DNA of 40,913 nt from Candidatus Sphingobacterium stercoripullorum (lineage in GTDB: Bacteria; Bacteroidota; Bacteroidia; Sphingobacteriales; Sphingobacteriaceae). This document shows positions 1 through 40,913 of the stretch, one piece after another (within the stretch, counting starts at the first letter, position 1; each line of letters begins with the position of its first letter). The stretch is from positions 1-40,913 of the forward strand of contig DXEZ01000328.1 of the NCBI GenBank assembly GCA_019114715.1, in the 5' to 3' direction. The notes under the pieces were generated by a model that saw only the letters and a list, made by a program, of their open reading frames with translations, ran no database searches and had not been told where the DNA came from. A program made the position numbers and the translations under genes.

Positions 1-1090
1 TGAGATCTTTGGCGGAGAGCCAGGTGAAGTGCTAATGGTATCATTTGGACAAAAGTGGCAATCTACAGCTACACTAGCCTTAAATCAACAGTTGTTTAAC
101 CAAACTGTATTCACAGGCTTAAAAGCTGCAAAGTCTACTCGTGAGTTTTATCAAATCAATCAAACATTAACTGAGGAGCAGTTAATTGAAAAGGTAGCTA
201 ATGGCTATTACGACGTTTACACTACGCGTTTGCAACTAGCTACTTTGGATAATAACTTGAATAATACTACTAAAACACAAGGTGTCATATCAGGATTGGT
301 GGAAAATGGCCTAGCTAAACAAATTGATCTAGACCGTATTGTCGTAGCCATTAAAAATTTACAAGCACAAAGGCAGCAGCTCATTAGTGCTTTAGACTTG
401 AAAGAGAATGCGCTTAAATTTATTATAGGAATGAATATCGAAACGGAGATTGAACTTCCGGAAGAGTCCTTTGATATTAAGCTCGCTCAATACAGTGATA
501 CATCTAATATTAATAGACGGACCGAAATCCAACTTTTAGAAAAACAATCTGAAATGCTAGAGCTCAATAAAAAAGCGAAATTATCAGAGTACTACCCTTC
601 ATTAGCCTTAACAGCTAACTACGGTTATTTAGGCTTTGGGAATAGCTTTCCAATATTTTCTAAAGATAAAGGCGTTCAATGGTCCAATTTCTCTGGTATT
701 GGTTTGAGTCTATCGGTGCCAATCTTTAATGGTGGAGCAACTAAGGCCCGAGTACAACAAGCAGAAATAGACATTCAGAAAGCTCGCTTCGAGTTAGAAG
801 ACACTAAACTTGCACTAAGCTTAGCCAACGAGAATGCAAAAACGCAAATAAAAAATACACTAATAACCATTAACTCCAATAGGGAGAACGTGGACTTAGC
901 AAAAAAGGTTTTAGAAGATACTGAAAATAATTACAAAAACGGTCTTGCAACCTTAACAGACCTTTTGGATGCAGAAACTGCATATGCAGATGCTCAAAAT
1001 AACTTAAATACATCGTTATTAGATTACAAGATTGCTGAAATTCAATTGATTAAAGCAAATGGGGAGCTAAAATCCTTAGTAGAAGAATAG
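1..1090 (+). CDS. TolC-family outer-membrane efflux protein (5' truncated by window edge)
   Basis: Frame is open from base 2 (EIFGGEPGEVLMV...). Shows OEP repeat patterns (YYPSLALTANYG, LSVPIFNGG, YKNGLATLTDLLDAE) and is the first gene of a tripartite RND operon. Confidence 0.9.
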   Translation, partial: EIFGGEPGEVLMVSFGQKWQSTATLALNQQLFNQTVFTGLKAAKSTREFYQINQTLTEEQLIEKVANGYYDVYTTRLQLATLDNNLNNTTKTQGVISGLVENGLAKQIDLDRIVVAIKNLQAQRQQLISALDLKENALKFIIGMNIETEIELPEESFDIKLAQYSDTSNINRRTEIQLLEKQSEMLELNKKAKLSEYYPSLALTANYGYLGFGNSFPIFSKDKGVQWSNFSGIGLSLSVPIFNGGATKARVQQAEIDIQKARFELEDTKLALSLANENAKTQIKNTLITINSNRENVDLAKKVLEDTENNYKNGLATLTDLLDAETAYADAQNNLNTSLLDYKIAEIQLIKANGELKSLVEE

Positions 1091-1130
1091 ACCAAATAAA
1101 ATTGACAACACACTTTAGCTAATATAAAAA

Positions 1131-2189
1131 ATGAGAAAAACAATTATTACGGTTGTCCTGTTAGTGCTAGCTATAGCAGGAACCATTTATGTACTGAATA
1201 AGAACAAGGCTAAAAATGAAGAGGAAACCGCCATTGTAGCCCAAGAAAACCCAGCAGTAGCTGTACGGATAGACACTGCAAAAATAAGTGAATTAGACTC
1301 TAGGTACGTAGTGAATGGTACTTTCTTGCCTGCTCATGAGTTGCAAATTTCTGCAGAGACAATGGGTAGAGTGACCCGGGTTCTGGTTGAAGAAGGTGCA
1401 ATGGTAAGGGCCGGACAAACACTAGCCGTAATCCAAGGTGATAAGTTGAATGTAAGTGTATCATCTGCTCAAGCAGCTTACCATACTGCGCAATCGGATC
1501 TAGAAAGATTTGAAAGTGCATTGAAAACTGGAGGCGTAACCCAGCAACAAGTTGAACAAGTTCGTTTACAATACGAAAATGCGAAAAACAATTTAGAAAG
1601 TGCACGCTTGAATGCGGCAGATGTATCCATTAAATCTTCTATAAACGGTATAGTAAATAAGAAGTTGATTGAACTGGGTTCATACGTTAACATGGGTACA
1701 CCTGCATTTGAAGTTGTGGATGTCTCTTACCTCAAATTAAGGGTAAATGTAGATGAAAAAAATGTACCTTTTTTAAATGTTGGACAAAAAGTTAAAATTC
1801 ATGTAAGTGTATACTCTGACCAAGATTTTGAGGGAGAGATCGTTTTCATCGCACCTAAAGCAGATCAAAGTTTAAACTTCCCGGTTGATATAAAGATTGC
1901 AAACAACACAGAGAAATCTCTAAGAGCAGGAATGTACGGAACAGCCATATTTGGGGAAAGTGAACAAGTAAATACGCTGATTATTCCTCGTGATGCATTT
2001 GTTGGTAGTGTCAGTGCTGGGGAAGTATTTGTATACAATGAAGGGGTGGCAAAACTTAAAAATGTTTCCGCTGGTAGAACTTTTGGCGACATGGTAGAAG
2101 TGACTAGAGGATTAGAAGAAGGAGAGGTTGTAATTACCTCAGGACAGATAAACCTATTGGATGGTAAGGCTGTTGAAATCATAAAATAA
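1131..2189 (+). CDS. RND efflux periplasmic adaptor (membrane fusion protein)
   Basis: N-terminal TM anchor, lipoyl half-motifs (GRVTRVLVEEGAMVRAGQTL; IKSSINGIV), LRAGMYG and GLEEGEVVITSG. Confidence 0.93.
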   Translation: MRKTIITVVLLVLAIAGTIYVLNKNKAKNEEETAIVAQENPAVAVRIDTAKISELDSRYVVNGTFLPAHELQISAETMGRVTRVLVEEGAMVRAGQTLAVIQGDKLNVSVSSAQAAYHTAQSDLERFESALKTGGVTQQQVEQVRLQYENAKNNLESARLNAADVSIKSSINGIVNKKLIELGSYVNMGTPAFEVVDVSYLKLRVNVDEKNVPFLNVGQKVKIHVSVYSDQDFEGEIVFIAPKADQSLNFPVDIKIANNTEKSLRAGMYGTAIFGESEQVNTLIIPRDAFVGSVSAGEVFVYNEGVAKLKNVSAGRTFGDMVEVTRGLEEGEVVITSGQINLLDGKAVEIIK

Positions 2190-2211
2190 TTTTGAAAAAC
2201 AAGGATAGGAA

Positions 2212-5200
2212 ATGAAAATAGCAGAAATATCCATTCGTCGTCCGAGTTTGGTATTAGTGATGTTTATCATTATTACCTTAGGCGGGATTCTAAGCTACTC
2301 AATGCTGAGTTACGAGTTAATACCAAAATTTGAGGTTAACGTACTGAGCGTTCAAACGATATATCCTGGAGCTTCGCCTTCAGAAGTTGAAAATACCGTT
2401 ACGAAAAAAATTGAGGATGCTGTTTCTTCACTGGAGAACATAAAAAAGCTGGAGGCCAAGTCATTTGAGAGTTTATCACTAGTGATTATTCACTTGAATG
2501 ATAAAGCAGATGCCGATTACGCCTTGAATGATGCGCAGCGGAAAGTCAATGCCATACTGAATGATCTCCCTGATGATGTTGAAAATCCAGCATTATTAAA
2601 GTTCTCATTAGATGACTTACCGATTATGACCTTAAGTGTTACATCGGATTTATCAGAAAGAGAGTTATATGATTTATTAGATAAGCAGATTGAACCTATT
2701 TTCTCAAGGGTCGATGGTGTTGCACAAATAAACCTAGTAGGTGGACAGGAAAGAGAAATTCAAATCAATATCGACCCTGAAAAACTTGAAGGTTACGGTT
2801 TATCGCTTTCCACAGTACAACAGGTTATAATGGCCTCGAACATGGACTTCCCGACTGGTAACGTTAAAACTCGAGATAGCCAAACACTGATACGACTTGC
2901 AGGAAAGCTAACCGACATGCAGGCAATCAGAAACTTGCCACTTACTACTCCTACAGGTACTAAAATCCGATTAGCAGATATCGCTGAGGTACGTGATTCG
3001 GAAAAAGAAGTTGAGAAAGTATCTAGGTTAGACCAAAAAAGCACCATCTTTTTACAAGTATTAAAACAAACTGATGCTAACGCGGTAGCTGTTTCTGAAA
3101 ACATTCAAAATCAAATTGAAAGTGTAGAGAAGTCTTTTGAACAAACAGGTGTTAAAATATTTATAGCAAACGATACTACAGAGTTTACCTTAAAAGCAGC
3201 TAACAACGTAATATTTGACTTGGGTCTAGCGGTTGTTCTAGTTGGTTTTATCATGCTTTTCTTCTTACACAGTTTAAGAAATGCGGGTATTGTAATGGTG
3301 GCTATTCCACTTTCTTTAATCGGTACTTTTATAGGCCTAGAGCTTTTAGGTTATACTTTAAACCTAATGACTCTACTAGGTTTATCTTTAGTAGTGGGTA
3401 TTTTAGTGGATGACGCTATTGTTGTTATCGAAAATATCCACCGCCATATGGAGATGGGGAAAAACAAAGTGAGAGCAGCATACGATGGGGCAGCGGAAAT
3501 TGGATTTACAGTAACAGCCATTACCCTAGTAATTGTGGTGGTGTTCTTCCCAATTTCCTTAGCCAGTGGACTTGCAGCTAATATTTTAAAGCAATTCTGT
3601 GTGACGGTTATATTCGCAACTTTGTTATCTCTTTTAATTTCCTTTACACTAGTACCGTGGTTATCGTCTAGATATGGAAAATTAGAGGTGCTTAGTAACG
3701 ATAATTTTGTAGGTAGATTTGTAAATGGATTTGAGGCAGGACTGAAAAAGTTTACTCACTCTGTAGTAGATCTACTGAAGTGGTGTTTGAAGTCTCGAGG
3801 AACCAAAGTGGCAACACTTTTAGCAGCATTGGTATTGTTTATCGGTTCTTTTGCTTTAGTAGGATTAGGATATATTGGTGGAGAATTTATGCCAAGTTCG
3901 GATAGAGGAGAGTTCTTAGTCCAGCTTGAACTAGAAAAAGATGCTTCCATTGAGAGAACGAACTTTATAACTCAAAAGACCGAACAGTACTTATCGAATA
4001 TTCCAGATGTCGAAAGGCTAATTACAACAGTTGGTCAGTCAAGTGATGGAGTTGGTTCTACATCAGGTACTAAGTACAAAGCAGAAGTTCACGTAATTTT
4101 GAAAGATGATAGAGAAACTAAAGAGAGTACTGATGTTTTTGCAGCAAAATTAAAAAGAGAGCTTGAAATGGAGCTAGTAGATGCGAAAATCAACACGGTT
4201 CCCATGGGAATGATGGGAGCAGAGCAAGCACCATTGAAGTTAACTATTATGGGTACTGAGCTAGACGATGCATTAGAGTTTGCAAATGAAGCAGCAGAAC
4301 AGCTTAGACAAATCCCAGGCTCTGTAGGGGTGGAGTTAACTACCGAGGATGGAACACCTGAAATTAGTGTAGAGGTTGATAGAGATAAAATGAATCAACT
4401 AGGTGTTGATCTTGCTACGGTAGGGATGACCATGCAGACAGCCTTTGCAGGTAATACAGACGCTAAATTTCGTTCAGGAGAATACGAGTATGACATTAAT
4501 ATTCGCTTCGGTGAATTCAATAGATCTGGAATTGAAGATGTTCGAAACCTACAAGTAACTAATGCTCTAGGTGAAAGAATATATCTTTCTCAATTTGCCG
4601 ATGTGCATTACAGTTCAGGTCCTAGCTTACTTGAAAGACGCGATAAGACTCCTGCAGTTTCTGTACAAGCAAGGGTAGTTGGTAAGCCACTAGGAACCAT
4701 TGCAGCAGAATGGGAAGAACAGTTTAGTCAAATAGACACAAAACCGGGTGTATCCTATGTATGGGATGGAGATATGGAAAACCAAGAAGAAGGTTTTGGA
4801 ACCTTAGGTGTGGCTTTATTAGCTTCCATTATCCTAGTTTACCTGGTGATGGTAGCATTATACGATAGCTTTGTCACTCCCTTTGTAGTAATATTCTCTG
4901 TACCGCTATCTTTTATCGGTGCACTACTTCTAATGGCTCTGACGAACACTTCTCTGAATATCTTTACGATTCTAGGGATTATTATGCTAATCGGTTTAGT
5001 TTGTAAGAACGCCATTTTATTGGTTGACTTTGCAAACCATAGAAAAGATAACGGAGATAGTACAAACGATGCGTTAGTTTCAGCTACACACGCTCGTTTA
5101 CGTCCGATTCTAATGACTACAATAGCCATGGTAGCGGGTATGATACCTATTGCTATTGCAACAGGAGAGGGTGCTGACGTAAACAGAGGGCTAGCAATTG

Positions 5201-5388
5201 TAATTATTGGTGGATTGGTTTCCTCCTTGTTCCTGACCTTAGTAGTTGTTCCGGTTGTATACGCAATTTTTGACTCTATCCAAAGAAGGTTTGGTAAGGG
5301 TGAAAAACTGGACTACGACAAAGCGATGGAAGAGGAGTTTGAAATGAACCCAGACTACGTAAATGAATACGAGGCGGACCACGCTTAA
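2212..5388 (+). CDS. RND efflux inner-membrane permease (AcrB/HAE1 family)
   Basis: 1058 aa with YPGASPSEVE and intact proton-relay motifs GILVDDAIVVIENI, KNAILLVDF and RLRPILMTT. Confidence 0.95.
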   Translation: MKIAEISIRRPSLVLVMFIIITLGGILSYSMLSYELIPKFEVNVLSVQTIYPGASPSEVENTVTKKIEDAVSSLENIKKLEAKSFESLSLVIIHLNDKADADYALNDAQRKVNAILNDLPDDVENPALLKFSLDDLPIMTLSVTSDLSERELYDLLDKQIEPIFSRVDGVAQINLVGGQEREIQINIDPEKLEGYGLSLSTVQQVIMASNMDFPTGNVKTRDSQTLIRLAGKLTDMQAIRNLPLTTPTGTKIRLADIAEVRDSEKEVEKVSRLDQKSTIFLQVLKQTDANAVAVSENIQNQIESVEKSFEQTGVKIFIANDTTEFTLKAANNVIFDLGLAVVLVGFIMLFFLHSLRNAGIVMVAIPLSLIGTFIGLELLGYTLNLMTLLGLSLVVGILVDDAIVVIENIHRHMEMGKNKVRAAYDGAAEIGFTVTAITLVIVVVFFPISLASGLAANILKQFCVTVIFATLLSLLISFTLVPWLSSRYGKLEVLSNDNFVGRFVNGFEAGLKKFTHSVVDLLKWCLKSRGTKVATLLAALVLFIGSFALVGLGYIGGEFMPSSDRGEFLVQLELEKDASIERTNFITQKTEQYLSNIPDVERLITTVGQSSDGVGSTSGTKYKAEVHVILKDDRETKESTDVFAAKLKRELEMELVDAKINTVPMGMMGAEQAPLKLTIMGTELDDALEFANEAAEQLRQIPGSVGVELTTEDGTPEISVEVDRDKMNQLGVDLATVGMTMQTAFAGNTDAKFRSGEYEYDINIRFGEFNRSGIEDVRNLQVTNALGERIYLSQFADVHYSSGPSLLERRDKTPAVSVQARVVGKPLGTIAAEWEEQFSQIDTKPGVSYVWDGDMENQEEGFGTLGVALLASIILVYLVMVALYDSFVTPFVVIFSVPLSFIGALLLMALTNTSLNIFTILGIIMLIGLVCKNAILLVDFANHRKDNGDSTNDALVSATHARLRPILMTTIAMVAGMIPIAIATGEGADVNRGLAIVIIGGLVSSLFLTLVVVPVVYAIFDSIQRRFGKGEKLDYDKAMEEEFEMNPDYVNEYEADHA

Positions 5389-5415
5389 TCCAAATTTTAA
5401 AACAAAATAGAATAC

Positions 5416-5449
5416 AATGCCACTTTATTAATTTAAGGTGGCATTTTAT
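5416..5449 (+). terminator. Intrinsic terminator of the RND operon
   Basis: Stem AATGCCACTT...AAGGTGGCATT followed by T-rich bases, about 30 nt after the stop codon. Confidence 0.7.
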
Positions 5450-5544
5450 ATAAAGAAGGGATTCATGCTTTATAGTTTGGAATGGATAAAAGCCTGTGTA
5501 AGTTTTTACTGTTAGAAATACGGCTAGCATAGGCAACCTAAATT

Positions 5545-5589
5545 TAAATTTGTAATTTCAAATATCCTAGGGATTTCGTTTATTTGAAA
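5545..5589 (+). promoter_or_regulatory. Bacteroidota -7 promoter box plus inverted-repeat candidate operator of the TA remnant
   Basis: TAAATTTG at 5545-5552; inverted repeat TTTCAAATA (5556-5564) / TATTTGAAA (5581-5589) before the ATG at 5604. Confidence 0.45.
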
Positions 5590-5603
5590 ATAATCGATTA
5601 TAT

Positions 5604-6217
5604 ATGGGAAAGCTTGAAGAACTAAAAAGCCATTTAAAAAGAGGAAAGATTTACCGTAGAACTGAGTTGATGGAGTGGTCCAAGTCGGTAGATAGACATA
5701 TCCATTCCTTACTAAATGATGGTACCCTTAAAAAAGCTCTACCATGGAATGTATTATTACCCTAAGAATACCACTTTTGGTAAAACCCCGCCAGCCGAAG
5801 ATGCTTTGATTCGTAGCTTTTTAAAAGGCGACCGATTCTTGTTGACTTCTCCAAACTTATACAATAGTTTAGGAGTAGGTACATCACAGCTATATAACTT
5901 AAAAACATTGTATAACCACAAACGACATGGTGTGTTTATTTTTGGTAGCCAGAAATTTGATTTTTTAAAAATAATCATTTTCCAAATAAACTCTCACCCG
6001 AATTTCTTTTGGTTGATTTGATTAATAACCTTGATTGTATTGCAGAGGATAAGCACAAAGTTTTTAAAAACGTATTAAAAACAGCACTGACAATGGACTT
6101 TGAAAAATTAAAACCTGTGTTGAACAATATGCTACAAGCAAAACCAAGAAGGTATTAGCACCAGTCGTTTCCGACATCAATTTTCTGGATCGTAACAAAA
6201 TCAAACAAGCCCGCTAA
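5604..6217 (+). pseudogene. Frameshifted AbiEi-like (type IV toxin-antitoxin) antitoxin / winged-helix regulator
   Basis: Joining frames gives MGKLEELKSHLKRGKIYRRTELMEWSKSVDRHIHSLLNDGTLKK / LYHGMYYYPKNTTFGKTPP...LLTSPNLYNSLGVGTSQLYN...YNHKRHG...FDF / HFPNKLSPEFLLVDLINNLD...MDFEKLK / TCVEQYATSKTKK...stop 6217. Frameshifts fall at about 5730-5735, 5961-5971 and 6110-6113. Family recognised from memory. Confidence 0.75.
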
Positions 6218-6302
6218 TTATCTCCACTAGAATCTATAATTATGGACATACATTTAATTTATCGAAAGCAAAACAGAAATACAGGTTGAGTTTATTGAAA
6301 AG
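6213..6302 (+). pseudogene. N-terminal remnant of an AbiEii-like nucleotidyltransferase toxin
   Basis: A single frame reads ANYLH*NL*LWTYI*FIESKTEIQVEFIEK, matching the recalled start pattern (xxYLH...ETGIQxxLIEKDYW) of the toxins that follow this antitoxin family. It has no start codon, three stops, and no similarity beyond EK. Confidence 0.45.
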
Positions 6303-6401
6303 GCATTACACACCAAGGCACTTGATGAACAAAGAGTTACGGTTTCTTACTACGCTGCACAATTACGCAAAAACCTGGTGATTTTAGGATGATACAATTT
6401 A

Positions 6402-7052
6402 TTAAATGTCGATAAAAGCATGATCCGAATTTACGAGTATCAACTGGGGTTCTTCCTTTAGATTTGTGGATTCAATATTTTCTATAAGCGTTTTAAAAGC
6501 ATGGAAGGAGGCTTTATCAAGCATACGTGTCCAAAAAAACAGGATGACATCCCCATTAACATTTAAATCTATATTAAGTTCTCTAGAAACATCTTCTAAG
6601 GGCATATTCATGCTTTCAATGGGTACTGCTGAAATAGGAAAGTACTTGTTGAACCTACCCTTGTAGTTCCAGTCTAGTTGTCCAAAGATATTTCCTTTTG
6701 CAAAGCAATTGGCTTGAAAAGATTGTAACTCTCCATCTTTAAAATAAAGCATTTGTATGGGCTGACGCAGATTTTTAGATTGCCCTGTGTCTATATTAGA
6801 GTAATTTATGAATGACTCTTTTGATACGAAAAATGAGCTTAAAGCGCCTGAATATTGACCCACTAGTTTTTCTAATGAAGATTGATATTTCTCTTGGTCA
6901 AAAGCCTCTATTCTTTCTATTCCAAAAAGAAAGCTCATAACGGGTGTGCAAGACTGAAGGAAGGAAACTAAAGCAACTAAAAATATAAGTCGCCATGTGT
7001 TTTTCTTGACCCATAATGGTAGATTCGCCCCTTGTAAGTAATTCTTTCCCAT
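6402..7052 (-). CDS. Hypothetical lipoprotein
   Basis: 216-aa ORF with a hydrophobic stretch ending in lipobox FLQSC; start codon uncertain. Confidence 0.65.
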   Translation of the reverse strand: MGKNYLQGANLPLWVKKNTWRLIFLVALVSFLQSCTPVMSFLFGIERIEAFDQEKYQSSLEKLVGQYSGALSSFFVSKESFINYSNIDTGQSKNLRQPIQMLYFKDGELQSFQANCFAKGNIFGQLDWNYKGRFNKYFPISAVPIESMNMPLEDVSRELNIDLNVNGDVILFFWTRMLDKASFHAFKTLIENIESTNLKEEPQLILVNSDHAFIDI

Positions 7053-7102
7053 AATCTAAGAGTATAATCCGGATTCGCTGCTATGCTTGTAAACCTGAAA
7101 GC

Positions 7103-7140
7103 ATAAACCAACCTCCAGATTTATCTTCTGGTTAGCTTAT
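7103..7140 (-). terminator. Possible hairpin/terminator downstream of ppk1
   Basis: Imperfect stem ATAAGCTAACC...GGTTGGTTTAT on the minus strand; weak U-tract. Confidence 0.3.
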
Positions 7141-7173
7141 ATATGCCTAAATTTTGATATTCACATGGACGAA

Positions 7174-9243
7174 TTAATAAGTTAGCTTTGTTAAATACTC
7201 GTGAATCATTAGCTGCGACCTGCATTCAGGATTATCGTTTCTAACAAATTCATTGCTTAATTCATTGTCCAATATTCGAGCTTTAACATTGTCCTGAAGC
7301 TGAATGTTGAGCATATCTATCAATTGCTTTTTTATGGCCAAAGCCGTTATTTCTACTGCCGCTTCAACTCGGTGGTCGATATTTCTTGTCATCCAATCGG
7401 CGGATGAAATAAAAACCTTTTCCTCACCCGAATGATGGAAATACATGACTCGAGCATGCTCCAGGAATTCGTCAACAATACTTATTGCTCTGATAGGTGT
7501 TTTAAAATTACTTTGATTTAACGCGCAGTATATACCTCGTACAATCATGTGTATTTCAACTCCTGCTTCAGCAGCCAAATAGAGTTTTTTAATTATTTTG
7601 TTGTCACTTAAGGAGTTAATCTTGACGATGATCTTGGCTGTTTTGCCTTTTTTTGCCGCATGGATTTCATGGTCAATGAGCTTATTGATGCTTTTTCGCA
7701 TGTCAGTAGGGCTGACGATCAAATTCTTTAGCCCAGCTAAACTTTCCTCAAGAGGTGTTTCAGGTGAATTTAAAGCATTAAAAACCCGCCTGATATCTTC
7801 CATGATGTCTTGGTCGGCCGTTAAAAGGCAATAATCCCCATAAAGTGCTGCTGTTTTTTCATTGATATTCCCGGTACTAATAAAACCATAGCTGATGTTT
7901 TCGTTTGTCTCTGAATTGAATTTTGTAATTCTACACAGCTTAGCATGTATTTTTTTATTGGGTATACCTACTAAAACCTCTATGCCCTCAGTTTCGAGTA
8001 CTTCCTTCCAGTACAGGTTATTCTCTTCGTCAAATCGAGCCCTAAGCTCTAACATTGCCGTGACTTGCTTCCCGTTACGTGCTGCATTGATTAATGCGTT
8101 AGCGACCTTAGAATTGCTCGCTAAGCGGTATGCAGTTACTTGGATGCTTTGAACAGCGGGATCCATAGCTGCTTCACGAAGCAGGTCAATTACTGGCCTA
8201 AAAGTGTGATAAGGGAGCGATAGTAAAACATCTTCTTTTAATACAATATCTGTTACTCGGGGGCTGCTAAGTAACCTAGGGTGTTTAAAGGGCTTTCGAA
8301 TTTTCGGAATATTGTAAGACTTGAAAAGATTAGGGAAATCCATAAAGTGCTTGAAGTTATGGATACTCGCCCCAGGGATAATACTATCTCTTTTAGTGAG
8401 GTTTAATTTATTAATAATAAACTCTTGAAGTTTCGGATGCAAATTTTTGTCAAATACAAACCGAGTAGCTTTTCCTTTTCGCCTGCTTTTTACTCCTTGG
8501 GCTATTTTCTGAGCTAAGGTCGTGTTGATGTCGTTATCAATATCAAACTCGGCATCTTTTGTGATTTTAAAAGCGTTGGCATAAACATTATAAAACCCAA
8601 AGTATGAAAATATAATAGGAAGATTGAACTTGATTATCTCCTCGAGCAAAATAACGTGTTTCTCGCCCTTGGGTGAAGGAAGGATTACAAACCGGCCATT
8701 TTGTTTGGTAGGCACCTCGATTGCGGCTAGCTGAATATCTTCAGGGTCTAGACTCTTTTGTAAAACTATGCCTAAATAGAGACTTTTATCCCGAATATAA
8801 GGCATTGGTCGCTCTTCATTTAATAACAAAGGGATGATGTTTGCCTCTACTTCTTCATTGTAATACTTTCTTACAAACTTCTTTTGCTTAATAAAAAGAT
8901 CGTCAGCGGTTTTGATATAAACTCGCTCTTTAGCCATTTCATTTTGCAATTCTTTCCAAATGTTATCAAATTCTGCTCGCTGCTCTAATACTATATCATT
9001 GATCTCCTCTAGAATAACATGTGGATCCTCAAAAAAAGTTGCTTTATGATCGATGTCTTTTATACGCATGGCCCTTTTTAACCCCGCCACACGAACACGG
9101 AAGAATTCGTCCATATTATTAGAAAATATTCCCAAATATTTGATGCGCCAAAGAAGAGGGACTTCTTTATTTTGTGCTTCTTGTAGCACTCTTTTATTAA
9201 ATGCCAACCAGCTTACATCTCTGGGAATAAATTTTCTATTCAT
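7174..9243 (-). CDS. ppk1: Polyphosphate kinase 1
   Basis: RDVSWLAFNKRVLQEA, IFSNNMDEFFRVRVAGL, ELRARFDEENN, phospho-His motif KIHAKL, FLEHAR and SSADWMTRN. ATG at 9243 preferred over TTG at 9252. Confidence 0.97.
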   Translation of the reverse strand: MNRKFIPRDVSWLAFNKRVLQEAQNKEVPLLWRIKYLGIFSNNMDEFFRVRVAGLKRAMRIKDIDHKATFFEDPHVILEEINDIVLEQRAEFDNIWKELQNEMAKERVYIKTADDLFIKQKKFVRKYYNEEVEANIIPLLLNEERPMPYIRDKSLYLGIVLQKSLDPEDIQLAAIEVPTKQNGRFVILPSPKGEKHVILLEEIIKFNLPIIFSYFGFYNVYANAFKITKDAEFDIDNDINTTLAQKIAQGVKSRRKGKATRFVFDKNLHPKLQEFIINKLNLTKRDSIIPGASIHNFKHFMDFPNLFKSYNIPKIRKPFKHPRLLSSPRVTDIVLKEDVLLSLPYHTFRPVIDLLREAAMDPAVQSIQVTAYRLASNSKVANALINAARNGKQVTAMLELRARFDEENNLYWKEVLETEGIEVLVGIPNKKIHAKLCRITKFNSETNENISYGFISTGNINEKTAALYGDYCLLTADQDIMEDIRRVFNALNSPETPLEESLAGLKNLIVSPTDMRKSINKLIDHEIHAAKKGKTAKIIVKINSLSDNKIIKKLYLAAEAGVEIHMIVRGIYCALNQSNFKTPIRAISIVDEFLEHARVMYFHHSGEEKVFISSADWMTRNIDHRVEAAVEITALAIKKQLIDMLNIQLQDNVKARILDNELSNEFVRNDNPECRSQLMIHEYLTKLTY

Positions 9244-9305
9244 ATAGTACAACTTTTAAATTTTGGTTTGTTTGTTTAAAATTTCTATTTCTAGATTTTA
9301 TTATT

Positions 9306-9686
9306 TTAAAACCCTTCACTTCGCTTAATAATTCTAATTGCCTTGTATTGATCGCTATCGTAATATGGTGGTTGAGAACTTAACTCCATGGGATATTTTG
9401 AGCTATGATCAAAAAAGTATACTGTCGTTTTACCTTCTTTATCTTTGGCTAGCATATCCGCGCAACCGTCGTAATCAGCATTGGTTGTTTGCTCAACACT
9501 GATAGCATAAATATCTTCTTTATTACCGTCTCCTGTTTGCCCTTCAATAAATGCTGCTATGTGAAAGCCACCCTCTAACTTATCAATGGAGGTGTCGTTA
9601 TTTGTTCTGTAGATAAGAAACAGTAGTAATAAAACTAAGGGGATGGCCGAGAACCAAACCCCTTTTTTACTTTTTTTATTCTTCAT
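9306..9686 (-). CDS. Hypothetical membrane-anchored protein
   Basis: Basic N-terminus plus one TM segment; its start overlaps the DJ-1 stop (TAATG). Confidence 0.7.
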   Translation of the reverse strand: MKNKKSKKGVWFSAIPLVLLLLFLIYRTNNDTSIDKLEGGFHIAAFIEGQTGDGNKEDIYAISVEQTTNADYDGCADMLAKDKEGKTTVYFFDHSSKYPMELSSQPPYYDSDQYKAIRIIKRSEGF

Positions 9687-10264
9687 TATAGCTGTATTGT
9701 TATCCCTAGTAATTTATAAAACTCTTGTAAAATAGCTTGATGACCAGGCCAAGCAGGGGAAGTAACTAAGTTACCGTCAACAATAGCCTGATCCGCTGGG
9801 ATGTTTTTCCATGTACCACCTGCAATTTCTATATCCGGTCCCACCGCCACGTATGCTGTTAGCGTTCTACCTTTTAATACTCCTGCAGCTGTTAACACCT
9901 GTATACCGTGACATATTGCAGCTACCGGTTTATCCTTTTCAAAAAAGTGTTTTGTAATTTCTAACACCCTTTTATTCAGGCGTATGTATTCTGCAGATCT
10001 TCCCCCTGCGATATATAAACCGTCGTATTCATCGGGATTGACCGTATCAAAGTCCTTGTTGATAGCAAAGTTGTGTCCACGCAATTCTTTGTAAGTTTGA
10101 TCCCCCGTAAAATCATGAACTGCTGTAGGTACTACATCTCCTTTTTTTCTTTCAGGGGCAATGGCATGAACTTCTATACCAATAGATCCCATAGCTTGAA
10201 ACGGAACCATAGCTTCGTAATCTTCCACATAATCTCCAACGAGTAATAATATTTTCTTAGCCAT
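9686..10264 (-). CDS. DJ-1/PfpI family protein (glyoxalase III / deglycase / protease-like)
   Basis: GDYVEDYE, IAGGRSAEYIR, nucleophile elbow AAICHG, DGNLVTSPAWP. Confidence 0.92.
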   Translation of the reverse strand: MAKKILLLVGDYVEDYEAMVPFQAMGSIGIEVHAIAPERKKGDVVPTAVHDFTGDQTYKELRGHNFAINKDFDTVNPDEYDGLYIAGGRSAEYIRLNKRVLEITKHFFEKDKPVAAICHGIQVLTAAGVLKGRTLTAYVAVGPDIEIAGGTWKNIPADQAIVDGNLVTSPAWPGHQAILQEFYKLLGITIQL

Positions 10265-10271
10265 AATCTTA

Positions 10272-10841
10272 TTATTTTATATTTAACATTTCGTTTAATT
10301 CTCGCATTTTCTTTTTGCTCTTTCTAATTGCACTTTCAAGCTGGCTGCGTAAAAGGGGTGTTGTTATTCCTTTTCCGGCTTGAAAGTTTTGTGAAAACTG
10401 GGGTAAACTAAAAGTTGAAATAACGTTAGCACCTTCAATTTTCATTCGTTCTTGGGCAATCTCCATTACTTTTGCACCACCCCGAATACCGTTGCTGGTA
10501 GACAGTAGAAACATGTTTTTCCCCGCATAAATTTTCCCAGGCTTAATTCTTGAAGACCAATCGGCCACGTTCTTATAGGCCGCAGAATAATTACCATTGT
10601 GTTCGGCAAATGATATAATGGTAAGATCTGCCCAGTCGAGTTGCTCTCTAAAACGATAGGCTTTCTCTGGTATACCTTCTTTTATTTCTCTATCAGCAGA
10701 GTATAATGGCATTTCAAAATCATGCAAATCTAAAATAACCACTTCATCATCTATTCCTTTATAGTATTTACAAACATTGCTTACCAGCTGTTTGTTTATT
10801 GAATTGCTACTATTGCTAGCAGCAAAGGCAAAGATCTTCAT
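10272..10841 (-). CDS. NAD(P)H-dependent FMN reductase family flavoprotein
   Basis: MKIFAFAASNSSNSINKQL, EHNGNYSAAYKN, LLSTSNGIRGG. ATG at 10841. Confidence 0.9.
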   Translation of the reverse strand: MKIFAFAASNSSNSINKQLVSNVCKYYKGIDDEVVILDLHDFEMPLYSADREIKEGIPEKAYRFREQLDWADLTIISFAEHNGNYSAAYKNVADWSSRIKPGKIYAGKNMFLLSTSNGIRGGAKVMEIAQERMKIEGANVISTFSLPQFSQNFQAGKGITTPLLRSQLESAIRKSKKKMRELNEMLNIK

Positions 10842-10915
10842 AAAATTCAATATTGTTTCTCTCTTAAATGTACGATTTTTTTATCTTTATCAAACATTTA
10901 TGCTAGAATAAAATT

Positions 10916-12031
10916 ATGTATTTTAAGAATTTTACACTCATTATCCTTTGTTTGCTGCTTGGTGGGAATATATCTTACTCTCAGAATGGGTATGTAAAAA
11001 AGTGGAGTAGTCCTCTAGACAGCAATGCGGTACGAGGGAGACTTAGTGAGTTCTCTGAGAGTAATTTCCATAGGCTACCAGAAGCCATGAAGGACTCGCT
11101 GAGAGAACCTGTGTGGAATTTAAGCAAACACAGCGCTGGTTTATACATCGATTTTAAGAGTGCCGCTGAATCCATCTCAGTTAGATATGGCGTTTCGGGT
11201 TCATTAAACATGCCCCATATGCCAACAACTGGTGTTAGTGGACTCGATCTCTATGCTTTTGATACAGACAGAAAAGAGTGGAACTGGGCACATGGAAGCT
11301 ATCATTTTTCCGATACGATTACCTATAACTTTTCCGACTTAAGCGCAAAAGGGGAGAATTTAAATTACCGGTTATACTTACCGCTTTATAATGAAGTAAC
11401 CTGGCTGGAAATTGCAACTAGCGATGGGGTAGAGGTTCACTATATCACTCCTAAGCCGACGAATAAGGCCATTTTAGTTTATGGAACTTCCATTGCTCAA
11501 GGGGCATGTGCAAGCCGTCCGGGATTAGCATGGACAAATATTTTAGGACGATTAACCAATAGCCCGGTTATTAATTTAGGGTTTTCAGGGAATGGTAGGC
11601 TAGAACCTGTTTTAATTGAAAGAATACTAAATCAGGACGCCCTGGCCATTGTCTTAGACTGCTTGCCCAACTTAGGGGTAAGTAAAAATCTTCCCGCCGA
11701 TAAGCTGAAAGAATTAATAATAAACGCAGTGAAACAAATTCGTGCAGCGAACTCTCAAGTACCTATTATTTTTACCGAGCACAGTGCTGGATTTAACCCT
11801 CAGGTACTCAATAGAAATAGCCATAAAGTAGCGGAAGAGACTACTTTAATTGCTAGAGAAGCCATTAAAGAATTAATGAATGCTGGTGTAGAGCATATTT
11901 ATACCCTTAAAAATAGTGCAATTGATTTGTCAATAAATTCGACTGTTGATTATGTTCATCCCAATGATTTAGGGATGGAGAAAATAGCAGAGGCTTACCA
12001 CGAGCTTATTAAAAGCAGGCATATATTATAA
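10916..12031 (+). CDS. Secreted SGNH/GDSL hydrolase with N-terminal GxDLY domain
   Basis: Signal peptide, GLDLY, block I YGTSIAQG, NLGFSGNG, DCLPN, block V DYVHPND. Confidence 0.9.
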   Translation: MYFKNFTLIILCLLLGGNISYSQNGYVKKWSSPLDSNAVRGRLSEFSESNFHRLPEAMKDSLREPVWNLSKHSAGLYIDFKSAAESISVRYGVSGSLNMPHMPTTGVSGLDLYAFDTDRKEWNWAHGSYHFSDTITYNFSDLSAKGENLNYRLYLPLYNEVTWLEIATSDGVEVHYITPKPTNKAILVYGTSIAQGACASRPGLAWTNILGRLTNSPVINLGFSGNGRLEPVLIERILNQDALAIVLDCLPNLGVSKNLPADKLKELIINAVKQIRAANSQVPIIFTEHSAGFNPQVLNRNSHKVAEETTLIAREAIKELMNAGVEHIYTLKNSAIDLSINSTVDYVHPNDLGMEKIAEAYHELIKSRHIL

Positions 12032-12034
12032 ACT

Positions 12035-12472
12035 TCACTTTGTTTCTTGGTAGTCTTCTGATTTAGGGATTTTATCGAAGTAGGATGTCCATTCTTCCGG
12101 TAGGGTGGTCAACTTTCGTTTCTTTAAATCCATCCATGCCCCATCTACAGTTACCACTGCAGCTAACACCTCATTCTCCTTCCATATCGAGTGTCTGAAA
12201 GAGAAGCGTGAGTTTGAATGGTTATATCTGGTAATCTCTATTTGGACGTTTATAAGTTCATTCAATCTAACCTCTCTCAAATAGACTAGTTCCTCACGAA
12301 ATAAAATGGGACCAACCTTTAAGTTTTCTAATTCTTGCATAGACAAGCCTACATCAGTAAGCATGTTTATTCGTGCTTGAGCACATAAATCTGCATATGA
12401 AGAGTGTCTAAGGTGGTTATTTGCATCCATTTGAGACCATAGAACCTGGCCACTGTAGTATATGTGTTTCAT
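12035..12472 (-). CDS. Acyl-CoA thioesterase (4HBT / hotdog fold)
   Basis: WSQMDANNHLRHSSY, GPILFREELVYLRE, GAWMDLKKRKL. Confidence 0.88.
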   Translation of the reverse strand: MKHIYYSGQVLWSQMDANNHLRHSSYADLCAQARINMLTDVGLSMQELENLKVGPILFREELVYLREVRLNELINVQIEITRYNHSNSRFSFRHSIWKENEVLAAVVTVDGAWMDLKKRKLTTLPEEWTSYFDKIPKSEDYQETK

Positions 12473-12494
12473 GAATTTTTTAGCTTGGATTTAA

Positions 12495-12531
12495 ACAAAA
12501 GTAGTATCCCTGAATACTCTCAAGGATACTA
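12495..12531 (-). terminator. Intrinsic terminator after fabG
   Basis: Stem TAGTATCC (12502-12509) / GGATACTA (12524-12531), followed by CTTTTGT on the minus strand. Confidence 0.6.
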
Positions 12532-12542
12532 GAAAATCTTTG

Positions 12543-13286
12543 TTATAACATACCTCCACAAACCGAAATTACCTGTCCTGAGATATAACTGGATAAATCA
12601 GATGCTAAGAATAAGCAAGTGTTAGCAACGTCTTCCGTTTCACCTGCGCGTTTTAATGGGATAGATGCTTCCCAACCTTCAACCACTTTAGGATCCAGAA
12701 TTTCAGTCATTTCTGTTTTAATAAAACCCGGTGCAACAACATTCGCACGGATGTTTCTAGAGCCTAGCTCTTTTGCAATTGATTTTGTGAAACCAATGAT
12801 ACCCGATTTACTTGCTGCGTAATTGGATTGCCCTGCATTACCTTGCACACCAACAACAGAACTCATATTAATGAATACACCTTTTCTATTGCGCATCATT
12901 GTACGGCTCGCTGCTTTGGTGATGTTGAATATAGACTTCAAGTTAACGTTTATTACATCATCCCACTGTTCCTCAGACATACGCATCAACAGGCCATCTT
13001 TTGTAATCCCAGCATTGTTAACCACAATATCTAAGGTTCCAAAATCTTTTACTATTTCATCGATTAATTCATGCGCTTGATTGAAATCAGACGCATCAGA
13101 ACGGTATCCTTTGGCTTTTACATTGAATGCTTGCAACTCGGATTCTAATTGCTGACCCCTCTCTACTGAAGAAAGGTAAGTGAAAGCTACCTGTGCTCCA
13201 TGGCTTGCAAAAACTTCAGCTATTTTCCTTCCAATTCCTTTGGATGCGCCTGTAATTAAGGCTGTTTTTCCTTCTAATAATTTCAT
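12543..13286 (-). CDS. fabG: 3-oxoacyl-ACP reductase
   Basis: TGASKGIG, NNAGITKDGLLMRM, YAASK, VAPGFIKTEMT. Confidence 0.95.
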   Translation of the reverse strand: MKLLEGKTALITGASKGIGRKIAEVFASHGAQVAFTYLSSVERGQQLESELQAFNVKAKGYRSDASDFNQAHELIDEIVKDFGTLDIVVNNAGITKDGLLMRMSEEQWDDVINVNLKSIFNITKAASRTMMRNRKGVFINMSSVVGVQGNAGQSNYAASKSGIIGFTKSIAKELGSRNIRANVVAPGFIKTEMTEILDPKVVEGWEASIPLKRAGETEDVANTCLFLASDLSSYISGQVISVCGGML

Positions 13287-13362
13287 AAACTAAATTTTTC
13301 CTGAATCTTCAGTGACAAAATCACTAAAATAGTTATTTAAAACTGTAATACTAAACAAATGA

Positions 13363-14325
13363 TTAAACTCGCTGATTTGAACTTGACAGCTCATCCATTT
13401 TGTAACTGTACGTTGAATTGGACTTAGAATGATTACTTTTTTCAAAAGTGAAGTCCATCCGTCCAAGGTAAACGCCTCCAAAACCAGTCTGATTGATATA
13501 AATAGGTTTACCCTCCATATTCTTTTCGATTACTGGCTCCTCTAAAAATGTGTGTGTATGTCCACCAATTATCAAGTCAATATTTTTTGAATTCCTAGCT
13601 AATACAAAATCGGAAATTCTATCGTCCTTGTACTTAAAGCCCAAATGTGAAAGGCAAATGATAAAATCACACTTTTCTTTCTTTTTTAGGCTATACGATA
13701 TGTTATTAGCTGTTTCTATGGGATCCAAATATTTCATTCCCTGGATGTTCTTGGGGTCTACTAACCCTTTAATGTCAATGCCTAAGCCAAAGACGCCCAC
13801 TTTTACTTTACCTTTTTTAAATATTTTATAAGGTATAGTTTTACCCTCGAGGATGGTATTTGAGAAGTCATAATTGCTTACAATAATAGGGAAGTTAGCC
13901 AGTGGAGCAATTTTCGAAAGACCATCTAGTCCATTATCAAATTCATGATTCCCTAAAGTCACCGCGTCGTATTTTAACTTATTCATGAGCTTCAACTCCA
14001 GCTCACCTCCAAATAAATTAAAGTAGGGGGTTCCTTGCAGGAAATCTCCAGCATCAAATAAGAGAACATGATCTTGCTCTTCTCTTATCTGATTGATTAA
14101 AGTACTGCGCCTGGCGACACCACCTAGCCCTTGAAAAGGGCCTCCATCCATCGGGAAGGGATCAATTCTGCTGTGTACATCGTTCGTATGTAAAACGGTA
14201 AGTTTAAGGGTGTTTTTTGAGCCAGTTTTACTAAAAGAGCGACTATTTGGTAGAAGCAATCCTGCTCCCATCACACTTGCAGTTTGTATAAACCGTCTTC
14301 TATTTAAAGATTTGGATTCTTTCAT
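13363..14325 (-). CDS. 5'-nucleotidase N-terminal metallophosphoesterase subunit, Tat-exported
   Basis: Twin-arginine signal SLNRRRFIQ; motifs HTNDVHS, DAGDF, GNHEFD, LSHLG, GGHTH. Confidence 0.92.
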   Translation of the reverse strand: MKESKSLNRRRFIQTASVMGAGLLLPNSRSFSKTGSKNTLKLTVLHTNDVHSRIDPFPMDGGPFQGLGGVARRSTLINQIREEQDHVLLFDAGDFLQGTPYFNLFGGELELKLMNKLKYDAVTLGNHEFDNGLDGLSKIAPLANFPIIVSNYDFSNTILEGKTIPYKIFKKGKVKVGVFGLGIDIKGLVDPKNIQGMKYLDPIETANNISYSLKKKEKCDFIICLSHLGFKYKDDRISDFVLARNSKNIDLIIGGHTHTFLEEPVIEKNMEGKPIYINQTGFGGVYLGRMDFTFEKSNHSKSNSTYSYKMDELSSSNQRV

Positions 14326-15055
14326 GATTACCGACTTTAATAGTTTGGTTTCTTTCTGTTTGCTCTTTTAAATATGAAATCAACATATCTCGTAATTTAA
14401 CAGGATAATCTACTCGCGACAAGGGTTCATTCATAGTAGGCACCTGATCTCCTCCATTGGCTATATAGTCATAAGTTGCCATTTTATACGTCTTACCAGC
14501 GTCTATTTTATTTCCACCAATAATAATTTTTTCAACCTTAGTAGGAGTTCCCTGGATTTCCAGTCCGGCTACAGGCTGTCCATTTGCTTGAAGAATATAT
14601 AAGGCCAATTCCTCCACTTGCTGGGCAGATAAGGTTAGTATTGTAATTGTATTTTCAAAAGGCATCAACTCATAAATATGTCCAAGAGTGATAGGTCCTT
14701 TAGGAAGACCTATACGAACACCTCCCTTTGTGCCGAATGAAAAAACTACGTCCGAGTCCAATTTACGACTTTGATCCAATAAAGCATCACCAAAAAGCAT
14801 TCCTACTAAATTATCCTTCCAATCAAAAGATTTTGTTATGTCTTGTTCAGAAATAGCAATGACATCGTTCATTAAACTGTCGTATGTTAATTTGTAAGAA
14901 CGCGTAAATGCTTCGATTGTAGGATCCGATGACACGGTTGAATCAACTAGGAAGTTGGTATGATAGGGAGTGCTTACTAAAAGACTAGGCGATTTACATG
15001 CCGTAATTAGTCCAACTAAAAGAAGGAAGAATCCTGTTTTAAAATACTGTGCCAT
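14300..15055 (-). CDS. 5'-nucleotidase C-terminal (substrate-binding) domain lipoprotein
   Basis: Lipobox LITAC; GGVRIGLPKGPIT..IYELMPFEN and TYDYIANGGD. Confidence 0.9.
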   Translation of the reverse strand: MAQYFKTGFFLLLVGLITACKSPSLLVSTPYHTNFLVDSTVSSDPTIEAFTRSYKLTYDSLMNDVIAISEQDITKSFDWKDNLVGMLFGDALLDQSRKLDSDVVFSFGTKGGVRIGLPKGPITLGHIYELMPFENTITILTLSAQQVEELALYILQANGQPVAGLEIQGTPTKVEKIIIGGNKIDAGKTYKMATYDYIANGGDQVPTMNEPLSRVDYPVKLRDMLISYLKEQTERNQTIKVGNHERIQIFK

Positions 15056-15182
15056 TCTTACTTAATATTTATTTTTTCAAAATAGCCGTAAGTTTAAACT
15101 AAATAATGGTTTAGATCATTATTATATTGTTAAATCCGATGGGTGCGAATAGCATTAGCTATTGTAGAGGCCTTTACAATAA

Positions 15183-15226
15183 AAATTAATAAAAGCAACG
15201 GGGATATCCCATTGCTTTTATTAATT
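15183..15226 (-). terminator. Intrinsic terminator after accA (symmetric, potentially bidirectional)
   Basis: AATTAATAAAAGCAA-CGGGGATATCCCA-TTGCTTTTATTAATT, with 15-bp perfect outer arms, immediately after the accA stop. Confidence 0.8.
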
Positions 15227-15229
15227 CAT

Positions 15230-16183
15230 CTATTCATTTATCACTCCCATGTGACTGAACTTGTCAATTCTCTTATTTACAAGCTCTTTGGGGGATAGTT
15301 TCTTGAGTATAGCTAAATCTTCAATGATTTTATTTTTTACTACCTCACCGGTCCGTTCAGGATCTTGATGAGCGCCACCGATCGGTTCTTCAATAATGCC
15401 GTCAATTAGTTTATTCTTTAGCATATCTTCCGCTGTAAGCTTTAAAGCGTCAGCAGCCTTTTCTTTGTGATCCCAACTTCTCCATAAGATAGAGGAACAA
15501 GATTCCGGGGATATAACAGAATACCAAGTGTTTTGCAACATATATACACGGTCTCCTACGCCTATTCCTAATGCACCTCCGGATGCTCCCTCACCTATAA
15601 CAATACAAAGTATTGGTACCTTTAGCACAGACATTTCTCTAAGGTTCAGTGCTATGGCTTCACCTTGCCCGCGCTCTTCAGCTTCGAGCCCTGGGTAAGC
15701 ACCCATGGTATCTATTAAAGTAACAACTGGTTTGCCGAACTTTTCCGCAAGCTTCATCAGCCTTAATGCTTTTCTATAGCCTTCAGGATTCGCCATTCCA
15801 AAGTTTCTATATTGTCTTTCTTTGGTGTTTTTACCCTTTTGATGGCCTATAACCATTACAGTTTGACCAGCAATTTTTGCAAAGCCACCAATTATAGCTT
15901 TATCATCACGAATATTTCTATCTCCGTGTAGTTCTATGAAATCTTCCGTTATCAGATTGATGTAATCCAGAGTTTGGGGTCTTTCTGGATGCCTAGACAT
16001 TTGTACTTTTTGCCACCCTGTTAGATTGCTGTAGATTTCCTGTTTGGTTATCTCAAGCTTTTCTTCCAACTCTTTTACCGTGGCGCTCATGTCTACTTTT
16101 GTTTTTTCCGATACTTGATGTACCTTCTCGATTTGTGCTTGTAAATCAGCTATCGGTTTCTCAAAATCAAATGTTGTGACCAT
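15230..16183 (-). CDS. accA: Acetyl-CoA carboxylase carboxyltransferase subunit alpha
   Basis: [52 protein letters not shown]. Confidence 0.97.
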
Positions 16184-16330
16184 AATAGTGCTTAAATACG
16201 ATTCAAGGAGCTAAGTTAAACTATTTTTACCTCAATCAGTAAAAAAATCTAAAAGCCTTATCTTATTCGTTGAATTTTCTATTTGTTTTTAACTATGTAA
16301 ACCTAATTAACTGCTTAGATTTGTTGTATA

Positions 16331-17170
16331 TTATTTAATAATTCGTTGGATTCTATTGGACCTATTTATTAACCTTTTAAGTTCTGTATAATCTTCTTTT
16401 TCTAATGTGTCATGAAGGTTTTTAAGTTGATTAATATGTTCCTCTAATACTTCTAGTACATTTTCACGATTTTGTTTAAAAATAGGTGTCCACATATCAG
16501 AAGAGCTTTTGGCTAACCTAACAGTAGATTCAAATCCTGATCCCGCTAGTTCAAAAATTCTCCCGTGTGACTTTTCTTTTTCTAGTACAGTAAGAGCTAA
16601 TGCAAAAGATGTTAAATGGGAAATATGCGACACGTAAGCCGTATGCATATCGTGCTCCAGAGCATTCATGAAAACCGTTTTCATATGTAACCTCTCGATT
16701 ATTTGATCACATAATTCAAAAGCATCCTCGTCTGTTTTAAAGGCCTCCACATAAACCATTACTTTATCAGCAAACAGACCTCTAATAGCTGCTTGTGGAC
16801 CTGAGTACTCGGTTCCTGCCATGGGGTGTGCAGCTAAATACCGTCCTCTTTTGGGGTGGTCCGCAATTTTATTAAGGATTCTAACTTTCGTAGACCCCAT
16901 GTCAACAACGATTTGATCTTCGATTTTGTTGAGTACATCCAGTATCATCTTTTCTATAGAATCTACTGGAGCGGCCAATACAATAGCTTTAGAAGCAGAA
17001 ATAGCTTTATCCAGAGACATAAACTCATCCACTAAACCCAGCTCCAAGGCCTTCTCCTGGTTTTCTTTGCTTTTGTCAACACCTATAATTCTTTCAAAAA
17101 TCCCAAGCTCTTTTAAACTCAGCGCGAGGCTTCCACCAATTAGCCCTACACCTACAATTGCTATATTCAT
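16331..17170 (-). CDS. tyrA: Prephenate (cyclohexadienyl) dehydrogenase
   Basis: GVGLIGGS Rossmann motif, DMGSTK, HPMAGTE, EHD...VSHISH, GSGFESTVRLA. Confidence 0.93.
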   Translation of the reverse strand: MNIAIVGVGLIGGSLALSLKELGIFERIIGVDKSKENQEKALELGLVDEFMSLDKAISASKAIVLAAPVDSIEKMILDVLNKIEDQIVVDMGSTKVRILNKIADHPKRGRYLAAHPMAGTEYSGPQAAIRGLFADKVMVYVEAFKTDEDAFELCDQIIERLHMKTVFMNALEHDMHTAYVSHISHLTSFALALTVLEKEKSHGRIFELAGSGFESTVRLAKSSSDMWTPIFKQNRENVLEVLEEHINQLKNLHDTLEKEDYTELKRLINRSNRIQRIIK

Positions 17171-17180
17171 TATTGTAAAA

Positions 17181-18344
17181 TTATAAAATATCCTTAATTC
17201 GGTTAAATGATTCTTCTAAGACTGTTTCATTAGCGCATAAACTAATACGAATATAAGCATCACCATTATCTCCAAAAATTCCTCCTGGCGTAATGAAAAC
17301 ATTTGCATTTTCTAGAATGTAATTACTTAGTTCGTATCCCGAGTTATATTGGTCAAGATTTGTTCTCGCCCAAACGAACAGCCCTACTTGATCTACTGCG
17401 TAGGAACAACCTAATAGGTCCAAAATTTTATGTACCCATGCTTTTCTATTGGCATAAACTTGATTCAATTTTTTATACCAATTTTCATCAAGCTGAAGGG
17501 CTTTTACGGCAGCTAATTGCAAGGGCTTGAACATACCCGAGTCCATATTACTCTTAAATCTTAGAATCTCTTCAATTCTTTTTTCATTTCCTATTAGCAT
17601 TCCAATTCTCCAGCCAGCCATGTTGGAGGACTTGCTTAAAGAGTTCAACTCAATAGCTACTTCTTTAGCTCCAGGACATTGCAAAATACTGATTGGCTTT
17701 TCGCTTAAAATAAAACTATATGGATTATCGTGACAAATTAAGATGTTGTGTTTTTTTCCAAATGCAATGAGTTGATTTAAAAATTCTTCGCAGGCCTTTT
17801 TACCGGTTGGCATATGGGGATAGTTCACCCACATTAACTTCACCTTGCTTAAGTCTTGACCTTCGAGCTCTTCAAAGTCAATCAACCAATCGTTTTCTTC
17901 TTTTAAATTATAGAAAATAGGAGTGGCCCCACTTAATCTTACAGCTGAACTATAAGTAGGATAGCCTGGGTTTGGGACTAATGCCTCGTCGCCTTCCTGC
18001 AAATAAGTCATACAAATATGCATAACCCCTTCTTTGGATCCAATCAATGGTAATACCTCACTGTTAGGGTCTAGATTTACCTGATATTTATCCAAATACC
18101 AACTCGCAATAGCATCCCGTAATTCTGGAATACCTTTATAGCTTTGATAACTATGGGTATTAGCCATTTTGGAATAAGTTATTAATGTATCAATAACTTC
18201 TTGTGCAGGAGGCAAATCAGGGCTTCCTATCCCTAGATTAATTACATTTTTCCCTGCCCGATTCATCTCATCAATTTCTCGGAGTTTCTTTGAAAAATAA
18301 TACTCCTGAGTGTGTTGTAATCGTTTTGCTACTTGGATATGCAT
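17181..18344 (-). CDS. PLP-dependent class I/II aminotransferase (DapL-like; probably aromatic amino acid pathway)
   Basis: INLGIGSPD, GSKEG, PNPGYPTY, NYPHMPTG, DNPY, PLP lysine motif SLSKSSNMAGWRIG. Co-oriented 10 bp upstream of tyrA. Confidence 0.88.
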   Translation of the reverse strand: MHIQVAKRLQHTQEYYFSKKLREIDEMNRAGKNVINLGIGSPDLPPAQEVIDTLITYSKMANTHSYQSYKGIPELRDAIASWYLDKYQVNLDPNSEVLPLIGSKEGVMHICMTYLQEGDEALVPNPGYPTYSSAVRLSGATPIFYNLKEENDWLIDFEELEGQDLSKVKLMWVNYPHMPTGKKACEEFLNQLIAFGKKHNILICHDNPYSFILSEKPISILQCPGAKEVAIELNSLSKSSNMAGWRIGMLIGNEKRIEEILRFKSNMDSGMFKPLQLAAVKALQLDENWYKKLNQVYANRKAWVHKILDLLGCSYAVDQVGLFVWARTNLDQYNSGYELSNYILENANVFITPGGIFGDNGDAYIRISLCANETVLEESFNRIKDIL

Positions 18345-18774
18345 TTTATTGTTATTAAAGGGCCTAAGTTAAGAATTTTGAAGGAATAAGAACTGGGTTT
18401 TGAAAATTTCTAGGTAATAAAAACTTTTATTTGTGAATTTCGAAACAGAGTAACCTTGGTTTATGAGCTATTATTTATAGATGTCAATTCGTCTTTTGAT
18501 TAATTATCAGTGTATTAAGGTTTATAATTACTGAAATAGTTGGAGTTTTAGAGGGCTATAACTGCCTTTTGTGGATTGTTAGTTACAATATAAAGTATAT
18601 TGACTATTTAAGTCAAAAAAATAAGCTTGGATTCTTTAAGTTCGCCTAATTGGGTAGTAAACCATGTGGTTAGGATTAAGTATAATTATTAATAGGGAAT
18701 TTCTTTGAAATAGAAATTAACATTCCATAACAAACAGCTATATTTCGTTGTAAATGGGACTGTTTGCTTCTGCC

Positions 18775-18805
18775 ACATGTCGTTGATGAACAAATACATG
18801 TCGTT
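18775..18805 (+). promoter_or_regulatory. Candidate LytTR-binding direct repeat
   Basis: ACATGTCGTT occurs at 18775-18784 and 18796-18805 (21-bp period) upstream of the LytTR regulator gene. Confidence 0.6.
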
Positions 18806-18916
18806 TGTTGACGAATGTTTTATGTGCAAGGTAAAGGTGCGTACCTTAAGGTATAGTTTTTTTGTCTTGCTAATCACATATAAAAACCCAGGTAAACGCA
18901 TATTGAGCGATCTGTT

Positions 18917-19606
18917 ATGAAGTCATTTAAAATACAAATAGTAGAAGACGAGTTAATCATGGCTACCTACTTACAGTTTGTACTGTCGGATTTAGGCTAT
19001 GAAGTAACGGGAGTCTCTTCCAATTTCGAGGATGCCATGAAGCAAGTTGAGGTTAGAAAACCCCATTTAGTGCTTCTTGATATCAAATTGAAAGGAAAGA
19101 AAACTGGGCTCGATATTGCCCATGAATTGAAAGAAAATAAAATTCCTTTTGTATTTATTACCTCATTATACGAGGAGGAAGTCATTAAGGATGCAAGATC
19201 CACCATGCCATTAGGTTACATCATTAAGCCGTTTACTAAGAATGACATTTATTCAACCGTAGAGATGGCCATAGGTCACATCGAGGGACAATCAAAAGGC
19301 AAGACCCTGTTTCTGCCTTTAGGAAGATCTAAAGTACGAGTGGAGGTGGAAGATGTTTTATATGTTGAAGCTCAAGGTAGCTATTCTACAATATTTGACA
19401 ATAAGAACAAGGTGATTTTAAGAAAAACCCTAAAACAAGTAGCCTCGGATTTACTTCACTTCCCTGAATTCATTAGGATTCATAAATCCTACTTGGTTAA
19501 CTTCAATCATATAGCGGGTAAAACCTCGGGATTTGTAATATTATCAAACGGACAAGAGATTCCAATTGGGCGTGCGTACGCTGCTGAGTTGAAATCAGCC
19601 TATTAA
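18917..19606 (+). CDS. LytR/AlgR-family response regulator (REC + LytTR)
   Basis: IVEDE, LLDIKL, FITS, GYIIKPF; LytTR motifs YVEAQGSY, FIRIHKSYLVN, IPIGRAY. Confidence 0.94.
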   Translation: MKSFKIQIVEDELIMATYLQFVLSDLGYEVTGVSSNFEDAMKQVEVRKPHLVLLDIKLKGKKTGLDIAHELKENKIPFVFITSLYEEEVIKDARSTMPLGYIIKPFTKNDIYSTVEMAIGHIEGQSKGKTLFLPLGRSKVRVEVEDVLYVEAQGSYSTIFDNKNKVILRKTLKQVASDLLHFPEFIRIHKSYLVNFNHIAGKTSGFVILSNGQEIPIGRAYAAELKSAY

Positions 19607-20303
19607 TATTTAGCAAACTCTTATAGTCCTAAAGTTAAAGCCTTCCAGCTTTATAGAGAAGTTGTGCTATATGCTTGAATTATAAACGCATTAACGTCTT
19701 TACATATTTAAGCTTATCGTCTATTTCTTAAACCATGTGATTTAATTATTTTAGACATTACTATAACCTGGAGTGTATCCATCCATTTAATTAATAATGC
19801 GAATTATTGAATTTATAAGTTTATAGTGGATACCATTGACTTGGATTAATCATGGTGAAACTTATATCAATCAGTTTGTAAAGTCTATGTTTAGGCTCTT
19901 AGTTGTTGTAAATCTAAACTATACCTAGGCGCGAGTCTCTTGTTGAAATGCTTGCCGAATGAGTGCCAACTAAAGAAAACATAAAAAGGATAAATTCAAA
20001 TGCTGGGACGGAACTTAAAAAACACAGACGTTAAACATAGCGTGAGTTCAGAAAACGTTGCTATTAAGATGGAATAGATGTAATGAATCGCGCTCTATGA
20101 AGTTAAGATATCTGCCTACAATAGATTGTAAAAACCCTAAAGACCTTATTGATTTAAAATGTTTACTAAAACGAATGTTTTAGCGAAGAGGTTCATGCAG
20201 GTTTCAGCTAATTTCTAGCGGATGCCTTGCCTAGTGCTATCATATCCTGCTGGAGGGCATGTTTGGGACCAAGAACCTAGATAATCATCCATGTAGTACA
20301 TAT

Positions 20304-20337
20304 AAAAAACGACCTCTATGATTAGTAGAAGCCGTTT
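20304..20337 (-). terminator. Intrinsic terminator of the tRNA-Arg gene
   Basis: Minus strand AAACGGCTTCTA-CTAATCA-TAGAGGTCGTTT followed by TTT, about 25 nt after the tRNA 3' end. Confidence 0.7.
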
Positions 20338-20361
20338 CCCACCGTTTGTATTCGGTTTTTG

Positions 20362-20435
20362 TACGCCAATCAGGATTCGAACCTGAGACCCTCTGCTTAG
20401 AAGGCAGATGCTCTATCCAGCTGAGCTATTGGCGC
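20362..20435 (-). tRNA. tRNA-Arg (anticodon TCT)
   Basis: GCGCCAA-TAGCTCAGCTGGATAGAGC-A-TCTGC-CTTCTAA-GCAGA-GGGTC-TCAGG-TTCGAAT-CCTGA-TTGGCGT-A forms a full cloverleaf; CCA is not encoded. Confidence 0.97.
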
Positions 20436-20448
20436 TTTCAAGACGTGA

Positions 20449-20479
20449 CAAAAGTAGGTAAATAATATTAATAAACAAA
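20449..20479 (-). promoter_or_regulatory. Bacteroidota housekeeping promoter of tRNA-Arg
   Basis: -33 TTTG (20476-20479) and -7 TACTTTTG (20449-20456) on the minus strand, with a 19-nt spacer. Confidence 0.7.
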
Positions 20480-20572
20480 GAAATAAAAGAGAATTTACTT
20501 CTCTCTTGCAGACCTTTCTTATTTTGAAATTTAAAGTAATTGATAATGAGGAAAATAGAGTGGTAGCATACA

Positions 20573-21433
20573 CTACGCTAATTTGCACTTTATTATTCGC
20601 TCGTTAGCATACAGGTCATTTATAACACTAATTTGGCTAAAGCCAGCATCTAAAAGCATCTGTTTTGTCTCAGAAGCTAAGTATTGGTTTATCTCAAAAT
20701 AAAGAGTTCCGTTTTTCTTTAAATGTCCTTTTGCATATTTAGCAATTGCCTCGTAGAAAACTAAAGGCTTTTGGTCATCCACAAACAGGGCAGAAGCTGG
20801 TTCGAACTGTAGAACATTTTTATGCATTTCACTTTTTTCAAGCTCGCGAACGTAGGGAGGATTACTAACAATAACATCCAGCAGGGGAGTAGCTGCCGAA
20901 TGACTCTCCTGGCTTAAGATATCAATGACCTCAAATTCAACTTCTGCGCCTAGGCTATCCGAATTTCTTTGAGCAACCGCAAGGGCAGCGGCGGAGATAT
21001 CTATAGCTTTAACTGTAGCCTTTTCAAAATAGAGCTTTAAACTAATTGCGATACATCCACTACCGGTTCCTATATCCAGAATGCTTATTGGAGCTAATTT
21101 ATTATGGTCCTTAATGATTTCCACTACTAACTCCTCAGTTTCCACCCTAGGAATAAGCGTATTTTCATTCACCTCAAAAAACTGGCCGTAAAAGTATGCT
21201 TTTCCTGTTATATGCTGGATCGGGCGCCCTTTTTTCAACTGCTCAATAGCCTTAGTTAATGAGTTATGCGTTTTGCTATCTAGTGGTTCATTTTGATTTG
21301 CTAAATAGCTGGTTTTTGATAATCCAAAGGCATCTTCTAGTAAAATGAAAAATATTTCAGCAGCCTCTTTGGGAGAATATATTTCTGAAAGCTCCTGTTG
21401 GAAGGTTCTCTGTATATTTAACCATGTTGTCAT
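20573..21433 (-). CDS. prmC: Release factor glutamine N5-methyltransferase
   Basis: PIQHITG, TLIPRVETEELV, LDIGTGSGCIA, VSNPPY, FEP..ALF. ATG at 21433 preferred because a TATTTTTG -7 box lies at 21449-21456. Confidence 0.95.
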   Translation of the reverse strand: MTTWLNIQRTFQQELSEIYSPKEAAEIFFILLEDAFGLSKTSYLANQNEPLDSKTHNSLTKAIEQLKKGRPIQHITGKAYFYGQFFEVNENTLIPRVETEELVVEIIKDHNKLAPISILDIGTGSGCIAISLKLYFEKATVKAIDISAAALAVAQRNSDSLGAEVEFEVIDILSQESHSAATPLLDVIVSNPPYVRELEKSEMHKNVLQFEPASALFVDDQKPLVFYEAIAKYAKGHLKKNGTLYFEINQYLASETKQMLLDAGFSQISVINDLYANERIIKCKLA

Positions 21434-21481
21434 ATTTTGCAATAATAGCAAAAATAAAAACTTATTTTTCATCTATTTTAA

Positions 21482-21489
21482 TATGTTTG
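21482..21489 (+). promoter_or_regulatory. -7 promoter box immediately before ribD
   Basis: TATGTTTG ends 4 nt before the ATG at 21494. Confidence 0.55.
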
Positions 21490-21493
21490 CATC

Positions 21494-22549
21494 ATGCCTA
21501 ATAACAGATACTTTATGCAAAGGTGTTTAGACCTAGCAAAGCTCGGAGCCGGTACAGTTAGCCCCAACCCGATGGTGGGCTGCGTCATCGTTTATGAAGA
21601 TCGTATAGTCGCAGAAGGGTATACCGCCCCTTATGGTGGAAATCATGCAGAAGTACAGGCAATATTACAACTAGAGAATAAATACGGCAGTGAGGGCGCT
21701 AAAAACATTCTTCAAAAGGCCGACGTTTATGTAAGTCTGGAGCCCTGTTCACATGTAGGGAAAACTGGTGCCTGTGCAGTTTTATTGGCATCCTACAAAC
21801 CAAAGCATGTCTATGTAGCATGTCTTGATCCAAATAAAAAAGTCAATGGGAAGGGTATAGCCATTTTAAAGGAGGCAAACATCCCTTGTACAGTAGGGCT
21901 CTTAGAGGAAGAAGCCCAGTGGTTAAATAGAAGGTTTTTTACACAAATCCAAAAAAGCCGCCCCTACATTATACTAAAGTGGGCGCAAACTCAGAATAAT
22001 TTTATAGCCCCCAAAGGAGACGATCAGCAGTGGATATCCAATAAAGCATCTGTGCAGCTTGTTCATAAATGGCGTGCCGAAGAAGATGCCATTCTAGTTG
22101 GGCGGAATACTGCGGTAATTGATAACCCCTCATTGACTACAAGACATTGGGAAGGAAAAAATCCCATTCGAATATTAATAGATAAAAACCTTTCTGTAGA
22201 AGAAACATCCAACATTTTTGATGCAGAAGCAAAAACTATAGTTTTCAATGCCCTAAAATTCGATCAAAGAGAAAATGTAAGCTGGATTGAGTTGGAAAAC
22301 TTTGATTTATACCTAGCTGAAACCATCATGTATCAATTATTTCTAATGGATGTCCAGTCTATAATTATAGAAGGGGGAAGCAAAACCCTAAAGAAATTCA
22401 TTGACGCAAACCTCTGGGATGAAGCTAGGGTGTTTACATCTACAAAAAGCTGGAAGGATGGTATTGAAGCACCACAGCTACATGGAAAGATAATTCAAAC
22501 ACAAGCCGTAGGGGACGATACACTTGATTTGTGGGTACCTATTAATTAA
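21494..22549 (+). CDS. ribD: Riboflavin biosynthesis bifunctional deaminase/reductase
   Basis: SPNPMVGCVIV, HAE, SLEPCSHVGKTGAC, LKWAQT, DNPSLT, IEGG. Confidence 0.96.
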   Translation: MPNNRYFMQRCLDLAKLGAGTVSPNPMVGCVIVYEDRIVAEGYTAPYGGNHAEVQAILQLENKYGSEGAKNILQKADVYVSLEPCSHVGKTGACAVLLASYKPKHVYVACLDPNKKVNGKGIAILKEANIPCTVGLLEEEAQWLNRRFFTQIQKSRPYIILKWAQTQNNFIAPKGDDQQWISNKASVQLVHKWRAEEDAILVGRNTAVIDNPSLTTRHWEGKNPIRILIDKNLSVEETSNIFDAEAKTIVFNALKFDQRENVSWIELENFDLYLAETIMYQLFLMDVQSIIIEGGSKTLKKFIDANLWDEARVFTSTKSWKDGIEAPQLHGKIIQTQAVGDDTLDLWVPIN

Positions 22550-22674
22550 TTGCATATCGTATAGCTAGTATGCTTACCTACATATCTGTGGTAAAAAAAT
22601 AAAGTAGGATTGACTTCTAGCCGGATTAAAATCCTGTTAATTAAAAAAGCGTAATATGCTGATTGTTTAATTAG

Positions 22675-23322
22675 CTATTTTAAGATCTCTGCGATTTCTT
22701 TAAAACCTTTTTCATAGGCTAGCTCCGATGCTGTCTCTCCAAACTCATTTTTAGCACTTACATCAGCTCCCTTTTCAAGTAGTAGAATCAAAATATCTAT
22801 ATTACCTTGCTGTGCTGCGATATGTATCGGGGCAATACCCTGTGCTTGTAGCACGTTTACCTCCGCACCAGCTTCCAATAGCATTTTTGCGATTTCATTA
22901 TATCCGTTACTTAATGCGGAATGAATGGGGTATACAAAAAAACCATTTTGAGATGGCGCATTTGGGTTAGCATGGGAAGTCAACAATAACCGCACAATAG
23001 TCGATTGACCAAAATGAGAGGCAATTCCTAGTGGTGTAAAACCATCTTTAGATATTTCCTCAATGGCTTGTGGATTGTTAGATAACATCATTTCCACTTC
23101 TTTATAAAGACCTACTGCGCAGGCCTCATGGATATCGATTTTCTTTAAATATTTGAGCAGAATTTTGATGATATCCATCTTATTGAAGTAGCATGCCAGT
23201 AGCAAGGGGGATATCCCGTGACTTGTTAATCGACTTGCCTCTTCGGGTGATTGGCTCAATAGTAAATCTAAATCTTGATAATTACCTGTTTCAATATACT
23301 CTTCTACGGCGGATAAACTCAT
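22675..23322 (-). CDS. Ankyrin-repeat protein
   Basis: Repeats GISPLLLAC, GFTPLGIAS, PIHSA...LLEAGAEVN, GIAPIHIAAQQG...LLEKGADVS. Confidence 0.92.
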   Translation of the reverse strand: MSLSAVEEYIETGNYQDLDLLLSQSPEEASRLTSHGISPLLLACYFNKMDIIKILLKYLKKIDIHEACAVGLYKEVEMMLSNNPQAIEEISKDGFTPLGIASHFGQSTIVRLLLTSHANPNAPSQNGFFVYPIHSALSNGYNEIAKMLLEAGAEVNVLQAQGIAPIHIAAQQGNIDILILLLEKGADVSAKNEFGETASELAYEKGFKEIAEILK

Positions 23323-23546
23323 TACTAATTTTGTAATATTGATTTTTTATTCTAAGGTTGCAAACCAAGATACAATATTGCATTATTTTTTCGAGGTAAT
23401 GAAATTTCACTGGGTAAAAATATATCCACACCCAATTTTGATGGGGTTTTCGTCGAGATCTTAACCTTTCACATCATTCTTGTAGGTATACGGCTACAAT
23501 AGTCCTTAATAAAGGATATATATGTAGTAAAACTTAAAAAGAAAAT

Positions 23547-23554
23547 TACTTTTG
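23547..23554 (+). promoter_or_regulatory. -7 promoter box driving the candidate sRNA / ubiX leader
   Basis: Perfect TAnnTTTG consensus (TACTTTTG). Confidence 0.6.
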
Positions 23555-23556
23555 TA

Positions 23557-23633
23557 ATGCCCTCCCCAAGGGCATGTTTTTCATAGGTAGATGTAGGGTC
23601 GGATATATTTTATATATTCGACCCTTATTGTTT
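23557..23633 (+). ncRNA. Candidate ~75-nt small RNA (5' hairpin, single-stranded seed, terminator)
   Basis: ATGCCCT-CCCCA-AGGGCAT hairpin, linker GTTTTTCATAGGTAGATGT, then AGGGTCGGATATA-TTTTA-TATATTCGACCCT hairpin plus TATTGTTT. Begins right after a -7 box. Confidence 0.6.
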
Positions 23634-23662
23634 AACATCATTTGCAATTTAGCATCCAAATT

Positions 23663-24226
23663 ATGGCAAAAAAGAAATTAATAGTAGCAATTACAGGTGC
23701 AAGTGGATCTATCTATGCCAAATCCTTATTTGACCGTTTAAAAGGATTACAAAATCAGTGGGAAGAAGTAGGGGTCGTCATGTCCGACAATGCCAAGCAG
23801 GTGTGGGAGCTGGAGCTGAATGACGATGATTATAACAAATACCCTTTTAGGTTTTATCAGAAAAATGATTTTATGGCGCCATTTGCGTCTGGGTCGGCGA
23901 AATACGACTCTATGATCATTGCGCCTTGTTCTATGGGGACTTTGGCTCGGATAGCGCAGGGTATCTCTAATGATCTAACCACTCGAGCTGCAGATGTTAT
24001 CCTTAAGGAAAGAAGGAAGCTGATCCTTTTAACTAGAGAAACGCCTCTTAGCAACATTCATTTACAAAACATGTTGACCTTATCTCAAGCCGGAGCCATT
24101 ATATGCCCAGCCTCTCCATCATTTTATAGCGAGCCAAAGAATATTTACGAATTGGCACTAACAGTGGTCGATCGAGCGCTTGACATTGCGGGTTTTGACC
24201 TAGAAAGCTATAGATGGGGAGAATAA
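23663..24226 (+). CDS. ubiX: Flavin prenyltransferase
   Basis: VAITGASGSIY, FASGS, IAPCSMGTLA, RAADVILKERRKL, RETPL, PASPSFY. ATG at 23663. Confidence 0.95.
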   Translation: MAKKKLIVAITGASGSIYAKSLFDRLKGLQNQWEEVGVVMSDNAKQVWELELNDDDYNKYPFRFYQKNDFMAPFASGSAKYDSMIIAPCSMGTLARIAQGISNDLTTRAADVILKERRKLILLTRETPLSNIHLQNMLTLSQAGAIICPASPSFYSEPKNIYELALTVVDRALDIAGFDLESYRWGE

Positions 24227-24364
24227 TCCTGGCATTTTAAACTTAAGGGTTGTGCAATAAGCCGTATTTTGTACCTTTGTAAATAGCGGTATAATCCAAA
24301 ATCGGCAACATATTAGAAGTTCCAGTTTTGGAGATTATGTAAAAAGCTAGAAACCACACTTTTA

Positions 24365-25636
24365 ATGAAGGCAATACTTATTCAATCAGCAGTCTTGGTG
24401 TTTCCATCTCACCCATTGCATAAGCAAAAGATAGACCTATTAATAGATGAAAACGGAATTATAGAAGAGATTTCTCAAAAAATAGAAAGGGACACAAGTA
24501 CTTTTGAAGTTATTAATGGGAATGGCAAATATCTAATGCCAGGTTTTCTGGATCTCAATGCTAACTTCGGGGAGCCGGGACTAGAAACAAAAGAGGACAT
24601 AGTTTCCGGTTGTAAATTAGCCGCCCACTCTGGATTTACAGCAATCGCTATACAGCCTAACACAAAGCCTGCAATACAAAGTCGGGCCGAGGTGATGCTC
24701 GTATTAAAAGAAGCGCAAGACAACTTGGTGGATATTCATCCAATCGGTGCGATTAGTAAGAATAGAAAAGGAGAGGAGCTAACGGAAATGTACGATATGT
24801 ACACACATGGTGCTTTAGCTTTTACCGATGGCAATAGAAGTGTACAACAAGCAGGCCTTATGAGCCGTGCTTTATTATACTCCAAGGGATTTGGGGCAAG
24901 GATATTTTCTTATGCAAAAGACGACTCTATTGCCAGCGGCCATATGGTAAACGAGGGGGTGATGAGCACCTACTTAGGCATGAAAGGAAACCCTAATTTG
25001 TCCGAGGCCATCATGGTTTCTCGAGACTTGTTTTTAGCAGAGTATAACAATGCCCCTATTCATTTCTCCACTATATCTACTAAAGAAGCCATTGAACTAA
25101 TCCGTCAGGCCAAGTCCAAAGGCTTACCTGTGACATGTGATGTGAGTATATCTCACCTTTATTATAACGATTCTTATATAGAGGAGTTCGATAGCCTCTA
25201 TAAAATCGATCCGCCACTAAGAAGCGAAGAGGATAGATTAGCACTAATCACCGGTTTGAAAGACGGCACCATCGATGCCATAGTTTCTCAACACACTCCA
25301 CATGAAATAGAGTACAAGCAGGTGGAATTTCAAGTTGCAAGCTATGGAATCGCAAGCATGCAGACTTTATTACCTCTAGCACTCCAGATGGATTTGGATC
25401 TCGAGCTATTAGTAGAAAAGCTATCTATTAATCCACGAAAGGTTCTAGGATTGCCAGCCATAGCTTTTGAAAAGGGCAGTGCTGCCAATGTCGTACTCCT
25501 TGATACGGAAGAAGAGTGGACATTTGGCCCGGCAACCAATCAATCTAAAAGTAAAAACAACCCGTTATACGGAACTGCAGTTAAAGGAAAGGCTGTGGTC
25601 GTAATTAATAATAATAAAATAGTATACAATTATTAA
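24365..25636 (+). CDS. Dihydroorotase-like amidohydrolase lacking catalytic residues (PyrC'-like)
   Basis: DHOase scaffold (EPGLETKE, PNTKP, KIDPPLRS, NPRKVLGL, SKSKNNP), but DLNANF replaces DxHxH and SQHTPH replaces SDHAPH. Confidence 0.85.
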   Translation: MKAILIQSAVLVFPSHPLHKQKIDLLIDENGIIEEISQKIERDTSTFEVINGNGKYLMPGFLDLNANFGEPGLETKEDIVSGCKLAAHSGFTAIAIQPNTKPAIQSRAEVMLVLKEAQDNLVDIHPIGAISKNRKGEELTEMYDMYTHGALAFTDGNRSVQQAGLMSRALLYSKGFGARIFSYAKDDSIASGHMVNEGVMSTYLGMKGNPNLSEAIMVSRDLFLAEYNNAPIHFSTISTKEAIELIRQAKSKGLPVTCDVSISHLYYNDSYIEEFDSLYKIDPPLRSEEDRLALITGLKDGTIDAIVSQHTPHEIEYKQVEFQVASYGIASMQTLLPLALQMDLDLELLVEKLSINPRKVLGLPAIAFEKGSAANVVLLDTEEEWTFGPATNQSKSKNNPLYGTAVKGKAVVVINNNKIVYNY

Positions 25637-25637
25637 T

Positions 25638-26300
25638 ATGGAAAAAGGTATTGAAAACGCATTAAAAGCGGTTAGAAGTCACTATCCAGAGGTTTCTGAG
25701 AGTGATTTCGATGCGCTGGTAGCAACATTTGAAAATCACATTCCATTTATGGATAAGGTTAAGCAATTGGATGAAGTTATCGCCAAAAACGAGGTGCTCA
25801 ACGGCTTATCTGAGGTTTTATTCGACCTACTCATCGTGAACTTTCTAAGTACCGATGTTAAAGCGCTGGAAGAGGATTACCTGGAATCTCCAGAATGGAT
25901 GGAAATTGAAGAGAAAACAATTGATAGGGGAACTGAGCTGTTGAACTTGTTCTTATATATTGCTGAAGCAAGCGACTTAAAGGTAAAACCAAGTTTAGAG
26001 GATTACTTAAAAGAGTTTTTGCTTGTGGATGAAGATGAGTTCCAAGACGAATACCTCATATACGAACAGGTGATTGCAAACCAGCTACTAATGGAGAGTG
26101 ATCTAAGTGAAATTAGTAGAATCGCCAAGGCACTGGATATAGACGATCCTTTAAAAGAGCTATTCTACCCGCTGATGGGCTTTTTCTACAATCCGAATCC
26201 AAAAGAAGAAGATTTGAAAGAATACCAAAAGCACGCTTTGGAAATCCCCGAAGATTGGGTTATTTACGACATTTTAGTAGCTTACCATAATAACATCTAA
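25638..26300 (+). CDS. Acidic hypothetical protein
   Basis: 220-aa D/E-rich ORF starting 1 bp after the preceding stop. Confidence 0.75.
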   Translation: MEKGIENALKAVRSHYPEVSESDFDALVATFENHIPFMDKVKQLDEVIAKNEVLNGLSEVLFDLLIVNFLSTDVKALEEDYLESPEWMEIEEKTIDRGTELLNLFLYIAEASDLKVKPSLEDYLKEFLLVDEDEFQDEYLIYEQVIANQLLMESDLSEISRIAKALDIDDPLKELFYPLMGFFYNPNPKEEDLKEYQKHALEIPEDWVIYDILVAYHNNI

Positions 26301-26305
26301 AGCCA

Positions 26306-26893
26306 ATGGATCTAGCAGATAAATTAAAAAAAGAAAGCCTTAAAAAAGGGGTTATATTGGGACTGATTAGTTTTATTATGGGTATTGTGTTTATATATAC
26401 CTCATTCTCGATAGAATCGTTCTTCATGTTCCATTTTGCAAACGTGATGCTCAACCTTACTATACCTATTGTTATCATATGTGTTTTTGTATTGGGCTTG
26501 CGTAAAGCGATAGGTGGGTACTGGACTTTTAGTGAGGCACTGAAACACATATACATTATGGTAGCCATAGGCGCTATTGTATCGGTACTTGCAAACTTCG
26601 CCTTTAACATCTCCTCTAAAGACCTCTACACCAAATACATCGATCATACGATGAATCTAACTATAGAAAGCTTAGAGGAAATGAATGGTATAAGTGGAGA
26701 GTTAGATAAAGCCATCATGGATATTGAGAGTCAGAGAGATAGCATGACCTCACCGAAGTTTGGCGATACAGTAAAAGGTTTGTTTATCAGTTTGCTGCTA
26801 TATTTCATTCTAGCCTTAATCCTGGCAGCAATTTTCAAGAAAGAAAAACCCATATTTGATAGTCCAGTTGCCCCAGAAGAAGATATCAATTAA
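26306..26893 (+). CDS. DUF4199-like four-TM membrane protein
   Basis: Four hydrophobic segments, RKAIGGYWTFSEALK, C-terminal ILAAIFKKE; typical position before a GT2. Confidence 0.8.
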   Translation: MDLADKLKKESLKKGVILGLISFIMGIVFIYTSFSIESFFMFHFANVMLNLTIPIVIICVFVLGLRKAIGGYWTFSEALKHIYIMVAIGAIVSVLANFAFNISSKDLYTKYIDHTMNLTIESLEEMNGISGELDKAIMDIESQRDSMTSPKFGDTVKGLFISLLLYFILALILAAIFKKEKPIFDSPVAPEEDIN

Positions 26894-26959
26894 AAGGATA
26901 CTGAACTATTCGTTTTGTTTATTAGCTTAAGAGCAAAATAAAAATATAAAAGCTTGTGT

Positions 26960-27910
26960 ATGGACATCTCTGTTGTTATTCCTTTATTTAATGAAGAAGA
27001 ATCGTTGCCAGAATTGGTTGCATGGATTGATCGTGTAATGCAGGCAAATGATTTTGAATACGAAGTAATATTGGTAGATGATGGAAGTACAGACTCCTCG
27101 TGGAAAGTAATTAGCAGCTTGAAGCAGGAGTTTCCACAGCTTATGGGCATAAAATTTCGCAGAAACTACGGGAAGTCAGCTGCATTAAATGTAGGATTTG
27201 CTGCTACACAAGGGGATGTAGTGATAACCATGGATGCCGATTTACAAGACAGCCCCGATGAGATACCTACGCTATACGATAGGATAATCAATCAGGGGGC
27301 TGATTTGGTTTCTGGCTGGAAGAAGAAAAGATACGACCCCCCGTCAAAAACTATTCCTACAAAACTTTTCAATTCGGTCACCCGTAAAATGTCGGGTATC
27401 CACAACTTGCATGACTTTAACTGCGGCTTAAAGGCCTACAGTAAGGACGTGGTGAAAAACATTGAAGTCTATGGTGAGATGCATAGGTATATTCCAGTTT
27501 TAGCCAAATGGGCGGGGTTCAATAACATCCAAGAACAGGTAGTGCAACATTACCCTAGGAAATACGGAAAAACAAAATTTGGTGCTGGAAGGTTTATCAA
27601 AGGCTTTTTAGATTTGCTTTCCATATTTTTCGTCGGCAAGTTTGGTAAAAGGCCAATGCACTTTTTTGGCACTATTGGCGTGATGAGTTTTCTGATAGGA
27701 TTTTTCATTGCTTGTTATCTCATTTTTGAGAAGCTAATGAGTATATCCAAGGGCGCTCCCTATAGAAATGTAACCGATCAGCCTCTGTTCTTTTTGGCAT
27801 TAACAGCAATAATAATTGGTTCTCAATTGTTTTTAACGGGTTTTTTAGCGGAGCTAATCTCTAGGAATTCAGCGGAAAGAAATAAATATCAAATTGATAG
27901 AGTTATATAA
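26960..27910 (+). CDS. GT2 polyprenol-phosphate glycosyltransferase (ArnC/GtrB/DPM1-like)
   Basis: VVIPLFNEEESL, VDDGSTD, RRNYGKSAAL, MDADLQD, DFNCGLKAY, GEMHRYIP, and two C-terminal TMs. ATG at 26960. Confidence 0.92.
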   Translation: MDISVVIPLFNEEESLPELVAWIDRVMQANDFEYEVILVDDGSTDSSWKVISSLKQEFPQLMGIKFRRNYGKSAALNVGFAATQGDVVITMDADLQDSPDEIPTLYDRIINQGADLVSGWKKKRYDPPSKTIPTKLFNSVTRKMSGIHNLHDFNCGLKAYSKDVVKNIEVYGEMHRYIPVLAKWAGFNNIQEQVVQHYPRKYGKTKFGAGRFIKGFLDLLSIFFVGKFGKRPMHFFGTIGVMSFLIGFFIACYLIFEKLMSISKGAPYRNVTDQPLFFLALTAIIIGSQLFLTGFLAELISRNSAERNKYQIDRVI

Positions 27911-27913
27911 TTC

Positions 27914-28879
27914 ATGTTTTTTTCTTTTGTAATTCCTGTATATAATCGTCCCGATGAAATTCAAGAACTTTTAGAATCTTTATCCCAACAGAGCTATAAA
28001 AACTTCGAGGTTATTGTAGTTGAGGATGGTTCGCAAAAGGATTGCAAAGAAATTGCCCTTAATTTTAGAGACCGCCTTAACCTTAAGTATTTCTATAAAA
28101 AGAACCAAGGGCAGGGGGTAGCTAGGAATTATGGTTTTAGCAAAGCCCGTGGTGATTACCTCATTACCCTAGACTCCGATGTGGTGGTCCCCGATCTATA
28201 TTTAGAAAAAGTTTTTCAAGGGATAAAAAGGGGAGGGCTTGATGCATTTGGCGGGCCGGATGCCTCGCATGAAGCGTTCTCACCCCTCCAAAAAGCCATT
28301 AACTATTCCATGACCAGCGTATTTACGACGGGTGGGATTCGTGGTGGTAAAAAACACGTTGGCAGGTTTGACCCTCGCGGGTTTAATATGGGAATATCAA
28401 GAGAAGTTTATCATCAAACTGGAGGGTTTTTATTTCACCGAAGGTCTGAGGACATAGAACTCAGTATTCGCATATATGCGTTAGGCTTTAAAATAGGCTT
28501 AATTCCGGAGGCCTGGGTCTACCACAAAAGGAGGAGTACACTTTTGCAGTTTATGAAGCAAACATTATCTTTTGGTAAAGGGCGGATTGATATTTTTAGA
28601 GAGCACCCAAAAGAATTGAAACTGGTGCACCTTTTACCCAGCATATTTACAGTTTCTCTCCTGTTTCTTTTTGCGTTAAACTTTATAAGCTACGGGCCAG
28701 CTTCTATTTTATCTGACATTGGCAATTCTCTTCTACTACTATATATCGCTTTGCTATTTGTTCATGCCCTTGTTAAAGAAAAGAATATCTACATAGCATC
28801 CCTTGCGGTATTTACTAGTATCATCCAACTAACTGCCTACGGCCTAGGGTTGCTACTAGCAGCTGTTAAAAGTACCTAA
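27914..28879 (+). CDS. GT2 family glycosyltransferase with C-terminal TM helices
   Basis: VIPVYNR, VEDGS, ARNYG, LDSD, SEDIELS, VYHKRR. Confidence 0.92.
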   Translation: MFFSFVIPVYNRPDEIQELLESLSQQSYKNFEVIVVEDGSQKDCKEIALNFRDRLNLKYFYKKNQGQGVARNYGFSKARGDYLITLDSDVVVPDLYLEKVFQGIKRGGLDAFGGPDASHEAFSPLQKAINYSMTSVFTTGGIRGGKKHVGRFDPRGFNMGISREVYHQTGGFLFHRRSEDIELSIRIYALGFKIGLIPEAWVYHKRRSTLLQFMKQTLSFGKGRIDIFREHPKELKLVHLLPSIFTVSLLFLFALNFISYGPASILSDIGNSLLLLYIALLFVHALVKEKNIYIASLAVFTSIIQLTAYGLGLLLAAVKST

Positions 28880-29097
28880 TACCCATTATTCTTCCTTGTA
28901 ATTCTTTCTTTTAACTATCAGCCTCGTTTCGATGACGCTTCCGGTTTTAAAGCATTTGTAGCATTCATTATCCTATAATTTTAATGCACATTAAAAAATG
29001 ATTAATTTGAAAGTCCCCAATAAAGGATTTTAGGAGAATAATTTTTAAATTTGAAAATCACTTACTGGTGTATTATTAAGGAATAACTGAAAACATA

Positions 29098-29370
29098 GTG
29101 GTAACAATAACGGAATATAACTTACGGAAAATAGAAGACCTTTGTAAGGCTTTAGGTTATAAGGTGCGTTATGAAAAAGGAAACTTTAGGACAGGGGCGT
29201 GTAAAATTCTCTCAACAAAAGTAATTGTGGTAAATAGATTCTCCAGCTTGGATGTTAAAATTCACTCCTTAATAGAAATAATAACCGGATTAGATTTTGA
29301 TGAATCTTTACTAGATGAAAAACAGATAGTGTTTTTCCGTTTATTGAAACAAACTAAACTTACTATTTAA
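29098..29370 (+). CDS. Small conserved-looking hypothetical protein
   Basis: 90-aa ORF (GYKVRYEKGNFRTGAC...VIVVNRF) with GTG start, 1 bp upstream of the MBL gene. Confidence 0.75.
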   Translation: MVTITEYNLRKIEDLCKALGYKVRYEKGNFRTGACKILSTKVIVVNRFSSLDVKIHSLIEIITGLDFDESLLDEKQIVFFRLLKQTKLTI

Positions 29371-29371
29371 T

Positions 29372-30139
29372 TTGGAAGTTACATTTTTAGGGACAGGTAC
29401 ATCACAAGGGGTCCCAGTTATAGCATGTGGATGCCCGGTATGCAAGTCGCAAGATAGCCATGATAAAAGACTACGTAGCTCAATACTAATCAGCTACAAC
29501 AATAAAAATATAGTAATCGATACAGGACCAGACTTCAGGCAGCAAATGCTAAGAGAAGAGGTAGTAGAGCTAGATGCCGCTCTTATCACCCATAGTCATA
29601 AAGACCATATAGCTGGTCTAGATGATATCCGGGCTTTTAACTTCAAGCAGCAAAAGTCCATCAATATCTATGGTTCTAGAGCTACCCACGATGCACTTAA
29701 AAGAGAGTTTTATTATGCATTTTCAGATTTTAAATACCCAGGTGTTCCCCAGTTGAACTTAGAGGAAATTGCACACAACCAACCGTTTGAATTATTTGGT
29801 AAATCGATTATCCCCATAGAGGTTATGCATTATAAGATGCCTGTTTTAGCATTTAGGATCGATAATTTCGCCTATATAACAGATGCTAAGACCGTATCGC
29901 AAGAATCTAAAGAATTACTTAAAGGGGTGGATACCTTGGTGGTGAATGCCCTCCAAATTTCACCTCATTTATCACACTTCACCTTGCATGAAGCCATTAA
30001 GTTTGCTGAAGACCTTCAGGTTTCAAAGTGCTATTTTACCCATATCGGCCACAATCTCGGTAAACATCAAGAAGTGATGCAGCAGTTACCTGAAAACGTA
30101 TTTTTAGCTTATGATAGTTTAACTTTAAAACTTTCTTAA
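29372..30139 (+). CDS. MBL-fold metallohydrolase, PhnP-like phosphodiesterase
   Basis: FLGTGTSQGVPVIACGCPVC, DTGPDFRQQ, THSHKDHIAGLDD, YITD, THIGH, AYD. Confidence 0.92.
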   Translation: MEVTFLGTGTSQGVPVIACGCPVCKSQDSHDKRLRSSILISYNNKNIVIDTGPDFRQQMLREEVVELDAALITHSHKDHIAGLDDIRAFNFKQQKSINIYGSRATHDALKREFYYAFSDFKYPGVPQLNLEEIAHNQPFELFGKSIIPIEVMHYKMPVLAFRIDNFAYITDAKTVSQESKELLKGVDTLVVNALQISPHLSHFTLHEAIKFAEDLQVSKCYFTHIGHNLGKHQEVMQQLPENVFLAYDSLTLKLS

Positions 30140-30210
30140 AAACAATTCCCCTAGCAAAACGGTTATACTAATAACAAAATAAAGGTTTAACAAATTAATC
30201 AATAAATGCT

Positions 30211-30363
30211 ATGGGAAATATTTTGTATATAATTGCTGTTATCTTAGTCATTATTTGGGCTATTTCATTTTTAGGAGGTTTTTTCACAGGAGGAATCATT
30301 CATACGCTATTAGTTATCGCTATTATCGTGATCTTATTAAGAGTAATACGAAGTAATGCGTAA
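30211..30363 (+). CDS. 50-aa two-TM small membrane protein (lmo0937 / DUF5670 family)
   Basis: MGNILYIIAVILVIIWAISFLGGFFTGGIIHTLLVIAIIVILLRVIRSNA*; absent from the ORF track; A-rich upstream region. Confidence 0.88.
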   Translation: MGNILYIIAVILVIIWAISFLGGFFTGGIIHTLLVIAIIVILLRVIRSNA

Positions 30364-30440
30364 TGAATTACCTGAAGTGGTTAAATAACCAAATACTCAG
30401 CAATAAATGGGTAAATCCAAAGGGATCGATAGAGAATTAA

Positions 30441-32234
30441 CTACTCTTCAATAGATTGTTCAGCAGTTTCTAATTGTTGCTTTTGGTACAGTTCGTAATA
30501 GCTACCTTGAAGTTTCAGTAATTCTTCATGATTCCCACTTTCAATGATCTGCCCATCATCCAAAACCAATATTTTATCAGCATGCTTAATGGTAGATATT
30601 CTATGTGCAATGAATAGCGTAGATTTATTTGCCATTAATTTTTTCAGTGTATTGAGTATTTGTTCTTCAGTTTTAGTGTCTACTGCGGATAAGCTATCGT
30701 CAAAAATTAAAACCTGCGGATCTTTAATTAATGCGCGCGCAATCGATAGACGTTGCTTTTGTCCACCAGATAAGGTAATTCCGCGTTCCCCAATTTCAGT
30801 ATCAAAGCCTTCTTTAAAATCAATAATATTATGGTAAACCACAGCATCTTTCGCTGCTTGTTCTACTTGCTCTCTGGTGAACTCATCCAGACCAAAGGCT
30901 ATATTATTAGCGATACTATCAGAAAACAAAAATAACTGTTGGGGAACAAAGCCAATTTGACTCCTAAGGCTTTGGAAAGTGAATTGCTCAATAGGAACGC
31001 CGTCGTACAGTATGCTACCTTCATCCCTGTCGTACATACGCATGAGTAAATTAGCTAATGTACTCTTACCCGACCCAGTGCGGCCGATAAGGGCAACTGT
31101 TTCTCCTGGATCAATGGTAAAGGAAATGCCATCGATGGCTTTAATTCCAGTATCCGGGTATGTGAAACTCAGGTTTTCAACTTGAATGCTTCCTGTGAGC
31201 TTTTTACTAGTAGTTCCCGAGGTTATATCGGGCTTGGTATTTAGAAACTCGTTGATTCTTTTTTGTGAGGCAGCAGCCCTTTGGATGAGTGAGGTAACCC
31301 AAGCAAGCGACATAGCAGGGAATGTCAACTGGTTGACGTAAATAATAAACTCGGCAATGTTACCCGCTGTAATCCTTCCTTTATCGACCTCCAAGCCTCC
31401 GACATAGACCGTAATGATAGTACTCAGCCCAATGAGAAATAATATCATTGGAAAAAACACGGCTTGAACACGAACTAATGAGAGAGATTCATCTCGGTAA
31501 GTGTTACTTTGCTCAGCAAAAACTGCTTTTTTATCTTCTTCCTTACTGTAGGCTTTAACTACTCTGATTCCTGAAAATGTTTCCTGTACAAAGGAAGAAA
31601 GTTTGGATAACTGTCGCTGTATACGCTCACTTCTTTGATTGATGAGTTTATTCACAAAAAGGATAATAATAGAGAGTATGGGTATAGGTAATAAGGCATA
31701 GGTAGCTAAATTCGCATTGACCCTATACATGGAGAATATTATCATTATAGATAAAACTATCGTGTTGATAGCATACATCAAGGCTGGGCCCAAATAGTTA
31801 CGGACTTGATTCACATCCTCAGTCGCTCTGTTCATCAGATCCCCAGTATTGTTTCTTCGGAAGAAAGCTAAATCCAATGATTGGTAGTGTTCATAAATAT
31901 CATTTTTTAAATCGTATTCTATGAACCTAGAGGTTAAAATAATGGTTTGACGCATCAAAAAGAGAAATAATCCTCTTAATAAAGCTAGAATAAAAACTAA
32001 AGCACCAAAAAATAGCAACGTACTGCCAAAAACTTTATACAGCAACTCTTGTCTTTCAAAACCATCATACAGGCGGTATAAATCTATGGTCTCTTTAACC
32101 AGGTCAAAGGCTTCCCGAATAACTTGAGCAGGTAGAATTCCAAAATAGTTTGAAATAGCAACAAAAATAACCCCGGGGATTAAATACCATTTATATTTGT
32201 AAAAATATTTATTTAGATACGCTAATTCTCTCAT
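30441..32234 (-). CDS. ABC exporter, fused TMD-NBD (MdlA/MsbA-like)
   Basis: TM domain with TGDLMNRATED, Walker A GRTGSGKST, signature LSGGQKQR, degenerate Walker B LIFDDSLSAVD. ATG at 32234. Confidence 0.93.
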   Translation of the reverse strand: MRELAYLNKYFYKYKWYLIPGVIFVAISNYFGILPAQVIREAFDLVKETIDLYRLYDGFERQELLYKVFGSTLLFFGALVFILALLRGLFLFLMRQTIILTSRFIEYDLKNDIYEHYQSLDLAFFRRNNTGDLMNRATEDVNQVRNYLGPALMYAINTIVLSIMIIFSMYRVNANLATYALLPIPILSIIILFVNKLINQRSERIQRQLSKLSSFVQETFSGIRVVKAYSKEEDKKAVFAEQSNTYRDESLSLVRVQAVFFPMILFLIGLSTIITVYVGGLEVDKGRITAGNIAEFIIYVNQLTFPAMSLAWVTSLIQRAAASQKRINEFLNTKPDITSGTTSKKLTGSIQVENLSFTYPDTGIKAIDGISFTIDPGETVALIGRTGSGKSTLANLLMRMYDRDEGSILYDGVPIEQFTFQSLRSQIGFVPQQLFLFSDSIANNIAFGLDEFTREQVEQAAKDAVVYHNIIDFKEGFDTEIGERGITLSGGQKQRLSIARALIKDPQVLIFDDSLSAVDTKTEEQILNTLKKLMANKSTLFIAHRISTIKHADKILVLDDGQIIESGNHEELLKLQGSYYELYQKQQLETAEQSIEE

Positions 32235-32401
32235 GCTCAATTTGTGTGTTATACGCACTAGCCATAAAGGAGTCTTTATGTTCTACCTTAAATACGTAAT
32301 AGCAACAAAATTAACCTAATATTACGTAATAAAAAATATATAACCTTATAAAAAACATATCATTTAATTAGCCTTTTATGCGATAGTCTGCTTTTTATTC
32401 T

Positions 32402-32409
32402 TAATTTTG
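32402..32409 (+). promoter_or_regulatory. -7 promoter box of the nusB operon
   Basis: TAATTTTG about 205 nt upstream of nusB; a divergent TAATTTTG for the ABC gene lies at 32306-32313 on the minus strand. Confidence 0.5.
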
Positions 32410-32599
32410 TGCCGAATTGAAATTAAAGGGAGACCGTTTAGAATCTGGGGTCAGCCCGTTGTAAAGAACTCCATCCATTTAAAACAATTCATATAGCTTT
32501 ATTGTCTATAGCATGATATAGGTACTAAAGCGAGATAGCATGGAGGTTTCATGCTACATATTGCAGGAAATAAAATTTATATTTTTATAATAAATAATC

Positions 32600-32611
32600 C
32601 GTTCTTTAAAA
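32600..32611 (+). promoter_or_regulatory. boxA-like Nus-factor binding element
   Basis: CGTTCTTTAAAA ends 4 nt before the nusB ATG and resembles the boxA consensus GYTCTTTAANA. Confidence 0.65.
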
Positions 32612-32615
32612 ATTT

Positions 32616-33563
32616 ATGCTAAATAGGAGAAATCTTAGGGTCAAAGTGTTGGAAACACTTTACGCGTATTCGGTATCAGATGATAAAGAAATTAAGAAGT
32701 TCGAAAAACAGCTACTTAAAAATGTTGAGCTCGTAGACCAAATGTATATTTGGACGCTTAATTTACTAGATGAAGCGGCGGGTTATGTCACCATTGATGC
32801 AGAAAGTAGGGCGAATAAGTTTATCCCCGATGAGCGTGATAAGATTTACACGACCAAACTAGATTCAAATACATTTATCGAATCGCTAAGAAGGAATAAA
32901 ACGTATTTAGAGCGCGTCAAACGCTATAAAGTAGATTGGAGCTTTGATCCAGAAATAGTTCGCGTAATATTTTCTAAACTTAAAGATACTGAAGAGTACT
33001 TAGACTATTTGAAAAACGAAGATCGATCGATCGATAGTGAGAAGAATATCATACGCTATATTTTTCGTCAAATAATCTTAAAAACACCGGAAATAGATCA
33101 GTCATTTGAAGCTTTATTTCTTCATTGGGTCACAGATAAAGAGGTGCTGAAGGCGATGATAGCAAAAACTTTCAAAAACTTCTCTAGCGAGAACCCATCA
33201 GAAAATCGCCTTGTAGAAATTACGCCGAATTGGGAAGAGGACCGCAATTTTGTTATTCAGCTCTTACAGCAAACAATACGCTATGAGCATGAGTATCAAA
33301 ATCTGATCAGTGAAAACTCAAAAAACTGGGATTCAGATAGATTGGCGTTAATGGATACATTAATTATGAGAATGGCTTTAGTGGAGTTTGAGCATTTCTT
33401 TGAAATACCTATAAAAGTAACTTTAAACGAATATATAGATTTGGCCAAACAATACAGCACTCATAAAAGTGGAGTTTTTGTTAACGGTATACTCAATAAG
33501 ATATTAGTTGATTTTAGAGAACAAGGTAGAGTTAATAAGCACGGAAGAGGTCTAATAGGATAA
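32616..33563 (+). CDS. nusB: Transcription antitermination factor NusB (long Bacteroidota form)
   Basis: MLNRRNLRVKV, NWDSDRLALMD, IPIKVTLNEYIDLAKQYS, FVNGIL. Confidence 0.94.
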   Translation: MLNRRNLRVKVLETLYAYSVSDDKEIKKFEKQLLKNVELVDQMYIWTLNLLDEAAGYVTIDAESRANKFIPDERDKIYTTKLDSNTFIESLRRNKTYLERVKRYKVDWSFDPEIVRVIFSKLKDTEEYLDYLKNEDRSIDSEKNIIRYIFRQIILKTPEIDQSFEALFLHWVTDKEVLKAMIAKTFKNFSSENPSENRLVEITPNWEEDRNFVIQLLQQTIRYEHEYQNLISENSKNWDSDRLALMDTLIMRMALVEFEHFFEIPIKVTLNEYIDLAKQYSTHKSGVFVNGILNKILVDFREQGRVNKHGRGLIG

Positions 33564-33567
33564 AACT

Positions 33568-34050
33568 ATGAAAAAAAGTAATATATTATTATTGACAATT
33601 TTAGGGATCATGGGGTTTACAGGAGTTTCTTGTTCAGGAAATTCAAGTAATAACCAAGATAGCAATTACGTATCACCTTATGAAGATCCCGAGTATGAAC
33701 CCAATCATTCAGACTCCTTAGTTACACAGACAACTGAAGGCGGTGAGATAGCATTCCAGAAGAAAAGCTTCGACTTTGGAACGATCAAAGAAGGCGAAGA
33801 TATTCTACATAAATATACCTTTACAAATACAGGCAATCAGCCTGTCATCATTGGTAAGGTTGTAACCTCCTGTGGATGTACTAGCTCCAATTTCAGTTCA
33901 AAACCTGTGTTGCCAGGAGAAGAAGGATTCATAGAAGTAGAATTTAAAAGTGATGGACAGGTTGGTAATCAACAAAAAACAATAACTGTTCAAGCAAATA
34001 CCGAAGAAGCCATTTACTTATTGAAATTAAGTGGCAAGGTTGAAAAGTAA
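33568..34050 (+). CDS. DUF1573-domain lipoprotein
   Basis: Lipobox GVSC; FDFGTI, FTNTG, SCGCT, PVLPGEEG. Confidence 0.9.
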   Translation: MKKSNILLLTILGIMGFTGVSCSGNSSNNQDSNYVSPYEDPEYEPNHSDSLVTQTTEGGEIAFQKKSFDFGTIKEGEDILHKYTFTNTGNQPVIIGKVVTSCGCTSSNFSSKPVLPGEEGFIEVEFKSDGQVGNQQKTITVQANTEEAIYLLKLSGKVEK

Positions 34051-34113
34051 TGTGTGTTTTCATTACAAATAAAAATCGATAATTTTAACAATCATCAAAT
34101 TGCAAAGATAGAT

Positions 34114-34425
34114 ATGAACTATTCAATTTTATTACAAGCAGGAGCAGGCGGTGGCCTAATGAGTTTCTTACCATTGATTTTGGTAATCGTTGTCTTTTAT
34201 TTTTTCATGATCCGTCCGCAGGTCAAGAAACAAAAGGAACACAAAAAATACATTGACGAGCTGGATGTAAATGACCGCGTAGTTACTAATGCAGGTATTC
34301 ATGGAAGAATTGTAGAGGTTAATGAAACTACTTTTTTAATTGATGTAGGGTCAAGCGTTCGCATCCGTTTTGAAAAATCAGCGATTGCACTAGACGCATC
34401 TAAAGCTTTAAACACTAAAAGCTAA
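34114..34425 (+). CDS. yajC: Preprotein translocase subunit YajC
   Basis: VVFYFFMIRPQVKKQK, VVTNAGIHG, FEKSAI. ATG at 34114. Confidence 0.94.
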   Translation: MNYSILLQAGAGGGLMSFLPLILVIVVFYFFMIRPQVKKQKEHKKYIDELDVNDRVVTNAGIHGRIVEVNETTFLIDVGSSVRIRFEKSAIALDASKALNTKS

Positions 34426-34498
34426 GCCTTTAGCCTTTGGCACAGCCAAACCAATCAGGCTTTTCTTGCATCGAAGGAACATTTTTAAAGAAATTGTT

Positions 34499-34530
34499 AA
34501 GCTATATATCATAAAGGTATATAGCTTTTT
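34499..34530 (+). terminator. Intrinsic terminator after yajC
   Basis: AAGCTATATATC-ATAAA-GGTATATAGCTT followed by TTT. Confidence 0.65.
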
Positions 34531-34685
34531 ACATTTAACAATGGTCGTTTTTCTAATGTGCCAGAAAAAGGGACTCTTAGATTTAAGAACATATTTTTTG
34601 TAATTTTAAAAATCCCATGAAAATTAGATACATTTGGGCATTAGCAGAATGGATCGTAAGAATTGGCAAGGTAACAAACAAATAA

Positions 34686-35633
34686 ATGGTACACAGTAGG
34701 CATATAAAGGTTAGAAGAAGACGGCTTGTGATTTTTTTCAGATGCCTAGTCATTTCATTTGTTGCATGGGCTTTATTTGCTGTTTCTAATAATTACACAG
34801 TCAATTTTAAAGTTGGCTTAGAGTATGTAAATGCACCTGAAGATAAAGCATTTCACCCGCTGCAATCGGATACTGTTCAAGTTACTTTAGAGATGTCTGG
34901 GTGGAAGCTGCTGGCCATGCGGGTAAAAAGTGATTCAGGTAAGATGAGAGTGGATTTGAGCCCACTTGAGGAGAAAAACAATGTGATTTTTTCGAATCAA
35001 TTGAACTTTATAAACCGGCAATACCCATCCGATAGAAAGGTGTTACGGGTTTCACCAGACACCCTTTATTTCGACTTTTCCCAACAAAGCCAAAGGCGTG
35101 TTCCAATCAAGCCCTTATACAACTTAAACTTTAGAAAGCAATACGGAATCACCGGGAAGGTTTGGACCAACCCGGATTACGTGACTATCGCAGGCCCGAT
35201 GGAAGATGTCGCCAATATCGAATATATAGAAACTGATACAATACGTGCCTCAGACGTATATGCAGATTTAAGAACTAGGGCCGCACTTAATAAAAAGAAT
35301 AAAACGCACATTTCTATTTATCCCACTTCCATCGAAATTGCCATACCGGTTGGTGAGCTTACCGAGAAAATCATTGAAGTTCCCATCAAAGTGGAAGGAG
35401 CATCCAAGTATACCTCTGTGCGTGTCCTTCCTCCTAAAGTGCAGGTTAAAGTTTTAGTCGCGCTAAAGGATTACAACTCGATTAGTTCCAGTGACTTTGA
35501 GGCTGTTGTAGATCTTGCAAGATGGGAGGAAGAAAGATTGAAAAACCTTCCCGTTATACTAACCAAAAAGCCTGAGTTTTGTGAGCTTGTGAGTATTGAC
35601 CCTCAAAATGTAGATTTTTTTGTTAGACGATAA
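34686..35633 (+). CDS. YbbR/CdaR-like domain membrane protein
   Basis: N-terminal TM, repeated beta-rich units (PDYVTIAGP, EKIIEVPIKV, PPKVQVKV, IDPQNVDF); conserved position before coaE. Confidence 0.82.
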   Translation: MVHSRHIKVRRRRLVIFFRCLVISFVAWALFAVSNNYTVNFKVGLEYVNAPEDKAFHPLQSDTVQVTLEMSGWKLLAMRVKSDSGKMRVDLSPLEEKNNVIFSNQLNFINRQYPSDRKVLRVSPDTLYFDFSQQSQRRVPIKPLYNLNFRKQYGITGKVWTNPDYVTIAGPMEDVANIEYIETDTIRASDVYADLRTRAALNKKNKTHISIYPTSIEIAIPVGELTEKIIEVPIKVEGASKYTSVRVLPPKVQVKVLVALKDYNSISSSDFEAVVDLARWEEERLKNLPVILTKKPEFCELVSIDPQNVDFFVRR

Positions 35634-35634
35634 T

Positions 35635-36237
35635 ATGGCTATAAAAGTAGGTATAACAGGAGGAATTGGAAGTGGCAAAAGCTTCATCAGTAGGATATTT
35701 GAAGCCTTATCAATTCCTACATATGACGCAGATAAGCAGGCCAAAGAATTAATGAATAGCGATCCGGAAATTAGAGAAAAGCTAATCGCCGCATTTGGTG
35801 CAAATACCTACAACACTTTCGGAGTGTTAGATCGGTCTTATCTTTCTGAAGTAGTTTTTAAAGATGAAGAAAAACTCAAAAAACTAAATGATATTGTACA
35901 CCCCATAGTTATCAATCATGGGAATCGTTGGGGCGATGAGCAAAAAGGTCCCTATAGTTTAAAAGAAGCCGCACTTCTTTTTGAGAGTGGTTCTTATAAA
36001 AACTTAGATTATACAATCCTAGTAACCTCTCCATTAGAGTTGAGAATCAAGCGGGTAATGGAGCGCGACCATACATCTAGGGAGCAGGTTGAAAGTAGAA
36101 TTTCCAAGCAAATGAGTGATCAAGAAAAAATACCTTTAGCCGATATTGTGATTATAAACGATGCGCAAACTCCATTATTACCACAGATCATGGACATCCA
36201 CAATCTCTTACTGAGTAAAGCAGAGTCCCATGCTTAA
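35635..36237 (+). CDS. coaE: Dephospho-CoA kinase
   Basis: VGITGGIGSGKS, YDADK, LNDIVHP, EAALLFE, RVMERD. ATG at 35635. Confidence 0.96.
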   Translation: MAIKVGITGGIGSGKSFISRIFEALSIPTYDADKQAKELMNSDPEIREKLIAAFGANTYNTFGVLDRSYLSEVVFKDEEKLKKLNDIVHPIVINHGNRWGDEQKGPYSLKEAALLFESGSYKNLDYTILVTSPLELRIKRVMERDHTSREQVESRISKQMSDQEKIPLADIVIINDAQTPLLPQIMDIHNLLLSKAESHA

Positions 36238-37195
36238 CATATTAAGTGATTTTCTAGTCCAGAATGACCAAGGCTATTTTTGTAAATACGGTGGTTTTTA
36301 TATCGATGCACTAAAACCTGTAGGGTTAAACATCATCAGCCACGCTCATGGCGACCATGCTACAAAAGGCCACGGACATATATTTGCAACTAAAGAGACC
36401 GTTGCACTTATGAAGGCTAGATATGGCAACTCTATAGCTCTTGAAGTTTCCCAAATACCGCTTCGCAAGAACTTCAAGGTAAATGGCGTGGAAGTGACAC
36501 TCTACCCTGCGGGACATATGCTTGGGTCCGCGCAAATATTAATGGAGTACCAAGGGGTCAGATACCTATACACTGGAGATTATAAGCTTAATGGTGACCG
36601 TACATGTGAGCAGTTTGAATTTACAAATGCTGATGTGCTAATTACTGAAACGACCTTTGCAGATCCTAAAGTTGAGCACCCTGATGTTAAGCAGGAGATT
36701 TTAAAACTCAACAATAAGGGGTTTGACATCCTGCTTGGCTGCTATGCAATGGGGAAAGCCCAAAGCATCAATGCCTTGATAAATACACACTGCCCAGAGC
36801 TAGAAGTTGTCGTGCATCCGCATATTTTAACATTCCATAAGATATACAATGAATTTCTGGCTAAAAAAGACCAGCTTCAATTTACTACATATAACCAAAA
36901 ACTCTTAAAACATAGCGCTAATAACCGAATATTCCTTTTACCTCCAAATATATTCAATAGAAGTCACTACAGCCCTTTGCAGCTTAAGGCCTTTGTTTCA
37001 GGCTGGCAACACCTGCATAAACACAACGATTTGGCCATTTATATTTCCGATCATGCAGATTGGAAAGACATCATCCTAGTTATTAAGCGAATTCAGCCCA
37101 AACAAGTATGGACTGTGCATGGCGATGGGAGGCAGCTCAAGGAACATCAAAAAGGGAATATGCTTGTGAAAACCTTAGAAAAGGAAAATTTGTAA
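36230..37195 (+). CDS. MBL/beta-CASP exonuclease (ligase-associated DNA damage response exonuclease-like)
   Basis: SHAHGDH, PAGHMLGSAQ, YTGDYK, TETTF, SDHADW, VHG; overlaps coaE by 8 bp. Confidence 0.85.
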   Translation: MLNILSDFLVQNDQGYFCKYGGFYIDALKPVGLNIISHAHGDHATKGHGHIFATKETVALMKARYGNSIALEVSQIPLRKNFKVNGVEVTLYPAGHMLGSAQILMEYQGVRYLYTGDYKLNGDRTCEQFEFTNADVLITETTFADPKVEHPDVKQEILKLNNKGFDILLGCYAMGKAQSINALINTHCPELEVVVHPHILTFHKIYNEFLAKKDQLQFTTYNQKLLKHSANNRIFLLPPNIFNRSHYSPLQLKAFVSGWQHLHKHNDLAIYISDHADWKDIILVIKRIQPKQVWTVHGDGRQLKEHQKGNMLVKTLEKENL

Positions 37196-37313
37196 TGCAA
37201 TAACGACAGTGTGAAAGTAAATGGTGAATTAGAGCTTTTATATTGAGAAATTGCGGTTAATATGCGGGCTTTTTTGTATACTTGTTTGTAGTAAGAGTGA
37301 TATAAAACCGTCT

Positions 37314-37883
37314 ATGAAACTTGATGAATATCTAAAAAAAGAATTCTCATTAGATAAAACAGTTATAAATACAATTGTCAACTCTGGAAAACGTTTGGTT
37401 TTTCAAAAAGGCGACCTGATAATCCCTGCTCATCACTATTCTAGATACGTTTATTTTGTAGAGAAAGGCTTAACGCGCATATTTTACTATAAAGAAGATA
37501 AGCTGGTTACTCATTACTTTTTCCTTGAAGGGGAATTTCTGGGTAATTCGGATAGCTTGCTCTTTAATAAAGAGTCAAACTATGGAATAGAGGCCTTGGA
37601 ACCTGAAACAGTGGTTTTCCGCGTTGCTTATGAAAAGATCATGGAGCTGGCCGAGAATAACTTGGCGGTCAATAAAATTGTCCATCAAATATTATTCAAT
37701 ATGCTAGCTAGTTACTCCAGTAGGTTAAACAGTTTACAGTTTGAAAGCGCTCAAGATCGCTACAAGCAACTACTTGCTAATCGTCCGCAAATAATTCTTC
37801 GAGCTGCTTTAGGAGACATAGCATCTTATTTGGGAATTTCCCAGCAAACACTCAGTGTCATTCGTTCACAAATTAAAGAATAG
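37314..37883 (+). CDS. Crp/Fnr-family transcriptional regulator
   Basis: cNMP-binding fold (YFVEKGLTR, FFLEGEF, IEALE), SAQDRY, HTH IASYLGISQQTLSVIR. ATG at 37314. Confidence 0.92.
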   Translation: MKLDEYLKKEFSLDKTVINTIVNSGKRLVFQKGDLIIPAHHYSRYVYFVEKGLTRIFYYKEDKLVTHYFFLEGEFLGNSDSLLFNKESNYGIEALEPETVVFRVAYEKIMELAENNLAVNKIVHQILFNMLASYSSRLNSLQFESAQDRYKQLLANRPQIILRAALGDIASYLGISQQTLSVIRSQIKE

Positions 37884-37886
37884 TTA

Positions 37887-37934
37887 TTTTTTAAGAAATC
37901 TTAAAAAAGATAAAGTTTTATTTCCCCACCTTTG
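37887..37934 (+). promoter_or_regulatory. Palindromic operator and -7 box of the efflux operon
   Basis: Inverted repeat TTTTTTAAGA-AA-TCTTAAAAAA (37887-37908) and weak -7 box CACCTTTG (37927-37934). Confidence 0.55.
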
Positions 37935-37938
37935 TGGC

Positions 37939-39366
37939 ATGTTTAAAAGAGTATACATGAGACAGTGTTACAACAAAATTTTAGCAATAACAGTAGGCGT
38001 ACTGGCCAGTACAAGTTCTTATGCACAGCAGCAGTGGCTGGAGAAGCCATTAGAGTACCCATTGAAAATGGCTCTAGAGCAAAATGCAGAACTACAAATC
38101 AAAGAACTGGAATCCAGTAAAACGGCACTAGAGATCGGAGAGGTTGAGGCGAAAAGGCTACCTCACGTATCGGCAATAGGCGCTTACGGGTATTTAAATT
38201 CTACAATAAATTTAGATATCCCAACCCATGAATTACCCTTAACCGGTTTAGAGTTGTTTAGTGGTTCTCAGACCGTAAAAAACAGTTCTCAATTACTAGT
38301 AGGTGGGGTTTCTGCACAACAAGTGCTGTTTACAGGTCTACAAATTCCCAATGGAATTAAAGCACTGGAAGAAAAAAGGAAAGCTCAAAAGTGGATGCAG
38401 CTTGCTGAAAAGGAGAAGCTTGTAAAAGAAATCATAGCCACCTTCGATCAGTTGATGCTATTAAAACACGTAGATGTGTTAATTGAAGATTCTGAGCGCA
38501 GATTGGAGAAAGAACATAAAAAGGTACTCAAAGCCATTGATTTAGGCCTAGCGATCCCTTACGACAGAGAGAAACTGAAGCTGGCAATGCTAGAGCTGGA
38601 AGAGAAAAAAGTAGAGGTTAGCGGAAATCGGACTTTATTACTATCCAAACTGCAACAGTTAACACACATCAGCTCCCAGGAGCTAGAGGAAATAGAATAC
38701 GAGCTTGCTGAGCTAAAGGTGGAAGATGTACCATTGTCTGCCGACAATAGATCTGAACTGCAAGCCTTAAAGGCAGGTATCAATGCTCAGGAATATGTCC
38801 TTAAAAAAGAAAAAGGCGCTAGGATGCCTACTGTATTTGCATTTGGGTCAGCCAACTACATCAATGCTTTTAACAGTAACATTACGATAAAAGATGCTCC
38901 CATTGCCGGAGATGTAGCTTTAAAAAGTAATCACTTGAGGTTAGCGCCTAACTTCCTAGTTGGAATAGGAGCCAAGTGGAATATTTTTGACGGTGGTGAA
39001 CAAAGGAAGAAAATACAAAAGGCAGAAATTGATCACCAGATTAGTATCAAAAAGACGCAAGACACAAAGGATAAACTTGAGCTATTGCTTGATAAAAACA
39101 AAACAGACTATATTTTATCACGCCAGAAATTAAAAGTAGGTCAGCAGCAAATAAAAGTTTCAGAGAACAACCTCAGACTTGCCTCAAAGCAATTTGAATC
39201 GGGTTTGATTGATCTGACCGAGCGCCTTGCAATGGAAAATGAATACTATAAAGTCAGTTTAAACTATTTTAATCAAATATTAAATCAAAGGCGTTCATCG
39301 ATTGAATTGTTGCACGCTAGTGGAATTTTATTGGAGAAAATCTTTAATAATGAAGAAAATAAATAA
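37939..39366 (+). CDS. TolC-family outer-membrane efflux protein
   Basis: Signal peptide ending SSYA-QQ; LFTGLQI, KWNIFDGG, FESGLIDLTERL. Start is ATG 37939 or 37957. Confidence 0.9.
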   Translation: MFKRVYMRQCYNKILAITVGVLASTSSYAQQQWLEKPLEYPLKMALEQNAELQIKELESSKTALEIGEVEAKRLPHVSAIGAYGYLNSTINLDIPTHELPLTGLELFSGSQTVKNSSQLLVGGVSAQQVLFTGLQIPNGIKALEEKRKAQKWMQLAEKEKLVKEIIATFDQLMLLKHVDVLIEDSERRLEKEHKKVLKAIDLGLAIPYDREKLKLAMLELEEKKVEVSGNRTLLLSKLQQLTHISSQELEEIEYELAELKVEDVPLSADNRSELQALKAGINAQEYVLKKEKGARMPTVFAFGSANYINAFNSNITIKDAPIAGDVALKSNHLRLAPNFLVGIGAKWNIFDGGEQRKKIQKAEIDHQISIKKTQDTKDKLELLLDKNKTDYILSRQKLKVGQQQIKVSENNLRLASKQFESGLIDLTERLAMENEYYKVSLNYFNQILNQRRSSIELLHASGILLEKIFNNEENK

Positions 39367-40318
39367 GCTTATCGGTTTAGGCATCATTACTTTAATGGCC
39401 TCATGTAATCAAAAAGAAGCGATCGATCCAATTTGGATGGGTAAGATTGAAAGAGAAGATATCTCTGTAGTGACGAAAGTTCCTGGTAAGGTTGAAGAGA
39501 TTTTAGTTGAAGAAGGGCAGATCGTCCATAAAGGAGATACATTATTAATATTAGAAATGCCGGAAGTTGGCGCCAAGCAAGAACAAGCCCAAGGTGCTCT
39601 AGATGCTGCAAGCGCACAATATGAAATGGCTAGAAAAGGAGCTACTAGTGGACAAATCAAGCAGTTGGAAGCTAAAGTAAACGGCCTAAAGCAACAATTT
39701 GATTTTGCACAAAAGTCACTTGACCGCTTAACTGAGTTATTACAGGACAGCCTTGTTCCTCAGCAGCAATACGATGAGGTTTATGCCAAATATATTGGCG
39801 CTCAAAATCAATATATTGCAGCAGAGACGCAATTAGTGGAAGCTAGAGAAGGAGCTAGGCAAGAGCAGCAGCTTATGGCCTTAGGTCAAAAGGGAAGAGC
39901 ACAAGGTGCTATGAGCGAAGTGGAGATTGCATCAAAAGAGCGTTATGTCATTGCACCCCAGGACATGTCTATTGAAAATATCAACTTGAAAATAGGGGAG
40001 CTTGCCTTACCGGGGTATCCTATTGTTGGAGGCTACTTAAATGAATCTACTTATTTTAGATTTACTATACCTGAAAATCAAATGGGAGAGATCACCAAAG
40101 GAAAAAAAGTATCGGTGAGCGTTCCTTATAAAGAGGATATGAAAGTAGAAGGGAAAGTAGCGCTTATAAAAGCCCTAAGCTCTTATGCAAACATTGCTAC
40201 GGCATATCCTGATTTTGATAATCAACAAGCATTATTTGAAGTGAAAGTGATGCCTACAGATCATACGCAAGTGAATGATTTGATAACTAAAGCATCAGTT
40301 TCTTTAGAATTAGAATAA
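39350..40318 (+). CDS. HlyD-family periplasmic adaptor lipoprotein
   Basis: Lipobox LMASC, KVPGKVEEILVEEGQIVHKGDTL, coiled-coil hairpin, GELALPGYP. ATG at 39350. Confidence 0.9.
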   Translation: MKKINKLIGLGIITLMASCNQKEAIDPIWMGKIEREDISVVTKVPGKVEEILVEEGQIVHKGDTLLILEMPEVGAKQEQAQGALDAASAQYEMARKGATSGQIKQLEAKVNGLKQQFDFAQKSLDRLTELLQDSLVPQQQYDEVYAKYIGAQNQYIAAETQLVEAREGARQEQQLMALGQKGRAQGAMSEVEIASKERYVIAPQDMSIENINLKIGELALPGYPIVGGYLNESTYFRFTIPENQMGEITKGKKVSVSVPYKEDMKVEGKVALIKALSSYANIATAYPDFDNQQALFEVKVMPTDHTQVNDLITKASVSLELE

Positions 40319-40323
40319 TAATT

Positions 40324-40913
40324 ATGAAGGTGTTCTTCGAATTAATTAAGAGAGAGTTTAAGTTATTTTTTAATAACAAGGTACTTCGACTTTTGTTTAT
40401 CGGAGCACCTATACTCTATGGCGTTTTGATTGGGAGCGTCTACCAAAAAGGGAAAATAACTGATCTTCCTATTTTAGTTGTCGATGAGGATAATAGTACG
40501 ATGAGCTCCAAGCTTATCGATATGCTAGAGGAGACCGAGGCCATTGAAGTTTCTGCGGTATTACCCTCTATTTTTGGCTCACGAGACTTAGCTATAGAAA
40601 AAGAAGCTACCGTTATACTTCACATTCCAAAGGGCTTTACTTCTGGTATTCAGCAGAATAAACTCCCAGAATTAACACTTTATGTAGATGCCTCTAACAC
40701 GCTAACTTCCAATACGGCTATGATGGCGGTAAATATAGCGGCAAGCACCATGAAGGCGGGGATACAAATAGAGAAGCAAATGAAGCAAGGGGTTCCAGCA
40801 CATGTCGCCCAACAGCAATTCGAACCCTTTAAAACCACGATCATTAGGCAGAGTATTCGCTCAAGCAACTACTTGTATTTTATGATGCCGGGAATCCTCC
40901 TCACCGTATTTCA
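40324..40913 (+). CDS. ABC-2 type permease (YhhJ/YbhR-like), 3' truncated by window edge
   Basis: MKVFFELIKREFKLFFNNKVLRLLFIGAPILYGVLIGSVY...DLPILVVDEDNSTMS...NYLYFMMPGILL; open to the window end and absent from the ORF track. Confidence 0.88.
   Translation, partial: MKVFFELIKREFKLFFNNKVLRLLFIGAPILYGVLIGSVYQKGKITDLPILVVDEDNSTMSSKLIDMLEETEAIEVSAVLPSIFGSRDLAIEKEATVILHIPKGFTSGIQQNKLPELTLYVDASNTLTSNTAMMAVNIAASTMKAGIQIEKQMKQGVPAHVAQQQFEPFKTTIIRQSIRSSNYLYFMMPGILLTVF

What the first reader, a model, noticed from the sequence alone, without database searches (positions are those of the whole stretch)
23547..23633. Unannotated small RNA with an anti-start-codon seed (UUUUUCAUAG) between the ankyrin gene and ubiX
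Seen: a perfect -7 box (TACTTTTG), then within about 77 nt a GC-rich 7-bp hairpin with a CCCCA loop, an unpaired linker GUUUUUCAUAGGUAGAUG, and a 13-bp terminator-like hairpin with a U-rich tail. It has no coding potential. This is the typical layout of a trans-acting sRNA. The linker is the reverse complement of CTATGAAAAA, an ATG followed by Lys codons, which is how many Bacteroidota secreted and lipoprotein genes begin. In this window it pairs over 10 nt with the DUF1573 lipoprotein start (CTATGAAAAA, 33566-33575) and over 8 nt with the Crp gene start (CTATGAAA, 37312-37319). Established: Bacteroidota largely do not use Shine-Dalgarno initiation. Inference: an sRNA would then target the AUG/A-rich region directly, so this could be a broad repressor of MKK-starting envelope mRNAs. 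I recall paralogous sRNA families in Bacteroides (FopS) but cannot verify any relationship. Alternative: a terminated leader controlling ubiX, whose ATG is 30 nt downstream.
Basis: partly seen in the sequence, partly recalled or inferred. Interest (0 to 1): 0.8.

Follow-up and report, generated by a model that had tools for sequence, protein, structure and literature searches.

The report
Sphingobacteriaceae FopS-like anti-start-codon small RNA
This stretch is a promoter-hairpin-linker-terminator unit found in most Sphingobacteriaceae genomes searched, whose nearly unchanging linker mirrors the AUG-AAA-AA start of many exported-protein genes, so it likely makes a ~72-base RNA that damps their translation as the FopS RNAs of gut Bacteroides do; no transcript or target has been shown.

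Summary
The element is real. A covariance model finds it in 129 of 150 Sphingobacteriaceae genomes, with up to 12 copies. Both stems covary, while the unpaired linker barely changes. Twelve linker bases equal the FopS/GibS R1 seed of Bacteroides. It fails the Rfam FopS model, which does detect a true FopS elsewhere in this assembly, and it has a 5' hairpin that FopS lacks. It is a FopS-like variant, not a member.

Of 177 copies, 35 lie behind a sigma54-type box instead of the housekeeping box, often in tandem arrays away from ubiX. This argues against a ubiX leader.

AUGAAAAA opens 108 of 1881 genes, against 10 of 1881 internal AUGs, and 66% of those genes look exported. Against this, overall pairing energy is no better at starts than inside genes, the linker's conserved 3' half matches starts no better than shuffles, and no transcript was seen.

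The scan noted FopS-like RNAs before, in phages and Chitinophagaceae, but not this family.

The parts
23547..23554 (+). Bacteroidota housekeeping -7 promoter box (TAnnTTTG)
   Evidence: Sequence. A box of this type, relaxed to allow one change, lies 29-34 nt before the linker core in 125 of 177 copies, 102 of them at exactly 32. Consensus from PMC7366714 passages.
23559..23633 (+). Predicted small RNA, about 72-75 nt, from the inferred start G23559 to the U-tail
   Evidence: Start inferred from the box-to-ATG peak at 4 nt in this genome. Fold z -4.1. CM R1 86 bits. No transcript shown.
23559..23573 (+). 5' hairpin (5 bp, up to 7 bp if 23557-23575 is included), loop variable
   Evidence: All 7 pairs show two-sided changes in the model-fitted alignment A2; 6 of 7 do in the plain MAFFT alignment A1.
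23575..23586 (+). 12 nt identical to the FopS/GibS R1 seed; contains UUUUUCAUA, the complement of U-AUG-AAA-AA
   Evidence: FopS consensus in PMC11697453 methods. Unpaired probability 0.65-0.99. Column identity 0.96-1.00 at 23577-23586 in 46 family rows.
23587..23595 (+). 3' half of the conserved linker; shares UAGAU-UA with FopS; role unexplained
   Evidence: Identity 0.96-1.00. Pairs with bases upstream of AUG no better than shuffles (52% of 300 shuffles reach it).
23595..23633 (+). Intrinsic terminator-like hairpin (14 bp) and an imperfect U-tail
   Evidence: All 9 modelled pairs covary, 98.9% of cells paired. Forcing the 3' arm open costs 17 kcal/mol.
23663..24226 (+). ubiX flavin prenyltransferase, the usual downstream neighbour (context, not part of the RNA)
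   Evidence: TIGR00421. Within 400 nt downstream of 104 of 125 housekeeping-type copies.
22675..23322 (-). Divergent ankyrin-repeat gene (context; neighbour in this genus and near kin only)
   Evidence: Only below-cutoff ankyrin-type NCBIfam hits.
33566..33575 (+). Start of a lipoprotein-like gene, 10-nt complement to the seed (possible, unproven target)
   Evidence: -10.4 kcal/mol, rank 130 of 1881 starts.
37312..37319 (+). Start of a Crp-family gene, 8-nt exact complement (weak candidate)
   Evidence: -8.5 kcal/mol, rank 350 of 1881 starts.

Best explanation
This promoter-to-terminator unit, conserved across Sphingobacteriaceae, likely makes a ~72-nt trans-acting RNA whose unpaired UUUUUCAUA seed is predicted to pair over the AUG and first two codons of mRNAs that begin AUG-AAA-AA, and so would lower their translation, as FopS does in Bacteroides. 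Shown: the layout, the conservation, the covariation, the identity with the FopS seed, the paralogues and their two promoter types, and the excess of AUGAAAAA at starts of exported-protein genes. Inferred: that it is transcribed and ends at the hairpin; that the 5' hairpin protects the 5' end; that pairing blocks 30S loading (these bacteria largely lack Shine-Dalgarno initiation, PMC7366714); and that targets are many and weakly paired, with a bias to signal-peptide genes. The housekeeping copy next to ubiX would give a basal dose. The sigma54-type copies, often in tandem, would add dose under folding or envelope stress, since sigma54 drives chaperone and envelope-stress genes in Flavobacterium (PMC9723704).
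For: Structure: 16 of 16 pairs with two-sided changes and 94.9% paired in A2, against at most 47.8% for slid controls; 13 of 16 in the unfitted A1. The linker is unpaired and more conserved than the stems. Seed: 12 nt identical to the FopS consensus; FopS-10 binds and represses susC at the start codon, with compensatory mutations tested in vitro. Independence from ubiX: 35 of 177 copies have a TGGYA-N6-TTK box 45-49 nt before the core (background 0.2% per window), and 29 of these lack ubiX downstream; four-copy arrays occur. Targets as a class: AUGAAAAA at 108 of 1881 starts against 10 of 1881 for each internal-AUG control; 66% exported against 24%, p 1.6e-18; exported and TonB-receptor starts pair slightly better than the rest (p 4e-9; p 0.0035 for 26 of 45 receptor genes with a usable start). 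With TTTTTCATAG, 2 of 35 sites carry a terminator, against 5 of 1113 for control 10-mers.
Against: No transcript was shown: only assembled contigs were available. One RNA-library contig runs 23575-23987, across the terminator into ubiX, and another covers 23475-23665. Whole-linker duplex energy is not better at starts than at internal AUGs (56 against 80 and 80 of 1881 at <= -12 kcal/mol). Only 19 of the 60 best-ranked starts look exported, close to the 27% background. None of 26 TonB-receptor genes begins AUGAAAAA. The conserved 3' half of the linker pairs with starts no better than shuffles. No clear excess of long complements was seen in 26 genus genomes (875 against 762 reversed-pattern matches, summed by hand, RNA genes included). 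The invariance of the linker is partly built in, because most copies were collected by that word or by a model trained on it. Gene starts and signal peptides came from my own crude caller and heuristic.
Confidence: 0.7

Rival explanations
1. The RNA is real but works mainly by binding a protein: the whole 19-nt unpaired linker is a recognition site, and extra sigma54-type copies titrate that protein, in the manner of multicopy decoy RNAs.
For: The full linker is near-invariant, though its 3' half is not explained by mRNA pairing. No strong individual target was found. FopS RNAs are top ligands of the RRM protein RbpB. Copy number varies from 1 to 12, which suits a dosage role.
Against: RRM_1 proteins were found in only 15 of 40 family genomes and not in this 85%-complete assembly, while the RNA is in 129 of 150. 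The shared core is exactly the seed that pairs with mRNA in FopS and GibS. Another protein is not excluded, and both roles could coexist.
Confidence: 0.16
2. It is a terminated 5' leader (attenuator or riboswitch-like) that controls ubiX.
For: 104 of 125 housekeeping-type copies lie within 400 nt upstream of ubiX. In this window the U-tail is weak, no TAnnTTTG box lies between terminator and ubiX, and one RNA-library contig crosses the terminator, so some read-through here is plausible.
Against: 29 of 35 sigma54-type copies and 16 of 125 housekeeping-type copies have no ubiX within reach, and some are followed by convergent genes. 55 of 93 ubiX-adjacent copies have a separate TAnnTTTG box after the terminator, against 8 expected. 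No competing antiterminator fold was found (17 kcal/mol penalty). Three genomes carry close ubiX orthologues without the RNA upstream. No Rfam cis family hits.
Confidence: 0.07
3. It encodes a small peptide, or is the antitoxin of a type I toxin-antitoxin repeat, being antisense to a short ORF that starts at the complementary ATG.
For: The linker is by construction antisense to an ATG-AAA-AAC ORF (12 aa here), a + strand ATG just before the U-run exists in 147 of 176 copies, and tandem arrays recall type I repeats (recalled, not tested).
Against: The antisense ORF varies from 5 to 108 aa over 175 copies (median 12). The + strand ORF varies from 6 to 66 aa, and the linker varies no more at third codon positions than elsewhere (165 of 176 are identical over 20 nt). 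The ATG of the 9-aa ORF is in 41 of 176. Promoter and U-tail polarity point to the + strand.
Confidence: 0.03
4. It is a REP-like or otherwise mobile palindromic repeat (GTAG plus hairpin) with no regulatory RNA function.
For: The terminator begins with GTAG followed by a palindrome, like GTAG-type REPs (recalled). Some genomes hold arrays.
Against: One copy in this genome and no GTAG-hairpin family among the sites listed. Fixed position next to ubiX across genera and fixed spacing to two promoter types. The unpaired part, not the palindrome, is the most conserved.
Confidence: 0.02

Closest known systems
FopS (Rfam RF04319 BTncRNA_FopS), 14 paralogous sRNAs of Bacteroides thetaiotaomicron; PMC11697453
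   Same: About 70 nt; housekeeping TAnnTTTG promoter; single-stranded R1 seed followed by an intrinsic terminator; 12 nt identical; a further shared UAGAU-UA; multicopy.
   Different: No hit to RF04319. It has a covarying 5' hairpin where FopS is single-stranded from its 5' end. The linker is shorter (about 20 against 40 nt) and has GG where FopS has UAUU just 3' of CAUAG. It usually has one syntenic copy rather than 12-15. A second class of copies lies behind sigma54-type boxes, whereas FopS genes have the canonical promoter. RRM partner proteins are patchy. The paper reports FopS only within Bacteroidaceae and one phage (BLAST, word size 28).
GibS (Rfam RF04182) of B. thetaiotaomicron; PMC7366714
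   Same: Shares the R1 seed according to PMC11697453; pairs across start codons; alternative (non-housekeeping) promoter.
   Different: 145 nt with a second seed R2 and a PM2 (-10/-30) promoter, not a -24/-12 box. The GibS model did not list this locus among 10 matches at E<=10 in the own genome.
Sigma54-dependent sibling sRNAs (Qrr1-5 of Vibrio) and sigmaE-dependent MicA/RybB/MicL of enterobacteria (all recalled, not from a call)
   Same: Multicopy sRNAs behind sigma54 promoters (Qrr); a non-coding arm that cuts envelope-protein synthesis under stress (MicA, RybB, MicL).
   Different: No sequence relation was tested or is expected; those depend on Hfq, which Bacteroidota lack (PMC7366714, PMC13750123 passages).
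Rfp36, a sigma54-promoter sRNA of Flavobacterium psychrophilum; PMC9723704
   Same: Shows that a TGGCA-N6-TTGC box can drive an sRNA in this phylum.
   Different: Its 202-nt sequence lacks the seed (supplement rows); unrelated.

Membership tests
FopS (RF04319) | Scores above the Rfam gathering threshold (56 bits) | tested here: not met
   No FopS match for the element at gathering or at E<=10. Positive control: contig C267 of the same assembly scores 81.8 bits.
FopS (RF04319) | R1 seed in a single-stranded region | tested here: met
   12 nt identical to the published consensus; unpaired probability 0.65-0.99.
FopS (RF04319) | 3'-extended seed R1' | tested here: not met
   Sequences diverge after CAUAG, apart from UAGAU-UA.
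FopS (RF04319) | Unstructured 5' end followed by a single terminator hairpin | tested here: not met
   A covarying 5' hairpin precedes the seed.
FopS (RF04319) | Canonical sigma-ABfr promoter | tested here: met
   TACTTTTG at 23547 in this copy; 125 of 177 copies, but 35 have a sigma54-type box and 17 neither.
FopS (RF04319) | Multiple paralogues per genome | tested here: inconclusive
   One copy here; 1 to 12 across the family, most genomes one.
FopS (RF04319) | Represses SusC-like mRNAs at the start codon | tested here: inconclusive
   26 TonB-receptor starts pair slightly better than others (-7.5 against -6.5 kcal/mol, p 0.0035), but 0 of 26 begin AUGAAAAA. Repression itself cannot be tested here.
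FopS (RF04319) | Bound by the RRM protein RbpB | not testable with these tools
   RRM_1 not found in this 85%-complete assembly; found in 15 of 40 family genomes.
GibS (RF04182) | Model score of 115 bits; second seed R2; about 145 nt | tested here: not met
   Locus absent from the 10 matches at E<=10; unit is about 72 nt.
Trans-acting base-pairing sRNA (general class) | Discrete transcript with own start and end | tested here: inconclusive
   Promoter and terminator are conserved, but only contigs of RNA runs were available; one crosses the terminator.
Known cis-regulatory RNA families in Rfam 15 | Hit to a riboswitch, leader or attenuator model | tested here: not met
   Only a tRNA in the whole window at gathering; four unrelated chance hits at E 1.9-8.5.

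The most novel reading that the evidence does not exclude
The FopS/GibS anti-AUG seed is not a gut-Bacteroides speciality but a phylum-level way to regulate mRNAs that lack a Shine-Dalgarno site. In Sphingobacteriaceae it is a near-core gene that reads the lysine codons opening signal peptides, and so throttles exported-protein synthesis as a class. Sigma54-driven tandem arrays of up to four copies would make it the non-coding arm of the sigma54 protein-quality and envelope stress response.
Probability: 0.25. Interest if true: 0.78.

Novelty: new variant of a known kind. Interest (0 to 1): 0.55.

Why it matters
How trans sRNAs act in a phylum without Shine-Dalgarno initiation and without Hfq was posed as an open question (PMC7366714) and answered so far by GibS and FopS in gut Bacteroides, with FopS reported only from Bacteroidaceae. 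This family carries the same seed in soil and compost Sphingobacteriaceae, in 129 of 150 genomes and mostly as a single copy. That makes a clean knockout possible, which 14 FopS paralogues hinder. It occurs in many genomes with no RRM chaperone detected. The sigma54-type arrays give a direct prediction: induction under heat or envelope stress, loss in an rpoN mutant, and lower output of MKK/MKN-starting exported proteins. The mechanism is of a known kind, so the gain is breadth and a new regulatory wiring rather than a new principle.

Tried and rejected
Rfam scans found no family for the element.

RNA evidence: 22 runs were listed, all kept as contigs, and eight were laid. None can show ends, strand or level. 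In run X1 a contig begins at 23575 with an adapter and continues to 23987. The four runs hold relatives and may be DNA. No conclusion on expression.

Target search: energy ranking gave no standout target and no enrichment at starts. Several top hits owe their score to a promoter box that would not be in a leaderless mRNA. A wobble-complement pattern showed no clear excess in 26 genomes.

Breadth outside the family: R1 and RF04319 over 150 class genomes and a sigma54-plus-seed pattern over 400 (4 hits, one in this family) gave seed-plus-terminator look-alikes in about ten other families. Motif plus terminator arises by chance about 0.1 times per genome, so singletons are not evidence. Only those with extra features stand above chance: L156 (52 bits, 5' hairpin, sigma54-type box), L157 (E 5e-4), L244 and L245 (sigma54-type box, but found by that pattern) and the four-copy array L208. 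Two candidates (L212, L220) were ordinary gene starts on the other strand and were dropped. A broader model, R2, mostly recovered its own training set (16 of 151). Alignments A3, A4 and A5 were not used for a model.

Viral contigs: 9 matches of a 17-mer, one with a terminator (L296), none with the full layout.

Rfp36 of F. psychrophilum lacks the seed.

A strand-swap switch between the two hairpins was rejected: the 5' stem changes in some copies (for example L031, L092) while the terminator arm does not.

Literature searches found no description of this family. The library lacks most subscription papers; a 2022 comparative-genomics paper on Bacteroides RNAs (recalled) was not seen, nor were the FopS paper's figures and supplements.

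Full report
Observation. The 94-nt stretch folds at z -6.2. Rfam 15 has no family for it. In this genome TAnnTTTG boxes peak 4 nt before ATG (38 genes), which I read as leaderless starts. That places the RNA's start at G23559, the first base of the conserved GCCC stem, and gives about 72-75 nt (inference). The window belongs to Sphingobacteriaceae, most likely Sphingobacterium, because same-genus loci match named Sphingobacterium records (inference).

Conservation. The 181-nt query hits 34 of 36 same-genus genomes at E<1e-14, and the matches cover essentially the element. A covariance model built from 108 copies finds the RNA in 129 of 150 family genomes at E<=0.01, with 1 to 12 copies. Two genera have none (0 of 9 and 0 of 6). 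In the unfitted alignment, 13 of 16 pairs show two-sided changes. In the model-fitted alignment of 55 distinct rows, which includes a few rows from other families, 16 of 16 do and 94.9% of cells pair, against at most 47.8% when partners are slid. In 46 family rows the linker columns 23577-23595 are 96-100% identical while most stem columns are 50-90%. Caveat: most copies were collected with the linker word or a model trained on it, so its invariance is partly built in.

Two promoter classes and independence from ubiX. Among 177 distinct copies, 125 have a housekeeping-type box (relaxed pattern) 29-34 nt before the core. Another 35 have instead TGGYA-N6-TTK 45-49 nt before it (background 0.2% per window), and 17 have neither. 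The second motif has the -24/-12 geometry of sigma54 promoters described for Flavobacterium (example); this assembly has a sigma54 gene. Both spacings point to about the same 5' end. Of the housekeeping copies, 104 lie within 400 nt of ubiX, 16 do not and 5 are too short to tell. Of the sigma54-type copies, 3 do, 29 do not and 3 are too short. Sigma54-type copies form tandem arrays, for example four in Mucilaginibacter rubeus, each with its own box and terminator, and three followed by a housekeeping copy in L223. In 55 of 93 ubiX-adjacent copies a second TAnnTTTG lies between terminator and ubiX (8 expected), and opening the terminator costs 17 kcal/mol. Three genomes have close ubiX orthologues with no such RNA upstream. 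So ubiX is the usual address, not the regulated gene. This window's copy has a weaker tail and no second box, and one RNA-library contig crosses the terminator, so read-through may feed ubiX here.

Relation to FopS. The methods of PMC11697453 give the FopS R1' consensus; its positions 2-13 equal 23575-23586, and both carry UAGAU-UA a little further on. That paper reports that FopS pairs over start codons of susC mRNAs and blocks translation in vitro, with compensatory mutations. It also reports that FopS binds RbpB, uses canonical promoters and was found by BLAST within Bacteroidaceae and one phage. Rfam holds the family as RF04319. A sequence on contig C267 of this assembly scores 81.8 bits, while our element does not hit. 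FopS passes its cut-off in 5 of 151 class genomes and in 0 of 4 other family genomes. The element therefore likely works like FopS but is not a member: it adds a covarying 5' hairpin, has a shorter and different 3' linker, and has sigma54-type paralogues. Whether the shared seed is inherited or convergent I cannot tell; any anti-AUG-AAA seed must look alike over about 9 nt.

Targets. With my own gene caller (1881 ATG genes used), AUGAAAAA opens 108 genes, against 10 in each of two equal samples of internal AUGs. By a simple signal-peptide heuristic, 71 of those 108 are exported, against 429 of 1773 others (p 1.6e-18). Exported genes, and 26 of 45 TonB-receptor genes with a usable start, pair slightly better than the rest in a narrow window. 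Against this: over a wider window, duplex energy is no better at starts than at internal AUGs (56 against 80 and 80 at <= -12 kcal/mol). The top 60 candidates are 19 of 60 exported. No TonB-receptor gene begins AUGAAAAA, and the 3' half of the linker pairs upstream of AUG no better than shuffles. Long complements are not clearly in excess across 26 genomes. The picture is a short, broad seed with weak individual pairings, and a conserved 3' half without an explanation.

Mechanism. Most likely (0.7) it is a trans-acting RNA that pairs over AUG-AAA-AA starts and lowers initiation, with a basal copy and, in some genera, sigma54-type extra copies. Sigma54 controls chaperones, proteases and envelope-stress genes in F. 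psychrophilum and chaperone genes are enriched in predicted Bacteroidota regulons, so a stress role is a reasonable inference, not a result. Protein titration (0.16) would explain the invariant 3' half, but RRM proteins occur in only 15 of 40 family genomes. A ubiX leader (0.07), a peptide or type I antitoxin (0.03; ORFs vary 5-108 and 6-66 aa) and a REP-like repeat (0.02) fit worse.

Beyond the family. One genome of another family has a clear homologue with hairpin, linker, terminator and sigma54-type box (L156, 52 bits). Seed-plus-terminator units occur in about ten other families, including a four-copy array (L208). Singletons are at chance level (about 0.1 per genome), so class-wide spread is suggested, not shown.

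Novelty. Seven literature searches found no account of this family. What I saw of each paper: PMC11697453, passages and sections 7, 9 and 12, no figures or supplements; PMC7366714, PMC13750123, PMC2864571 and PMC12316311, passages; PMC9723704, passages and supplement rows. Unseen supplements of the FopS paper could bear on its range. Earlier notes of this scan describe FopS-like RNAs in phages and Chitinophagaceae but none on this sequence or family; I had reached the FopS link before reading them. Verdict: real, a new variant of a known kind, interest 0.55.

Noticed in passing
G000:C267:6813-6883 (-) (L181, L202, L301), outside the window: A true FopS (81.8 bits) at the end of a 6.9-kb contig with arsA, acr3, arsD, an ArsC-like and an ArsR-like gene. 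The contig is the second most atypical of 166 by tetranucleotides, and part of it is 91.5% identical to a Prevotella plasmid record. It is probably a mis-binned or transferred Bacteroidales element; FopS also matches several Bacteroides plasmid records, so it may travel on mobile DNA.
   Followed up: partly
L139, L235, L240, L237, L224, L189-L192, L092, L232, L233: 17 of 177 copies have neither promoter box. Several share CGTATA or GTAT(T/A)A about 10 nt before the 5' end, possibly a third (ECF-type) promoter class.
   Followed up: no
window 23582-23595: Allowing two G-U pairs, the 3' half of the linker is complementary to TACATTTG followed by three bases and ATG, i.e. a -7 box in front of a leaderless start; FopS's UAGAUUUA is likewise complementary to TAAATTTG. 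It may be chance (my rough estimate is about 1 in 7) and has no tested meaning.
   Followed up: no
L051, L054, L061, L079, L124, L141, L246: Mucilaginibacter-type sigma54 copies carry a conserved CUGCGAGAG in the terminator loop, a GNRA-like capped extension absent from housekeeping copies.
   Followed up: no
G122:C3:299151-299354 and 297539-297610: In one genome an RRM_1 gene lies about 1.5 kb from the RNA gene; not seen as a general neighbour.
   Followed up: partly
L208 (G185:C1:2781331-2782064): Four tandem units of seed plus terminator without a 5' hairpin in another Bacteroidia family, two with a TATATTTG box upstream.
   Followed up: partly
L278 (G189:C1:1438644-1438719, -), L186, L290: Further seed-plus-terminator units with a different linker in family genomes, one only 4 kb from the main copy; one lies in a genus that lacks the main RNA. 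They could be 3'-UTR-type relatives or chance.
   Followed up: partly
window 20362-20435 (-): A tRNA gene, the only Rfam hit in the window.
   Followed up: no
L296 (IMG/VR contig): One viral contig has the full linker word followed by a terminator but no 5' hairpin.
   Followed up: no
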